Source of the DNA: Methanothermococcus sp. Ax23
GTDB lineage: Archaea; AGJL01; Methanococci; Methanococcales; Methanococcaceae
Direction of reading: 5' to 3'
Length of the DNA: 64,000 bases
NCBI RefSeq assembly: GCF_049075655.1
Contig: NZ_CP157522.1
Location: forward strand, 96,001 to 160,000
Position numbers and translations under genes: made by a program. This document shows positions 1 through 64,000 of the stretch, piece by piece (position 1 is the stretch's first letter; every line of letters begins with the position of its first letter). Under the pieces are notes generated by a model that was not told the DNA's origin, did not search any database, and saw only the letters and a list, made by a program, of their open reading frames with translations.

Positions 1-2
1 AT

Positions 3-995
3 AAAGAACAGGCGGAAGAAAAAACCACTGAAAGTGTTGAAAAGAAAAAAATTGGATTCTTTGATAAGTTTAAAATAACAAAAACCATAAAAAAAGCCCT
101 TGGTAAGGACGTTGTATTAACTGAGGATGATATAGAAGATGTTTTGGAAGAATTGGAACTGGAATTATTGGAAGCCGATGTTGCCTACGATGTCGTCGAA
201 AAGCTTGTTGAATCATTAAAAAATCAGCTTGTAGGAACAAAAATAACAGCAAAAGATGACCCTGAGGAAGTTACAATAAATGCTCTAAAAAATGCCATAA
301 GAGAAATATTGTCCCAAAAAAATATAGATATATATCAGTTAATTGAGGAGAAGAAAAAATTAAATGAACCTGCTGTGATAGTATTTGTAGGTATAAATGG
401 AACGGGAAAAACCACATCAATATCCAAGCTAGCATATAAATTAAAAGAAAAAGGATATTCTGTGGTTTTAGCAGCAGGTGATACATTTAGAGCTGGGGCA
501 ATTGAACAGCTTGAAGAGCATGCTAAAAATATTGAAGTTAAAGTTATAAAACATCAAAAAGGTGCGGATAGTGCCGCTGTAATATATGATGCAATACAGC
601 ATGCAAAAGCCAGAGGGATAAATGTAGTTTTGGCAGATACTGCTGGAAGACAGGCCACAAATATTAATTTAATGGATGAGATTAGAAAAGTAATAAGAGT
701 AACAAAACCTGATTTGGTTGTATTTGTAGGGGATGCCCTTGCTGGAAACGATGCCATAACTCAGGCCGAAGAATTTAACAATGCTGTGAATATAGATGGT
801 GTAATATTAACAAAAGTAGATGCAGATGCAAAAGGTGGTGCGGCACTATCTATTGCCTATGCCATTGGAAAACCTATTTTATTCTTAGGAGTAGGTCAAA
901 GATATGGGGATTTAGAAGAATTTAATGTGGATTGGATGGTAAATAAATTATTTGGAGATGAAGAAGTTAAATACTCTACTGAGAGAGAGTTCTAA
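3..995 (+). CDS. ftsY: SRP receptor FtsY (5' end outside window)
   Basis: SRP-GTPase motifs [29 protein letters not shown]. The frame is open back to the window start. Confidence 0.95.
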
Positions 996-1057
996 TAGCA
1001 ATGATAAATAGCAATTAGATGAAAATCATTATATGTTCAATTTTTTAATTTTCGCCA

Positions 1058-1702
1058 TTATTTTTCAATATCCATTTTTAAAACACTATATCCAACATAT
1101 CCAATAGCACAAACTGCCAATGGCTCAAATATTCCAAATACTGCCAAAATCAGCGAAATCGCAAATATTGCCATTCCTATCTTATTTGGATACTTTGGAT
1201 ATTTAATATCGCTTATCATTAATAATCCAAATACTAATGTCAATATTGGAACAATTATATCGGTAAAATTATATCCTATAACATTGGAATATTTTAAAAA
1301 CAATTCACAGATAATGCTTAGAACCAGAGCTCCCGCAGGTATGGGAAGTCCAACAAAATATTTAACATCCAATATACCAAATCTTGCCAACCTCAGAGCT
1401 CCGCATATGAGAAATACCAATGAAGTAATTAAGCTAAATGTTCCTTCGAAATAGTAATAAACTAAATAAGCAGGAGCTACCCCAAAACTAACAACATCAC
1501 AGATACTGTCCAGTTCTGCCCCAAAATCTGACACAGTATTTGTTTTTCTTGCAACATAGCCATCCATAGCATCAAAAACTATTGCTATATATATAAATCT
1601 GAAATCATGAAACAATATGGCAAGCATACCAAAAACAATATTTAAAATAGTTACATAATCCGATATTGTAATAATATCCTTAATTTTAAACATTTTTATC
1701 AT
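1058..1702 (-). CDS. pssA: CDP-alcohol phosphatidyltransferase (archaetidylserine synthase)
   Basis: DAMDGYVAR...FGAELDSICDVVSFGVAP signature, RLARF, GLPIPAG. The start may be 1693. Confidence 0.9.
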   Translation of the reverse strand: MIKMFKIKDIITISDYVTILNIVFGMLAILFHDFRFIYIAIVFDAMDGYVARKTNTVSDFGAELDSICDVVSFGVAPAYLVYYYFEGTFSLITSLVFLICGALRLARFGILDVKYFVGLPIPAGALVLSIICELFLKYSNVIGYNFTDIIVPILTLVFGLLMISDIKYPKYPNKIGMAIFAISLILAVFGIFEPLAVCAIGYVGYSVLKMDIEK

Positions 1703-1818
1703 CTTTTTTTATTTTTATTTTCCTTTTTCTTTTTAGGTTTTAGTCTTACTTTTTTATTTTTATTTTATATTTTTCATATTAAATTTGTTAAAATATATAT
1801 AAAATTATATAAAAATAA

Positions 1819-2388
1819 CTATAACTTTTCATAAAGTCGATTGATACATTCTCTTGATTTTTCAAGCTTCTTATTTCCAATATTTAATAACATTTTTAAA
1901 TAATTATCATCCACTAGGAGCTCACCATTTATGCCTATTGGAACATCCATTTTATATGTGCTTAAAATTTCAACTATTATTCTCCTATCTGTTATGGATT
2001 TTATGGACGATGCCTTTAAACCGTTATGAATTGCAAGTTCGAGAAGTTTTTTGGCATGAAATATATCCTTTGAAGCAACATGTAAAATTGGAGAATTCAT
2101 TACAAAAACCATGGTTTCAAAATCTTCTGATTTTTTGTTAATCGCTTTAAATAATTCTTCTTCGTTGGCATAGTGGTGCCATTTTCCAAGCCATTTTGAA
2201 TATATCTTCGGATTTTTATTCTTTGGAAATTCCATAATTCCGCATCTTCCTATACAGGAGCTCGTTGTATAATAATTTTCCATTTCGTTTATTTTATCCA
2301 CTATGAACATTACCTCTTTATCTACAAAATTGTTTTTTATTGCCTCTTTTAGCTTTTCCATGGTTCTTTTTTTATCTTCTTGAAACAT
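1819..2388 (-). CDS. taw3: tRNA wyosine methyltransferase TYW3/Taw3
   Basis: YYTTSSCIGR, KWHH and PILHV motifs. ATG at 2388 follows a GTGA RBS. Confidence 0.88.
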   Translation of the reverse strand: MFQEDKKRTMEKLKEAIKNNFVDKEVMFIVDKINEMENYYTTSSCIGRCGIMEFPKNKNPKIYSKWLGKWHHYANEEELFKAINKKSEDFETMVFVMNSPILHVASKDIFHAKKLLELAIHNGLKASSIKSITDRRIIVEILSTYKMDVPIGINGELLVDDNYLKMLLNIGNKKLEKSRECINRLYEKL

Positions 2389-2672
2389 GATTTCACTGAT
2401 GTTATTTATCAATTATATTAAAAATTATGAAATTATAATAATAATTGTAATGATGCAATAGTGATATAAAAAATAGCGGTATAATAATGATATAATGCTA
2501 AAAATTGAATTTATAATTTATATTTAAACATACAGCTTATAAAAATTACGCCAGAAATAAATGCAACAATTCCCCCATATACAAGGGTTATTTAGGATGA
2601 TTTGCCATAATATCCCCATATAAAAAAACATTTTTATTTTAATCCCAACCCCATAAAATAAATAATATACAA

Positions 2673-3707
2673 TTAAATAATGATGTCAATAATTTCTCCG
2701 CACTCTGGACATTTTGGAGTTCCTAATGATATATCTAAATTGTTTGTTATTATTGAAAATCCAGTTCTATCAATTAGCAGAGCTCCGCAGTTTGGGCAGT
2801 ATGTATTTTCTCCCCCATGACCTGGGATATTTCCAACATATACATATTTTAAACCTTCTTCCAGTGCCAATTCCCTTGCTTTCACAAGTGTTTCCACAGA
2901 AGTTGGTGGAACATCGGTTAATTTATAATCTGGATAAAATCTCGTAAAATGAAGTGGGGTTTCTTTACCTAATTTGTCCTTCACAAATTCTATTATATAT
3001 CTTATATCTTCCATGTTGTCGTTGTATGATGGTATTATTAAATTGGTTATTTCTACATGGATGCCCAATTTCTTTGCAACGATGCATGTTCTTAATACAG
3101 GTTCCAACTTTGCAGAGCATATTTCCTTATAGAATTTTTCATTGCCTTTTATATCTATATTCATGGCGTCTATTTTCAAATGTTTAAGGGGCTCCTCTTC
3201 TATATACCCATTTGTTACCATTACATTATATAATCCCTTTTCCCTTGCAATATTTGTTGTATCATGCATAATTTCATAAAAAATCGTTGGTTCTGTGTAG
3301 GTATATGCTATTCCATCGCATTTATATTTTAAAGTAGTTTCTACAATATCTTTGGGGTATATTTCATTATATGGGAGTTCATCCGGTGGAAACTGGCTTA
3401 TCTGCCAATTTTGACAGTGTTTGCATCTAAAATTGCAACCTCCTGTGGCAATTGAAAACACGGATGAACCTGGGTAAAAATGAAATAGTGGTTTTTTCTC
3501 TATGGGGTCAATTGCAGCAGAACAAATCTTTCCATAGTTCATAGCATACAATATCCCCCGTATATTTTCTCTCCCCCTACAAAATCCTCTTTTCCCCTCA
3601 GGTATTATACAGTGCCTTGGGCACAGGTTACATTTAATTTTATTATCTCCCATGGACTCATAAAACATTGCCTCATGAAGTTTTGATTGCATAATTTTAG
3701 CCCCCAT
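2673..3707 (-). CDS. amrS: AmmeMemoRadiSam-system radical SAM enzyme (PflA-like)
   Basis: N-terminal CxxCPRxC, DPIEKKPLFHF, CNFRCKHCQNW radical SAM motif, C-terminal CPNC/CPEC. Confidence 0.88.
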   Translation of the reverse strand: MGAKIMQSKLHEAMFYESMGDNKIKCNLCPRHCIIPEGKRGFCRGRENIRGILYAMNYGKICSAAIDPIEKKPLFHFYPGSSVFSIATGGCNFRCKHCQNWQISQFPPDELPYNEIYPKDIVETTLKYKCDGIAYTYTEPTIFYEIMHDTTNIAREKGLYNVMVTNGYIEEEPLKHLKIDAMNIDIKGNEKFYKEICSAKLEPVLRTCIVAKKLGIHVEITNLIIPSYNDNMEDIRYIIEFVKDKLGKETPLHFTRFYPDYKLTDVPPTSVETLVKARELALEEGLKYVYVGNIPGHGGENTYCPNCGALLIDRTGFSIITNNLDISLGTPKCPECGEIIDIII

Positions 3708-4233
3708 TTTTTAAATAATCCGCTACATTAAATATTTCAGTGATTTCCATAAGAACCTTGTTGTTATATATTATATTATACGTTCTTTGAGGTAGTGCCT
3801 TTTTATCTGTTTTAAGGTATGATTTGACCGTATCATCTATTTCTTTATAGTCGATATTCCTAATCTCCCTTCGCGTTTCCAAATTATGGATTTTTAATAT
3901 CTTTCCGATAGGTATGTCCGCAGATAATAAGTCTTTTTTTATATTTTTTCTTACATTGTCATCATTGATATTTTTGAGGGGAATTTTTGAAGTTGCATAC
4001 ACCACAGGAATTTCCTTAATTTTAAGTATAACGCTTCTATAATTTACATTGTTTATTATCTCTTGATATATGGTTTTTACAACAACCTCATCATTGAATA
4101 ATATCTCTAAAATGTTTGTGATGCTTCCATCAGTTCCAAGAAGTATTTTTTCTTCATTTCTAAGGGGATATTTTTTTGAAAGTTCATTTATCACTTTATA
4201 TGGCTTTATTATCATGTCTGCCATTATTAACAC
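3697..4233 (-). CDS. DUF98 / chorismate lyase-like protein
   Basis: LLGTDGSIT and DIPIGKIL..HNLETRREI motifs. Confidence 0.75.
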   Translation of the reverse strand: MLIMADMIIKPYKVINELSKKYPLRNEEKILLGTDGSITNILEILFNDEVVVKTIYQEIINNVNYRSVILKIKEIPVVYATSKIPLKNINDDNVRKNIKKDLLSADIPIGKILKIHNLETRREIRNIDYKEIDDTVKSYLKTDKKALPQRTYNIIYNNKVLMEITEIFNVADYLKNGG

Positions 4234-4279
4234 TCTTATTAGTTATTTTAGGATTATGAAATTACTGATTTACTGCACA

Positions 4280-4939
4280 TTACTGGCTGGTGGTTTCTTC
4301 TGTTTTTTCTGCATCTTCTGTTTTACTTTCTTTTTCTTCTTTTTCCTTTCTTTTCTCTTTATTGGGCTCCTTTAATTTTCGATACAATTCCCTGGATTTT
4401 TCTTTTAATTTATTTATTTGAGAATATACTTCCATTAACTTTTGATGACTTTCTGCACTTATTTTCGCATGTTCAAGAACCTTCTCATGTTCTTCTGCTG
4501 ATTTTTTAACGAATTCTGAAATTTCCTCTGAAATCTCGGCTATTTTTTTGTTTAGTTGGTCAATAATATTGCTTTTTTCAAGAAGCTTTTTATAGGATTC
4601 AATCTCAGCTACGAGCTCCCTCTCTTTCTCCAAAGATGGACATTTAGTTTCAATTATTGTTTCCAGTTGCTGTATTTTTTGGTTTATTGAATCTTTATTT
4701 ACTTTCAATTCCTTAAATTCGGTTAATAATTCTCCCCTTTCTTTTTTTAGATTTCTTATAAGTTCTATTTTTTCTTTAACTATTTTATTAATGCTTTCTC
4801 TTTTTTCTTTATGTGATTTTACCGCTTCATTTGCATTATTTCTTTTTTCCTTTATTTCTTCTGCCTTTTCATAGAGCTCTTTTATTTTAGTATTTAGATT
4901 TTCTATTTCTTTTTTTATGTTGGTAGTTTCCATTTTCAC
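4280..4939 (-). CDS. Archaeal coiled-coil protein
   Basis: K/E-rich heptad pattern along the whole length, co-oriented downstream of serB. Confidence 0.75.
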   Translation of the reverse strand: MKMETTNIKKEIENLNTKIKELYEKAEEIKEKRNNANEAVKSHKEKRESINKIVKEKIELIRNLKKERGELLTEFKELKVNKDSINQKIQQLETIIETKCPSLEKERELVAEIESYKKLLEKSNIIDQLNKKIAEISEEISEFVKKSAEEHEKVLEHAKISAESHQKLMEVYSQINKLKEKSRELYRKLKEPNKEKRKEKEEKESKTEDAEKTEETTSQ

Positions 4940-5028
4940 ACCCTAAATTTGTGAATACGATATACTATATTCACATTAATATATAAATATTTTTAGATTT
5001 GAACCTAAGGTTAAAATATATCTTTATT

Positions 5029-5661
5029 TTATACATATTTTAGAATCTCCCTCAAATCCTTTTTTTCTACGCAAATATCTGCATTTTTCTTTAATATGTC
5101 CTTTGCACAAAATGCTATTTTAAAACCCGCTTTTTTAAACATGCTTATGTCATTTGCACCATCCCCAACAACTACGGTGTCTTTTAAATCGATGCCTTCT
5201 TTTTTTGCTATTTCTTCTAAGAGCTCCCCCTTTGCATGTGAGCTCATTATTGGACCTATCACTTCCCCAGTTAATTTTCCATCTTTTGTTATAAGTTCAT
5301 TTGAATAGGCATAGTCAAGACCAAGGATATCCTTTATTCGGTCTGTTGCCACGGTGAAACCCCCGCTTACAACTCCTGTTATATACCCTCTTTTTTTAAG
5401 TTCCTTAATTGTTTCTTCCGCTCCTTTTGTCAATTTTAAATTTGAAACTAAATCCATTATTTTTTCCATAGGAAGACCTTTTAAAAGTGATACTCTTTTT
5501 CTCAGAGATTCCTCAAAATTCAATTTTCCATTCATAGCATCCCTTGTTATTTTTTCTACTTCATCTCCAACACCTGCCAGCTTCGCTATTTCGTCGATTG
5601 TTTCACAGTCGATTAATGTGCTGTCCAAATCAAATAAAATAAGCTTCTTTTTATTATTCAT
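5029..5661 (-). CDS. serB: Phosphoserine phosphatase
   Basis: HAD motifs FDLDSTL, VSGGF, GDGAND. Confidence 0.93.
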   Translation of the reverse strand: MNNKKKLILFDLDSTLIDCETIDEIAKLAGVGDEVEKITRDAMNGKLNFEESLRKRVSLLKGLPMEKIMDLVSNLKLTKGAEETIKELKKRGYITGVVSGGFTVATDRIKDILGLDYAYSNELITKDGKLTGEVIGPIMSSHAKGELLEEIAKKEGIDLKDTVVVGDGANDISMFKKAGFKIAFCAKDILKKNADICVEKKDLREILKYV

Positions 5662-5721
5662 TTAATCACCGTATAATTATTATATTTATTAATATGGTTT
5701 AATTATACCAATCTATTTGGT

Positions 5722-6498
5722 TTAAATCTTAAAGATATTGTAAATTAGTTGTTTATATACCTCAATTATAGCCTGTATTATGTTTAAATTATTATATTTT
5801 GCATACTCATATATAAGCCAGTCCAATGGCTCCAAAGATGCCGCAATTCCAATGAATATAAATATCATTACAATTTTCAATATATCAACCAAGTTTATAA
5901 ATTGTTTTTTATTTTTTCCTTTTTTCTCATTTTTATGTTCTCCACTTATTATTGGTAGGATTTTATCTGCTATTGTGATGCCCATTACTGCTGAAAGTGC
6001 AAATCCTGCAAATTCAAAAATACCGTGGGGTAGTATTATCAGTATGTCCTTAATATTAATTCCATAACCTACAATGCCAGTTAATGGATTTATCACAACT
6101 ATGGTATAAAATAAAATCATGGCATTTAAATAATCTTCAAAGGAGCTCCTATTATTTGCTATGTCTTTTTTATATAAGTATGCCACAAGGGAGAACGCCA
6201 ATAATATTACCGTGCATGCCATAGAATTGTTTATAAAATATGACAAGGATATTGATAAATAATTATATCCCATATAAGATGAAACTGCACCTGATATAAC
6301 TTCAAATTTTTGAGAAGCAATATCTCCTGCGGCACTTACTGCATTTCCAACAAAAAGGAAATATAATATTTTAGAAAAAAGAATCATGGAAAAAAATCCG
6401 CACCAGCACCCGACATATGTTATAAAAAATTTCTTCAAAAAACTTAATTTTAAAAAATATTTAAATGTATTTTGTAAAAACTTAATTGCATTTTGCAT
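5722..6498 (-). CDS. SpoIIM/DUF95-family membrane protein
   Basis: Multiple hydrophobic segments and ILPHGIFE motif. ATG at 6498 follows GGAG. Confidence 0.75.
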   Translation of the reverse strand: MQNAIKFLQNTFKYFLKLSFLKKFFITYVGCWCGFFSMILFSKILYFLFVGNAVSAAGDIASQKFEVISGAVSSYMGYNYLSISLSYFINNSMACTVILLAFSLVAYLYKKDIANNRSSFEDYLNAMILFYTIVVINPLTGIVGYGINIKDILIILPHGIFEFAGFALSAVMGITIADKILPIISGEHKNEKKGKNKKQFINLVDILKIVMIFIFIGIAASLEPLDWLIYEYAKYNNLNIIQAIIEVYKQLIYNIFKI

Positions 6499-6499
6499 G

Positions 6500-8221
6500 T
6501 TAGCTCCCTTTAAAGAATTTATCATATTTTTCAATATCGTCCTTTTTAGGTTCCATATTTCCATAATATACCTTTTCGAAGATTTTTGTTATAGTTTTCA
6601 AACCTTTTATATTACTATACCTTCTACATATTTCTCTCGGAGTTAGGGATTTTTGAATATTTAACCTATGTATAAAAGAGGAATATGTTCTAATTATTCC
6701 TTCAACATATTTTTTATTAGATATATATTTTTCAAATTCCAAATAGATGCCTTTTATCTTCAATGCCTCAATTGCATCGTGGATAATTCCTTCATCCTCC
6801 TCAGCAGCCATGTCCTTCATGTCCCTACGTCTCTGTATTCTATATATTATTAAAACCAGCAATAAGACAACCGCCATAAAACTTAGAATATAACCATTAT
6901 TATTGCTATTGAATATGAGCATAATATTCTTATCTTTAATTAACTTCTTTGAGGATGGCTTATATTTAGAATCCCCTTTAAAAAATATATGACACTCATC
7001 ATGGGCATTATTTGACATATTAAATTCAAAACTACCATTTCTCGTCTTTGAAATATATGTTTTGTTATCCATTTCTAAATAAATATCTTTATTGTTTAAT
7101 AAATTATTGTCTTTATCAAATAACTTCCCAATTATTTTATTACCCTCATAATTTGCAGTTATATATGTTGGAATCCTTACAAAACTTATAGTAGCTGTTT
7201 TTTTGGATTTATTGTATATACTATTCCCTTTATATTCAATATTTACGGTAATATTTTTTTCCACGTTTGATTTGATATTTAGATTTAAAGGAGCTCTCAT
7301 GTTTTTATGGGTGTCTAGATAGTCAATATATACATTATCTTTTAGTTTATTTCCGTAATAATCGCATAACTCTATTTTTAAGTTTGCATCGTTGCCAACA
7401 TATTTTTTATTTTCATAAATTACATTGATATGCGTTGGAATCTTTAAACAAGATATTTTTAGCATGTTTGAAGTTCCTGATGGTGATGTTGCATAAAATA
7501 CATGATTTCCAAGTTTATCTATCAAAAATGTTTTTGAGAAACTATTATTTTCCAATTTAATATTATAGGATATGTTATTATGATAAAGAGTTATTGAATC
7601 TATCGGAGCTCCCCTATTTTTAATATATCCATATATTGTTATTTCAGAATTTATAAAAACAGTACTACTGTCCGAATATATAACAAATCCTTCTGGTGCA
7701 ATTTTGTTTAGCTTATTGGAGTATAATTCAGTATCTTTTAATAGTATGTTGATATCACTTCTAACCTTTGAAGTATCAAATTTTAAGATATTTCCGTCCC
7801 TGTCTTTTAAGGTTATTTTATCTATCTTATTTAATGAATCATTTAAAACTATTAAACTACTATGAACATTTTTTAAAGATGTTTTAAAAATTATATAATT
7901 GCTGGAATTTTCAACATCACTATATTCTACCATATCATTGTAATTTACCATAATATTATTGATAGAATTGTAAAATTGCTCAAAAACAGGTGCGATGTTT
8001 AAAAGTTTATGACTCACATTGTGCTTTTTTAAATCTTCTGAAACATTGAAAACATTGGCAGATAGGAGCTCTGCTTTATTATTGTCCATTAATGTATTTA
8101 AATTATCATGACCATTGTCGATAAGGTTTTGAAAATAATTATACATTATTTCATCCCCAACCCCGTCACCATATGCCACCGGACATAAAAACAGAATAAT
8201 TAAAAGTATGTAACTTTTCAT
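6500..8221 (-). CDS. Secreted, membrane-anchored Ig-like protein with C-terminal DUF4129-like domain
   Basis: Signal peptide, beta-rich repeats (YKGNSIY, FKGDSKY), TM helix, then SLTPREI...FEKVYYG. Confidence 0.65.
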   Translation of the reverse strand: MKSYILLIILFLCPVAYGDGVGDEIMYNYFQNLIDNGHDNLNTLMDNNKAELLSANVFNVSEDLKKHNVSHKLLNIAPVFEQFYNSINNIMVNYNDMVEYSDVENSSNYIIFKTSLKNVHSSLIVLNDSLNKIDKITLKDRDGNILKFDTSKVRSDINILLKDTELYSNKLNKIAPEGFVIYSDSSTVFINSEITIYGYIKNRGAPIDSITLYHNNISYNIKLENNSFSKTFLIDKLGNHVFYATSPSGTSNMLKISCLKIPTHINVIYENKKYVGNDANLKIELCDYYGNKLKDNVYIDYLDTHKNMRAPLNLNIKSNVEKNITVNIEYKGNSIYNKSKKTATISFVRIPTYITANYEGNKIIGKLFDKDNNLLNNKDIYLEMDNKTYISKTRNGSFEFNMSNNAHDECHIFFKGDSKYKPSSKKLIKDKNIMLIFNSNNNGYILSFMAVVLLLVLIIYRIQRRRDMKDMAAEEDEGIIHDAIEALKIKGIYLEFEKYISNKKYVEGIIRTYSSFIHRLNIQKSLTPREICRRYSNIKGLKTITKIFEKVYYGNMEPKKDDIEKYDKFFKGS

Positions 8222-8362
8222 TGCAACACCTGATATAAAGGGATATTCGTCATACTATGATATTTAAATAGTGATAAAGTTAATATATAATAAAATTATA
8301 TAAATACATTGTGTATATGCAATAGAATTTAACATATCAAATAAAAATGTGGGAGGATAATT

Positions 8363-11300
8363 ATGAAGGCCTATTCCATACTGCTATCTTTGATAATGAT
8401 TCTAGGGGCATTACCCCTAGGTTTTGCCTCAGAAACTACTGAAAATGTAGCAGTTGTAGTATCTACCCCAGCAGATGCCATTGTTGCAGCACCATACGCC
8501 AAAGCAATGGGATACAAGCTGGTATATACGCCAACAGATGAATTATCAGATGATGCAAAAAGAGAGCTCGAAAGAAATAATATTAACAAGGTAATAATTG
8601 TCGGTGGTCCAGTTGCAGTTAGCAACAGTGTGGAAAACCAGATAAATAAATTACATATAAATATTAAAAGAGTTTGGGGGGAGACTAGAATAGAAACTTC
8701 CCAAAAAATGTATGAATTGATTAAAGAAGAAAAGCCAGAGATGGTAAACAATATTGTAGTTGCAGAGGGGTTTAATGAAAAAATAATCCCTGTGGCAGTG
8801 AGCTTCGGAGCTCCTGTGGTGTACTATGGATTAGATAAAGATGATGAAGTAGCAAATTTATTAAAAACTGCAAAACCAGAAAATGCAGTAATTCTTGGTA
8901 GCAAAATTCCAAAAATAATAACAAACACTGTATCAGGATATGCAAAAAACACAATAATTGCATCAGGTAGTGACGATTCAGTTATAAAAACCGCATTAGC
9001 ATATGTTCCAAGAATAAATCCAAATGCTGAAAACAAAGATGTTGCAGTAGTTTATGCGGAAAAAACCAACAATCCAATATTGGATGCAGTAGTAAGCTTT
9101 GTTAATGGTTATGTTGGTGCAATAGCTCCAATTCCAGTATCAAAAGAAGATATGGTAAATAAAATAATTTCAAAACTTACATTTGCATCAGGGGTTTCAG
9201 TTTCAAGTGATAGCACATCAATGTCAAATATAATATCAAATATCGCAAGTAAAGCTGGGTTATCCTCTACTTCAATGATAAGCAGGCCATCAGGAGGAGG
9301 CGGAGGAACAACAACGACTCCAACAACACCAGTAGATAATAAACCAGTGATAAATAACTTTACAGTTTCAATTGATGGATTGGATACAACATTTACTATA
9401 AATGTAAGTGATGATAATGGATTAAAAAAGATTGTATTAAAATATGGTGATGGAACAGAGAAAGAAGAAACTATTTCAGGAACATCATATAATGAAACCA
9501 TTAAAACAAATTACCACATGCAAGGAAAATATACTGCAACATTGGTTGTATATGATGACAATGGACAGCAATCTACCAAATCCATAGTGGTAAATTTGAA
9601 ATACTTTGATGTAAATCCTGAATATATTTCAAAAATTAGAGGAAATGTGGATGAATACATTCCAATAATAATTACAAACTATCAAGATAATAACATAACA
9701 ATAACCACTACAAATACTACTACAAATGCAAATCTTACAGTTTCAACAAATGGAAGTCTAACAATCTATGCAAATTCACAAAATACGACCACTTGCATAA
9801 TTAAAAATACATCGGCATTAGCATCTGGAAAATCATACCAAGCAAAAATTACCTTTGCTTTAAATAGTCATCCAGAAATAAACAAGACCTTTGTATTTGA
9901 CATTGCAGTTCCAAAACAAGAAACCATAACCACTACGGGAAACAGTAGTGTTTCATTGCAAATTGTAAATACAACTGATGCAGGAACTACAAGTATCACA
10001 ATTGATGACAATGCTACAAACAATGCATTTATTGTAAATACAGCCGTAGGAAGTAAATCAATAGACATTATAATACCAACAAAAAATACCTCAGATACAT
10101 CTACAATAGAAAATACAACAATTCACTTAGAAAACATTAAAGATGCATTAGATAGAGCAGAAGAAATTCAAAATACTTCAACATTAACGGAAGAGCTCAT
10201 AAAACCAGTAGTAATTGCAAGTAAGGATGTGGAAAATGTATCAGTCTATGTTAAAAACATTACCATTGATGATGATACAAATGAAACAACAATAAACACA
10301 GAAATTAAATTCGAAAACACAACAGACACCTATGTTGTAATTGCCATACCTGTTGGTAATACCTCAGTAAGCGAAGTTTATAAAGAAGGATTGGGAACTA
10401 TTCCAGAATATGATAGCAATGCAGACCAGACCAACTACTTCAAATACGATGCAACAAATGGTATTTTAACATTATTCATGAAGGAAGACCCATTCGTGCA
10501 AATTAAATTAAAAGTAAATGCAGTAAATAACAGACCAGTTATATCAATGGATAACCCAGTTATAAACGGATTAAGTGTAGCAATAAATGCATCAAAATCA
10601 TACGACCCAGAAAATAAAACTTTAACATACAAATGGTTAGCACCAGGCAGTCAAAGCATTTACCCCGACAACAGTTGCGAATCAGTAGTTATTACATATC
10701 CAGCAGATGGAACTTACAACATCACATTAACTATATCAGATGGAGTATATGAAGTTTCAAAAGTAATAACAGTTAAACCAAAATTGGCAGTAAAAGTTGT
10801 AGCAAATGGAAAAACTGTTGGATTTGTAGGGCAGAATGATAGCACATTATCAATTACAGGAACAGAAACATTAAACCTACCAAACATAACAGCAAATGTA
10901 AATGTTGTAGATAAAAAAGATACTTCAAAAGGTGTAGAAATATACTTTAAAGATAATGAAAGTGTAGAATCAGTAATAGAAGCAATGAACAATTTCAATA
11001 CAGTATCCTATAATGGAGACACCATTACAATAAATTACAGCAATATTTACATGACTGGAAATAATGTTTCACTTTCAATAATAAGCAGTAGGAGCTCATT
11101 TAGAGATGCAGTTAATAAACTACTTAACGGAAATGCAACAGATTTAATAAATCTCTTGCATGAAAACTATGAAGGCACTGCAACAGTATTAAACGGTGTA
11201 GCAACCTTTAACATCACTGCAAATGACTCCAACGCAGATTACATTGTAGTAATTACAAACGGAAACATGATTACACCAGATAGCAACAATGTAAATGTCC

Positions 11301-11755
11301 TTGCAATAGGCGGATTTGAAGTAATGAAATACAACATGACATTGACTTACAATGGAACAGACATGTTTAATACTACAACATACATCATATCATTAAACGA
11401 CACGCCAACAAATAATACTGTAAGATATGGATTGGCAATGATCAATAAAAATGTAGGAATAACACTAAATGTAGTGGGAACAAATCCAAATAATAATTTA
11501 TTCAATGTCACAGTAGTTGGGAATAGTGGAAGCGAAATTGTTGTAGAAAACAATGATTTCATAACATTAAGTGCATCAAAAATAAATGACATAATAGGAA
11601 CGATATATACGCCAGATACTGCATCAGCAACATACAGTCCAGTTACAACCAACAGCACAGTTTCATTAGACCTCAATAATGTATCTGATAGCTATGTGAT
11701 AGGAATAGCCTACGATACAGTAGATAAAAAGATTGTTGCAGTAGAACAGCAATAA
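8363..11755 (+). CDS. Large surface protein with cell-wall-binding repeat 2 (CWB2)-like N-terminus and PKD/Ig-like domains
   Basis: Signal peptide; VIIVGGPVAVS..RVWGETRIETS (CWB2-like); GGGGGTTTTPTTP linker; YGDGT and SYDPEN..YKW PKD motifs; many N-x-S/T sequons. Confidence 0.75.
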   Translation: MKAYSILLSLIMILGALPLGFASETTENVAVVVSTPADAIVAAPYAKAMGYKLVYTPTDELSDDAKRELERNNINKVIIVGGPVAVSNSVENQINKLHINIKRVWGETRIETSQKMYELIKEEKPEMVNNIVVAEGFNEKIIPVAVSFGAPVVYYGLDKDDEVANLLKTAKPENAVILGSKIPKIITNTVSGYAKNTIIASGSDDSVIKTALAYVPRINPNAENKDVAVVYAEKTNNPILDAVVSFVNGYVGAIAPIPVSKEDMVNKIISKLTFASGVSVSSDSTSMSNIISNIASKAGLSSTSMISRPSGGGGGTTTTPTTPVDNKPVINNFTVSIDGLDTTFTINVSDDNGLKKIVLKYGDGTEKEETISGTSYNETIKTNYHMQGKYTATLVVYDDNGQQSTKSIVVNLKYFDVNPEYISKIRGNVDEYIPIIITNYQDNNITITTTNTTTNANLTVSTNGSLTIYANSQNTTTCIIKNTSALASGKSYQAKITFALNSHPEINKTFVFDIAVPKQETITTTGNSSVSLQIVNTTDAGTTSITIDDNATNNAFIVNTAVGSKSIDIIIPTKNTSDTSTIENTTIHLENIKDALDRAEEIQNTSTLTEELIKPVVIASKDVENVSVYVKNITIDDDTNETTINTEIKFENTTDTYVVIAIPVGNTSVSEVYKEGLGTIPEYDSNADQTNYFKYDATNGILTLFMKEDPFVQIKLKVNAVNNRPVISMDNPVINGLSVAINASKSYDPENKTLTYKWLAPGSQSIYPDNSCESVVITYPADGTYNITLTISDGVYEVSKVITVKPKLAVKVVANGKTVGFVGQNDSTLSITGTETLNLPNITANVNVVDKKDTSKGVEIYFKDNESVESVIEAMNNFNTVSYNGDTITINYSNIYMTGNNVSLSIISSRSSFRDAVNKLLNGNATDLINLLHENYEGTATVLNGVATFNITANDSNADYIVVITNGNMITPDSNNVNVLAIGGFEVMKYNMTLTYNGTDMFNTTTYIISLNDTPTNNTVRYGLAMINKNVGITLNVVGTNPNNNLFNVTVVGNSGSEIVVENNDFITLSASKINDIIGTIYTPDTASATYSPVTTNSTVSLDLNNVSDSYVIGIAYDTVDKKIVAVEQQ

Positions 11756-11878
11756 AATATACATCTATTTTTCTTTTTTATATTATTTTAAAAGGATATT
11801 TTCTAAAAAAATTTAAAAATAAAAAATTATAAATATACCAAATTTTTATGGTATAATAAATTCACACTTAATTAAGGG

Positions 11879-12904
11879 GTGGTTTATATTAAAAAAACAT
11901 TATTTATGATTATTATTTTCGGATTTTTAATTTCTCCAATTTACGCAGTTTCAGATGTTCAAATATATCCTTCAAATCCAAATATAATGGACACTCTAAC
12001 ATTAACAGGAAAAGCCAGTCCAAACGAAGATATAAACTGTCAGGCATGGTTTGAAGTAAATCCAATAATATCTCCACCGTACTATGGATATCTTATGAAT
12101 AGTGTTGAAATACCCTCATCCCCAAATAATTTTAAAGTTGTTGCTGAAAATGTAAATAAAGTATATGTAAGCGTAAAAATGGGCATATGGGTCACAAAAA
12201 GTGCAAATGCAGATAGCAATGGCGTGGCAACAGTTTCTCAGTCAAATGTTCCTGTGGGAACCTATGACATAAAAATAGGAGGGACAATAAAAGATTCATC
12301 AAAACCTGTGAAATTAAAAATCATTGCATCTACAACCATAAAGGCAGATGAGAATGGGAATTTTGAATATTCCTACAAAGTTATAGATGGCATTCCTAAA
12401 ACTACAATTTTACATTTAAAGATTGAAAACATCACCAAAAATATATCTATCGCAGGTCGTAAATTACATATTTACAAAGGATGGAATGCCATATCGGTTC
12501 CATATAATTCAAATATATCCTATAACAATAACTCCAATATAAAATTAATAATAACTTATTCCAATCAAAAATGGACTTTAAATAGAAATAACAATTTAAA
12601 TGCACTTTATGGATACTTTATATATGCTGAAAACGATACTGAAATGGATGTATATTATGATACCAATAAATCCAACTGTTCAAGAATTATCAATAAAGGA
12701 TACAATTTGATAGGAATTGCCCCAAATGACTATGATTGGAATTTTAGAAATGGAAATATTTTAGCTTATGAATTATTTAAAAATTCTAGTTCGTATTATA
12801 GGATAATATCTACTGAGGGTGAGCTCTACTCAAACAATTCCTACTTGGAACCTTTTAAAGCATATTGGTTATTTACCAGTGAAAATGCCACTATATCGAG
12901 GTGA
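11879..12904 (+). CDS. Secreted surface protein, paralog 1
   Basis: Signal peptide. About 145 aa N-terminal domain nearly identical to the next gene. C-terminal KGWNAISVP / KGYNLIG repeats. Confidence 0.7.
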   Translation: MVYIKKTLFMIIIFGFLISPIYAVSDVQIYPSNPNIMDTLTLTGKASPNEDINCQAWFEVNPIISPPYYGYLMNSVEIPSSPNNFKVVAENVNKVYVSVKMGIWVTKSANADSNGVATVSQSNVPVGTYDIKIGGTIKDSSKPVKLKIIASTTIKADENGNFEYSYKVIDGIPKTTILHLKIENITKNISIAGRKLHIYKGWNAISVPYNSNISYNNNSNIKLIITYSNQKWTLNRNNNLNALYGYFIYAENDTEMDVYYDTNKSNCSRIINKGYNLIGIAPNDYDWNFRNGNILAYELFKNSSSYYRIISTEGELYSNNSYLEPFKAYWLFTSENATISR

Positions 12905-13401
12905 TGATTATTATTAAAAAAATACTATTTTTAATTATTTTAGGATTATTTATTTCATCAGCATATGCAGTTTCAGATATTCAAATATCTCCTTCAAACC
13001 CAAAAGTGGGAGACACTCTAACATTAACAGGAAAAGCCAATCCAAACGAAGATATAAACTGTCAGGCATGGTTTGAAGTAAATCCAATAATATCTCCACC
13101 ATACTATGGATATCTTATGAATAGTGTTGAAATACCCTCATCCCCAAATAATTTTAAAGTTGTTGCTGAAAATGTAAATAAAGTATATGTAAGCGTAAAA
13201 ATGGGCATATGGGTCACAAAAAGTGCAAATGCAGACAGTAATGGCATAGCAATAGTTTCTCAGTCAAATGTTCCTGTGGGAACCTATGACATAAAAATAG
13301 GGGGGACAATAAAAGATTCATCAAAACCTGTGAAATTAAAAATCATTGCATCTACAACTATAAAGGCAGATGAGAATGGATATTTTGAATATTCCTACAA
13401 A
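11945..13401 (+). repeat. About 435 bp near-identical direct repeat (11945-12379 vs 12967-13401)
   Basis: gcagtttcagat...tcctacaaa occurs twice, offset 1022 bp, with scattered mismatches only. Confidence 0.9.
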
Positions 13402-14394
13402 ACAAACAACATTCCAGAAGGAACAACAGTATATTTGAATATTGGTGGCGTAAATAAAGAAATTATAATCGGGGGAGATACACCAGTTCCACCTGCTCCA
13501 CCAGTAGTTAATGATACAACTACTACAAATAATACCGACAACGAACCTCCAAAAATAACAATACTATCTCCATCAAAAAGGGATTATAATATTTCCAATG
13601 TGGATTTCGAAGTAATTGTTGAAGATGAATCAGATTATACAATAAAATTTTATTTGAATGGTAATGGATTGGGTTATAATGAATCAGGCAATCATTACGT
13701 GGGAACTCTCAATTTAAAAGAGGGGGAAAATATATTCAAGATAATTGCAAAGGACCAATATAACAATGAAAACAGTAAAATTATATATCTTAACTATTAC
13801 AAACCAAAGAATCTGGAAAATAAAACTATTGCGGATAACAAAAGTGATAATATTACACCCAGTCAAGATAACATAAATAAAAACATAGGAGACAATATCC
13901 AAAATAATAATTCTAAACCAAATAACAACAACCCAGAACAAGAAAATATAGTATATGGGACAATAATAAAACATGTTGGAAATGCCACCTTAATAATATC
14001 CGATGGAACAAAAATTAGCACAGTTGGAGACATACAGCTAAAAGAAGTAAGTCTTCCAAATATTACACTTGCTTATTATATATCACCAAATAATGCGGAA
14101 TTTAACAAGCCACTAACTCTTGAAATATCATTGGATGTTCCAGAAGGCAAGGAATTAAAAATATTATATTATGATGAGCAGATGAAATCTTGGAAAAGTA
14201 TTCCTTATGTTTATGATAAAAATAACAGCAAAATAACCATTGATGTAACAAAATCAGGATACTATGCCATAAAAGAAAAGGATATATCCGAAAATAAAAA
14301 TAACAACTCCATATTTAGCGAAATAATAATGGTTGTTAAAATTGTTATAGGAGGTCTTATACATCTGATAAAATCCAAATTGGGTATTGCATAA
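12901..14394 (+). CDS. Secreted surface protein, paralog 2, with Ig-like domain and C-terminal membrane anchor
   Basis: Signal peptide, shared N-terminal domain, PVPPAPP linker, DNEPPKITILSP Ig-like domain, hydrophobic C-terminus. Confidence 0.7.
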   Translation: MMIIIKKILFLIILGLFISSAYAVSDIQISPSNPKVGDTLTLTGKANPNEDINCQAWFEVNPIISPPYYGYLMNSVEIPSSPNNFKVVAENVNKVYVSVKMGIWVTKSANADSNGIAIVSQSNVPVGTYDIKIGGTIKDSSKPVKLKIIASTTIKADENGYFEYSYKTNNIPEGTTVYLNIGGVNKEIIIGGDTPVPPAPPVVNDTTTTNNTDNEPPKITILSPSKRDYNISNVDFEVIVEDESDYTIKFYLNGNGLGYNESGNHYVGTLNLKEGENIFKIIAKDQYNNENSKIIYLNYYKPKNLENKTIADNKSDNITPSQDNINKNIGDNIQNNNSKPNNNNPEQENIVYGTIIKHVGNATLIISDGTKISTVGDIQLKEVSLPNITLAYYISPNNAEFNKPLTLEISLDVPEGKELKILYYDEQMKSWKSIPYVYDKNNSKITIDVTKSGYYAIKEKDISENKNNNSIFSEIIMVVKIVIGGLIHLIKSKLGIA

Positions 14395-14603
14395 TACATA
14401 AATCCTGTCTAAAATTAAACAATAAAGCCAAAACTAAAAGAAAAAATCATTAAGGAAGAGGTGTCAATAATTTAGAAGGATATTAAATGAGAGGAGCTCC
14501 TCCTTATATATAATATATGGCGGAGCTCTGATAATGAAATTTATAAAATTAATCTTTTAACCATGATGGTGGTTAAGGCTAAGTTTAGAAAATAGGTGAT
14601 TTC

Positions 14604-15659
14604 ATGGAATTTTTTAATAGAAAAAAGGAATTAGAAGATTTAAAAAAACTACTGTTGTTTGAACCTAATTTGATATATTTTATATATGGCCCTATAAATA
14701 GTGGCAAAACCACTTTAATAAATGAAGTAATTAAAAATTTAGATGAGGAATATGTTGCTTTTTATATAGATTTAAGAGCTCACTTTATATCAAAATATGA
14801 TGAGTTCGTGAGGGTTTTATTTGATGTTTCATCTTATGACAGTAGGAATATTAAAAAATACTTTAAAGATTTGTTAATTGATATGCCACACAGTTTGGGG
14901 GGTATTCCAATACCTAAAACACTATTAAATGAAATATTGGATGAGAATAAATCAGAGGATGTATTTAATTATATACTAAATGTTTTTGAGAATTTAAAAA
15001 ATAATGGGAAAAAGCCAATATTGATAATCGATGAATTGCAGGTAATAGAAGATTTAAAAATAAATGGATATTTGATTTATAAGTTGTTTAATTTCTTTAT
15101 AAGTTTAACTAAACAAAGGCATCTTAGCCATGTGGTTGTTTTAACCTCCGACAGCTTGTTTATAAATAAAGTATATAATGAGGCAATGTTGCAAGACAGA
15201 TGCAAATACTACTTAGTGGATGATTTTGATTATAAAACTACGAGAGAGTTCCTAATAAAAAATAATTTTGGCTCAGAGGAAATAGAAACTGTATGGAATT
15301 ATTTTGGTGGAAAACCTATAAAATTAATAGATGTAATTCAGGAAAAATTACTTGGCAATGATGTTGAAGAATACTGTAAAAGTTCGTTAATATTCAGAGC
15401 TCGGCAGATAAAAGATGAATTGTATAAATTGAAAAGAGAGGACGAAAACTTATTTAAAAATGTTTTAGGTTTATTTGAGAGATATAAGCATGTTGATAGT
15501 TTTATCTATGAAGAATTAACAGATGATGTAATTTGGGCAGTTAAAAAGAATATATTATTCGTCAATATTAAAACTGGGGAGTTAAAACCACAGGGGAAGT
15601 TGGAGTTGTTGGCAATTAATGAAGTGTTGAAGGATTTTGTAGTGTCGGAGCTCCGATAA
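14604..15659 (+). CDS. Archaeal ATPase (MJ-type multicopy P-loop ATPase family)
   Basis: FFNRKKEL, Walker A GPINSGKT, Walker B IIDELQ, GGKP. Confidence 0.85.
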   Translation: MEFFNRKKELEDLKKLLLFEPNLIYFIYGPINSGKTTLINEVIKNLDEEYVAFYIDLRAHFISKYDEFVRVLFDVSSYDSRNIKKYFKDLLIDMPHSLGGIPIPKTLLNEILDENKSEDVFNYILNVFENLKNNGKKPILIIDELQVIEDLKINGYLIYKLFNFFISLTKQRHLSHVVVLTSDSLFINKVYNEAMLQDRCKYYLVDDFDYKTTREFLIKNNFGSEEIETVWNYFGGKPIKLIDVIQEKLLGNDVEEYCKSSLIFRARQIKDELYKLKREDENLFKNVLGLFERYKHVDSFIYEELTDDVIWAVKKNILFVNIKTGELKPQGKLELLAINEVLKDFVVSELR

Positions 15660-15863
15660 TACTATATCTCCGATAATAATATATATCTTCGAGCTCATAT
15701 TATTAAGATATATATTAAAAATTATGGTTTATATTAGATTACATCATTATGAAAAAATATTTATGTTAAAATAAGACAATAACCGAAAAAACTATAAAAG
15801 TAAGAAGAAAACATAATATTACATACATAAGTAATTACATAAATATTAAATGAAGGGGTATTT

Positions 15864-16781
15864 ATGAGAGCTCTTATAACAGGCGGTGCAGGATTTATTG
15901 GTTCTAATATTGCGTTGGAATTGCAGGACAAAGGATATGAAACAATTGTTTTAGACGATTTTTCAAGTGGTAATTTTAAAAATCTCCTTGGTTATGGAGG
16001 GGATGTTGTTTCTGAGAGTATTTTGGATGTTGATTTAAATAAATTTAAAGATGTTGATGCTATTTTTCATGAAGCTGCCATAACAGATACAACAGTTAGT
16101 GACCAGAAGTTAATGATGCAAATAAACACAGAAGGATTCAGAAGACTTTTAGATTTTGCTGTTGAAAATGATATAAAGTTTATTTATGCATCTTCTGCGG
16201 CAACTTATGGTGATGCTGAATCTCCACAAAAAGAAGAATATGCTGGAAGACCTAACAATGTGTATGGTTTTTCAAAATGGATTTGCGATTGCATAGCTAA
16301 AAAATACATGGAGAAGTATCCTGATAGTCACATTGTTGGTTTAAGATATTTTAATGTTTTTGGACCAAGGGAGCAGTATAAGGGAAAAATGGCTTCAATG
16401 GTTTGGCAGTTGGCAAAACAGATGGTTGATGGAAAAAATCCAAGAATCTTCAAATGGGGAGAGCAGAAGAGAGACCAAGTTTATGTTAAAAATATTGTTC
16501 AAATAAATTTGATGGCATTGGATGCTAAGGAAAGCTGTATTGTAAATGCAGGTAGTGGTAAGGCAGTTTCATTTAATCATATTATCGAAGTTTTAAATGA
16601 TGTTTTAGGCTTTGACTATGAACCTGAATATTTTGACAATCCTTATGAAGAGTTTTATCAAGATTTTACACAGGCAGATTTAACCAATGCTAAGAAATAT
16701 TTGGGATACGAACCCAAATGGACTTTTGAAGATGCTGTTAAAGATTATGTTGAATGGTTGAAAGAGAATAAATATATTTAA
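15864..16781 (+). CDS. gmhD: ADP-L-glycero-D-manno-heptose 6-epimerase-like NAD-dependent epimerase
   Basis: TGGAGFIGSN, YASSAATYG, PNNVYGFSK, GLRYFNVFGPREQYKGKMAS, YQDFTQAD match HldD/RfaD. Confidence 0.85.
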   Translation: MRALITGGAGFIGSNIALELQDKGYETIVLDDFSSGNFKNLLGYGGDVVSESILDVDLNKFKDVDAIFHEAAITDTTVSDQKLMMQINTEGFRRLLDFAVENDIKFIYASSAATYGDAESPQKEEYAGRPNNVYGFSKWICDCIAKKYMEKYPDSHIVGLRYFNVFGPREQYKGKMASMVWQLAKQMVDGKNPRIFKWGEQKRDQVYVKNIVQINLMALDAKESCIVNAGSGKAVSFNHIIEVLNDVLGFDYEPEYFDNPYEEFYQDFTQADLTNAKKYLGYEPKWTFEDAVKDYVEWLKENKYI

Positions 16782-16803
16782 CTATATTGGAGGAGGGTAT
16801 AAA

Positions 16804-17826
16804 ATGAAAAAAGCAATTATAACTGGAATAACAGGACAAGATGGATATTATTTAACAAAATTACTTTTGGAAAAAGGATACGAAGTTCATGGAATCGTAA
16901 GAAGAAACAGTCAAAACTCCTTAGGAAACTTGGAGCATTTATCACAGGAAGAAAAAGAACAGATAAATATCCACTGGGGGGATATTACAGATAATTTATT
17001 CATGGATAACGTTGTTAAAGCAGTACAGCCTGATGAAGTTTATCACTTAGCGGCACAGAGTTTTGTTGGATTCTCTTTTGAGAACCCGAGATTTACCTAC
17101 GATGTAAATATTGGGGGAACTTTGAATGTAGCTAATGCGGTAAAGGAATACGCACCATCTTCAAAACTCTATTTTGCTGCAACGTCTGAATTGTATGGAA
17201 AGGTTCAGGAAATTCCACAGAAAGAGACCACCCCATTTTATCCAAGAAGTCCTTATGGGGTTTCCAAATTAGCAGGATTTTGGACAATTAAAAATTATAG
17301 AGAGAGTTATGACTTATTTATGAGCAATGGAATTCTGTTCAATCACGAATCACCTATGCGTGGACCAGAATTCGTAACAAGAAAAATAACAATGGCGGTT
17401 GCTAGAATATATCGTGGATTACAGGATTTTGTTGAGTTGGGGAATTTAAGTGCTAAAAGGGATTGGGGTTATGCTGGAGATTACGTTTATGGTATGTGGA
17501 AAATATTGCAGCATGATAAACCAGATGACTTTGTTTTGGCAACAAACGAAACCCACACAGTTAGGGAATTTGTTGAAAATGCATTTAAGGTTGTAGGAAT
17601 CGACATAGAATGGGAAGGCGAAGGAGTTAATGAAGTTGGTAAAGATGCCAATACTGGAAAGGTTTTGGTAAAAGTCAATCCAGAGTTTTTCAGACCTGCG
17701 GAAGTTGATATATTAATTGGTGACTATTCAAAAGCTAAGAAGGAGCTCGGATGGGAACCGAAGGTTAAATTTAAAGAATTAGTTAAGATGATGGTTGAAA
17801 AGGATTTGGAAAGGATTGGAAATTAA
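16804..17826 (+). CDS. gmd: GDP-mannose 4,6-dehydratase
   Basis: TGITGQDG, LAAQSFV, YPRSPYGVSK, NHESP, FVTRKIT, RDWGYA. Confidence 0.95.
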   Translation: MKKAIITGITGQDGYYLTKLLLEKGYEVHGIVRRNSQNSLGNLEHLSQEEKEQINIHWGDITDNLFMDNVVKAVQPDEVYHLAAQSFVGFSFENPRFTYDVNIGGTLNVANAVKEYAPSSKLYFAATSELYGKVQEIPQKETTPFYPRSPYGVSKLAGFWTIKNYRESYDLFMSNGILFNHESPMRGPEFVTRKITMAVARIYRGLQDFVELGNLSAKRDWGYAGDYVYGMWKILQHDKPDDFVLATNETHTVREFVENAFKVVGIDIEWEGEGVNEVGKDANTGKVLVKVNPEFFRPAEVDILIGDYSKAKKELGWEPKVKFKELVKMMVEKDLERIGN

Positions 17827-17915
17827 GATTTTAATGTTCCTTTTACTGAGCTCAGATTTAAGATGAATTATGTGAGCTGTTTATTTTTTAATTTTTTAAT
17901 TTAAAGGATGATACC

Positions 17916-18605
17916 ATGGATAAAAAACTTTTAGCATTGATACCAGCGTACAACGAAGAGAAATCCATTAAAAAAGTAATTGAGAACATTAAAGATACTG
18001 TTGATGGAATTTTAGTTGTTGATGATGGTAGTGAAGATAACACCACGAAGTATGCAAAAGAATGTGGTGTTGAAGTAATCACATTTAGAGAAAATAGAGG
18101 TAAGGGGGTTGCAATTAGAGAAGGTTATAAATATTTTATAAATTCCCCCTATGACATATGCTTTATTTTTGATGCCGATGGGCAATATAGGAAAGACGAT
18201 ATTATGCCAGTTTGCTTCCCTATTATAAATGATGAGGCAGATATCGTTGTAGGTTCAAGATTCTTAGGAGAATATACCGAAGGAGCGAATATTAATTACA
18301 AAATTAGAATCGCATGTAATAATATATCCACAACAGTAACGAGGATTATGTCGGGAGTTCCAACAACCGATTCACAAAGTGGTTTAGTTGCAGTTAATAA
18401 ATATGCTGCTAAACAGCTTGATTTAAATGCTAATAGATGGGGGATTCATCAGGAAATCATAATAAGGGCAGGTAAAAAAGGTTTGAGATACAAAGAAGTC
18501 CCAATCATTTTTGAAAAAAGAATGCACGGAGTTTCTCGTTTAAAGGTCTTGAAATATCCTTTCACAGCATTTCCTGTTATGTTAAAGGCTTGGATGAGGA
18601 AATAA
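17916..18605 (+). CDS. GT2 glycosyltransferase (DPM1-like)
   Basis: IPAYNEE, VVDDGS, DADGQ, GSRF, TDSQSG. Confidence 0.88.
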   Translation: MDKKLLALIPAYNEEKSIKKVIENIKDTVDGILVVDDGSEDNTTKYAKECGVEVITFRENRGKGVAIREGYKYFINSPYDICFIFDADGQYRKDDIMPVCFPIINDEADIVVGSRFLGEYTEGANINYKIRIACNNISTTVTRIMSGVPTTDSQSGLVAVNKYAAKQLDLNANRWGIHQEIIIRAGKKGLRYKEVPIIFEKRMHGVSRLKVLKYPFTAFPVMLKAWMRK

Positions 18606-18658
18606 ATTTTGAGCAATTTACACATTAAAAACAAGATATTGGTTAATAGGGGAATATT

Positions 18659-19783
18659 ATGAAAATTGGAATTATAACAGATAGGTTAAACAGACCTTTA
18701 ACTGGTGTTGGGAACTATGTATATCACTTAACAAAAGAACTTTTAAAAATTGATAAAGATAAAATTTACTTAATAAATTACAATACTTTTGGAGATCCAC
18801 ATGTGGATAATAAAATAATGATTATAAAAAATTATTTTAGAAGTTTTCCAAAACCGTATTATTTTTGGAACTGGTATTTAAATTACAAATTGAACATAAC
18901 CAATATTGGACTTGATGTAATTCATAGTCCAGAAAGTAGCACGATTTATATGAAACTCAGATTTCAAAAGAAAATTATAACCGTTTATGACATTAGGCAG
19001 TATTTATATCCCGATATCTCAAACACAATGAACAAGTACGGATATAAGATATTTTTTCCAAAAACTCTAAAATCCGCCGATAAAATAATATCAATATCTC
19101 AACATACAAAAAATGATTTAATAAACCATTTTAAAATTCCAGAAGATAAAATAAAAGTAATACACTTGGCAGCAAATGAAAACTACAAACCATTAAGAGA
19201 AAATGAGATAAACGAAATAAAACAAAAATACAATCTAATTTATCCATTTATATTATATGTTGGAACATTAGAACAACACAAAAATATTCCAACATTATTA
19301 AAAGCACTTTACAAACTTAAAAAAATGGGGACGAAACATAAATTAGTAATCACTGGTAAAAAAGGATGGAAATACAAATCCATCTTTGAAACCATAGAAA
19401 AACTAAACCTACAAAAGGATGTAATATTCACTGGCTATGTTCCAGATGAAGATTTACCTGCTTTATATAACGCTGCTGATTTATTCGTTTATCCTTCTAT
19501 TTATGAAGGATTTGGATTGCCACCATTAGAGGCAATGGCATGTGGAACGCCAGTTGTAACTTCAAACACTTCCTCTCTACCCGAAGTGGTTGGAGATGCT
19601 GGAATAATGGTTAATCCTTATGATGTTAACGAGTTAGCTAAGGCAATGTATGAAGTTTTAACTAACAATGGATTAAGAGAAGAGCTATCTAAGAAAGGTT
19701 TAGAAAGAGCCAAACTATTCAGCTGGAAAAAATGTGCAGAAGAACATTTAAAAGTTTATGAAGAAGTTTATAATGTGAAATGA
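18659..19783 (+). CDS. GT4 glycosyltransferase, paralog 1
   Basis: [18 protein letters not shown] motif. Confidence 0.9.
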
Positions 19784-20900
19784 GGGGAAGAATGAAGATT
19801 GGAATTATTTCAGAAAAATTAAATCCTCCAAGAACAGGCGTTGGAAATTATTTATACAATACATTGAAGGCTACTGCTAAATTACAAAATAAGAATTATT
19901 GTCTAATTAACTATCAACATAATAATTTAATTCCAAGTGCGAATCTGATAGTTGTAAAAAAACCATTTAATAATAGATACTTATGGTATCAAATTTTGCC
20001 CATAAATAACAGTTTAGAAAATTTAGATATAATTCACAACCCTTTTCAAATTCCAACAATTCTTAATTTTAAACAAAAATATATAATGTCTGTTTTAGAT
20101 TTAATACAAATATTATTTCCAAAAGAAATTGAAAAAAGTGTTTATTTGTTTCAAAAAATTATACTTTCGAAATCCATAAAATCCGCCGATAAAATAATCT
20201 CAATTTCACACCATACAAAACAAGATATAATAAAATACTTTAAAATTCCAGAAGATAAAATAAAAGTAATTCACTTAGCAGCAAATGAAAACTACAAACC
20301 ATTGAGAGAAAATGAGATAAATGACATAAAACAAAAGTATAACTTAAACTATCCCTTTATATTATATGTCGGAACCTTGGAACCAAGAAAAAACATTCCA
20401 ACTCTATTAAAAGCACTTTACAAACTTAAAAAAATGGGGACGAAACATAAATTAGTAATCACTGGTAAAAAAGGATGGAAATACAAATCCATCTTTGAAA
20501 CCATAGAAAAACTAAACCTACAAAAGGATGTAATATTCACTGGCTATGTTCCAGATGAAGATTTACCTGCTTTATACAACGCTGCTGATTTATTCGTTTA
20601 TCCTTCTATTTATGAAGGATTTGGATTGCCACCATTAGAGGCAATGGCATGTGGAACGCCAGTTGTAACTTCAAACACTTCCTCTCTACCCGAAGTGGTT
20701 GGAGATGCTGGAATAATGGTTAATCCTTATGATGTTAACGAGTTAGCTAAGGCAATGTATGAAGTTTTAACTAACGATGGATTAAGAGAAGAGCTATCTA
20801 AGAAAGGTTTAGAAAGAGCCAAACTATTCAGCTGGAAAAAATGTGCAGAAGAACATTTAAAAGTTTATGAAGAAGTTTATAATGTGAAATGAGGGGAAGA
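19070..20900 (+). repeat. About 720 bp direct repeat between the GT4 3' halves (19070-19791 vs 20179-20900)
   Basis: Offset 1109 bp. The last ~490 bp are identical apart from about 2 substitutions seen, and include the stop codon and downstream RBS (aatgtgaaatgaggggaaga). Confidence 0.92.
19792..20892 (+). CDS. GT4 glycosyltransferase, paralog 2
   Basis: Same GT4 C-terminal motifs. ATG at 19792 follows GAGGGG. Confidence 0.9.
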
Positions 20901-20902
20901 GG

Positions 20903-22057
20903 ATGAAAAATAAAAAACTTATTCTTAAATTTATTAAACATATCTTTGATATATTATTTTTTTGGAAGAAATTTAAAAAATTTAAAAAGGAAAAAGTGAA
21001 AAAAATATTAGTAATTTCTGAATATTTGGGTGATGTTGTAGTTACATCTTCTTTTCTAAAAAATTTGAGATATAATTTTCCAGAAGTAGAGATTACACTC
21101 CAATGTAGAAAAGAAGCAAAAGATGTTGCTGAATGTATTCCATTTGTTGATAAAATAATTGTAGTGAATTTTCCATTTGGTTTGAAATTTAGAGAAAGTG
21201 ACGGATATTTGGCGATACTAAAGTATATAATAAGAAATCTTAATAAATATGATGTAGTGTTTAGTTTAAGTGGAACTATTTACAATCCAATTTTAATTTT
21301 TTGTGGGCGTTATTTAGTTGGATCTGAAGGAAAATTCTCTTTTTCATTCGATTTTTTATTGGATAAAAAAGTAAAAAGAGATAAGAATAAACATGTAGTT
21401 GAGAGATATTTAGATTTACTAAAAGCTTTAAATCTAAAAATATATGATAAAAGATTAGAACTAAAAATAGATGAACAATATTACAAATCATTAAAGAATA
21501 AACTGAATTTTATAGATTTTGATAAAGATTTTGTTATAGTATGTCATCCTCGTGGAGGTCATGTTTATAAAGACTGGCCTTTTGAATACTGGAATAAATT
21601 AAATAATAAAATTCTCAAGGATTTTCCAGATGTTAAAATATTGTATGGTGGTTCTAAAAACGAATATAACGATTTAAATAAAAACATTAAGTTCGATAAC
21701 AAAAATATTTATAACATTGCTGGTGAATTATCATTAAAAGAATACTTCGCATTAATTGATTTATGTGATTTATTAATAAGCGTAGATACATCAGCAGTTC
21801 ATGCACGAGCAGCATTTAATAAATATTTAATTGGATTATATTCTGGAAACAACGCCAACGAATGGGATCCCTACACAGATAAAAAAACTGTATTTAAAGA
21901 TGTAAGTTGCGATAAATACCCTTGCTATCTATTACAAGCACAACTAATGGGATTAAAACCATGTCCTTATGGTTATCCCGCACCATGCATGAAAAATATA
22001 AAACCTGATGAAATTTATAAAAAGGTTAAGGAATATATTTTAAGAAATAAAAAATAA
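20903..22057 (+). CDS. GT9 (heptosyltransferase-family) glycosyltransferase
   Basis: LGDVV, HVVERY, KDWP, LAG-like IAGELSL, ISVDTSAVH, C-terminal CxxC..CM. Confidence 0.82.
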   Translation: MKNKKLILKFIKHIFDILFFWKKFKKFKKEKVKKILVISEYLGDVVVTSSFLKNLRYNFPEVEITLQCRKEAKDVAECIPFVDKIIVVNFPFGLKFRESDGYLAILKYIIRNLNKYDVVFSLSGTIYNPILIFCGRYLVGSEGKFSFSFDFLLDKKVKRDKNKHVVERYLDLLKALNLKIYDKRLELKIDEQYYKSLKNKLNFIDFDKDFVIVCHPRGGHVYKDWPFEYWNKLNNKILKDFPDVKILYGGSKNEYNDLNKNIKFDNKNIYNIAGELSLKEYFALIDLCDLLISVDTSAVHARAAFNKYLIGLYSGNNANEWDPYTDKKTVFKDVSCDKYPCYLLQAQLMGLKPCPYGYPAPCMKNIKPDEIYKKVKEYILRNKK

Positions 22058-22067
22058 TTGTGAGAAT

Positions 22068-24260
22068 ATGAAGCTACAAAATCCATTTAAATTACAAAAT
22101 TGGAAATTTAAAAAATTTTTATTAATAATTTTGGGCATTCAATTATCTTTATTAGGGTTATTTACATTAAATAATTTAGGAATAGACATAACAATTTTAA
22201 GACCATTGATAGGATTTATATATATATCCTTCATCCCAGGATATTTGCTTCTAAGGATTTTAAGATTGCACAATTTAAGCAGTATTGAGAGTTTTTTATA
22301 TGCCCTTGGACTGAGTTTATTTATGGGTATGTTTGTTGGATTTTTGATGAATATGTTTTATCCAATTTTAGGCATTACAAATAAACCTATTGCAGAAATT
22401 CCAATAGTTTTAACTATGGCTGGAGTTGTGTTTTTATTGTGTATTATTGCTTATTTTAGAGATAAAAAATATAATAGTCCTGACTATATCAATTTAAAAG
22501 ATATTATAAATCCACAGGTTTTATTTTTAAGTTTAATTCCATTCATGGCAATATTTGGAACCTATTTAGTAAATTATTACCATAATAATATTTTATTAAT
22601 GATAATGATTGTTATAATTGCATTGATTGCATTAATTGTTGGATTTACAGATTGGATTGATAAGAAATATTATCCTTATGCTATTTGGGCAATTGCTATT
22701 GCATTAGTATGGCATATAATGCTAATAACTCCTTATGTAAATAACCATGATGGGGAAATGGTAGGTGCTAAATCAACAATAGAAAATGGATTTTGGAATT
22801 ATAATATATATGGGAACTATAATTCAATTTTAAGCAATAATGTATTTACCCCAATGGTTTATTTTATTTTGGGAATTAATCTAACTTGGGTTTATAAATT
22901 AATATTTCCACTATGGATATCAATATTTCCAGTTGTGATTTATGTTATTGTTAGGAAGTATTTAGATTGCAAAATGTCATTTTTATCTGCATTAGTTGTT
23001 ATTATCTCAGGTGGAATGGCATACATTAATACATTTACAGTAATTACTAAACAATTTATGGCGGAATTTTTTATGTCATTAATAATAGTTGCTATGTATG
23101 GTGATATAAATAGACTTAAAAAAATGATAATCACATTAATGTTTGGAATGGGCGTAATTTGGTCCCATTATGGAACATCTTATTTGTTTATGGCAGGATT
23201 ATTATTCACAGTAATATTTTTAAAAATTTATAAATTAATCGATAACAAACCAAATAATTACAATAACTCAAAAGAATTTTTATCATTTGCGTTAATATAT
23301 TTATTGTTGATATTATCATGGTATATGTATGTTTCAAGTTCTTCATTATTTAAATCAATTGTAGGTATCGGAAGTAGTGTCTTTGGCTCAATTTGGACAT
23401 CATTTTTAAGCCCTGATGCATCAAGAGGAGCATATATGATAGCTAAAAAATATTCTGAAGGATTATTATTGCTAATTAAATATATGAACCTGGGAATAGC
23501 GTTTTTTATGGTTTTGGGAATGTGTAAAACATTGTGGAACTATAAAAAATCAAAATTTGATGCTACCTATTTAGGGCTGTCATTGTATTTTTTAGGAATA
23601 CTTGTTGCCGCAGTAGTTTTACCATTTTTTGCAGTAATGGGTCCCGATAGACTATATATTTTAGCATTAATTATAACTTCCCCATTTTGTATAATTGGAG
23701 GAATACTCTTCTTTAAAATAATTTCAAAAATTTTTAGAAAGGATATTAAAACAAATAATCTTCTAAAAATAGTATGTGTTTATGTAATAATTTTAATGTT
23801 ATTTAATGTTGGATTTATTCAAGAACTTACAAAAGATCATCCGACTTCAATAGCATTAAGTCAGAATTCGGTGGATAAATATGGAACATTAGAAGACCGT
23901 GCAAGGTTATATAATCGATTAATTACTGAGTATGATATGCATGCAGTGAAATGGATGTCCCAATACGATAAGAAAAATAGTAATATTTATTATAATAGGG
24001 GGCGATCATCAGTAGGTATTATGCTTGATAATTATGGAGACATGTCTTTAAAAATAAAGGGGTTGAACGAACATACAAAATATATTGAAGAAAAATCATA
24101 CATTTGGCTAATGTATGTCAATCTCAAAAAAAATGTTGGGTTTGGAGTCATCCCTGGTGTAGCTGTATCATATTATTTTGATTTCTCAGAAGTTAAACCA
24201 TTATTAAAAAATAAAAACAAAATATACGATAACGGGGGAAGTCAAATATTATTATCTTAA
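22068..24260 (+). CDS. DUF2206-like multi-pass membrane protein
   Basis: Many TM helices, FIPGYLLLRIL, SHYGTSY, C-terminal KNKIYDNG. Confidence 0.75.
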   Translation: MKLQNPFKLQNWKFKKFLLIILGIQLSLLGLFTLNNLGIDITILRPLIGFIYISFIPGYLLLRILRLHNLSSIESFLYALGLSLFMGMFVGFLMNMFYPILGITNKPIAEIPIVLTMAGVVFLLCIIAYFRDKKYNSPDYINLKDIINPQVLFLSLIPFMAIFGTYLVNYYHNNILLMIMIVIIALIALIVGFTDWIDKKYYPYAIWAIAIALVWHIMLITPYVNNHDGEMVGAKSTIENGFWNYNIYGNYNSILSNNVFTPMVYFILGINLTWVYKLIFPLWISIFPVVIYVIVRKYLDCKMSFLSALVVIISGGMAYINTFTVITKQFMAEFFMSLIIVAMYGDINRLKKMIITLMFGMGVIWSHYGTSYLFMAGLLFTVIFLKIYKLIDNKPNNYNNSKEFLSFALIYLLLILSWYMYVSSSSLFKSIVGIGSSVFGSIWTSFLSPDASRGAYMIAKKYSEGLLLLIKYMNLGIAFFMVLGMCKTLWNYKKSKFDATYLGLSLYFLGILVAAVVLPFFAVMGPDRLYILALIITSPFCIIGGILFFKIISKIFRKDIKTNNLLKIVCVYVIILMLFNVGFIQELTKDHPTSIALSQNSVDKYGTLEDRARLYNRLITEYDMHAVKWMSQYDKKNSNIYYNRGRSSVGIMLDNYGDMSLKIKGLNEHTKYIEEKSYIWLMYVNLKKNVGFGVIPGVAVSYYFDFSEVKPLLKNKNKIYDNGGSQILLS

Positions 24261-25312
24261 ATTCCTTTTCCGCCCCTTCCTTTAATTCCATCAAAAACTG
24301 CTTTACAATAGGCTTTAAATAACTGGAAATTTTTCTTTAAAAAAATGAAATATATAAACTTTTTAACAGAGTCATAACTCAAAAACCAAATTAAAAATAA
24401 AATATAATCAATAAACGCATTATGTTTTCTTACAAATAATATTCTATTCCTTGTTTGATAATACACTGATGCAGGGGAACCATTTCCACTAACCCCAAGT
24501 TTATGCCACAAAATAGATTTAGGAATATAAACACATTTATAACCCAATTTTTTAGCTCTGATCGATAAATCACTATCTTCGTAACATGCAAAATACAATT
24601 CATCTAATCCTTTTAATTTTTCTAAAATTTCTTTTTTAAGTAACATCGAGCATCCAGTTATAAAATCAAATTCTTTTATTTTATTATATGCTCTATTATC
24701 TATTGTGTGGTCTCCCTCATGCCAACCGTATCCCGTTTTTGTATTGATTCCCCCTCCAGCAAACCAAACCACATCACTTCTTCCGTCATAATCATAATAA
24801 TAAATCTTACTTCCAACAATTCCAATCTTTTCATCACTTTCTGCAACTTTTACCATTTCAATTAAAAAATCTTTATCTACAACCGTATCATTATTTAACA
24901 ATAGAACATACTTAGAATTTAAAACATCCAAAGCAAATTTTATCCCAACATTATTCCCCCCAGCAAAACCATAATTATCTTTATTTTTAATTAAAATCAT
25001 TCTTTTATTTGGATTTAGTTTTTCATATTCTTCTTTTTCTAAAAATTTATTACTTCTTGCTTTATCTTCTGAAATTTCAAAAACTTTAATGGGTTTGTTA
25101 TCTTCCGAATATTTGAAAAATTTAGAATTTACTTCAATTGTTCCATTGCAATATTCTTTTATTTTTTCAATAGATTCATCCTTAGAATCATTATCTACAA
25201 CTATCATATCATAATTTGGATAGTTAATTCTATAAAGAGATTCTAAGCATTCTATTGTATCTCTCCAACCATTCCAGTTTAATATGATTATTGAAACTCT
25301 CGGATAGTCCAT
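24257..25312 (-). CDS. GT2 glycosyltransferase (rhamnosyltransferase-like)
   Basis: IIILNWNG, VVDN, NYGFAGGNN, LLNNDT, YEDSDL. Confidence 0.87.
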   Translation of the reverse strand: MDYPRVSIIILNWNGWRDTIECLESLYRINYPNYDMIVVDNDSKDESIEKIKEYCNGTIEVNSKFFKYSEDNKPIKVFEISEDKARSNKFLEKEEYEKLNPNKRMILIKNKDNYGFAGGNNVGIKFALDVLNSKYVLLLNNDTVVDKDFLIEMVKVAESDEKIGIVGSKIYYYDYDGRSDVVWFAGGGINTKTGYGWHEGDHTIDNRAYNKIKEFDFITGCSMLLKKEILEKLKGLDELYFACYEDSDLSIRAKKLGYKCVYIPKSILWHKLGVSGNGSPASVYYQTRNRILFVRKHNAFIDYILFLIWFLSYDSVKKFIYFIFLKKNFQLFKAYCKAVFDGIKGRGGKGI

Positions 25313-25325
25313 AATTTCACCAAAA

Positions 25326-26366
25326 TTAGTCATATAAAATTCTTCTGGGTTTTTCATTATCAAAATTTCCTTTCAATCCGTCCAAATAAGCATTTGTAAT
25401 AAATTTTATTCGTTTAATTTTGTTATCATTAAATAACAATATTCCTAAAATAGACTTAAGATACGATGTTGTTAGTTTAGTATAAAACTTTAGCTTATTA
25501 GTTGAGTATTTTTTACCTAACCAAGTAAGATTTCTACACCCATAGTAACTTAACCATAATTTTTCATAAGGAATACTATTAACAATTTTCCATAAGAATT
25601 TTTTTTTCTTCACATTTTTTTGGGACATCTCTTTATGGAATATTATACTATCTGTTATTAATAAAATCTTACTAACTTTTCTTAATCTAATGCAATATTC
25701 GACATCGTCATGATGTATAAAAAATTCCTTTTTTGGATAACCCATCTTTGATATCGCTTTTTTACTAACTAAAATACCAACAAAAGAAGCAAAATCTATG
25801 TTTAAAACTTTATTATTAAAATATTTTTCTAATGGTATGGGTTTTTGAATGAGAGGAAATATGTTATCAAAATCGAAATAGCCCCTATGGAATATTGAGA
25901 CTTCTTCTTTAACATCATTTACAACACATGCTAAAGCACTAACATCTTTTTCATTGAAATATTCACTTAACTTTTCTAAAGCATCCTCTTTTGGTTCTGC
26001 ATCATCGTCCATTAACCATAACCAGTCATATCCCTTTTCATAAGCCCTTTTAACTCCTTCATAAAACCCTCCAGCTCCTCCAGTATTTTCATGCATTCTG
26101 ACATAGTGGAGTTTTATATTTTCCCCATTTACTAAATTTTTAATCGTAAATGTTTTTTCCCAAGGTTCATTTAAATTCTCTGGTGGTAATTCCTTTATAT
26201 GCTCTTTTTCTAAAAGTAGTTGTGAAGTTCCGTCTGTTGAAGCATTGTCAATAAGATAGATAGCATCTATTGGTTTTGTTTGCTTTCTCAATGCATCTAA
26301 ACATTCAATAAGCAAATCTTTCCTATTGTATGTAACTACAACTGCACATGTGGTTTCTTTTTTCAT
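25326..26366 (-). CDS. GT2 glycosyltransferase (galactofuranosyltransferase GlfT1-like)
   Basis: VVTYNR, NTGGAGGF, WLMDDD, DDVEY; adjacent to glf. Confidence 0.8.
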   Translation of the reverse strand: MKKETTCAVVVTYNRKDLLIECLDALRKQTKPIDAIYLIDNASTDGTSQLLLEKEHIKELPPENLNEPWEKTFTIKNLVNGENIKLHYVRMHENTGGAGGFYEGVKRAYEKGYDWLWLMDDDAEPKEDALEKLSEYFNEKDVSALACVVNDVKEEVSIFHRGYFDFDNIFPLIQKPIPLEKYFNNKVLNIDFASFVGILVSKKAISKMGYPKKEFFIHHDDVEYCIRLRKVSKILLITDSIIFHKEMSQKNVKKKKFLWKIVNSIPYEKLWLSYYGCRNLTWLGKKYSTNKLKFYTKLTTSYLKSILGILLFNDNKIKRIKFITNAYLDGLKGNFDNEKPRRILYD

Positions 26367-26376
26367 AAGTAATCCC

Positions 26377-27483
26377 TTATTCACCTTTTAACTTATAATA
26401 CAACTCCAAAGCTTTCTTAACAGTTTCATCCATATTATAATATTTATATCCTGCCAACCTTCCAATAAAATATATTCTTTCATCTTTCAACTTATTAACT
26501 TCTTCCATATATTTACTAAGAATTCGTTTATTCTCTTCATTTAAAATTGGGTATGCTACAACACCAACATTGGAAGGATATTCCATACAAATGGTAGTTT
26601 TTTTATGTTCTTGGAATGTCATCTTTTTAAATTCTGTTATTCTTGTGAAATCATAGTTATTATTATAATTAACAACTGCAACTGGTTGATAATCTCCATC
26701 AAAAGTTTTAAATTCAAAGTTTAAACATCTATAAGGTAATTTACCATATTTATAATTAAAGAAATAATCAATTTCTCCAGTATAAATCATTAAATCATAA
26801 TCAATCCAATCAATAATTTCTTTATAGTCAGTATTTAACAAAATTTTGATATTCCTATTATTAAGCATCTTTTCAAACATTTTTGTATATCCTTCCTTTG
26901 GCATACCCTGGTATTTATCATTAAAATATCTATCATCCCTACTTATTACAATTGGCACCCTTGCAGTTACTGATTTATCAATTTCTTCTGGTTTTAAACC
27001 CCACTGTTTCATTGTATAATTTAAAAACACTTTTTCATAAATAAAATCTGCCAAATATTTCAAATCTTCATCATCAACATTTTTTAAATCTAAAATTGGA
27101 ATTCTCTTTCCATATCCAAACTGTTTTATTAATTTTTTTTCTAATTTTTCAGCATATTTTTTTGGAAATAATTTATATACTGTATTTAAATTAAATGGTA
27201 TTGGAACTAATTTTCCATCAATGTTTCCTAAAACTTTATGTTGATAATAAATCCAATCTGTGAAGTTAGATAAATAATTCCAAACATCTTCATAATTTGT
27301 ATGAAATATATGAGGACCATATTTATGCACTAAAATACCATGTTCATTATAATAATCGTAGCAATTTCCTCCAATATGGTTTCTTTTTTCTATTATCAGA
27401 ACATTTTTTCCTTCTGATGCAAATCTTTCTGCTAATGTTATTCCAGTAATTCCTGCTCCTATAATTATAATATCAGTTTTCAT
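26377..27483 (-). CDS. glf: UDP-galactopyranose mutase
   Basis: GAGITG, HIGGNCYD, HKYGPHIFHT, YTMKQWG, TRITEFK, GRLAGYKYYNM. Confidence 0.93.
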   Translation of the reverse strand: MKTDIIIIGAGITGITLAERFASEGKNVLIIEKRNHIGGNCYDYYNEHGILVHKYGPHIFHTNYEDVWNYLSNFTDWIYYQHKVLGNIDGKLVPIPFNLNTVYKLFPKKYAEKLEKKLIKQFGYGKRIPILDLKNVDDEDLKYLADFIYEKVFLNYTMKQWGLKPEEIDKSVTARVPIVISRDDRYFNDKYQGMPKEGYTKMFEKMLNNRNIKILLNTDYKEIIDWIDYDLMIYTGEIDYFFNYKYGKLPYRCLNFEFKTFDGDYQPVAVVNYNNNYDFTRITEFKKMTFQEHKKTTICMEYPSNVGVVAYPILNEENKRILSKYMEEVNKLKDERIYFIGRLAGYKYYNMDETVKKALELYYKLKGE

Positions 27484-27493
27484 ATTTCATACC

Positions 27494-28789
27494 TCATTTA
27501 GTTAATATTTTCTTCCATTTGATATACACATACATTGATAATGTAATAAATATTTCCGTAATTACTATGGATGTAGAAATACCAATATGCTTCCAAAATG
27601 GAACTAACACCAATGCTAAAATTATGTTAATAATACTACCTGCAACTATAATTTTTGTAAATGCTCTTTTATAACCAAATGTTAGCATTGTTTGAATACC
27701 CAATATATTGCTTAAACCAATAATAAACGGCAAAAATGCCAAAATTCTAATAACTATTATTGAATTGTAATATTGCTCCCCTAAAACTATTTTCACTATC
27801 AAATCTGCAAATATGAATATTAACAAAGAAAGAATAAATGTGAATGCCCCCACTCCTCTTATTAATTTTTTAATAACAGATACTGCTTTTTCTTTTGATT
27901 CTGATGCCAATCTACTAATGTAAGGATAAAATGTTTGAGATATTGGATTTAACATGCCCAAAAACGCCTGAATTAATGTATATCCTGCAGAGAAATATCC
28001 TACAATAGTATTATTCGTAAATATACCCAGTATGAATGTATTTGATGTGGTATATAAATTTATTGAAACCGTAGAAACAAATATATGCCATCCTTCCTTT
28101 AATTGATTAATGACCTCTATTTTAGATGGTATTTTAAAAACTACATCAAATTTTTTGAATATAAAAATTAAACTTAAAACTCCAGCCAATATATAACCCA
28201 AGGAGCTTATAAGTGGAACATAAATATAATCCGAAGCATCCCTTATAAAAACAAATATCGAAATTGTAAATACCGTTTTAGAAATTATATTTAAGAAGGT
28301 AATATATTTCATTCGTTCCATACCTTGAAAAAACCATACTGGAAACAAAACATTTCCTAAAACCACTCCAAAAGCAAATATATAAATAATCCAATTATGG
28401 CTAAATTTTTCAAATGAAAATACCACAATACATAATATTATAAAACTTAAAACCATAAAAACAATTTTTATAATCATTACAGAACTAAAAATTTCTGATA
28501 ATTTTTCTTTATTATCCCTATGTACTGCTACATCTCTTGTTGCGGATAAATTAAATCCATAATCAGTAATAATATTAAAATATCCGATAAACGCACTAGC
28601 AAAAGCTATAAGACCATATTTATCAGGACCCAAAACCCTAACTAAATAAGGAAATGTAATTAATGGTAAAATGTAATTTAGTCCCTGCAATGTAAAAAGA
28701 GATGCAAAATTTTCAAATAATCTTTTAACATCATCATTTTTCAGTTTTTCTTTTAATTTTTTAATAGTTAAATCCATTACTATCCCCAT
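27494..28789 (-). CDS. wzx: Wzx/MOP oligosaccharide flippase
   Basis: [25 protein letters not shown], about 12 TM helices. Confidence 0.88.
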
Positions 28790-28953
28790 TTAATTAAGTA
28801 TTGATAAATATGATCAAAAGATAAAATACCAAACCCCTCAGCTCCTAAATATCTCGCCATGTAAATTGTATAAATAAAACCAAATAATTTGGATATAATA
28901 TTAGATACAAACAAAATCCCCGTGTTTTTAGCAATTCTTTTAACCGAGCTCAT
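28780..28953 (-). pseudogene. N-terminal stub of a second, different Wzx flippase
   Basis: My translation is [46 protein letters not shown], followed by unrelated residues and a stop. This is a typical flippase N-terminus. Confidence 0.8.
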
Positions 28954-29190
28954 CTTAACCCCTATATATTAAAATTAAAACTTACAATTATATCATCTCC
29001 CCTTTTATTTAAATGTTTTCTGGTTTTTAACCTATAAAATAAATAATCCTTCGGAGCTCCCATATTTATATGGCTAAAAAATTAAACCTGAGTTCAGAAA
29101 ATATAAAATTGTCGGAGCTCCCAATTCCAAGATAATTGAAATATTTAAATAATAATTATGATATACTTGATATAATATTATGAGCTCACC

Positions 29191-29620
29191 ATGGTTGAAA
29201 TTATGGAATTATTTAAACAATTAAAGGAAGACTTCAAAGAATATAAAAATTCTTGCATGGGGATAATTCTATTTGGTTCTTACGCAACAGGAAATTCCAC
29301 TAAAAAAAAGCGATATTGATATATGTATTGTAAATCCAAAAGATAATAATGTCTATTTTGGAATATTAAAAAAGTTGGGAGGGAAATACGATGTAAAAAT
29401 TTTCGAGGAGCTCCCATTATATATTCAAATTAACATAATCAAAAACTTCAAGGGCAATGTGATATATGGGGAGGAGATAGAGCTCTCGGAGTATTTCTAT
29501 AAGTTTAGAAAACTTTGGAAAGATATGGAACATAGGATTAAGGAAAATACTTTTTCAAGCGTTAGGGAAAAAATTCTTTTAAGGAGGAAATTCAATGAAC
29601 GAATCAAAGAATTCCAGTAG
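29191..29620 (+). pseudogene. Minimal nucleotidyltransferase (MNT antitoxin), frameshifted
   Basis: IILFGSYATGNSTKK in one frame continues as SDIDICIV in another. There is one extra A in the A8 run at 29302-29309. Confidence 0.82.
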
Positions 29621-29741
29621 ATTGAACCGATACTTTAAAAAACTTGAAAAGTTCGAAGAAGAATATGAAATAATCCAAAATAATGATATTATCGATGAGA
29701 TAGAACTAAATATATCAGAGCTCCCATATTTATATGGCTAA
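29595..29741 (+). pseudogene. Truncated partner of MNT (HEPN/DUF86 toxin N-terminus)
   Basis: Overlapping ORF MNESKNSSRLNRYFKKLEKFEEEY...DEI runs into the GAGCTC repeat and stops. The identity is inferred from its position after MNT. Confidence 0.6.
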
Positions 29742-29873
29742 AAAATTAAACCTGAGCTCAGGAAAATAAACATGTCGGAGCTCCAACATCCTTAAAATTA
29801 ACTTAAAAAAATAAAATATATTAATTTTAATTTTGCATCTCTGAGCTCAGGGCATCCTATAAATAAAAAAATC

Positions 29874-30387
29874 TTAATTTTTGTTTTTTAATTCATCCCT
29901 AATCTCTTTTAAAATTTCTTTCATTTCGTTCTGTCCTTTTATTATAGTTTCTTGCCCTTTTTTAACTTCTTCCAAAATTCCAAATATCATTTTAATATAT
30001 TTAACTCCTTCATCAAGTTTTTTATTCAATCGGAGTGAGCGAAGCGAACGGAGAGCTACGAAAACATTGGTTTTCGTTCAATTCCATTAAATCATCCGCT
30101 GATATTCTATTGATTCCTTTTGGAAATTCAATATATGAATTTAGTTCTTTTTCCTCAATCTCTTCTATTTTGATTAACTCATCCTTTTTTGCCAATGTCT
30201 TAATATTTCTTTTGAATAAATCTTTTATTTCTTCATCATCAAAGTTTGCCAAAATCCTAACTGTTCCATCCTCATAATTATAAACTACTCCATCAATACC
30301 TAAACCTCTCCCAATGTCTTCTATCCTATCTCTAAATCCAACATGCTGGACTTTACCATATATTTTTAACTCGTAAGTTGTCGCCAT
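29874..30387 (-). pseudogene. Acylphosphatase-domain/coiled-coil protein disrupted by a micro-insertion
   Basis: [20 protein letters not shown] fold motif. Removing 52 bp restores a 153 aa ORF ending ..[21 protein letters not shown]. Confidence 0.85.
30031..30076 (-). mobile_element. Double-hairpin micro-insertion with TTCAAT duplication
   Basis: ttcaat at 30025-30030 and 30077-30082 flanks a GC-rich insert containing gagcgaagcga and acgaaaac-attg-gttttcgt. Confidence 0.85.
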
Positions 30388-30544
30388 ATTCTCACCTTTG
30401 ATATTATATTATCGAGCTCATCCTAACCACTTAAAATTAAATCAATATTATCATATATTTTCCCACTATTTTAATATTTCCAAATCTAAAAACCTGAGCT
30501 CATAAAAAATTATCGGAGATCCGATAAAAAAATAAAAATATTAT

Positions 30545-31102
30545 TTAAAACAACTCATCCATTTCATCCAATTCCTTCAAAGTATGCCATTGCTTATCCT
30601 TATCGGATAGATTTGGTTTATCAACAGGCCATTCAATGCCAATGTCTTCATCATTCCAAATTACTCCGCATTCACATTCAGGAGCATATTTATTATCGAC
30701 CTTATAAACTACTTCAGCAGTATCACTTAAAACACAAAAACCATGGGCAAATCCTCGCGGTATGTAGAGCTCATGCTTATTAAACTCAGACAGCACAACC
30801 CCCACCCACTTTCCAAATGTTGGGGAATCTCTCCTTAAATCCACAGCAACATCGTAAATAACTCCCCTAATACACCTAACAATCTTTGCCTGTGCATAAG
30901 GTTCTTTTTGGAAATGCAATCCCCTTAATACCCCATAAGAAGATTTAGAGTGGTTATCCTGAACAAATTCCCCTTTTATGCCAGCATTTTCAAAATCTTC
31001 CTTTTTATAAGTTTCCATAAAAAATCCTCTTTCATCCCCAAAAACCTTAGGTTTTATTAAAATTACTTCTGGAATTTTAGTTTTTATGAATTCAAATGGC
31101 AT
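30545..31102 (-). CDS. rfbC: dTDP-4-dehydrorhamnose 3,5-epimerase
   Basis: DERGFF, QDNHS, LRGLHFQ, GFAHGF. Confidence 0.95.
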   Translation of the reverse strand: MPFEFIKTKIPEVILIKPKVFGDERGFFMETYKKEDFENAGIKGEFVQDNHSKSSYGVLRGLHFQKEPYAQAKIVRCIRGVIYDVAVDLRRDSPTFGKWVGVVLSEFNKHELYIPRGFAHGFCVLSDTAEVVYKVDNKYAPECECGVIWNDEDIGIEWPVDKPNLSDKDKQWHTLKELDEMDELF

Positions 31103-31281
31103 AATATCCCTCCACTTTTATCAATTACCTTTTAAATATTGTTTTTTGTTTATCATATTTGACACTCTGTTGTTTTTATGTCAAATATGTTGGACATGCT
31201 ATATAATACCAATGTTAGAGCTCCAACATTTAAAAAAATTTTTATGATAGGTTTTTTAAATACCCTATTTGGTGATACAGT

Positions 31282-31519
31282 ATGGCACTAATAAAAATTA
31301 CAAGAAACTGTCAAATAACCATCCCTTCTGAGATTAGAAAAAAAATGGGCGTCAAAGAAAGGGATTATCTTGATATAGAAATAGAAAATGGAAAAATAGT
31401 TCTAAAAAAAAATAGAAAAAATAGAAAAAAGAAGGAAAACGATTAAACTTGGTAAAAAAATTACCACTGATGAAATTGGGAAACTCATAGAAGAGGGGAT
31501 AGATGAATGTATGCAGTAA
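31282..31519 (+). pseudogene. AbrB/VapB antitoxin, frameshifted
   Basis: MALIKITRNCQITIPSEIRKKMGVKERD.. AbrB motif. A tandem aaaaaataga duplication near 31405-31430 shifts the frame. Confidence 0.75.
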
Positions 31520-31560
31520 TAGATACAAATGTGTTAATAAATGTAGGAATTCAATATTGA
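31507..31560 (+). pseudogene. VapC/PIN toxin N-terminal stub
   Basis: MYAVIDTNVLI (PIN DTN motif) overlaps the AbrB stop and ends after 17 codons. Confidence 0.7.
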
Positions 31561-31568
31561 AACATTAC

Positions 31569-32462
31569 TTAAATAATCTTTTTTAACTCATTTAAACATT
31601 CATTAACATTTTTCAGTTTAATGCCTAACAATTTTTCAACTTTCCCACTATTTAGTGAAGTGTCTTTTGGTCTATTTGCCTTCCATCCTAATTCGGAGCT
31701 CCGTATAGGTTTTATCAAATCCTTATTTAAATCAAATATTTCAGCGACTTTTAACGCAAACTCATACCTACTTACCTTTTCACCGCCCCCAAAGTGCAAT
31801 AAATCATTAACATCTTTTTCATAAATCTTAATAATTCCATCGGTGAGCTCAGGCACATAGGTTGGGGTGTTCCACTGGTCAGTTACTGCATTTACTTCAT
31901 TTCCCTCTTTTAAGGTATTTAAAACCCACATGAAAAAATTGACTTTAACAGGACTTATAAAGTAAGGGACAGAAATCCTTACAATAGATGTCAAATCATA
32001 ATTTAATTCATTTAAAACCTTTTCCCCTTCTGCTTTTGTCCATCCATAGTAGTTTATGGGATTTACCTCATCATCTTCAACATAATTGCCCTTTTCCCCA
32101 TCAAAAACATAATCTGTGGATATATGGCATAATGGAATATTTAGTTTTTTACATGCTTCACCGATATATCCAACAGCAAGAGCATTTGTTTTATATGCCA
32201 ATTCTCTCTCAGTTTCGCATAAATCCACATTGGTAATAGCCGCAGTATTTATAACAAAATCCGGATTTATACCCATAATAGTTTCTTTTATTTTGTTTTC
32301 ATTGGCAATATCCACAAAATGTTTAGTTATACCGCTATCACTATCAAAAAGCCCTTTATCGCTCCTTGTAATTACATGAACCTTAAAGCCCAAATCATCA
32401 TATTTTTTAACGAGCTCATACCCTATCATACCCAAGCCAATAATTGCTATTTTTTCCCCCAC
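31569..32462 (-). CDS. rfbD: dTDP-4-dehydrorhamnose reductase
   Basis: HISTDYVFDG, PINYYGWTK, RPKDTSL. Confidence 0.92.
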   Translation of the reverse strand: MGEKIAIIGLGMIGYELVKKYDDLGFKVHVITRSDKGLFDSDSGITKHFVDIANENKIKETIMGINPDFVINTAAITNVDLCETERELAYKTNALAVGYIGEACKKLNIPLCHISTDYVFDGEKGNYVEDDEVNPINYYGWTKAEGEKVLNELNYDLTSIVRISVPYFISPVKVNFFMWVLNTLKEGNEVNAVTDQWNTPTYVPELTDGIIKIYEKDVNDLLHFGGGEKVSRYEFALKVAEIFDLNKDLIKPIRSSELGWKANRPKDTSLNSGKVEKLLGIKLKNVNECLNELKKII

Positions 32463-32466
32463 ATTA

Positions 32467-33462
32467 TCACCATTTCAATTTCCAAGGAGTTGGATGGAGA
32501 ACCTTATCATTAATCAGCGGTTTCCACCACCATTCATTATTGAGATACCAATTAACAGTTTCTTTTAACCCCTCTTCAAAATCATACTTTGGCTTCCAGC
32601 CGAGCTCCTTCAATTTTGAAGAATCTAAACTATATCTAACATCATGACCTGGTCTATCTTCCACAAATTCTATCAAATCTGATGGTTTATGCATGAGCTC
32701 CAATATCATTTTAACAATTTCAATGTTCATTTTTTCATGATTTGAAGAGATATTATAAACCTCTCTTTTTTCCCCTTTTTCTAAAACCGTTTCAATCCCA
32801 CTACAATGGTCTAACACATACAGCCAATCCCTAATATTGTCTCCTTTTCCATATATTGGGATTTTTAAATCAGAGTTTGCCCTAATTATTGTTTTTGGAA
32901 TTAATTTTTCTGGAAATTGATATGGGCCGTAATTATTTGTGCATCTCGTTATCTTTGCATTTAAATTATATGTTCTCGCATACCCTAAAACAAGCATATC
33001 ACCGCCTGCTTTACCTGCTGAATAAGGAGAAGATGGCATTAGCCTATCCTTTTCTGTAAATGAACCCTCTTCAATATCTCCATACACTTCATCTGTACTG
33101 ACACCAATAATATTAACATCTGGATTATACTTCCTAATGGCCTCTAAAATTGTATAAACTCCTATAATATTACTTTCTAAAAATGAATAGGGGTCGGATA
33201 TACTTCTATCCACATGAGTTTCAGCGGCAAAATTAACAACGGCATCCACATCCTTAATCAATCCAGAAACTAATTCAAAATCGTTTATATCTCCCTTAAC
33301 GAATGAATATCTTGAATTATCAATGTCTTTTAAATTTTCTAAGTTTGAACCATAACCAAGTTTATCAAGGTTTATAACCTCCCAATCCTTATGTTTGTTT
33401 AAAATATATCTTATGAAATTACTTCCAATAAATCCTGCTCCGCCTGTAACCAACATTTTCAT
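32467..33462 (-). CDS. rfbB: dTDP-glucose 4,6-dehydratase
   Basis: TGGAGFIG, AAETHVDRS, STDEVYG, NNYGPYQFPEK, DRPGHD. Confidence 0.95.
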   Translation of the reverse strand: MKMLVTGGAGFIGSNFIRYILNKHKDWEVINLDKLGYGSNLENLKDIDNSRYSFVKGDINDFELVSGLIKDVDAVVNFAAETHVDRSISDPYSFLESNIIGVYTILEAIRKYNPDVNIIGVSTDEVYGDIEEGSFTEKDRLMPSSPYSAGKAGGDMLVLGYARTYNLNAKITRCTNNYGPYQFPEKLIPKTIIRANSDLKIPIYGKGDNIRDWLYVLDHCSGIETVLEKGEKREVYNISSNHEKMNIEIVKMILELMHKPSDLIEFVEDRPGHDVRYSLDSSKLKELGWKPKYDFEEGLKETVNWYLNNEWWWKPLINDKVLHPTPWKLKW

Positions 33463-33561
33463 TATTCCACCAATTTAATATTTATATATCGTTCTTTCTT
33501 CGTTTTTCTTTTTTTCTTTTTTTCTTTCGTTCTATTGGATTAGCTCGGAAAGGAGTGGGAC

Positions 33562-34434
33562 TTATTTAACGAGCTTTTCCAAATATTTTCCATAATCAGT
33601 TTTTAATAATGGCTCGGCAAGTTTTAGGAGCTCATCCTTTGTTATCCATCCATTATGATAGGCAATCTCTTCCAAACATCCAACCATCAATCCCATTCTT
33701 TTTTCCACTGCTGCAATAAAATTACTTGCTTCCAAAAAACTCTCATGGGTTCCAGCATCAAACCATGCCGTCCCCCTTGGTAAAAGTTTTACCTTTAATT
33801 TATTTCTTTTTAAATACTCATTATTTACATCAGTTATTTCCAACTCTCCTCTCCATGAAGGTTTTATATTTTTCGCAATATCAATAACATTATTATCGTA
33901 AAAGTAAAGACCGATTACTGCATAATTTGAAGGCGGATTTTTCGGTTTTTCAATTATTTCCTTTACATTTCCATTTTCATCAAATTCAACAACCCCATAT
34001 CTTTCAGGGTCTTTTACATACTGACCAAACACCACACCCCCTCCATCTTTTAGGAGCTCCTCTTTTGCATCAAGTAAAAATCCTGTCAATCCACTTCCAT
34101 ATACAATATTATCTCCAAGTATGAGACATACGCTGTCATCCCCTATAAACTCTTCCCCAATAATAAATGCCTCTGCAAGCCCTCTCGGTTCCAGCTGTTC
34201 TTTATATTGTATATTTATTCCCAAATGCCCACCATTTCCTAAAAGTTTTTTATATCTCGGCAAATCCTCAGGTGTTGTTATTATCAATATATCCTTAATT
34301 TTAGACAGCATTAAAACAGATAGTGAGTAATATATCATAGGTTTGTTATATATTGGCATCAGATGTTTATTTCCAGCATAGGTAATGGGATATAACCTAG
34401 TTCCAGAACCTCCCGCTAAAATTATACCTTTCAT
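33562..34434 (-). CDS. rfbA: Glucose-1-phosphate thymidylyltransferase
   Basis: [32 protein letters not shown]. Confidence 0.95.
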
Positions 34435-34512
34435 TATTTCACCATTTTAATATATTTAATGTAATTTATATATTACGATAAACCGCCGGGAAAGCCAACG
34501 ACTTCAGTCGTT

Positions 34513-34547
34513 ATACAAAACATAGTTTTGTAAAATCTCTTACGAGA
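34513..34547 (+). mobile_element. Double-hairpin micro-insertion splitting the IS left-end hairpin
   Basis: tt|atacaaaac-ata-gttttgta-aaatctc-ttac-gaga|tt. Removing it restores ccaacgacttcagtcgttgg. Confidence 0.75.
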
Positions 34548-34644
34548 TTGGATGAGAGGCGGACATTCTATATTCCACACAATCAAAAATTATATGTAAT
34601 TAAATAATATGTAATTAAATATATAAACTATATTTATAAGAACT

Positions 34645-35918
34645 ATGGTGAATTCCATGCAAGTAACCAGAGTGCTGACAATAAACCTAACAAGAAAACT
34701 AACCAATGAACAATTAATAATCATAAACCATTTAACCTATTCAGCATCAAAACTCTGGAATACATCCAACTACGAAGTAATACAGCGAAATATTAAACCA
34801 AATAAAATAGATGTTCAAATGAAGAACAACTTCTGGTTTAAAAATCTTCATTCACAGTCAGCACAGGCAGTATGTCAAAAACTTCAAATTAGACGAAAAC
34901 CTTCGGTTTTCGTTGCTCGCTTGCTACGCAAGCGATTGCATGGCAAAACTACTTCAAACAGCACACTAAAAGACCACGATACCAACCAAAAGATGGACAC
35001 TTTCCCGTAAAATGGAAGAAGCAAGGTTTCAAAATCATAGGCAATAAGTTAAGGTTATCATTATCTAAACAAACTAAAAACTATCTCAAAGAGAAGCATG
35101 GTATCAAGTCCAAGTACTTATGGGTAGATTTATCGAAAACTCTACCGCTTGATACCATGCAGGTTAAAGAAGTTGAGATAGTTCCGCAGACCATCTATGG
35201 GATAACCTACTACATACTTCACTTAATCCATAAGAAACCAGTAATTCAAGAACCTATCAAAGAAGGTAATATACTAAGTATTGATTTAGGAATTAAGAAT
35301 TTAGCAACAGTAGTAACCAATACGGGCAGTGCAGTAATCTACGATGGAAGAAGGTTAATTTCTAAATTCCGATGGTTTGCTAAAAGTAAAGGAAAAATCC
35401 AATCTACCCTAACAAAGCAAGAGTTAAAATATAATAAACGATTATCCCGCTTAACAGTAAGGGAAAAGAATTATACTAAGGATTATCTACATAAAATAAG
35501 TAAAATGATTATCGATTTTGCAGTGGATAACAAAGTTTCAAGGATTGTAATCGGCGAGTTAAACAAAGGCATTTCAAGTATTGACATTGGAGATAGGGTT
35601 AATCAGCAATTGCATAGAATACCTTTTGGTAGGTTAGTAAGTATGATAACATATAAGGCAGAGGAAAAGGGATTAACAGTAGAACAGGTTAATGAAGCTT
35701 ATACTTCTCAAACTTGCAGTAATTGTGGTGTAGTTAAAAAGAGTAATAGGAAGTATAGGGGTTTGTATGTGTGTAGTGAGTGTGGCATGGTTTTGAATGC
35801 AGACATTAACGGGGCTTTGAATATTTTAAAAAAAGTATCGCATAAGGTAGCCCTGAATCTCCTAAACGGAGATAGGGGTAGTGGGCTTGGCAACCCATGT
35901 AGGGTTAGACCCTGCTAA
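34645..35918 (+). pseudogene. tnpB: TnpB RNA-guided nuclease frameshifted by a 47 bp insertion
   Basis: N-terminal SKLWN..LHSQSAQ; RuvC SIDLG / IVIGEL / NADINGA; Zn finger CSNC..CSEC. Removing 47 bp joins both ORFs into 408 aa with no stops. Confidence 0.9.
34891..34934 (+). mobile_element. Double-hairpin micro-insertion with ATT duplication inside tnpB
   Basis: att|ag-acgaaaacc-ttc-ggttttcgt-tgc-tcgcttgc-tac-gcaagcg|att. Confidence 0.88.
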
Positions 35919-36030
35919 AGAACCCCACGACTTTAGTCGTGGGAGTAGGTCAGTTAATGCTAAAATCAAAGGTTTTTTAATCACCTTGAAGGAATTTTTA
36001 ATCCTCCACTACACATAGGATGGTGCCATT

Positions 36031-36774
36031 ATGTTTCTATTCAATGAAAAAATTTCAATAAAGGAAACCAATATAACTTTAAAAACAGAGGCAGAAAAAT
36101 TTATAAAACTTGCAAAAAAAACCATTTTAAGGGAAAGAATAAATCTTGAAAATTATATTTTAAAACATCCTGAATTCCTAACAAGCTATGTCCCAGTAAG
36201 GGTTAGTGTTGATGCACCGAAAATAGTTAAGATAATGGCAAGAGCAGGAGAAAATGCAGATGTTGGACCTATGGCATCTGTTGCAGGAACCATAAGTCAG
36301 ATGGTAGTTGAAAATGCTGTAAAATATGGATGTAAAAATATAATATCGGAGAACGGTGGAGATATAGCACTAAGGGCTGAGAAAGATATTGTGGTTGGGC
36401 TATATGCTGGAACATCTTCATTATCTGGTCAGATTGGATTTAAAATAGAAAAAGAGAAAACTTCAAAAGGATATGGTGTATGCACATCTTCGGGGACTGT
36501 TGGGCATTCTGTAAGCCTTGGAAATGCTGATGCAGTTGTGGTTTTTGCAAAAGAAAGTAGTATAGCAGATGCCGCAGCCACGAGTATAGGAAACTTTGCC
36601 ACCGGAGCTCCTGATGAAGCCATTAATAAATGTTTGGAAAAGGCAGAAGATATTGATTATTTAGACGGCGTTTTTGTCGTTGTTGGAGAATATGCCGGTA
36701 AAATCGGAAAAATACCACAATTGGTTAAAACCGATAAAAAAGTTGCACTTGGAGAGTTTTTTGAGATGATATAA
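36031..36774 (+). CDS. UPF0280 (ApbE-superfamily) protein
   Basis: VGPMASVAG, ENGGDI, CTSSGTVGHSVSLG, ADAAAT. Confidence 0.88.
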   Translation: MFLFNEKISIKETNITLKTEAEKFIKLAKKTILRERINLENYILKHPEFLTSYVPVRVSVDAPKIVKIMARAGENADVGPMASVAGTISQMVVENAVKYGCKNIISENGGDIALRAEKDIVVGLYAGTSSLSGQIGFKIEKEKTSKGYGVCTSSGTVGHSVSLGNADAVVVFAKESSIADAAATSIGNFATGAPDEAINKCLEKAEDIDYLDGVFVVVGEYAGKIGKIPQLVKTDKKVALGEFFEMI

Positions 36775-36803
36775 CAATTATTAATATAATTACAAAATGT
36801 TTT

Positions 36804-37436
36804 TTAGAATATATTTTTTTCCCGGAGCTCCCCTATTATCTCATCATGCACTTCTTCAATGGTCTTTCCAGTGGTATCTATTTGAATATATCCATATTTT
36901 GGTTCAAACAATCTTCTTTCAATGATTTCATGATATTTTTTTCTTACCTTCTCCAACATTTCCTTATTTTCAAATATTTCTTTACTTCTTCCACCCATTC
37001 TTTTAAATGATTCTTCAATATCCACATCTAAAAATATTAAAACATCGGGTTTTTTGGCAAATTTATTGATATTCATGATAAAATCCAATTCAATCCCCTG
37101 AATAGACTGATAAACCATTGAAGAATAAATATATCTATCGCAAACAATGTGGGATTTTTTTAAATTTTGTTCTATATCCACTACATGCTCCACCCTATCT
37201 GCTGCAAACAGCAGTGCAAGTGTTTCTTTTTCGCATTTCGAGCGTAGCGAGGAATGAGCAAGTCCGCAGGATTTGCGTAATTTTTTACCGCTTAATACCT
37301 TTCGTATAAGTTTTCCAATCTCTCCATTTGTAGGTTCGCAGGTGTATTTTCCCTTTATTTTTTCAGAAAGTAGTTTCGACTGGGTAGTTTTTCCGCTTCC
37401 ATCTATTCCTTCAAACACTATGAATTTATTATTCAT
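36804..37436 (-). CDS. tmk: Thymidylate kinase carrying a 15 aa in-frame insertion
   Basis: [31 protein letters not shown]; extra segment [15 protein letters not shown]. Confidence 0.93.
37239..37279 (-). mobile_element. Double-hairpin micro-insertion (AAAT duplication, net 45 bp) inside tmk
   Basis: Minus strand reads aaat|tac-gcaaatcc-tgc-ggacttgc-tcattc-ctcgctacgctcg|aaat. Confidence 0.85.
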
Positions 37437-37569
37437 TTCTTCCACCAAATGCTAAATACTGCTATACACTATACTGTTTATAACTAAAAAGAGAATATAA
37501 TAAAATATATGATATAACAAATCCGCATAATAATATCCATTATAATAATACAGGTTTACAATTATAGAT

Positions 37570-39495
37570 TTATAAATTCTTTAATAATTCAATTTCTTTA
37601 TCCAAATCTGGTTTTCTTATGCTTTTTACTGAAAATTCAAGGTCTTCAAACCTTCTATCTGCTGAACCATGGAATATAAATTCTTCACCAAGTAATGCAT
37701 CCAGGAGCTCCAAATTAGCATCTTTCAATTTATCCATTGGAGTTTCAGTAATTCTTTCCACAGTTCTACCGTATAATCTGCAAGTAATGTTGCCTGTGCC
37801 ATCATCCACGGTTAATGTAGCTACTGCAACTTCCCTAGGTTCAACTTCTCCGCATTCATCACAATTATAACTACCTTCGCTTAAAACTGCTTTTTTACCA
37901 CAATTTGGGCACAAATGCAATATTAAATCCTGTTTTCTGTAATCTACAATTGCCCCTCTAATTTCAGCAGTTTCTCCTTCTTCAAGCTCTTTTATAAACT
38001 TCCTATTTACTTTTATATCTATACCTTCGGGATTGACAACAATTCTTCCAAATCTACCTATGTTTAAATCAACAAATTCCCCGCTATCCTTCACATATCC
38101 ATGAATTATTTTTACAATATCTCCCTCTTTTATGTCGAGCTCCGCATCCTTGTCCCATAACACCAATCTGATTTTTCCAGTTTCATCTTCTATCATCATG
38201 TTTCTTACTTTTCCTGTGGTTCCGTCGCCTCTTTCAAATTCATTAATATCATATATAACTGATACCCTTCCAACTGTTGTAATGTCATTTTTTGATTCTT
38301 CATCTAATTTATAAATATCATTTATTTTAATTATGTTTTCAGCGTATTCAGGAGCTCCGATGGATTCATCCTTTATTACTTTTGAATCAGATTGTGCAGA
38401 TAATGATATTATTTCATTCCCTTCAAAATCGGTGTAGGATTTAACCTTACAGTTTGTGATTTTTACGGCGTCTCCTTCTTTTATATCATTTAACGCATTG
38501 GTATTTCTTCCCCAAAATGATATTCTAACATTTCCGCTGTTGTCCATTAAATTAATTTCCTGAACATCCACCTCCCTATCATCAAATTTAACCGTTCTTG
38601 GATTTGAAATATGGGTAATTCTACCCTTTACAATTACAACATCATCCTTGTAGTTTGGGAGCTCCGATATATCCACCTCTGGAACCTCTGCAACTTCTCC
38701 TTTATTTAATATATTTATGGTATTGACATTTATATCAAGTCCTCTTAATCCTTCCTTCACATAACCTTTTACCTCAACAACGTCCCCCTTATTTACCTCA
38801 ATTTCTGCCAAATCATCCCAGAGAGTGCCCCTTATTGTTCCCGTATCATCTTTTAGTATGAAGGATTTTACCCTTCCAACTGACCCATCTTTTCTTGGGA
38901 ATTCTCTCTTATCATAGGATGCTGTAATTTCTCCCTTTATTGTGGCAGGCATATTTGGGGTGAGCTCTGAAATACTATAATATTCCTTCACTATGGGATA
39001 CTTAGATTCATCGTAATCTTCAAGTTTTTCAATGTTTAAATCAGAACCGCTGTTTAATTCGATTCTATTATTCCATTTTCTTGAAAATGCGTTTGTTATT
39101 TCAATAACATCCCCTTTTTTTAAATTATCAACCAGTTGCACCTTATCATTCCAAAGTGTTAATCTAATGGAACCTGTATTATCTGCAATAATTATGCTCC
39201 TTACTTTTCCCTTTGTTCCATCTTTTCTGCTAAATTCCTTTACGTCAGAAATATCCATAATTTTTCCAGTGACTTCTACATTTCTCTGACCTTCGGCTAT
39301 ATCTTTAATAGAAAAGCCATATTCTTCATCATCGTCATATTCTAAATCTAAGCCTAAATCACTGGCAATTATTGAAATTGCAGCTTTTTCATCCATTAAT
39401 CCAGAGTGTTCATTTATTACTTCATTAATTTTAGTTTCAAGTTCTTTTTCAGACATTTTTGTCAATATTTTTTGTTTTAATTTTTCAATATCCAT
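37570..39495 (-). CDS. rpa: Replication protein A (multi-OB-fold ssDNA-binding protein with Zn finger)
   Basis: Four DxTG.IR.TLW OB-fold repeats plus CPNC..CDEC. Confidence 0.92.
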   Translation of the reverse strand: MDIEKLKQKILTKMSEKELETKINEVINEHSGLMDEKAAISIIASDLGLDLEYDDDEEYGFSIKDIAEGQRNVEVTGKIMDISDVKEFSRKDGTKGKVRSIIIADNTGSIRLTLWNDKVQLVDNLKKGDVIEITNAFSRKWNNRIELNSGSDLNIEKLEDYDESKYPIVKEYYSISELTPNMPATIKGEITASYDKREFPRKDGSVGRVKSFILKDDTGTIRGTLWDDLAEIEVNKGDVVEVKGYVKEGLRGLDINVNTINILNKGEVAEVPEVDISELPNYKDDVVIVKGRITHISNPRTVKFDDREVDVQEINLMDNSGNVRISFWGRNTNALNDIKEGDAVKITNCKVKSYTDFEGNEIISLSAQSDSKVIKDESIGAPEYAENIIKINDIYKLDEESKNDITTVGRVSVIYDINEFERGDGTTGKVRNMMIEDETGKIRLVLWDKDAELDIKEGDIVKIIHGYVKDSGEFVDLNIGRFGRIVVNPEGIDIKVNRKFIKELEEGETAEIRGAIVDYRKQDLILHLCPNCGKKAVLSEGSYNCDECGEVEPREVAVATLTVDDGTGNITCRLYGRTVERITETPMDKLKDANLELLDALLGEEFIFHGSADRRFEDLEFSVKSIRKPDLDKEIELLKNL

Positions 39496-39608
39496 AATTT
39501 CACCATATTAAACGTAGTGAGAGATTACGAAACCTTGTTTCGTTGTTTTATTTTTTAATGCAATTTAAAATCTCTGATTTTTATTATTCTGAGTATTAGT
39601 GAGAGATT

Positions 39609-39645
39609 GGACAAAAATCAGAAGATTTTTGTAGCACCTTTCGTG
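39609..39645 (+). mobile_element. Double-hairpin micro-insertion with ATT duplication upstream of rpa
   Basis: att|gg-acaaaaatc-agaa-gatttttgt-ag-cac-ctttc-gtg|att. Confidence 0.65.
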
Positions 39646-39964
39646 ATTAAACTCTCTCTTTGAGATTTAGATTATATCGAAGATAATTAGAAAATCCCTA
39701 TTTCTTAAAATCAATATTAATAATCATTAAATAATATATACTATGAAATCATAATAAAACTATTAAATAAATTTATAAATATTGGACCTATGACTATATT
39801 AAGTTAATCATAATATTATAAAATAAAGACTATAAAATATTTTATATATGATAAAATTAATTATTTCTTAGTTTCTTAGCAGCGATAAATATAAGTAAAA
39901 AGAGATATATCATAATCCAAAATATTAATCAACAAAAATAAGTCAAAAAAAGGATAGTGAGAAA

Positions 39965-41179
39965 ATGATTCAAAAATGTATAGTATGTGGAAAAGAATAC
40001 GGCATTGATGATATGATATATACCTGCGAATGTGGAGGATTACTGGAAATTAAATATGACTACGAATCTTTAAAGGAAAATGTATCCAAAGAAAGTCTCA
40101 GAAAAAGAGAAATTGGAGTTTGGAGATATTTAGACTACCTTCCAGTAAAAGACCCAAAAAAGATAATCTCACTTCATGAGGGAGGAACTCCATTATATAA
40201 ATGTGATAACCTTGCCAAGGAGCTCGGTTTGAAGGAGCTCTATGTGAAAAATGAAGGGGCAAATCCAACAGGTAGCTTCAAAGATAGAGGAATGACCATG
40301 GGAGTTACCAGAGCAAATGAATTAGGTGTGGATGTTGTTGGATGTGCTTCTACTGGAAATACCTCTGCATCACTTGCAGCATACTCTGCAAGAGCTAACA
40401 AAAAATGTATTGTATTATTGCCAAGTGGAAATGTTGCACTTGGAAAACTTGCACAGGCAATGTTTTATGGTGCAAAAGTTATCCAAATAGGCGGAAACTT
40501 TGATGATGCTCTTTTAATGGTAAGAAAACTTGCAGAAGAAGGTAGATTATATTTATTAAACTCAGTGAATCCATTTAGATTAGAAGGTCAAAAAACCATA
40601 GGATTTGAGATTTGTGACCAGCTTGATTGGGAAGTTCCTGACAGGGTAATTCTCCCAGTAGGAAACGCAGGAAACATAAGTGCAATATGGAAAGGATTTA
40701 AAGAATTTAAGGAAACTGGTATAACTGACAAACTTCCAAAAATGACGGGTATTCAAGCGGAAGGTGCGAGCCCTATTGTTGAAGCATTTAAAAAAGGATT
40801 AAAAACCATAGTTCCAGAAGAACATCCTGAAACAATAGCAACTGCTATAAGAATAGGAAATCCTGTAAATTATCCAAAAGCACTTGATGCAATATATTCA
40901 TCAGGCGGTCTTGCAGAAAGTGTGAGCGATGAAGAGATAACAGCAGCTCAGAAACTTCTTGCAGGAAAAGAAGGAATATTTGTTGAGCCAGCATCAGCAG
41001 CATCAATAGCAGGACTTATAAAATTAATTGAAATGGATGCTATTGATAGGGATGAAAAAATCGTATGTATTACAACAGGAAATGGATTGAAAGACCCTGA
41101 CGCTGCAATAAGGGCTAGTGAAAGACCTATCGAAATTGAATGCGATATGGATATACTCCACAGCGTAATAACTGAATAA
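39965..41179 (+). CDS. thrC: Threonine synthase
   Basis: NPTGSFKDRG, CASTGNTS, PVGNAGN, EPASA, TGNGLKD. Confidence 0.95.
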   Translation: MIQKCIVCGKEYGIDDMIYTCECGGLLEIKYDYESLKENVSKESLRKREIGVWRYLDYLPVKDPKKIISLHEGGTPLYKCDNLAKELGLKELYVKNEGANPTGSFKDRGMTMGVTRANELGVDVVGCASTGNTSASLAAYSARANKKCIVLLPSGNVALGKLAQAMFYGAKVIQIGGNFDDALLMVRKLAEEGRLYLLNSVNPFRLEGQKTIGFEICDQLDWEVPDRVILPVGNAGNISAIWKGFKEFKETGITDKLPKMTGIQAEGASPIVEAFKKGLKTIVPEEHPETIATAIRIGNPVNYPKALDAIYSSGGLAESVSDEEITAAQKLLAGKEGIFVEPASAASIAGLIKLIEMDAIDRDEKIVCITTGNGLKDPDAAIRASERPIEIECDMDILHSVITE

Positions 41180-41233
41180 ATAATAAGAAATAGAAATTAA
41201 AAATAAATAAAATTTTAAAATGGTGGTGAAATT

Positions 41234-41740
41234 ATGGAAAAAACAATAGAAGGCAAAGCATGGGTTTTTGGGGATAATGTCGATACTGATGCTATACTTC
41301 CTGCAAGATATTTAGTATATACCACAGAAGAAGAACTAGCAAGATACGCTATGACTGGAATAGACCCAGAATTTCCAGAAAAAGCAAATAAAGGAGACAT
41401 TATCGTAGGTGGAAAAAACTTTGGTTCTGGAAGTTCAAGAGAACATGCGCCGATGGGATTAAAAGGATTAGGCATATCTTTGGTAATTGCTGAAAGTTTC
41501 GCAAGAATATTTTACAGAAATTCCATAAATATCGGGCTTCCATTATTGGAATGTAAGGAAATTACAAAACATGTTAAAGAAGGAGATATTTTAAGGGTAG
41601 ATTTAGATAAGGGAACAATAACAAACCTCACAACAGGGGAAGAATTAAAAGGTCAAAAACTTCCAGATTTCATGATGGACATTTTAAATGACGGTGGATT
41701 AATGCCTCATTTAAAAAAGAAATTATCTGCTAATGAATAA
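41234..41740 (+). CDS. leuD: Isopropylmalate/citramalate isomerase small subunit
   Basis: DNVDTDAILP, YLVY specificity loop, GSSREHAP, FARIFYRN. Confidence 0.88.
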   Translation: MEKTIEGKAWVFGDNVDTDAILPARYLVYTTEEELARYAMTGIDPEFPEKANKGDIIVGGKNFGSGSSREHAPMGLKGLGISLVIAESFARIFYRNSINIGLPLLECKEITKHVKEGDILRVDLDKGTITNLTTGEELKGQKLPDFMMDILNDGGLMPHLKKKLSANE

Positions 41741-41805
41741 AGAGACGTAGAAATTAATATTAGTTTTTCATCATCATTTTTTCATTTTTTTTACATGGTG
41801 ATTAT

Positions 41806-42447
41806 ATGGGCACTAAAAAAATTAAAACCTATCAAAAGCTTTTTGCTGTTGGAATATGTTCAGTTTTGTTATTTACTGTTTATTTTTACAGAGACCCAGA
41901 CCGGACTATACCTAATGGGAATAACTTATGTGTTTCCCCAGCAGATGGAAACATATTATATATAGAAGAATATAATGGACTTCCAGAAGTCTATAAGGAT
42001 GGAAATAACTATATCTTGAAGGGCATCGATAAATACTACAAAAACGGCTCCTATGTTATTGGTATATTTATGTCTCCATTTGATGTCCATGTTAATAGAG
42101 CTCCGGTTGGAGGGGAAGTAGTATATACAAAACATATAGATGGTGGATTTTATCCTGCGTTTATGGGGGATTTGTCCAAAAAAAATGAGCGAAATATAAT
42201 CATTATCAAAAATGGGAGTGATTATATCGGCGTTGTTCAGATTGCAGGCATTGTGGCAAGGAGAACAGTTTGCAATGTTAATGACGGGGATTATGTTGCC
42301 ATGGGTCAGAGAATAGGTCTTATAAAGTTAGGCTCTCAAACTGCGGTTATACTCCCAAAGGACAGATATGTTTTAAAAGTAAAGAAAAATGACAAGGTAT
42401 ATGCCGGAGAAACCATAATCGCAGAGAAAATAAATAGAAATAACTAA
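41806..42447 (+). CDS. psd: Phosphatidylserine/archaetidylserine decarboxylase proenzyme
   Basis: FYRDPDR, SPADG, FMSPFDVHVNRAP, LGS autocleavage site. Confidence 0.9.
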   Translation: MGTKKIKTYQKLFAVGICSVLLFTVYFYRDPDRTIPNGNNLCVSPADGNILYIEEYNGLPEVYKDGNNYILKGIDKYYKNGSYVIGIFMSPFDVHVNRAPVGGEVVYTKHIDGGFYPAFMGDLSKKNERNIIIIKNGSDYIGVVQIAGIVARRTVCNVNDGDYVAMGQRIGLIKLGSQTAVILPKDRYVLKVKKNDKVYAGETIIAEKINRNN

Positions 42448-42581
42448 TTCTTTTTTCTTTTTTGTCGAGTGTTTATAAACCTATGTCATTAAAACATAAT
42501 ACTTAACCATTTTAGTTAATAGTTATCTTTATATATTATAATCCATCCAATAATATATTAAAGTTTTTCAAATTGGGTGGC

Positions 42582-45185
42582 ATGATGGTGAAAATAAAAT
42601 CAAATCAAATGTTCGAATCAAAAGTTTTCAGGACGGAAGTAAAATTTTATTTTAATAACACATTTATCAAAATATTTAAAAAATATAGGTTAAATCCTGC
42701 AAAAGGAGGAAAACTTTTTGAGGATAAAATTAGAAAAGGGGAAATAAATGGAGTGGATTTACCTGACATGAGTTATCCTATGCATATATTAAATGGAATA
42801 GTTCCTTCTTTAAAAGTTTTAGAAAATAAATGGTTGGATAGGGGTTTAATAAATAAAAATGATGAAAACAACGATATAAAAATGCTCATAAGGTGTTTAT
42901 GCATTGCATACACATTTCATGATATCAACAAATTGCACAATGAAATTGACCTAAAAAAATCAATTGAAGAATATCTTGAAGATGATTTAAACGATTTGAA
43001 ACTTGAATTAAATGAAGAAGAAAGAGAAATCATAAAATATCTTGTATTGGCAACAGAGGAGAGAACGAGATTCACAATTTCAGATGAAAAGTTACCTTCA
43101 AGATTGGGCATTGATAGATTGATAAAAGATGATTTAATTGAGATTATTCATTTGGCAGATGGCATTTCTATTCCAATAAACGAATATGGGGAGTTGTTGA
43201 GAATTTGGAAAAAATTAAAGGAACATGTAGATGTAAATATAGTTTATTTTGATGAAACACCATATGAGCTCTTAACAAGATTTGTTGTTGAAAGGTTGAG
43301 GGAAGAAGTAAATTGTTGTTATATTATATCACCAAGAGGGTTTATTTATGAGGGGGATTCAAATTTGGATGATATTGGAAACCATACTACTTATTTAAAA
43401 AGAACTTTTGAAGATTTTTTACTTAGAAATGTTGAAAAACTTATTACAGTAGATAGACAAAAAGCTCAGCTTGATGTGTTTAGATTTATTGACATAAATA
43501 TGGAAAACATGCGAAAGTTTATGGATAAAATCCTTAAAAAATACGAGTTTGATTATTTTTATAGGGGAATTACAAAAAACGAGGAAATAAATGAGTTATT
43601 TGTTAAAGAATTCGAAGGATTTAATGATGATGAAAAACGGCAATTTATACTTTTAAAATTTTTACTGCAATTAACACCGACTGAAAGCAATAAAAAGGAT
43701 GTTAAGTTGTTGAAAGATAAATTAAGTAAAAAATATTTTGAAGTTAATAATTCCTTCAATATGAATGAAAAAATTGTTGATGATATTAAAAATAGTAAAG
43801 ATACAGGTTTGAAAAACTATTTGAAATTGTATCTTGCTACAAAAGTTGGATTTAGTGAAGAAGATATATTAAACGATTTAAAATATCTATTAAATGAAAA
43901 TTACAAGGGTTCCGAAAAAGTTGATTTAAACATAGTAATTAACGAGATTATGAATTATATATATTTAAATGGCGTAAAACTAAAAAATATAGATGTAAAG
44001 GACATAGGGTCAAAAAAGAAAATTTGTTCATTATGTGGATGCGAATCCGAGATTGTTGCAAACCAAAATTTATGTTTTGGGTTTAAACCAAGAGGATTTA
44101 CTAACAGAACCGTAGTATCCTTGAATAACACTGCTAAAAATATATGTCCGTTATGTTTAACCGAAGTTATATTCAGAAAAATAGTTTTCGGCAATAAGGA
44201 AAATGTTCAATCAGTATATATCGATGCCTACGATTACTTTGTTCCAATACTCGATGAAGAATTAACAAAATATGTGGAAGAAATGTCTGAAAACTTAGGG
44301 AATTTCTTAAAAAACGATATTGAGGATTATAAAAATTCCATAGTATATGGATTTAGGGTTAAAAGTGGGGAGGAACTAACTCCATTTTTAATGAGTTTTG
44401 TGGATATATCAAATCAGGTTGATTTCATAAGATTTTATAGAAATATATTGAATTTTGTATATAACACAGGTTTTAAAGTTTATCTAACTTATCCGTTTAA
44501 TCCAGACAAAATAAAGAAAGAGACTACATTATTTGATTATTCCCCTAAATCATTTAAAAAATTAAAATGGGAACGGGTGAGGATTGATGAAATTGAAAAT
44601 GTAAAAAAAGAGTTTGATTTATTATGGAAGTTAGGGTATACAATAAAAGGAGGGTCTAAATCCGCAAACATTGTAGTTTCTCTGTTTAACGACTATGCAG
44701 ACAATCCAATGGCATTTTTTTACTATTTATCTAAATTAGATAACCCATCATCTTTTGTGAATAAAGATGAGGTTGAATTAAATCCCATTGTAAAAAGAAT
44801 TGGTGGTGAGAAAATGAATATTTTAGAAAAACTTGCAGATGTGGCTTCTGATATAGAGTGGTCAAGTAAAAGTGCTTCATCCAAAACATCCATGATTAGG
44901 GAAAGTTTGGATGTATTAAAAACTGGGGTTAAAAAGGGGTATGATGAAGAGAATATAAAGGCATTAATGGCAGGTATGCTTTATCGAAAGTATCCTTATC
45001 AAAGTAAAAAAGAACGGATAGAAGAATTTTGTAATATATTATATAATGAATTATTTAAAGGCGTATGGAAGGGGAAGATTCCATCTAAAAAAGAGCAGAG
45101 GTATTGGACATACGGGTTTGGCCTATATTACTCAATAAAATCCGATGAAAAAAGAAAAGAGTATTTTTCTAAAAAAGAAAATTAA
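42582..45185 (+). CDS. cas10d: Type I-D large subunit Cas10d with N-terminal HD nuclease
   Basis: H..HD..H.AD pattern (MHILNG, FHDINK, HLAD), Zn finger CSLC..CPLC. It precedes csc2, csc1 and an HD-less cas3'. Confidence 0.82.
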   Translation: MMVKIKSNQMFESKVFRTEVKFYFNNTFIKIFKKYRLNPAKGGKLFEDKIRKGEINGVDLPDMSYPMHILNGIVPSLKVLENKWLDRGLINKNDENNDIKMLIRCLCIAYTFHDINKLHNEIDLKKSIEEYLEDDLNDLKLELNEEEREIIKYLVLATEERTRFTISDEKLPSRLGIDRLIKDDLIEIIHLADGISIPINEYGELLRIWKKLKEHVDVNIVYFDETPYELLTRFVVERLREEVNCCYIISPRGFIYEGDSNLDDIGNHTTYLKRTFEDFLLRNVEKLITVDRQKAQLDVFRFIDINMENMRKFMDKILKKYEFDYFYRGITKNEEINELFVKEFEGFNDDEKRQFILLKFLLQLTPTESNKKDVKLLKDKLSKKYFEVNNSFNMNEKIVDDIKNSKDTGLKNYLKLYLATKVGFSEEDILNDLKYLLNENYKGSEKVDLNIVINEIMNYIYLNGVKLKNIDVKDIGSKKKICSLCGCESEIVANQNLCFGFKPRGFTNRTVVSLNNTAKNICPLCLTEVIFRKIVFGNKENVQSVYIDAYDYFVPILDEELTKYVEEMSENLGNFLKNDIEDYKNSIVYGFRVKSGEELTPFLMSFVDISNQVDFIRFYRNILNFVYNTGFKVYLTYPFNPDKIKKETTLFDYSPKSFKKLKWERVRIDEIENVKKEFDLLWKLGYTIKGGSKSANIVVSLFNDYADNPMAFFYYLSKLDNPSSFVNKDEVELNPIVKRIGGEKMNILEKLADVASDIEWSSKSASSKTSMIRESLDVLKTGVKKGYDEENIKALMAGMLYRKYPYQSKKERIEEFCNILYNELFKGVWKGKIPSKKEQRYWTYGFGLYYSIKSDEKRKEYFSKKEN
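44814..45185 (+). CDS. cas11d: Putative internally translated Cas11d small subunit (123 aa)
   Basis: In-frame ATG at 44814 is preceded by a strong RBS (GGTGGTGAG, 44802-44810). The downstream domain looks helical. Confidence 0.7.
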   Translation: MNILEKLADVASDIEWSSKSASSKTSMIRESLDVLKTGVKKGYDEENIKALMAGMLYRKYPYQSKKERIEEFCNILYNELFKGVWKGKIPSKKEQRYWTYGFGLYYSIKSDEKRKEYFSKKEN

Positions 45186-45227
45186 TTAACTTATATAAAT
45201 ATAAATAAAGGTAAATGGTGATATAAA

Positions 45228-46256
45228 ATGGCAAAACAAAAAATAGAACCTGTTGAGATACAATATGATAAAGAAGTTGTTAATGAGTTTAGAGAAAAAA
45301 TTTACTCCATAATACCGAGTGAATACTTCCAAGATGAATTTGACAAGAGAACACCAAATGTAATAAAAGTGGCAACTATTAGGGAAACTACAGGATATTT
45401 AATAAACCGTTCAACTGAATCAGACGAAGTGATAAGCACATCAATTGATAACAAAGAACCTGTTGTAATTCCATCAAGAAAATTAAAATCAAAGGAAAAA
45501 TTAACTGGTTTAATATTGTGCAGAAAATACCATGTTGTTCATCCAAAATTGGAGTATAATTTTATAAAAGAATCAAAACAATTGGCAAATCCAAATTCCA
45601 TAATATTCGGTGATTCAGTAACTCAATCCAACGATTCCACAGGTCTCCCAGCAAGGGCGATATATGAATGGGCGTATTCAATAAGAGATAAAGACGAAAT
45701 AACCGAAGAATTTACCCATAACGCACTAAGTGAAGAGGGGACAATGTGGGACAAAGACAAGGGTTCTCAAAGGCAGAGTTTGTATGAAATTCAATATATT
45801 AAACCAGGAGTTTATTTCCCACAGTTTTTAACATTCTATGATATTACACCAGAGGGTTTTCTGCATACAATAATTTCCCATGTAAAAACCATACGGTATG
45901 GAGCTCAGCAAAATGTAATGGATGCAAACATGAAAAACAATATAATTGCCATTGCATTGGATACCTTTGAACCACCTGTATCTTCCTATTCAATATCCAA
46001 AGAATTTACGGGAGAGGTTAATTTTGAGAACATTCGGAAATTTATTACAGATAAATTAAATAACAATTCATCTGTTGTTATTAAAGACAAAGAATTGGAA
46101 GAGTTTAATTCATTAGTAGATGAATATTTGAATGATGATGAAAAACTAAAGCAGTTGTATTTAAAAATGCTCAATGATAGCATAAATTATATGATAAAAT
46201 GTAACATATTAAAAAATAAAGAAGTGGATAATTTATTGAAAGAATTGGGTGTCTAA
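45228..46256 (+). CDS. csc2: Type I-D Cas7 (Csc2)
   Basis: IRET.GY, IPSRKLK..EK, IFGDS, THNA.SE.GTM, PGVYFP, RYGAQ. Confidence 0.82.
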   Translation: MAKQKIEPVEIQYDKEVVNEFREKIYSIIPSEYFQDEFDKRTPNVIKVATIRETTGYLINRSTESDEVISTSIDNKEPVVIPSRKLKSKEKLTGLILCRKYHVVHPKLEYNFIKESKQLANPNSIIFGDSVTQSNDSTGLPARAIYEWAYSIRDKDEITEEFTHNALSEEGTMWDKDKGSQRQSLYEIQYIKPGVYFPQFLTFYDITPEGFLHTIISHVKTIRYGAQQNVMDANMKNNIIAIALDTFEPPVSSYSISKEFTGEVNFENIRKFITDKLNNNSSVVIKDKELEEFNSLVDEYLNDDEKLKQLYLKMLNDSINYMIKCNILKNKEVDNLLKELGV

Positions 46257-46257
46257 T

Positions 46258-46899
46258 ATGCTTAAACATTACAAAATAACCCTTCTTTCTCCATTATTTT
46301 CTTATAACAAAACAGAAGGGGGAGTAGCTTCAACTGAGCCGTTTATTGGAGATATTGCCTTAGACTATGCATTAAATTTTAATTTAGCTAAAAAAAGAGA
46401 ATACACATATCAGGTGAAAAATAAGCCTAATTACGAAGAAATAAAAGAATTTGGTTTCTTCTGGACGGTTGGAAGACCCATTGATGTTGAAAAAACAAGA
46501 ATATATGCAAAAAAAACTTCTGAAATCTCTGATTATATGGTTAGAAAGAATATTATTGAACAGATGGGGAAGGGATTATTTAAAAATTATTTCCACATAC
46601 AGGGAATCAAGGAGGGTTCTACTTTTGAAGCATCCCTATGGATGGATGATAAATCCATTAATCTTCCAGAGCGATTTACATTAAGGGTAGGCACAGGTCG
46701 AGAATGTTTGTTACTGTTGGAGGAAAAAGATACTAATGACAATAACAATTCAGAGCTCTGGTTAAATCTCTATACTATTAAAAAAATATTTGGAAAGGAT
46801 ATAAAATTGAGGGAGAATCAAAATATAAAATTTGTTTTATCTAACTACATATTGATTACCAATTGTAAGGATGATGATGTTTTAAAATTATTTGCTTAA
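46258..46899 (+). CDS. csc1: Type I-D Cas5 (Csc1)
   Basis: SPLF, IGDIAL.YA, C-terminal RVGTGR; lies between csc2 and cas3'. Confidence 0.72.
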   Translation: MLKHYKITLLSPLFSYNKTEGGVASTEPFIGDIALDYALNFNLAKKREYTYQVKNKPNYEEIKEFGFFWTVGRPIDVEKTRIYAKKTSEISDYMVRKNIIEQMGKGLFKNYFHIQGIKEGSTFEASLWMDDKSINLPERFTLRVGTGRECLLLLEEKDTNDNNNSELWLNLYTIKKIFGKDIKLRENQNIKFVLSNYILITNCKDDDVLKLFA

Positions 46900-46929
46900 T
46901 TTTTTTATTTAATTGAATTGAGGGGTATT

Positions 46930-48909
46930 ATGGAATGCTTAAATATTATTGTTTCTAAAAAATGTCTTCCTTTTGGAAATAAAATAATAGATAAATATAA
47001 TATAACCCTTCACAGGTTTCAAGAGATTTTTTATTCAGATATTGCTGAATTAAATAATATAAATTTTATCGTAGCTCCTACTGGGGCAGGTAAAACTTTT
47101 TCTTTTTCATTTCCAATTATTTATGCGGAGGATAATGGCTTTTTTACAAAACCAAGGGGTTTGATTGTAGTTCCCACAAATGCATTGGTAATGGATATTG
47201 AAAAAACCCTTAAAAATTTGGGAATAAAAACATCAGTATTAACAGGGAGCTCACTTACAGAAAAGGGTAGAAAAAGAGGGGAAGAATTAATTGAAATTAC
47301 AAAAAATAGCGAAATTGTTATAACAAATCCAGATATAATAAATTACTTGTTGCATGGTGGATATCACAGATTTGGGCACGTAAAAAATTTCCCGGATTGG
47401 AGCGAATTTTTTAGTAAATTTGATTACATTATTTTTGATGAATATCATCTATATGATGAGGAACAGCTTGGGACAATCTTAGTTTTATTTTTATCTACAT
47501 GGAACTATTTTAAAAAAATAAGGTGGTTTTTTGTTTCAGCTACCCCTGAAGAAAATTTAATGGAGCTCTTCAAAGAACATGGTATTATGTCAAATATAAT
47601 TACACAGCCATTGGACAACAATGGCAGTGGAAGAACAATCCAGGGGGAGATGGATATTGAATTTATTAAAATCTCAAAAAATATTGAAAGAAGTTTGTTT
47701 GGATATTTAATAACCGATGGAAAGCTAAACTACAATGTAAAAATGGAAATAATGTCATCATTATCAAAAAATGAAAAGGTTTTGATAATATTTAATTCAT
47801 TAAGGGATGCTATGAACTTTAAATATATACTTAAACAGGAATTGAAGGAAGAAGGCGTTAATATATGGATAGATACAGGATTGCAAACAAAAGAAAAAAA
47901 GGAAAATAACGACCTTAACCAAATGGAAAATGCCGATATTATAATTACAACTTCAAAGTCAGAAGTCGGAGTAAATTATCCAGTATCATTGTGCTATATG
48001 GATTCTGGGAGGTATTTAAGAAATTTTATGCAGAGGATTGGAAGGGTTGGAAGAGGCAGGGAAAAATGCAAGATATACTGCACTATCAATCCAAAAATAT
48101 ACAATAGACTAGCAGAAAATATCAATAATCAAATAGATTATTATGATTTTGTGGATTTAATGAAAAACGCCTTTGAAGATAAGGAATTTAAAAAAGATAA
48201 AATTCCTAAATTCTGCGGTGCGATTCTGTGGAGTCTTATAAACTCAATGGAAGAATGCCTATACAAGCAATCATACAATAGAAGAAAAATTTTAATGGAT
48301 TTAGCCGATAAATTTCAATACTATTGGGCATTCCATCACTTAAATAAAAAGATAAAGGCGATTGAAGACGATATTGACGAGGATATTGTTGATGAGGATG
48401 TGAGGCATAATCTATTGAAATGGTGGAAGACTATAAAAAATTCATTTAAGAGATTTAGAAATGACAGCATTATTTGGAAAGTAATATATGAGGATGGAAA
48501 AGAAACAGAATATGATTTAATATGGCTCTTAAATAATGCGTTTGTCAGAGTAGATAGAGAAAATAAAATTATTTTTATTGAAGATTTTAGGGATAAAAGG
48601 GAAAATGTAGTTGTAGGCATTGATACATATTCATTATTGGAGAATATCATGTCTGCCACAACTATCGGTGGAAACAATAAAGCTGAATGGTTTAAATTTA
48701 TATATTCTGACTATATTGGAGATATATTCATAGAAAAATTTGAGCAATGGAAACTTCATGCAAGAAAATATTTTGAAGATAAGGAATTTTTTGAAAATCT
48801 GACAAATGATATTGAAACGCTTTCCCCCATATACTCAAAAAAAAGAATTAAAATTTATGATTTAAAAGTTAATTTGGGGGAGATATTTAATGATGATGAC
48901 ATTCTTTAA
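46930..48909 (+). CDS. cas3: Cas3' helicase lacking an HD domain
   Basis: APTGAGKT, PTNAL, DEYH, SAT, QRIGRVGR. Confidence 0.88.
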   Translation: MECLNIIVSKKCLPFGNKIIDKYNITLHRFQEIFYSDIAELNNINFIVAPTGAGKTFSFSFPIIYAEDNGFFTKPRGLIVVPTNALVMDIEKTLKNLGIKTSVLTGSSLTEKGRKRGEELIEITKNSEIVITNPDIINYLLHGGYHRFGHVKNFPDWSEFFSKFDYIIFDEYHLYDEEQLGTILVLFLSTWNYFKKIRWFFVSATPEENLMELFKEHGIMSNIITQPLDNNGSGRTIQGEMDIEFIKISKNIERSLFGYLITDGKLNYNVKMEIMSSLSKNEKVLIIFNSLRDAMNFKYILKQELKEEGVNIWIDTGLQTKEKKENNDLNQMENADIIITTSKSEVGVNYPVSLCYMDSGRYLRNFMQRIGRVGRGREKCKIYCTINPKIYNRLAENINNQIDYYDFVDLMKNAFEDKEFKKDKIPKFCGAILWSLINSMEECLYKQSYNRRKILMDLADKFQYYWAFHHLNKKIKAIEDDIDEDIVDEDVRHNLLKWWKTIKNSFKRFRNDSIIWKVIYEDGKETEYDLIWLLNNAFVRVDRENKIIFIEDFRDKRENVVVGIDTYSLLENIMSATTIGGNNKAEWFKFIYSDYIGDIFIEKFEQWKLHARKYFEDKEFFENLTNDIETLSPIYSKKRIKIYDLKVNLGEIFNDDDIL

Positions 48910-48917
48910 GGGATATT

Positions 48918-49436
48918 ATGGATTTAACAAAGTCATTCAGGGACTTAAAAATCAGAGGAACACAGATAAACTACTACTTCATCTGTAAAACAAAACTTTA
49001 TCTTTTTTCGAAAAATATCCAAATGGAAAAAGAGAGCGATATTGTAGAGCTCGGCAATATAATTCATAGGAGGTCCTACAAAAACGAAAAAAGGGATGTG
49101 ATTATTGACAGTATAGCCATAGATTTTATAAAGAATAATGACGGAGCTCTGGAAATTCACGAGGTCAAAAAATCCGATAAAATGAAAACAGCAGATAGAT
49201 ATCAACTTCTCTATTATTTGTTTTATCTAAAAAAATTAGGCATAGAGGCTATTGGAATTATAAATTATCCTTCAAAACATAAGGTAGAAAAAATAACATT
49301 AACTGAAAAAGGCGAAAAAGAATTGATGAAAATTATTGAAGATATTGAAAACATAATAAATCGTGATGAACCGATAAAACCCGAAAGAAAGAGCTATTGC
49401 AAAAAATGTGCATATTATGAATTTTGCTTTTCATAA
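48918..49436 (+). CDS. cas4: Cas4
   Basis: YYFICK, ID, EVKK, QL.YY, CKKCAYYEFC. Confidence 0.93.
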   Translation: MDLTKSFRDLKIRGTQINYYFICKTKLYLFSKNIQMEKESDIVELGNIIHRRSYKNEKRDVIIDSIAIDFIKNNDGALEIHEVKKSDKMKTADRYQLLYYLFYLKKLGIEAIGIINYPSKHKVEKITLTEKGEKELMKIIEDIENIINRDEPIKPERKSYCKKCAYYEFCFS

Positions 49437-49451
49437 TACGCGGGGGAAAAT

Positions 49452-50417
49452 ATGAAATCGAATAAATACATTACAACCGATGGAAAACTTGTAAGAAAAG
49501 AAAATACCATATATTTTATAGATAAAAATGGGAAAAGAACTCCAATTCCAGTTGAAAAAATATATGCAATATATAGCTATGGTAGTTTGTCATATACTTC
49601 AAAGGTCGTTGAATTATTGGCAAAATATAATGTTCCGATTCATTATTTTAATAGAAATGGTTGGTATGTGGGGAGCTTCTATCCAAAGGGGGAGCGATTT
49701 TCTGGAAATGTTGTGGTGCATCAATCCAGTCATTATTTAGATAAATACAAAAGGAACCACCTTGCAAAGAAATTCGTTGAAGGTAGTGCTAAAAATATCC
49801 ATCGGAATCTAAGTAGATATAAGGTTGATTTTCCAATCGACGACATAATGAAGAGGTTGGATAATTCAAGCAACATAACGGATATAATGTCTGTTGAGGC
49901 ATTGATGAGGAATGAATACTACGGAAATTTTGATAAGATAATAAATAACTTTCAATTTGAAAAAAGAAGCAGAAGACCGCCACACAACGAGATAAATGCT
50001 TTAATCAGTTTTGGGAACTCGCTTTTATATGCCACAGTAATTACTGAAATATTCAACACATACCTTCATCCAACAATATCCTACCTGCACGAGCCGTCGG
50101 ATAGAAGATTTTCACTTGCCCTTGATATTGCCGATGTTTTTAAGCCGTTATTGGTGGATAGGGTAATATTTAATCTAATAAATAGGAAAATAATAAGGGA
50201 AGACCATTTTGAGAAGGATTTGAATTTCTGTCTGTTAAATGACGAAGGGAGAAAATTATTTTTAAGTTATTATAAAAAACAGCTTGAAAATACTATAAAA
50301 CATAGAAAATTAGGTAGAAATGTCTCATATCAGAGATTAATAAGATTGGAGTGCTACAAACTCCAAAAACATATTTTAGGGATGGAAAAATACGAACCTT
50401 TTATAATTTGGTGGTGA
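49452..50417 (+). CDS. cas1: Cas1
   Basis: NALISFGNSLLY, SYLHEP, LALDIADVFKP. Confidence 0.95.
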   Translation: MKSNKYITTDGKLVRKENTIYFIDKNGKRTPIPVEKIYAIYSYGSLSYTSKVVELLAKYNVPIHYFNRNGWYVGSFYPKGERFSGNVVVHQSSHYLDKYKRNHLAKKFVEGSAKNIHRNLSRYKVDFPIDDIMKRLDNSSNITDIMSVEALMRNEYYGNFDKIINNFQFEKRSRRPPHNEINALISFGNSLLYATVITEIFNTYLHPTISYLHEPSDRRFSLALDIADVFKPLLVDRVIFNLINRKIIREDHFEKDLNFCLLNDEGRKLFLSYYKKQLENTIKHRKLGRNVSYQRLIRLECYKLQKHILGMEKYEPFIIWW

Positions 50418-50425
50418 TGATTTAT

Positions 50426-50689
50426 ATGTATGTGATAATCGTTTATGACGTAGGGGTTGAGAGAGTAAATAAAATAAAGAAATTTTTAAGAACTTGGTTA
50501 AATTGGGTCCAAAACAGTGTGTTCGAAGGAGAATTAACTGAGTCCGAATTTTTAAAAGTGGAAGATGGGCTTAAAAATATAATTGATAAAGAATTAGATA
50601 GCATAATAATATTCAAATTAAGAGATAGAAAGTATATAGATAGAAAGGTATTAGGTATAGAAAAAAATATTCAATCAGATATATTATAG
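50426..50689 (+). CDS. cas2: Cas2
   Basis: YVIIVYDV, VQNSVFEG, DSI. Confidence 0.95.
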   Translation: MYVIIVYDVGVERVNKIKKFLRTWLNWVQNSVFEGELTESEFLKVEDGLKNIIDKELDSIIIFKLRDRKYIDRKVLGIEKNIQSDIL

Positions 50690-50702
50690 AGGGGAGGAGA
50701 TT

Positions 50703-51414
50703 ATGAGGGCAAAATTAGAGTTTAAAACTGAAAAAGGAACTTTAATCCCATTTAATCATCAGTATCATCTGGCATCTGCCATATACAATGTGCTTAACAA
50801 TGCCGATGGGGAGTATTCAAAAAAGCTTCATGACTACAAAAAATATAAATTTTTCACTTTTTCTTTGTTGAATATTCCTAAACGAAAAATGGACAAAAAT
50901 GGGATAATTACAAGAGACGGTAAGGTTTATCTATACTTATCTTCGCCAAATAACGAATTTTTAGGCAATTTTGTAAGTGGGATACTGGACTGTTATGGAA
51001 GTATTACAATTAATGGTGTAGAGCTCCTGCCAAATACTCTCACCATTGAAAAAATTCCAGAAGAATTTGATATATTGAAGACGATTTCTCCCGTTTATTT
51101 AAAAACTCTTGTTGATAACGAAAACGGTGCTAAAAAAATATATGATTTGCTTCCAGATGATGCCAAATTTTACGAGAACTTTAAAAATAACTTAAAAAGA
51201 AAGTATGAAGAGTTTTTATGGCAAAAAATGCGATTTGGATTTTAATTTTGAAATCTTAAAGTCAAAACAAAAAAGAATGAAAATAAAAAATACTTTTTGT
51301 AGATGTTCTGAATTGGTCTTTAAGGTTGAAGGAGATTATGATTTAATTAGATTTGGTTATGAGTGTGGATTTGGTGAAAAGAATTCTATGGGTTTTGGAA
51401 TGTGTAGGTTTTAA
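50703..51414 (+). pseudogene. cas6: Cas6 with a single-base frameshift
   Basis: IPFNHQY..LH..FFTFS in ORF1 and the G-loop GFGEKNSMGFG in ORF2. Deleting one T from 51213-51217 gives KYEEFYGKKCD. Confidence 0.85.
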
Positions 51415-51787
51415 ATCCTTACTATTAACTATTATTTTTTTATAATATTGGTTATTCTTTTTCTATTTTTGAAAATATCCCCTCTACTTTCGTCGTAAAT
51501 GTCTATTATTTTTGATATAATTAATAAATTTAAATAAATGAAATTATGGGGATTTTTAAAATATCTATACTATATTTAGTTATTTTATGGTTTTCCTTGC
51601 TAATTTTTTAAATTTTTAAAAAATACTTATAAAATATCGTTTATTTCTTTAAATATTTGTAAATTATCTGTCGTAGACGAACCCTAATACTATATATACT
51701 CTAAAAATCAATGTGATTCGAGATTCGAAAGTTTTAAATAGAAGAAATGCAAAGGTATTTAGTGTAAAATAAGGAATATTTTAAACT
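51415..51787 (+). promoter_or_regulatory. CRISPR leader with BRE/TATA-like element
   Basis: AT-rich, ORF-free segment. gaaagTTTTAAATA at 51727-51740 lies about 48 bp before the first repeat. Confidence 0.7.
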
Positions 51788-54700
51788 GTTAAAATCAGAC
51801 CATAGTGGGATGGAAATTCAAAGAAGGATGCAATAGGTAGGAAAATAGAAAGGGGTTAAAATCAGACCATAGTGGGATGGAAATCGTGAAAAGGATAATA
51901 TATATATATTAGCTCTATGGCGTTAAAATCAGACCATAGTGGGATGGAAATATATCAGTTGGATTCAGTATCAATTTTGGCGTTTGAAGTTAAAATCAGA
52001 CCATAGTGGGATGGAAATATCCAGCCTTTATCATCATTATATGTAATTCTCGGACGTTAAAATCAGACCATAGTGGGATGGAAATATTTAACATATGTAT
52101 AGGTACGCAATATACCAAATCCGTTAAAATCAGACCATAGTGGGATGGAAATGTTTTTCTTATGCTTTTGTTTTCCCAAAGCTTTGCTTTGTTAAAATCA
52201 GACCATAGTGGGATGGAAATATTCTTTTATATTTACTTCGTATATGTCTTTTTCAATGTTAAAATCAGACCATAGTGGGATGGAAATTTCTCTCTATTGT
52301 ATTACTATGGTAATACTAATATATAGTTAAAATCAGACCATAGTGGGATGGAAATCAAAATGTAAATGATGCCCTTAAATCCGTTTTAAAGGGTTAAAAT
52401 CAGACCATAGTGGGATGGAAATGCGTCATAGTCACACTTACATATAGTGTCTATATTTTGGTTAAAATCAGACCATAGTGGGATGGAAATAATGAAAGTG
52501 CGTCAAAATCAATTATTTCAATTTCGTTAAAATCAGACCATAGTGGGATGGAAATAAAAAGCGTATTAGACGATATTAATCTCAACATGTTAAAATCAGA
52601 CCATAGTGGGATGGAAATTTTTTTTCCAAAGTTAATTATAAATATTGTTTTTTTTAGTTAAAATCAGACCATAGTGGGATGGAAATTCGTCAGTTGGTTC
52701 AAGTGTTCCGTCCTCTATGGTTAAAATCAGACCATAGTGGGATGGAAATCAATAACTGCTTCATTAATTGTAATTGTAACATCTAGTTAAAATCAGACCA
52801 TAGTGGGGTGGAAATTTAAATCAAATACGATTATTGTATTGTTCTTTTGTAAAGTTAAAATCAGACCATAGTGGGATGGAAATTTTATAGGAGAGGGGTT
52901 TGTTTTTTCCCACACTCCCACGTTAAAATCAGACCATAGTGGGGTGGAAATTTAATTCGTCTAAGTTCATAATATCACCTTTCATTCATTCGTTAAAATC
53001 AGACCATAGTGGGATGGAAATTTTGATTCTTGGTTTATTATTCCAACATGTCCAGATTGTTAAAATCAGACCATAGTGGGGTGGAAATTTCATTATCCAA
53101 CAATAGCGTAATTGATGACGATTTAGTTAAAATCAGACCATAGTGGGATGGAAATAATATTGAGATTGTAGGGATGAGTAGTAGCATATCCCCGTTAAAA
53201 TCAGACCATAATGGAAATATAAAAACTGCAGAAGAAATATATAAACACTTGAAAAAGGTTAAAATCAGACCATAGTGGGATGGAAATTTTTATGACTGAA
53301 ACATATTCTTTTATGGTATATTTGTTAAAATCAGACCATAGTGGGATGGAAATAATATATTTTCATACTATTTAAACCTTACTAAAAAATAGTTAAAATC
53401 AGACCATAGTGGGATGGAAATTTTCATGAAGAAGAACTAAAAAATGATGAGGATTTAAGTTAAAATCAGACCATAGTGGGATGGAAATATTTATTGGCTC
53501 GCTTCGCTCGCCAATCAATAGGAACCTGTTAAAATCAGACCATAGTGGGATGGAAATTCTCTTGCGTATTTGTGGGGTGGTGGGGGTTCTCTTCCGTTAA
53601 AATCAGACCATAGTGGGATGGAAATCTATCTTATGGGGGTATTCTGGAATTACGAGAGTTTGTTAAAATCAGACCATAGTGGGATGGAAATTCAAAACAA
53701 GGTTGGGCTTTTGCCCTGACAATATATGAAGTTAAAATCAGACCATAGTGGGATGGAAATTAGGAAGTTTATTCGTTCTATTCTGATCGATAAACTCGTT
53801 AAAATCAGACCATAGTGGGATGGAAATTTTGGATGTTTAATTGAAAGTGGATTTATTAAAGTTAAAATCAGACCATAGTGGGATGGAAATATGGGAATGA
53901 GTTAAAATACTGCGTATTTGTTCTGAACGTTAAAATCAGACCATAGTGGGATGGAAATCATATAAAAAAAGCGGCAGAGATGAGGCTCACAGGTTTGTTA
54001 AAATCAGACCATAGTGGGATGGAAATTCATTAATTCAATAATGATGTTAGACTTTGTTTTTACCGTTAAAATCAGACCATAGTGGGATGGAAATGTTTGG
54101 ATCGTTGCCAGGATGAAAACAACAGTAGGTTAAAATCAGACCATAGTGGGATGGAAATGATGGTCCTGTTGAGTTTATTGGGTGATTGGGTGATTGTTAA
54201 AATCAGACCATAGTGGGATGGAAATACTGCATATCTTCGTCCTTGTTTTGCATTATCAATATAGTTAAAATCAGACCATAGTGGGATGGAAATATCTGTA
54301 ATTACGTAATCGATTAAATAGAAATCGTTAAAATCAGACCATAGTGGGATGGAAATCTAACAACGTTGTTGGTAAAATCATGGGATAATCCAAAGTTAAA
54401 ATCAGACCATAGTGGGATGGAAATTTTCTTTTAAAAATTCATGGTAGAGCCTGTGTGGTTAAAATCAGACCATAGTGGGATGGAAATTTTCTTTTAAAAA
54501 TTCATGGTAGAGCCTGTGTGGTTAAAATCAGACCATAGTGGGATGGAAAGTATTTTCAGATATTGGCGTTATTGTCAAATATTGAGAGGTTAAAATCAGA
54601 CCATAGTGGGATGGAAAGCGATTTGGGTATTGGCGGATTACTTGAGGGGGTGGTAGTTAAAATCAGACCATAGTGGGATGGAAATTCCTGCTGGTGCAAG

Positions 54701-55266
54701 GACAGTCATCAGGGGCTGTTGTGTTAAAATCAGACCATAGTGGGATGGAAATGGTGAAATGATACTAAACGCATTTAATTTTATATGGTTAAAATCAGAC
54801 CATAGTGGGATGGAAATATCGTCTGGCAATCTAGATAATATTTCTGCTGGGCAGTTAAAATCAGACCATAGTGGGATGGAAATTTGTCGTTCTTTATATT
54901 GTTAAAATCAGACCATAGTGGGATGGAAATTGATGTTGAACCAAGTAGCATTGAAGAATTCAAAGAGTTAAAATCAGACCATAGTGGGATGGAAATTATT
55001 TTGTTGAATACATTTTTATTTTTCGAGATAATTGTTAAAATCAGACCAAGTGGGATGGAAATAACTCAATAATTAACTTAACGGATAATGAATATAGAAA
55101 GTTAAAATCAGACCATAGTGGGATGGAAATAGAAATTATAGAGCGTATGGCAGATATACTTTTAGAGGAGTTAAAATCAGACCATAGTGGGATGGAAATA
55201 CGATATTGAATGCACAAGTAAGTTATGGAAGTTGGTGTTAAAATCAGACCATAGTGGGATGGAAAT
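51788..55266 (+). CRISPR. CRISPR array, about 53 repeats / 52 spacers
   Basis: 30 bp repeat GTTAAAATCAGACCATAGTGGGATGGAAAT. Spacers are mostly 33-40 nt. Count is manual. Confidence 0.98.
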
Positions 55267-55586
55267 AAAATCAAAGGATGGCAAGATAAATATTTACATT
55301 ACAGTTATAAATCATCTCTATGGAGTTTATTCAAATGAGCTCAGGACATATGGAAAAATACAAAATGTATAAAAAGGACTATAACAACCTAAGGCATACA
55401 ACAATAGTAGCTCACGGGTTTAAAGGGATAAAAAATTATTAAATAAAATGCTAACAGATAATCCAAATTAATAAAGATATTGATAAGTATTTCAAAACTA
55501 TTAAATCAGAATTCTTCAATATTGCAGACAAAGATGAATCGAATATATTTGACAAACTAAATGATGAGATAATATATAATCTATAA
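55267..55586 (+). pseudogene. Possible decayed C-terminus of a CARF-HEPN (Csx1/Csm6-like) ribonuclease
   Basis: 55374-55430 translates to KDYNNLRHTTIVAHGFKGI (HEPN R-x6-H-like, AHGF). Another frame ends ..NIFDKLNDEIIYNL*. Broken by stops and frameshifts. Confidence 0.45.
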
Positions 55587-55771
55587 TATTTTTTTATTTT
55601 ATAGTTAAATAAACTAAAAAATCCCAATTTAATAAAAACCTTAAATTTTTACCTATTGGAATAGAAATTTTTTTATTGGCTATTCAAAATATTTTATATT
55701 TATGTTGAATATATGGAAAATCATAACCGAACCATCTCTAAGGTATAATTATAGTTTATTCAAGTGATAGC

Positions 55772-56683
55772 ATGCAATTTAAAGAAAAAGAAAAATTATT
55801 GGCAGAAATAATTAAAAAAATAAATAAAATAAGGAAGGATTTAAACCTAAAAAATACGAATTTTGAAATAGTGGATATAGATATAAAAACAAATAAAGAA
55901 AATGAATCTATATTTTTAATAATCTACGCTTTAACCCGTTCTGATAAATCCACAATCATAGGACCCGGAGGGTGGGTCGTTGGAAAATTAAGAGAAGATT
56001 TAAAACACCAATTTGACAAAAATTTAATAATAAGAGTAGAAAACTATATTGATAAAATTATATTAAAAGAAAAAAAGGAAGAAGCAATTTTATTTTTAAA
56101 CAAAATCGGATTAAAAAAAGGTCAAAAAATAATGGTTTTAGTTCAATGCGATTATGATTTATCCATTTTGGATTTCTTGAAAAGATATTTTAATGTATAT
56201 GCCGTATCTTTGGATATTGGAACTGTTGTATTACCCCCAAATAATAAAAAGATAATTGAAGATTATTTCATAAGCAATAACATACCTTATAATTTTATAA
56301 AACCTGTTGAATTAAGTAGAAAAGACATACTGGACGCATTAAATGATTATCCCTGTGATATCATCTGTGGTAATATGAACAAATACCTTATAAAGGAATG
56401 TGTGGATAAAAATATAAAATACATTATAAATAATCACATATCCGAGAATTACAAAAAAGATGAATCCACTGGAACACATATTTTAAATTTTTTAAATTTA
56501 TTTCCATTGAAAAGAAACTCTTTAAGAAACCCTTACCTAAACTGTCCTTTAATGATACAATCCTGCAAAAAAAATAATAATATAAAAATAAAATTGATAA
56601 ACAAAATAGTGTCAAATACATACGATGGATTAATCGAGCCAACAGAAGGTTCTGAAAAAATTATGAAAATAATAAATTCATAA
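55772..56683 (+). CDS. Conserved methanogen protein with KH-like N-terminus and degenerate PP-loop-like domain
   Basis: DKSTIIGPGGWVVGKL (KH GxxG) and C-terminal GLIEPTEG. Confidence 0.6.
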   Translation: MQFKEKEKLLAEIIKKINKIRKDLNLKNTNFEIVDIDIKTNKENESIFLIIYALTRSDKSTIIGPGGWVVGKLREDLKHQFDKNLIIRVENYIDKIILKEKKEEAILFLNKIGLKKGQKIMVLVQCDYDLSILDFLKRYFNVYAVSLDIGTVVLPPNNKKIIEDYFISNNIPYNFIKPVELSRKDILDALNDYPCDIICGNMNKYLIKECVDKNIKYIINNHISENYKKDESTGTHILNFLNLFPLKRNSLRNPYLNCPLMIQSCKKNNNIKIKLINKIVSNTYDGLIEPTEGSEKIMKIINS

Positions 56684-56772
56684 AATTTAACCATATTATT
56701 TATCATAAAACTAATTATAATTCATATTATAATTATATTTATATAATTTATTCCAAACATACTGGTGATTTC

Positions 56773-57561
56773 ATGATTATTACCATAGCCTCTGGAAAGG
56801 GTGGCGTAGGAAAAACTACAACTTCTGCAAACTTAGGGGTTGCACTATCAAAAATTGGAAAAAAAACCCTTATTGTAGATGGGGACATTTCAATGGCTAA
56901 TTTAGGTTTAATATTTAATTTTGAAAAAAAGAGACCTTCATTACATGATGTTCTTTCGGGAGAATGTGATGTAAAGGATGCAATATATAAACATAAAACC
57001 GGAGCTCACATACTACCTACAAGTTTATCAATAGAAGGATATAAAAAATCTGATTTGGATTTATTTCCCGAAGTTATATCCGATGTTGCCGATGACTACG
57101 ACTATGTAATAATAGATGCACCGGCTGGATTAAACAGGGACATGGCCATCCATTTGGCAATAGCAGATAAGGTTTTAATTGTTCTAACACCTGAGCTCTT
57201 TTCAATAGCCGATGGAATTAAAATAAAACAAAGTAGTGAAATGGCAGGAACTTCAATATTGGGTGCTGTTTTAAATAGAACTGGAAGAGATTTTGGAGAA
57301 ATGGGGATTGATGAAATTGAAATGATTGTTAATGAAAAAGTTATTAGCACCATACCTGAGGATGAGAATATAAGAAATGCCACATTGAAAAGAATGAGTG
57401 TAATTGAGTATTCTCCAAAATCCCCGTCATCAAAGGCATATATGGAGCTAGCACTTAAAATTATTGGCTCTTATGTAGATATGAATAAAATTGAAGAAGT
57501 TTATAATAAAAGTTTTATTGATAAAGTAAAAAGGATTTTTTTAAGATTTAAAAATAAATAA
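56773..57561 (+). CDS. minD: MinD-family ATPase
   Basis: ASGKGGVGKTT, DGDISMANL, IDAPAG, IPED. Confidence 0.9.
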   Translation: MIITIASGKGGVGKTTTSANLGVALSKIGKKTLIVDGDISMANLGLIFNFEKKRPSLHDVLSGECDVKDAIYKHKTGAHILPTSLSIEGYKKSDLDLFPEVISDVADDYDYVIIDAPAGLNRDMAIHLAIADKVLIVLTPELFSIADGIKIKQSSEMAGTSILGAVLNRTGRDFGEMGIDEIEMIVNEKVISTIPEDENIRNATLKRMSVIEYSPKSPSSKAYMELALKIIGSYVDMNKIEEVYNKSFIDKVKRIFLRFKNK

Positions 57562-57601
57562 TAATAATATTTATATATTATTATTTAAAAAAAGGTGTAG
57601 C

Positions 57602-58171
57602 ATGATTAATAATACCCCATATAAAGAAGAATTTAAAATAGTTTTGATAGGTCCAGAAAATTCTGGAAAATCGGCACTCTTGAATGCTATTTTTGGAAGG
57701 TATATCTCAAATGTTTCGGAAGTTGGAGGAACTACGAAGAGACCAGTAAAAAAGTTTTGGGGAAAATTAAAATACGGTAAGTCAAAAAAGGAGCCGAAAA
57801 TTGCAAATATATCCTTCGTAGATTTAGGCGGGCTTTATGCAGGTGAAAAAAAATCTCCAATAATGGTTGGAAAAATTCTCGAAGAGACTTATAAGGAGAT
57901 GGAAAAGGCAGATATAATCATCCATGTTGTCGATGGAGAAAAAGGTCTATCAAAAAGCTTTGAAAAACTTCATCATTTACTTAAATATCGATACCAAAAG
58001 CCCATTATAGTTGTTATCAATAAATGTGATTTACTTGATAACAATAAAAGAGATTATTTAAAAAATCATATTGAAGAAAGACTGGAAAATAAGGTTATTT
58101 TTACATCAACAATAACCTATGAAGGCATTACAAATCTAATTGATACCATTATAAAATTCCTAAAAAAGTGA
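57602..58171 (+). CDS. Small Era-like GTPase
   Basis: G1 GPENSGKS, G2 GTT, G3 DLGG, G4 NKCD. Confidence 0.85.
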   Translation: MINNTPYKEEFKIVLIGPENSGKSALLNAIFGRYISNVSEVGGTTKRPVKKFWGKLKYGKSKKEPKIANISFVDLGGLYAGEKKSPIMVGKILEETYKEMEKADIIIHVVDGEKGLSKSFEKLHHLLKYRYQKPIIVVINKCDLLDNNKRDYLKNHIEERLENKVIFTSTITYEGITNLIDTIIKFLKK

Positions 58172-58217
58172 ATTAAATAATTATTATATATGATAAAAGT
58201 AGTTATATGGTGAAAAT

Positions 58218-58646
58218 ATGGTATTTGAATCAATAAAGGAGTTAATTAAAGGAGGAACAAATAATAAACCAAAATTAGAAACTAGCCCAGTAGCAATTGA
58301 GGATTATGTCGAAGTTCCTGTTAAGATTCATGATGACAGCAATATTATAAAAATAAAGGTTTGCGAGCTCGATGATTATAGGGATGCCACAGACATATCT
58401 GTAATGATTGATGCAGGATATATTGTTATTGCAAATACCATAAATTTAGAAAGAGATATGGACGAGGATTACGCAAAATTGCTGGCATATTTGAAGAATA
58501 AAGTTTCAGAATGTGATGGAACAGTAATTAAAGTATGTGAAAGTAAAATAATGGCAGTTCCCAACAATGTGGTAATTGAAAAATTAATTAAAGAACCTGA
58601 GGAAGCATCTGAAATAGAAGGTAGCGAGGAATGGGAGATAAAATAA
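58218..58646 (+). CDS. sepF: Archaeal SepF
   Basis: EDYVE, IKVCEL, GYIVI, P.NV.I pattern; lies in a minD operon. Confidence 0.75.
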   Translation: MVFESIKELIKGGTNNKPKLETSPVAIEDYVEVPVKIHDDSNIIKIKVCELDDYRDATDISVMIDAGYIVIANTINLERDMDEDYAKLLAYLKNKVSECDGTVIKVCESKIMAVPNNVVIEKLIKEPEEASEIEGSEEWEIK

Positions 58647-58661
58647 AAAAGAGAGGAAAAA

Positions 58662-59525
58662 ATGGAAGATATTCACATAATGGAGGCTCTTGGGAAATCT
58701 AAGGTGGTTGTAAAAAATGGGAAAGTTGTTGAAGTTGGAGAACCTTTGATAAGGTATTGTCCATTGTTTGCAAAACATAGGGGCATGGATGAATTAAATA
58801 AAGAAACCATTAAAAAGAATATAGAATTTAGAATAAAAGATTTTGGATTATTTACAGAAAATAGGGTTGTTGAATCCAGGGAATGCATAGTTGGATTTGG
58901 AACGTCAGAGATATTCATGACTGCATTGAAAAATAAATTGCTTGATGCCGTGGTGATTGTTAGCGACTGTGCTGGAACAGTAATAACAAATAATCCATAT
59001 CTAGTTCAGGGGTTGTGTGGGCGAATATCTGGAATAATAAAAACTACGCCAATTCCAAAAGTTATTGAAAAAATAGAAAATGCTGGCGGCGTTGTGTTAA
59101 ATAAGGATAATGCAGAAATCAACCAATATAAGGGAGTTGAACGGGCATTGGAATTAGGTTATAAAAAAATAGGAGTAAGCATTGCCAATTTGGAAGATGC
59201 TAAAAAAATTAAAGAATTGGAAAAAACATTTGCTGAAAAATCTGTAAAAATTATAACCTTTGGCGTTCATACAACAGGGTATAATAAACCAGATGTTGAA
59301 AAATATTTGAAATACCTTGATTTAACCACGTGCTGTGCTTCAAAAGGTGTTTTGGAAGCAGTAAAAGGACATGTGAAGGTTCAAGTGGGAAAATCTGTTC
59401 CAATATTTGCACTTACTCAGTATGGGAAAGAATTAATATTGGAAAGAATGGAGGAATTGGAAAGACCGATATTGATTACACCTCATGATGAGCTCCCAGA
59501 TGTTAAAGGTAATTTTTATATCTAA
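58662..59525 (+). CDS. Methanogenesis marker protein 8 (DUF2099)
   Basis: HIMEALGK, YCPLF, FGTSEI, DCAGT, VQGLCGRISG, VHTTG, CASK. Confidence 0.85.
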   Translation: MEDIHIMEALGKSKVVVKNGKVVEVGEPLIRYCPLFAKHRGMDELNKETIKKNIEFRIKDFGLFTENRVVESRECIVGFGTSEIFMTALKNKLLDAVVIVSDCAGTVITNNPYLVQGLCGRISGIIKTTPIPKVIEKIENAGGVVLNKDNAEINQYKGVERALELGYKKIGVSIANLEDAKKIKELEKTFAEKSVKIITFGVHTTGYNKPDVEKYLKYLDLTTCCASKGVLEAVKGHVKVQVGKSVPIFALTQYGKELILERMEELERPILITPHDELPDVKGNFYI

Positions 59526-59589
59526 GTGAATTACTCTTTTACTTTTATTTTCAATTGTATTAAATTTAATAATTATTTATTTTTCATTA

Positions 59590-59779
59590 TTTTTATCAAA
59601 TATATACTTGAATACAGCTTTTTGAGCGTGTAATATAATTTCCAGCGCAACCTTTAAAAAAGGTTGCATCCAAAGTCCAATACTCACTATCGCTCGTATT
59701 GGAACCTAAAATTGAACATTTACTTTTTATCAAATATATACTTAAACACAGCCTTTTGAGCGTGTAATCTATTTTCAGC
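59590..59779 (-). repeat. Diverged ~57 bp duplicate of the argF 3' end (59590-59646 vs 59724-59779) with a hairpin pair in between
   Basis: The two copies align directly. Hairpins gcaaccttt/aaaggttgc (59647-59667) and tccaatac/gtattgga (59676-59703) lie between them. Confidence 0.85.
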
Positions 59780-60637
59780 TTCATCATAAACAACAGATTG
59801 TTCTCCATCAATTACATCATCAGTTATTTCCATTCCCCTATTTGCAGGAAGGCAGTGCATTACAATAGCATCATTTTTTGCATAACTTAATAGTTTTTCA
59901 TTTATTTGGTAAGGTGGGAATGTTCTTTTGACTTCTTCCAAATCTTTGTTTTTATCACTCATACTTATCCATACATCTGTGTATAATACATCAGCATCTT
60001 CTGCCCCTTCTTTTGGGTCATTTGTTAGTGTTATGCTACCTTCTCCGTATTTATCCACTATTTCCAATGCCTTTTTTACAAACATTGCATTTGGTTCATA
60101 ACCTTCTGGTGTGGCAGCATACACATCCATTCCAAGCAGAGCTCCGCCAATCAATAGGGAATTACACACATTGTTTCCATCACCAAAATAAGATAATTTA
60201 AGACCCTTTAATTTGTTTTTATGTTCCTTTATTGTTAAGAGGTCTGCCAATATCTGACATGGATGTGCCAAATTACTCAATGCATTAATTACAGGAACAT
60301 CGCCGTATTTTGCCAGTTCTTCAAGTGTTTTATGATTCTTAACTCTTGCAACAATTCCATCCACATATCTGCTCATTACCTTTGCAGTGTCTTTTATACT
60401 CTCTTTTTTTCCCAGGTGGGTTTCTCCGGTATTGAGCATTAAAGAATGTCCCCCCAACTCATTTACTGCAATATCAAAACTTATTCTCGTCCTTGTTGAG
60501 GGACTTTCAAATATTAATGCTATATTTTTATCTTTTAATATATCCTCGGTTTTTCTATTCTCTTTAAAATAAATGGCGTCTTTAATAATATTTTCAACAT
60601 CATTTCTCTCTAAATCTCCCAAAGTTAATAAATGCAT
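59720..60637 (-). CDS. argF: Ornithine carbamoyltransferase
   Basis: STRTR, HPCQ, DVWISM, HCLP, AENRLH. Confidence 0.96.
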
Positions 60638-60790
60638 AATATCACCCTCATGAACATGAAAAACATAATCTAAACATATTTGAGATTATTTTATTTAACT
60701 ATCATTATATTTAAAACTTGTTAATATAAAAGCATTCGATTTTCAAAACCACGAAGATTTTTAAGACCTCACTTAAAAATAAAATAAATA

Positions 60791-62719
60791 TTAGTTTATT
60801 GGAATAATTATATGGAATATACTTCCATTACCCAAGTTACTTTCTACCCAGATAGTTCCACCATGGGCTTCTATGATACTTTTGCACACTGCCAAACCCA
60901 ATCCAGAACCGCCTTTTATCCGTTTTGCAGGGGAATCCACCTGGTAGAATCTATCAAATATCCTATCTAAATCTCTCTTAGGTATGCCCGGACCGTTGTC
61001 TATAACCTTCATATGGATAGAATTGCCCTCTTTTAATACTTGAATTTCCACTTTTTCATTTATGGGTGAAAATTTTATGGCATTTTCAATTAAATTGGTT
61101 AAAACCTGAGTTATTCGGTCTTTATCACCATTTAGAACCATATCATTTATTTTATATATTATTTTAATATTTTTTTCATCTGCAAGTGGTTTTAAGGTAT
61201 CAACAACATCTTCCACGAGCTCCTTTAAATTTATCTTTTCCATTTGCATTTCTAATTCTCCACGCTCTATTTTGGATAAATCAAGCATGTTATCTATTAA
61301 TCTTTTTAATCTATCGATGTTTTCATTTGCAATTTCAAGGCATTTTCTCTGGGTTTCAGTAATCGCCCCCATTGTTCCATCCAACACGAGCTCTACATAT
61401 CCCTTTATTGAAGTTAATGGTGTTCTCAACTCATGAGATACTATTGCTACGATGTCTGATTTTAATTTATCCAATTCTTTCAATTCATTGTAGGATTTTT
61501 CCAATTCTTCCGCCTGTTTTTTGAGTTTCTCATTGGATTTTCTTATCTCATCAGCCATTTTATTAAATGCTTTGGCAAGTTCTCCAAATTCATCGTTTGT
61601 ATCTACATGAACTCTAAAATCATAGTTTCCGTTACCTATCATCTCTGCTCCTTTTTTTAGCTCTTCAAGAGGTTTTGTAATCTTTCCATTTATTACAAAA
61701 GACACCATTAGAGCTATTAGAAGCCCTAATATTCCAACTCCAAGTATAAGATTTTTTATACTGTTTTGAAGAACTATAAATGGCTTTTTAGGCATTCCCA
61801 CATACAACATCCCTATAATTTCATCATTGCTATTTTTTATTGGCTTATATGCAGTTAAATACCAGTCATTAACAACAAAAGCCATCCCATAATAAGTTTC
61901 TCCATTTTTTATAACTTTATCATACACTTCCTTTGAAACAAAGGTTCCAATAGCTCTTTTATTATCGTCCTGAACATTTGTGGATATTCTAAGACCATCC
62001 AAAAATATCGTTGCAGTATCTTTTGTAGCCTCCTTTATCTTATCTACAAAAGAGTTGTCTTTGTTCAGAATTTTTGATACCATTATTGCTCCAATAATAT
62101 TTCCATCTTCATCTCTAATAGGTTTAATGGATACCAGTGCGAGAGCTCTTGTTTCCACAGATTTATTTATAATTGGGTGTCCTGAAATTGATTCATAATC
62201 CACACCTGTTTTAATAATATCTATTTTTGTTTTATTTTCAATATTCTCCTTTTTTACAGTATTTTCATCTAATATTTCAATAGATGATATACTTTTCCCA
62301 TCAAGTGCTTTTTTTACAAGTGGCAAGAGCTCAGTATCATTTGTTATATCGCTGTTTGACCTTACCACAACATGCCCATTACTGTTGAATATTGTTGCAA
62401 AATCAGCATCTCCTGATTTTTTTGTTAGTATGGCGATTTCTTTTAATTTTGAAATATTATTATTTTTAAGTGCAGTTATTGTATCTTTTGAATTGGCAGA
62501 ATACTGACATACCGTAGATAATTTATCAATCTGGTCTGCCATAAAACCTTCGGCAGTATGTAAATCAGTGTTTATTTTTTCCTGAGCCTGTTCATTCATA
62601 GTTTTTGTTATAATATCTGTTGATACCATCCCCAAAATCAATATGGGTATTAATGCAACAACTATTGAATAAATTGTTAATTTTGTTCCAAATTTTTTTA
62701 TGGCAGGTAATTTGCCCAT
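60791..62719 (-). CDS. Sensor histidine kinase (TM-Cache-TM-HAMP-HisKA-HATPase)
   Basis: TATIF..RISTN..RAIGT Cache domain; DEFGELAKAFN HAMP; SHELRTPL; NAIKF, DNGPG, GSGLGL. Confidence 0.92.
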   Translation of the reverse strand: MGKLPAIKKFGTKLTIYSIVVALIPILILGMVSTDIITKTMNEQAQEKINTDLHTAEGFMADQIDKLSTVCQYSANSKDTITALKNNNISKLKEIAILTKKSGDADFATIFNSNGHVVVRSNSDITNDTELLPLVKKALDGKSISSIEILDENTVKKENIENKTKIDIIKTGVDYESISGHPIINKSVETRALALVSIKPIRDEDGNIIGAIMVSKILNKDNSFVDKIKEATKDTATIFLDGLRISTNVQDDNKRAIGTFVSKEVYDKVIKNGETYYGMAFVVNDWYLTAYKPIKNSNDEIIGMLYVGMPKKPFIVLQNSIKNLILGVGILGLLIALMVSFVINGKITKPLEELKKGAEMIGNGNYDFRVHVDTNDEFGELAKAFNKMADEIRKSNEKLKKQAEELEKSYNELKELDKLKSDIVAIVSHELRTPLTSIKGYVELVLDGTMGAITETQRKCLEIANENIDRLKRLIDNMLDLSKIERGELEMQMEKINLKELVEDVVDTLKPLADEKNIKIIYKINDMVLNGDKDRITQVLTNLIENAIKFSPINEKVEIQVLKEGNSIHMKVIDNGPGIPKRDLDRIFDRFYQVDSPAKRIKGGSGLGLAVCKSIIEAHGGTIWVESNLGNGSIFHIIIPIN

Positions 62720-62752
62720 ATTTACACCTGATATATATCTATCTTATTTCAG

Positions 62753-63133
62753 TTATTGTTCATTTAATTTATATTCTTCTAAAACACGGTTTATTTTATC
62801 AAGCAATTCCTTTTTTTCAAAGGGTTTTATGATGTAATCATCCACATGTTTTTTAACGCCTATTTCAATATCTTTTTCCTGAGCAAGGGCTGTTAAAGCT
62901 ATTACAGGCGTATTTTTCCACTCTTTTTTTGACCTTATAATATCTAAAACTTCCCAGCCACTCATTCCTGGCATCATTATATCTAGCAATACTAAATCAG
63001 GCATACATTCCATTAATTTTATAGCCTCATACCCATCAGGTGCTGATAAAACCTCGTAATTATTTACTTCAAGTATTATTTTCACAAGATTTAATATATC
63101 CTCGTTATCTTCAACCACAAGAATTTTAGCCAT
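62753..63133 (-). CDS. Single-domain response regulator
   Basis: ILVVED, LLDIMMPGMSG, LTA, KPF. Confidence 0.92.
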   Translation of the reverse strand: MAKILVVEDNEDILNLVKIILEVNNYEVLSAPDGYEAIKLMECMPDLVLLDIMMPGMSGWEVLDIIRSKKEWKNTPVIALTALAQEKDIEIGVKKHVDDYIIKPFEKKELLDKINRVLEEYKLNEQ

Positions 63134-63495
63134 TTTATCTCCCTTGATTGTATAATTATATAGTAAAAAATTATAGTTGCATTGATGGTAAATAGTCAAT
63201 TATAATTTAATAAAATCATCTGGGAAATATTTGCACCGAATATATAAATAAATTCTTACATATGGATTATTCTCCAAAATTTATAAAATAATATTTTTTT
63301 ATAGTTTATTTACCTTAATATATTATGTTTATGAAAATTTAAATAAATATACATTTATTTGAAAAATTCAGAATTTATAAGTATAACTTAATAGATTGAC
63401 CATATTTAATTAACAATATAGTATTAATTACAGCTATTATAGTTTTATTAAAGTGTTGGTTATTTTATCAAACAAGTATATATGGCGGTGTTAAT

Positions 63496-64000
63496 GTGAG
63501 ATTCATAGAGTTCGGACAGGGATTTTCAGACGACGACAACCCACTAAAAGCAGGAGCTCATGCCACATCAAATGCATTAAAACAATTAAACAAATATTCG
63601 GAACACCCAAACATCGTATTTTTATTTTCCTCTCCTGATTATGACCCAGAGGAGATATTAAACGGGGTAAAACTTATAATGAATACCAAAACACCAGTTG
63701 TGGGGGGAAGTTCCAAATTTCAAATTGTGAATAATAAGCTACTAAAAAAAGGAGTGGGCGTTGGAATCCTGTCTTCAAAGTATATACATATAGGTGTTGG
63801 AGTGGGTTTGGGAGTATCTATAAATCCAAGAGAATCTGGGAAAAAAGCCATTCAAGATGCCGTGGAAAATCTTGGCATGATTCCAAAATTCGTCATGGTA
63901 TTTATGGACTTCTGTAAATTTGAAGAAGAGGTTTTAAAAGGCATAATCGATATCTTAGGTATTACAATCCCCATATTTGGCGGAACTACTACCGACGACT
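63496..64000 (+). CDS. FIST-domain sensor protein (3' end outside window)
   Basis: GTG at 63496 after GGCGGTG. The frame is open to the window end: VRFIEFGQG..FLFSSPDYD..PVVGGSS..PIFGGTTTDD. Confidence 0.7.
   Translation, partial: MRFIEFGQGFSDDDNPLKAGAHATSNALKQLNKYSEHPNIVFLFSSPDYDPEEILNGVKLIMNTKTPVVGGSSKFQIVNNKLLKKGVGVGILSSKYIHIGVGVGLGVSINPRESGKKAIQDAVENLGMIPKFVMVFMDFCKFEEEVLKGIIDILGITIPIFGGTTTDD

What the first reader, a model, noticed from the sequence alone, without database searches (positions are those of the whole stretch)
53489..53527. CRISPR spacer carries the micro-element core hairpin
Seen: spacer 26 (atttATTGGctcgcttcgctcgCCAATcaataggaacct) is a stem enclosing CTCGCTTCGCTCG. The same core appears in the inserts in tmk (ctcgctacgctcg), the acylphosphatase-like gene (ttcgcttcgctca) and near argF (ctcactatcgctcg...ggaacct). 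The spacer has normal length (39 nt), so it was probably acquired from DNA that contained a copy. Inference: the elements also reside on viruses or plasmids (a possible vector), or this is a self-targeting spacer, which could explain selection for the broken cas6.
Basis: partly seen in the sequence, partly recalled or inferred. Interest (0 to 1): 0.7.

Follow-up and report, generated by a model that had tools for sequence, protein, structure and literature searches.

The report
CRISPR spacer holding a mobile-element hairpin
One ordinary CRISPR spacer of this heat-loving methanogen was copied from unknown DNA that carried a small, very stable hairpin of the kind found in its own mobile micro-elements and, unexpectedly, in unrelated microbes and viruses; it does not target the cell's own genome.

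Summary
Spacer 26 of 52 (window 53489-53527, 39 nt) is a 5-bp stem, ATTGG/CCAAT, around CTCGCTTCGCTCG. Related cores lie in tmk, in the acylphosphatase gene tail and beside argF.

It is not self-targeting. The best match elsewhere in the genome is 14 nt. I found no protospacer in 40 genomes of the order, or in the phage, plasmid, IMG/VR, metagenome or GTDB collections.

The hairpin belongs to small mobile palindromic elements. A 45-nt and a 57-nt copy are missing from the same sites in close relatives. The spacer's order of parts (core, then GGAACCT) matches a module found in only 4 of 40 genomes, all in the host's own clade.

One core-bearing spacer among about 2,373 repeat units is what random sampling of such DNA predicts (about 1.0). 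No hotspot or selection is needed.

The only cas6 is frameshifted, but nothing links that to this spacer.

The surprise is the hairpin itself. The same 21-mer occurs in 53 metagenome contigs, 16 genome contigs and 1 giant-virus contig, with stems that covary. Its other strand reads GCGAAGC, the extra-stable mini-hairpin. The source of the spacer remains unknown.

The parts
53489..53527 (+). Spacer 26 of 52, 39 nt
53493..53515 (+). Hairpin: stem ATTGG/CCAAT around the 13-nt core
   Evidence: the stems of 84 related hairpins covary
53498..53510 (+). Core CTCGCTTCGCTCG. The opposite strand, CGAGCGAAGCGAG, contains GCGAAGC.
   Evidence: review PMC13037366
53521..53527 (+). GGAACCT tail. The same block ends the clade-specific subfamily I module.
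51788..55266 (+). CRISPR array: 53 repeats (one truncated) and 52 spacers. The leader lies at 51415-51787.
45228..50689 (+). Type I-D cas genes: csc2, csc1, cas3', cas4, cas1, cas2. The 870-aa ORF at 42573-45185 just upstream has no family hit and is presumably cas10d.
50703..51414 (+). cas6 split by a frameshift near an A-run at about 51230. The N fragment is 180 aa and the C fragment 56 aa. It is the only cas6 in the genome.
37239..37283 (-). 45-nt in-frame micro-element insert in tmk, absent from the two closest relatives
30029..30080 (-). Micro-element that forms the last codons and the stop of the acylphosphatase-domain gene
59647..59709 (+). Subfamily I module (hairpin A, hairpin B, AACCTAA) between 53-nt imperfect direct repeats (59590-59642 and 59724-59776) of the argF 3' end
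54931..54966 (+). A different spacer that matches the resident integrated pT26-2-like plasmid at 34 of 36 nt

Best explanation
Spacer 26 is a normal type I-D spacer. Cas4-Cas1-Cas2 cut it from DNA that is not in this genome. That stretch happened to span the 3' half of a small palindromic micro-element: hairpin B (a stem plus the 13-nt core) followed by a GGAACCT tail. Elements of this kind are mobile in the host's clade.

Shown: the spacer's sequence, position and normal length; the absence of any self-target; the mobility of the host elements; and the occurrence of the hairpin on viral contigs.

Inferred: that the source was a plasmid, a virus or the chromosome of a related strain from the same clade; and that the spacer is only a passive record of that contact. 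It has no link to the cas6 frameshift and cannot act on the chromosomal element copies, which share only 13-14 nt with it.
For: Normal length and position.

No self match: the best match elsewhere in the genome is 14 nt.

The core is not there by chance: 0.03 sites expected in the window. The host has 21 stemmed hairpins around an 11-nt version of the core, against a mean of 4.9 for 30 shuffled cores.

The elements are mobile. The 45-nt tmk insert is absent from the two closest relatives, G033 and G027, and from G034. A 57-nt copy at C1:567 kb is absent from the same site in G026 and G027.

The order 'core, then GGARCCT within 4-18 nt' occurs in only 4 of 40 genomes of the order, all in the host's genus. 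The spacer is the only variant that does not have the TTTTGG stem.

The nearest hairpins by sequence are the repeated ATTGC-core-GCAAT copies in 10 of 17 genomes of the sister family. They differ from the spacer by a compensatory pair. One copy differs by a single mismatch.

The same array targets a resident pT26-2-like integrated plasmid at 34 of 36 nt. A module copy abuts that plasmid's attR.

The rate needs no special cause. One core-bearing spacer was found among about 2,373 repeat starts in 40 genomes. About 1.0 is expected if spacers sample DNA with the host's density of 29 sites per 1.67 Mb.
Against: No protospacer was found, so the source is unknown. The searches were: 0 of 39 other genomes at up to 3 mismatches for the 39-mer; 0 of 39 for its 3' 24-mer; nothing beyond the hairpin in the phage or plasmid collections; and 0 exact hits for a 20- or 21-mer of the 3' half in IMG/VR, metagenome or GTDB contigs.

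The collection scans need exact words, so a protospacer with scattered mismatches would be missed.

The link to subfamily I rests on a 13-nt block and a 7-nt block, with spacing that differs by 5 nt. The same hairpin occurs in unrelated organisms, so the shared core alone does not prove homology with the host elements.

The subfamily I element found no match in the plasmid or phage collections. The resident 7.7-kb plasmid C2 carries no core.
Confidence: 0.62

Rival explanations
1. The hairpin is a generic, exceptionally stable structural motif, such as a terminator, an origin or a priming signal. Many unrelated replicons evolve or acquire it. The spacer came from a virus that has such a hairpin, and its likeness to the host's micro-elements is only a shared motif, not descent from the same element family.
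For: The 21-mer TTGGCTCGCTTCGCTCGCCAA occurs in 53 metagenome contigs, 16 genome contigs (haloarchaea, Acidobacteria, an Akkermansia MAG, Peregrinibacteria and others) and 1 giant-virus contig. The longest matches to the spacer lie in a tailed-phage contig (26 of 26 nt; terminase) and in two AT-rich contigs (28 of 29 nt). The opposite strand carries GCGAAGC, which the review PMC13037366 reports in phage origins, ssiA and N4 promoters (passages read).
Against: The GGAACCT tail, in the same order and orientation as in subfamily I, is seen in only 4 of 40 genomes, all of the host's clade. None of the far matches continues into the spacer's flanks. None of those contigs can be tied to a Methanococcales host. 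The best match of any other of the 92 spacers to them is 17 nt.
Confidence: 0.25
2. Self-derived spacer. It was taken from a chromosomal element copy of this lineage that was later lost or mutated. The resulting autoimmunity favoured inactivation of cas6.
For: cas6 is frameshifted and is the only copy. Another spacer matches the chromosome, inside an integrated plasmid, at 34 of 36 nt.
Against: No site in the assembly matches more than 14 nt. The three nearest relatives also lack it. The spacer sits mid-array, with 25 newer spacers on the leader side, so acquisition continued after it. The frameshift lies in a homopolymer and could be a sequencing error. The 34-of-36 match has TCT where a GTN PAM would lie (that GTN is the I-D PAM is recalled, not tested here).
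Confidence: 0.06
3. A micro-element inserted itself into an existing spacer or repeat of the array.
For: The elements are mobile and insert into genes.
Against: The unit is 39 nt, within the normal range. The shortest insert documented is 45 nt. The flanking repeats are intact, and hairpin A is absent.
Confidence: 0.02

Closest known systems
MJRE1-3, the palindromic repetitive elements of Methanocaldococcus jannaschii (Suyama, Lathe and Bork 2005, FEBS Lett)
   Same: Both are small palindromic repeats in a Methanococcales genome, mostly intergenic, with a few inserted in frame in coding genes. The sister-family genomes here carry many ATTGC-core-GCAAT hairpins preceded by a CCATAGGGG...CCCCTATTGG hairpin.
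   Different: The paper is not held. I saw only its citation and one sentence about it in PMC2229807. Its abstract is recalled from memory. I could not compare sequences, so identity with the MJRE families is untested. To my knowledge no CRISPR spacer link was reported.
Mini-hairpin DNA d(GCGAAGC) / GCGNAGC (review PMC13037366)
   Same: The strand opposite the core reads CGAGCGAAGCGAG. Loop variants seen here (TTC, TAC, TCC) read GAA, GTA and GGA on that strand, which fits GNA. Hairpin A loops of the form CCTTCGG read CCGAAGG, the ssiA mini-hairpin named in the review.
   Different: The 13-mer adds a conserved tandem mismatch, T.C/C.T, which would be G.A/A.G on the other strand, plus an outer pair. 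This extended form is not described in the passages I read. No melting data exist for it.
REP elements and RAYT transposases; IS200/IS605-derived palindromic elements
   Same: Both are short hairpin repeats with mobile behaviour, some inside genes. Some host copies carry GTAG just 5' of the hairpin. The genome has 21 TnpB-like matches.
   Different: The genome has no Y1 transposase or RAYT (0 matches to PF01797). The spacer and subfamily I have no GTAG tag. Hairpin clusters lie at the 5' end of only 3 of 21 TnpB matches in the motif scan, plus one broken copy found by eye. No TnpB was detected beside the far copies.
CRISPR spacers against pT26-2 family integrated plasmids in Methanococcales (Badel et al. 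2019, PMC6972569)
   Same: This genome holds a 21.4-kb pT26-2-like element at a tRNA-Leu att site and a spacer that matches it. The paper reports such spacers in 15% of Methanococcales genomes (passages read).
   Different: Spacer 26 itself matches no known plasmid. The word 'hairpin' does not occur in that paper.
Rickettsia palindromic elements and mitochondrial double-hairpin elements
   Same: Both are small hairpin elements that insert in frame into protein genes without destroying them.
   Different: They occur in different organisms and no sequence relation was tested. Both names are recalled, except that PMC2229807 discusses fusions of repeats with genes.

Membership tests
Type I-D CRISPR spacer | Flanked by array repeats, with length in the array's range | tested here: met
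Type I-D CRISPR spacer | Adjacent I-D cas genes (csc2, csc1, cas3', cas10d) | tested here: met
   one search found Csc2, Csc1 and the I-D type Cas3'. The 870-aa presumed Cas10d has no family hit.
Type I-D CRISPR spacer | Protospacer with a GTN PAM | not testable with these tools
   No protospacer was found. That GTN is the PAM is recalled.
Self-targeting spacer | Near-full match elsewhere in the same genome | tested here: not met
   The best match is 14 nt.
Host subfamily I module | 13-nt core inside a stem | tested here: met
   The core is exact. The stem is ATTGG/CCAAT rather than CCAAAA/TTTTGG.
Host subfamily I module | GGA(A/G)CCT directly after the stem | tested here: inconclusive
   The block is present but lies 5 nt further downstream.
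Host subfamily I module | Hairpin A upstream and long imperfect direct repeats outside | not testable with these tools
   The spacer is too short to include them. All 6 host loci examined have 25-59 nt repeats.
MJRE (M. jannaschii) | Sequence similarity to the MJRE1-3 consensus | not tested
   The paper and its sequences are not held.
REP/RAYT | GTAG tag beside the hairpin and a RAYT gene in the genome | tested here: not met
   The spacer has no GTAG. PF01797 has 0 matches in the genome.
IS200/IS605-derived element | Shares end hairpins with resident TnpA/TnpB elements | tested here: inconclusive
   There is no TnpA. Of 21 TnpB matches, 3 have the core near the 5' end in the scan, plus one broken copy found by eye.

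The most novel reading that the evidence does not exclude
The hairpin in this spacer is one copy of a module shared across domains of life. It has a variable Watson-Crick stem around a fixed 13-nt core, and the purine strand of the core folds as a GCGAAGC mini-hairpin extended by tandem G.A pairs. In this reading the module spreads on, or is repeatedly recruited by, small mobile elements in archaea, bacteria, tailed phages and giant viruses. The partner hairpin of the archaeal module (GCAACYTTTAARAAARGTTGC) also has sequence twins in giant-virus-like contigs. The spacer would then be an immune record that DNA carrying this module entered a hyperthermophilic methanogen.
Probability: 0.25. Interest if true: 0.7.

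Novelty: new member of a known kind. Interest (0 to 1): 0.42.

Why it matters
As a spacer it is ordinary. It shows that this archaeon met DNA, so far unsampled, that carried one of the palindromic micro-elements which also remodel its own genes. The rate of such spacers needs no special mechanism. It also removes the suggested link between self-targeting and the broken cas6.

The wider value lies in the hairpin. A fixed 13-nt core with covarying stems recurs in Methanococcales, haloarchaea, several bacteria, a tailed-phage contig and giant-virus contigs. The mismatches it conserves make sense only as a structure on one strand. If that reflects a common mechanism, such as priming, termination or recognition by a mobilising enzyme, it would open a testable question about how tiny hairpin elements move and why they are tolerated inside genes.

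Tried and rejected
Rfam. There was no family at gathering score in the window. Nothing meaningful appeared around the argF copy. In 20 far loci the only hits were sub-threshold miRNA-like matches in L021, none on the hairpin itself, though one lies next to it.

TnpB link. A profile built from the host's full-length TnpB-like proteins found no homologue among the ORFs of all loci held at that point (L002-L083). I dropped the idea that the hairpin is generally an IS200/IS605 end.

pT26-2 link across the order. The T26-6p domain is found in 12 of 40 genomes. Only one exact core lies within 20 kb of such a gene (in G039). That copy sits between 24-nt direct repeats beside ordinary genes and is not at a tRNA. 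This gives no general association.

Orientation of host copies relative to crude ORF calls gave a mixed picture: 5-6 sense and 2 antisense inside ORFs. I drew no conclusion.

The 'pattern read backwards' control of the genome search is invalid for this core. The core is nearly a mirror repeat, so the reversed pattern hits the same sites.

I could not compute a chance expectation for the 21-mer in the metagenome and genome collections, because their sizes are not given. The argument that these hits are real hairpins rests on the complementary extension of their stems: 70.7% of cells are paired against 50.6% in shuffles, with 0 of 500 shuffles as high, and 33-48% when the partner is slid. In 64 of the 84 rows the inner 4 pairs were fixed by the search pattern, so only the outer pairs of those rows carry information.

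As a result no earlier notes were seen and no reads were laid. The cas6 frameshift and crRNA expression are unchecked. Supplementary files of papers were not consulted. Those of PMC6972569 may list att sites and spacers that bear on the integrated plasmid.
Full report
**Observation.** Window 53489-53527 reads ATTTATTGGCTCGCTTCGCTCGCCAATCAATAGGAACCT. It lies between two copies of the repeat GTTAAAATCAGACCATAGTGGGATGGAAAT. The array runs from 51788 to 55266. BLAST of the repeat found 52 copies, and one 102-nt interval hides a truncated 53rd, so this is spacer 26 of 52 counted from the leader. The genome (1.66 Mb plus a 7.7-kb second contig, 32% G+C) holds 92 spacer intervals with this repeat. 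Of these, 88 are 33-40 nt and 5 are 39 nt.

The stem ATTGG/CCAAT encloses CTCGCTTCGCTCG. The predicted RNA fold is -7.7 kcal/mol, against a mean of -3.0 (sd 2.7) for 90 spacers. Six spacers fold more stably. Related cores lie at 37239-37251 (-) in tmk, at 30036-30048 (-) in the tail of an acylphosphatase-domain gene, and at 59683-59696 (+) beside argF. Shuffles predict 0.03 sites with up to 2 mismatches in the window.

**Context.** Upstream lie csc2, csc1, a type I-D cas3', cas4, cas1 and cas2. An 870-aa ORF with no family hit precedes them and is presumably cas10d. cas6 is split by a frameshift near an A-run. The 180-aa fragment covers Pfam Cas_Cas6_C positions 8-62, and the 56-aa fragment in the next frame covers positions 69-124. 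tblastn finds no other cas6 in the genome.

**Search for the protospacer.** In the host genome the best match outside the array is 14 nt. In the 39 other genomes of the order there is no match to the 39-mer at up to 3 mismatches, and none to its 3' 24-mer at up to 3 mismatches. In the phage and plasmid collections, blastn finds only the hairpin part, 18-26 nt, at E-values of 0.5-7. An exact 20- or 21-mer from the 3' half is absent from IMG/VR, from the metagenome contigs and from the GTDB contigs.

The spacer is therefore not self-targeting in this assembly, and its source is unsampled. These collection scans need exact words, so a diverged protospacer could be missed.

**What the core is in the host.** With up to 2 mismatches the core occurs 30 times on the chromosome and never on the small contig. 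A stricter test asks for an 11-nt version of the core flanked by a stem of at least 4 bp. It gives 21 sites, against a mean of 4.9 for 30 shuffled cores. The copies sit in small modules of two or three hairpins whose stems differ from copy to copy.

The modules are mobile:
- The tmk copy is a 45-nt in-frame insert, 37239-37283 (-), bounded by AAAT. It is missing from the two closest relatives (90% and 84% protein identity) and from a third.
- A 57-nt copy at C1:567 kb is missing from exactly that site in two relatives, which read straight through. Similar 55-nt pieces lie elsewhere in those genomes.

**Subfamily I.** One subfamily, which I call subfamily I, has this layout: hairpin A (GCAACCTTTAAAAAAGGTTGC), a short linker, hairpin B (CCAAAA-core-TTTTGG), then A/GCCTAA. 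Each of the 6 host loci examined is flanked by imperfect direct repeats of the target, 25-59 nt long and 83-100% identical. One of these loci stands for 7 tandem copies. Two copies lie at the 3' ends of tRNA-Gly and tRNA-Val genes, one at the argF 3' end and one at a gene's 5' end.

One more lies directly beside the attR of a 21.4-kb element at C1:282061-303440. That element is bounded by copies of the 3' part of tRNA-Leu. It encodes a tyrosine integrase, a primase-helicase, a HerA/FtsK-like ATPase and a protein with the three T26-6p domains, so it is an integrated plasmid of the pT26-2 family. Another spacer of this array (54931-54966) matches that plasmid at 34 of 36 nt, with TCT in the PAM position. 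Badel et al. report tRNA att sites and CRISPR spacers against this plasmid family in Methanococcales (PMC6972569, passages read).

**How the spacer relates to these elements.** The combination 'core, then GGARCCT within 4-18 nt' occurs in 4 of 40 genomes, all in the host's genus. Every copy except the spacer has the TTTTGG stem. The argF copy reads TATTGGAACCT after the core, where the spacer reads AATAGGAACCT 5 nt further on. These agree at 9 of 11 positions.

By hairpin sequence alone, the nearest relatives are the repeated ATTGC-core-GCAAT hairpins in 10 of 17 genomes of the sister family. They differ from the spacer by one compensatory pair, and one copy differs by a single mismatch. Their flanks, however, are unrelated to the spacer's. 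I read the spacer as the 3' half of an unsampled variant of the clade's own module. This rests on two short blocks and is an inference.

**Rate.** I searched 40 genomes for a degenerate core within 30 nt upstream of a repeat start, in either orientation. Only this spacer was found, among 2,373 repeat starts (a few per genome are background). The same degenerate core occurs 29 times in the host's 1.67 Mb. If spacers sampled DNA of that density, about 1.0 would carry a core. No hotspot, enrichment or counter-selection is needed to explain one.

**Structure of the core.** The exact 13-mer occurs in 23 of 40 genomes of the order and in 0 of 7 genomes of one genus. I then looked at hairpins with at least 4 outer Watson-Crick pairs and the skeleton NTCNC-NNN-GNTCN:
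- Positions 1 and 13 pair as C-G (7 of 10 in the host), T-A (2) or do not pair (1).
- Positions 4 and 10 pair as G-C (5), A-T (3) or do not pair (2).
- The skeleton fixes positions 2/12 and 3/11 as T.C and C.T; the exact and near-exact cores keep them so.
- The triloop is TTC, TAC, TCC or TTT (variants also).

On the opposite strand this reads C-G, G.A, A.G, G-C, C-G around a GAA, GTA or GGA loop. That is the GCGNAGC mini-hairpin, extended by what would be tandem G.A pairs. The review PMC13037366 gives a Tm of 76.5 degrees C for d(GCGAAGC). It lists the motif in the phage G4 origin, in ssiA (as CCGAAGG) and in N4 promoters (passages read). Many hairpin A loops here read CCTTCGG, the complement of CCGAAGG. 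That the purine strand is the functional one is an inference. Nearest-neighbour folding does not capture it.

**Occurrence outside the order.** The 21-mer TTGGCTCGCTTCGCTCGCCAA occurs in 1 IMG/VR contig, in 53 metagenome contigs and in 16 GTDB contigs. The IMG/VR contig has a giant-virus (NCLDV-type) major capsid protein and minor capsid protein P11. Its 12.7-kb locus holds 6 copies of the core with at most 1 mismatch. The GTDB contigs come from Halopiger, Halorussus, other Halobacteriales, Terracidiphilus, an Akkermansia MAG, Peregrinibacteria and others.

Beyond the fixed TTGG/CCAA, the flanks differ between contigs yet stay complementary. Over 84 distinct hairpins, 70.7% of the cells in an 8-bp stem are paired, against 50.6% in shuffles (0 of 500 as high) and 33-48% when the partner is slid. 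Two haloarchaeal genomes hold 18 and 34 exact cores. The Akkermansia MAG holds 73, many near contig ends. In haloarchaea the hairpin again follows a second, variable hairpin.

The longest matches to the spacer are 26 of 26 nt in a contig that encodes a terminase and a virion protein and 28 of 29 nt in two AT-rich contigs. In every case the match ends where the palindrome ends.

Hairpin A of subfamily I, written GCAACYTTTAARAAARGTTGC, occurs in 16 IMG/VR contigs of 26-39% G+C. Four are named as giant-virus MAGs. The hairpin is usually followed by GC(C)AAA and often comes right after a stop codon. Two control stems gave 3 and 0 contigs. I did not verify that those 16 contigs are viral. I have no explanation for these twins. 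Convergence on very stable hairpins and spread of a common module are both open.

**Mobilising enzyme.** This is unknown. The genome has 21 TnpB-like matches and no Y1 transposase. Hairpin clusters containing the core lie at the 5' end of 3 of the 21 matches in the motif scan, and of one further broken copy found by eye. In two closely related copies the hairpins appear in a permuted order. No TnpB was detected near the far copies. No Rfam family covers the hairpin.

**Literature.** Searches for the 13-mer in either orientation found one unrelated paper. The searches turned up nothing in the held library on this hairpin or on spacers that carry such elements. The MJRE paper of 2005 is not held and may describe the sister-family elements. 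A REP survey (PMC3733652, passages read) does not mention methanogens or haloarchaea. A 2024 review of prokaryotic MITEs (PMC10969869, passages read) mentions neither M. jannaschii nor CRISPR.

**Verdict.** The spacer is real and was acquired normally from DNA, now unknown, that carried a micro-element hairpin. It is not self-targeting and has no demonstrable link to the split cas6. As a CRISPR finding it is ordinary. The hairpin it preserves belongs to a motif with an unexpectedly wide and unexplained distribution.

Noticed in passing
window 54931-54966; genome C1:296238-296273: Another spacer matches, at 34 of 36 nt, a 152-aa ORF inside a resident 21.4-kb pT26-2-like integrated plasmid (C1:282061-303440, tRNA-Leu att). 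The PAM position reads TCT.
   Followed up: partly
L002, L015-L083: The 21-mer hairpin TTGGCTCGCTTCGCTCGCCAA occurs in 70 contigs from haloarchaea, several bacterial phyla, a tailed-phage contig and a giant-virus contig, with complementary but different outer stems. An Akkermansia MAG has 73 exact cores, many near contig ends.
   Followed up: partly
L177-L192: Hairpin A of the archaeal module (GCAACYTTTAARAAARGTTGC) occurs in 16 IMG/VR contigs, 4 of them named giant-virus MAGs. It is often right after a stop codon and is followed by GC(C)AAA. Two control stems gave 3 and 0 contigs.
   Followed up: partly
genome C1:869123-869818: There are seven identical tandem copies (112-nt period) of the subfamily I module plus its flanking repeat. 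A relative has three tandem copies with a 132-nt period.
   Followed up: no
window 59590-59776; genome C1:256.6, 303.5, 1472.2 and 1640.7 kb: Subfamily I modules of 62-87 nt are each flanked by 25-59 nt imperfect direct repeats of the target (tRNA 3' ends, the argF 3' end, a gene's 5' end). These are far longer than usual target-site duplications and look more like att sites.
   Followed up: partly
window 50703-51414: The only cas6 in the genome is split by a frameshift near an A-run. It could be a sequencing error. Reads could not be checked.
   Followed up: partly
window 42573-45185: The 870-aa ORF ahead of csc2 has no NCBIfam or Pfam hit. It is presumably a divergent Cas10d.
   Followed up: no
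genome C1, 21 places; window about 34800-35900: There are 21 TnpB-like (Cas12f1-like_TNB) matches and no Y1 TnpA. Two near-identical copies (C1:336.4 kb and 1308.4 kb) carry the same three hairpins at their 5' end in a different order.
   Followed up: partly
genome C1:1008554, 1373231, 1003522, 50780: Further core copies lie inside long ORFs of 323-575 aa, two in sense and two in antisense by crude ORF calls. In-frame insertion is therefore not limited to tmk.
   Followed up: no
window 54395-54549: Two neighbouring spacers of the array are identical: a 63-nt unit duplicated at 100% identity.
   Followed up: no
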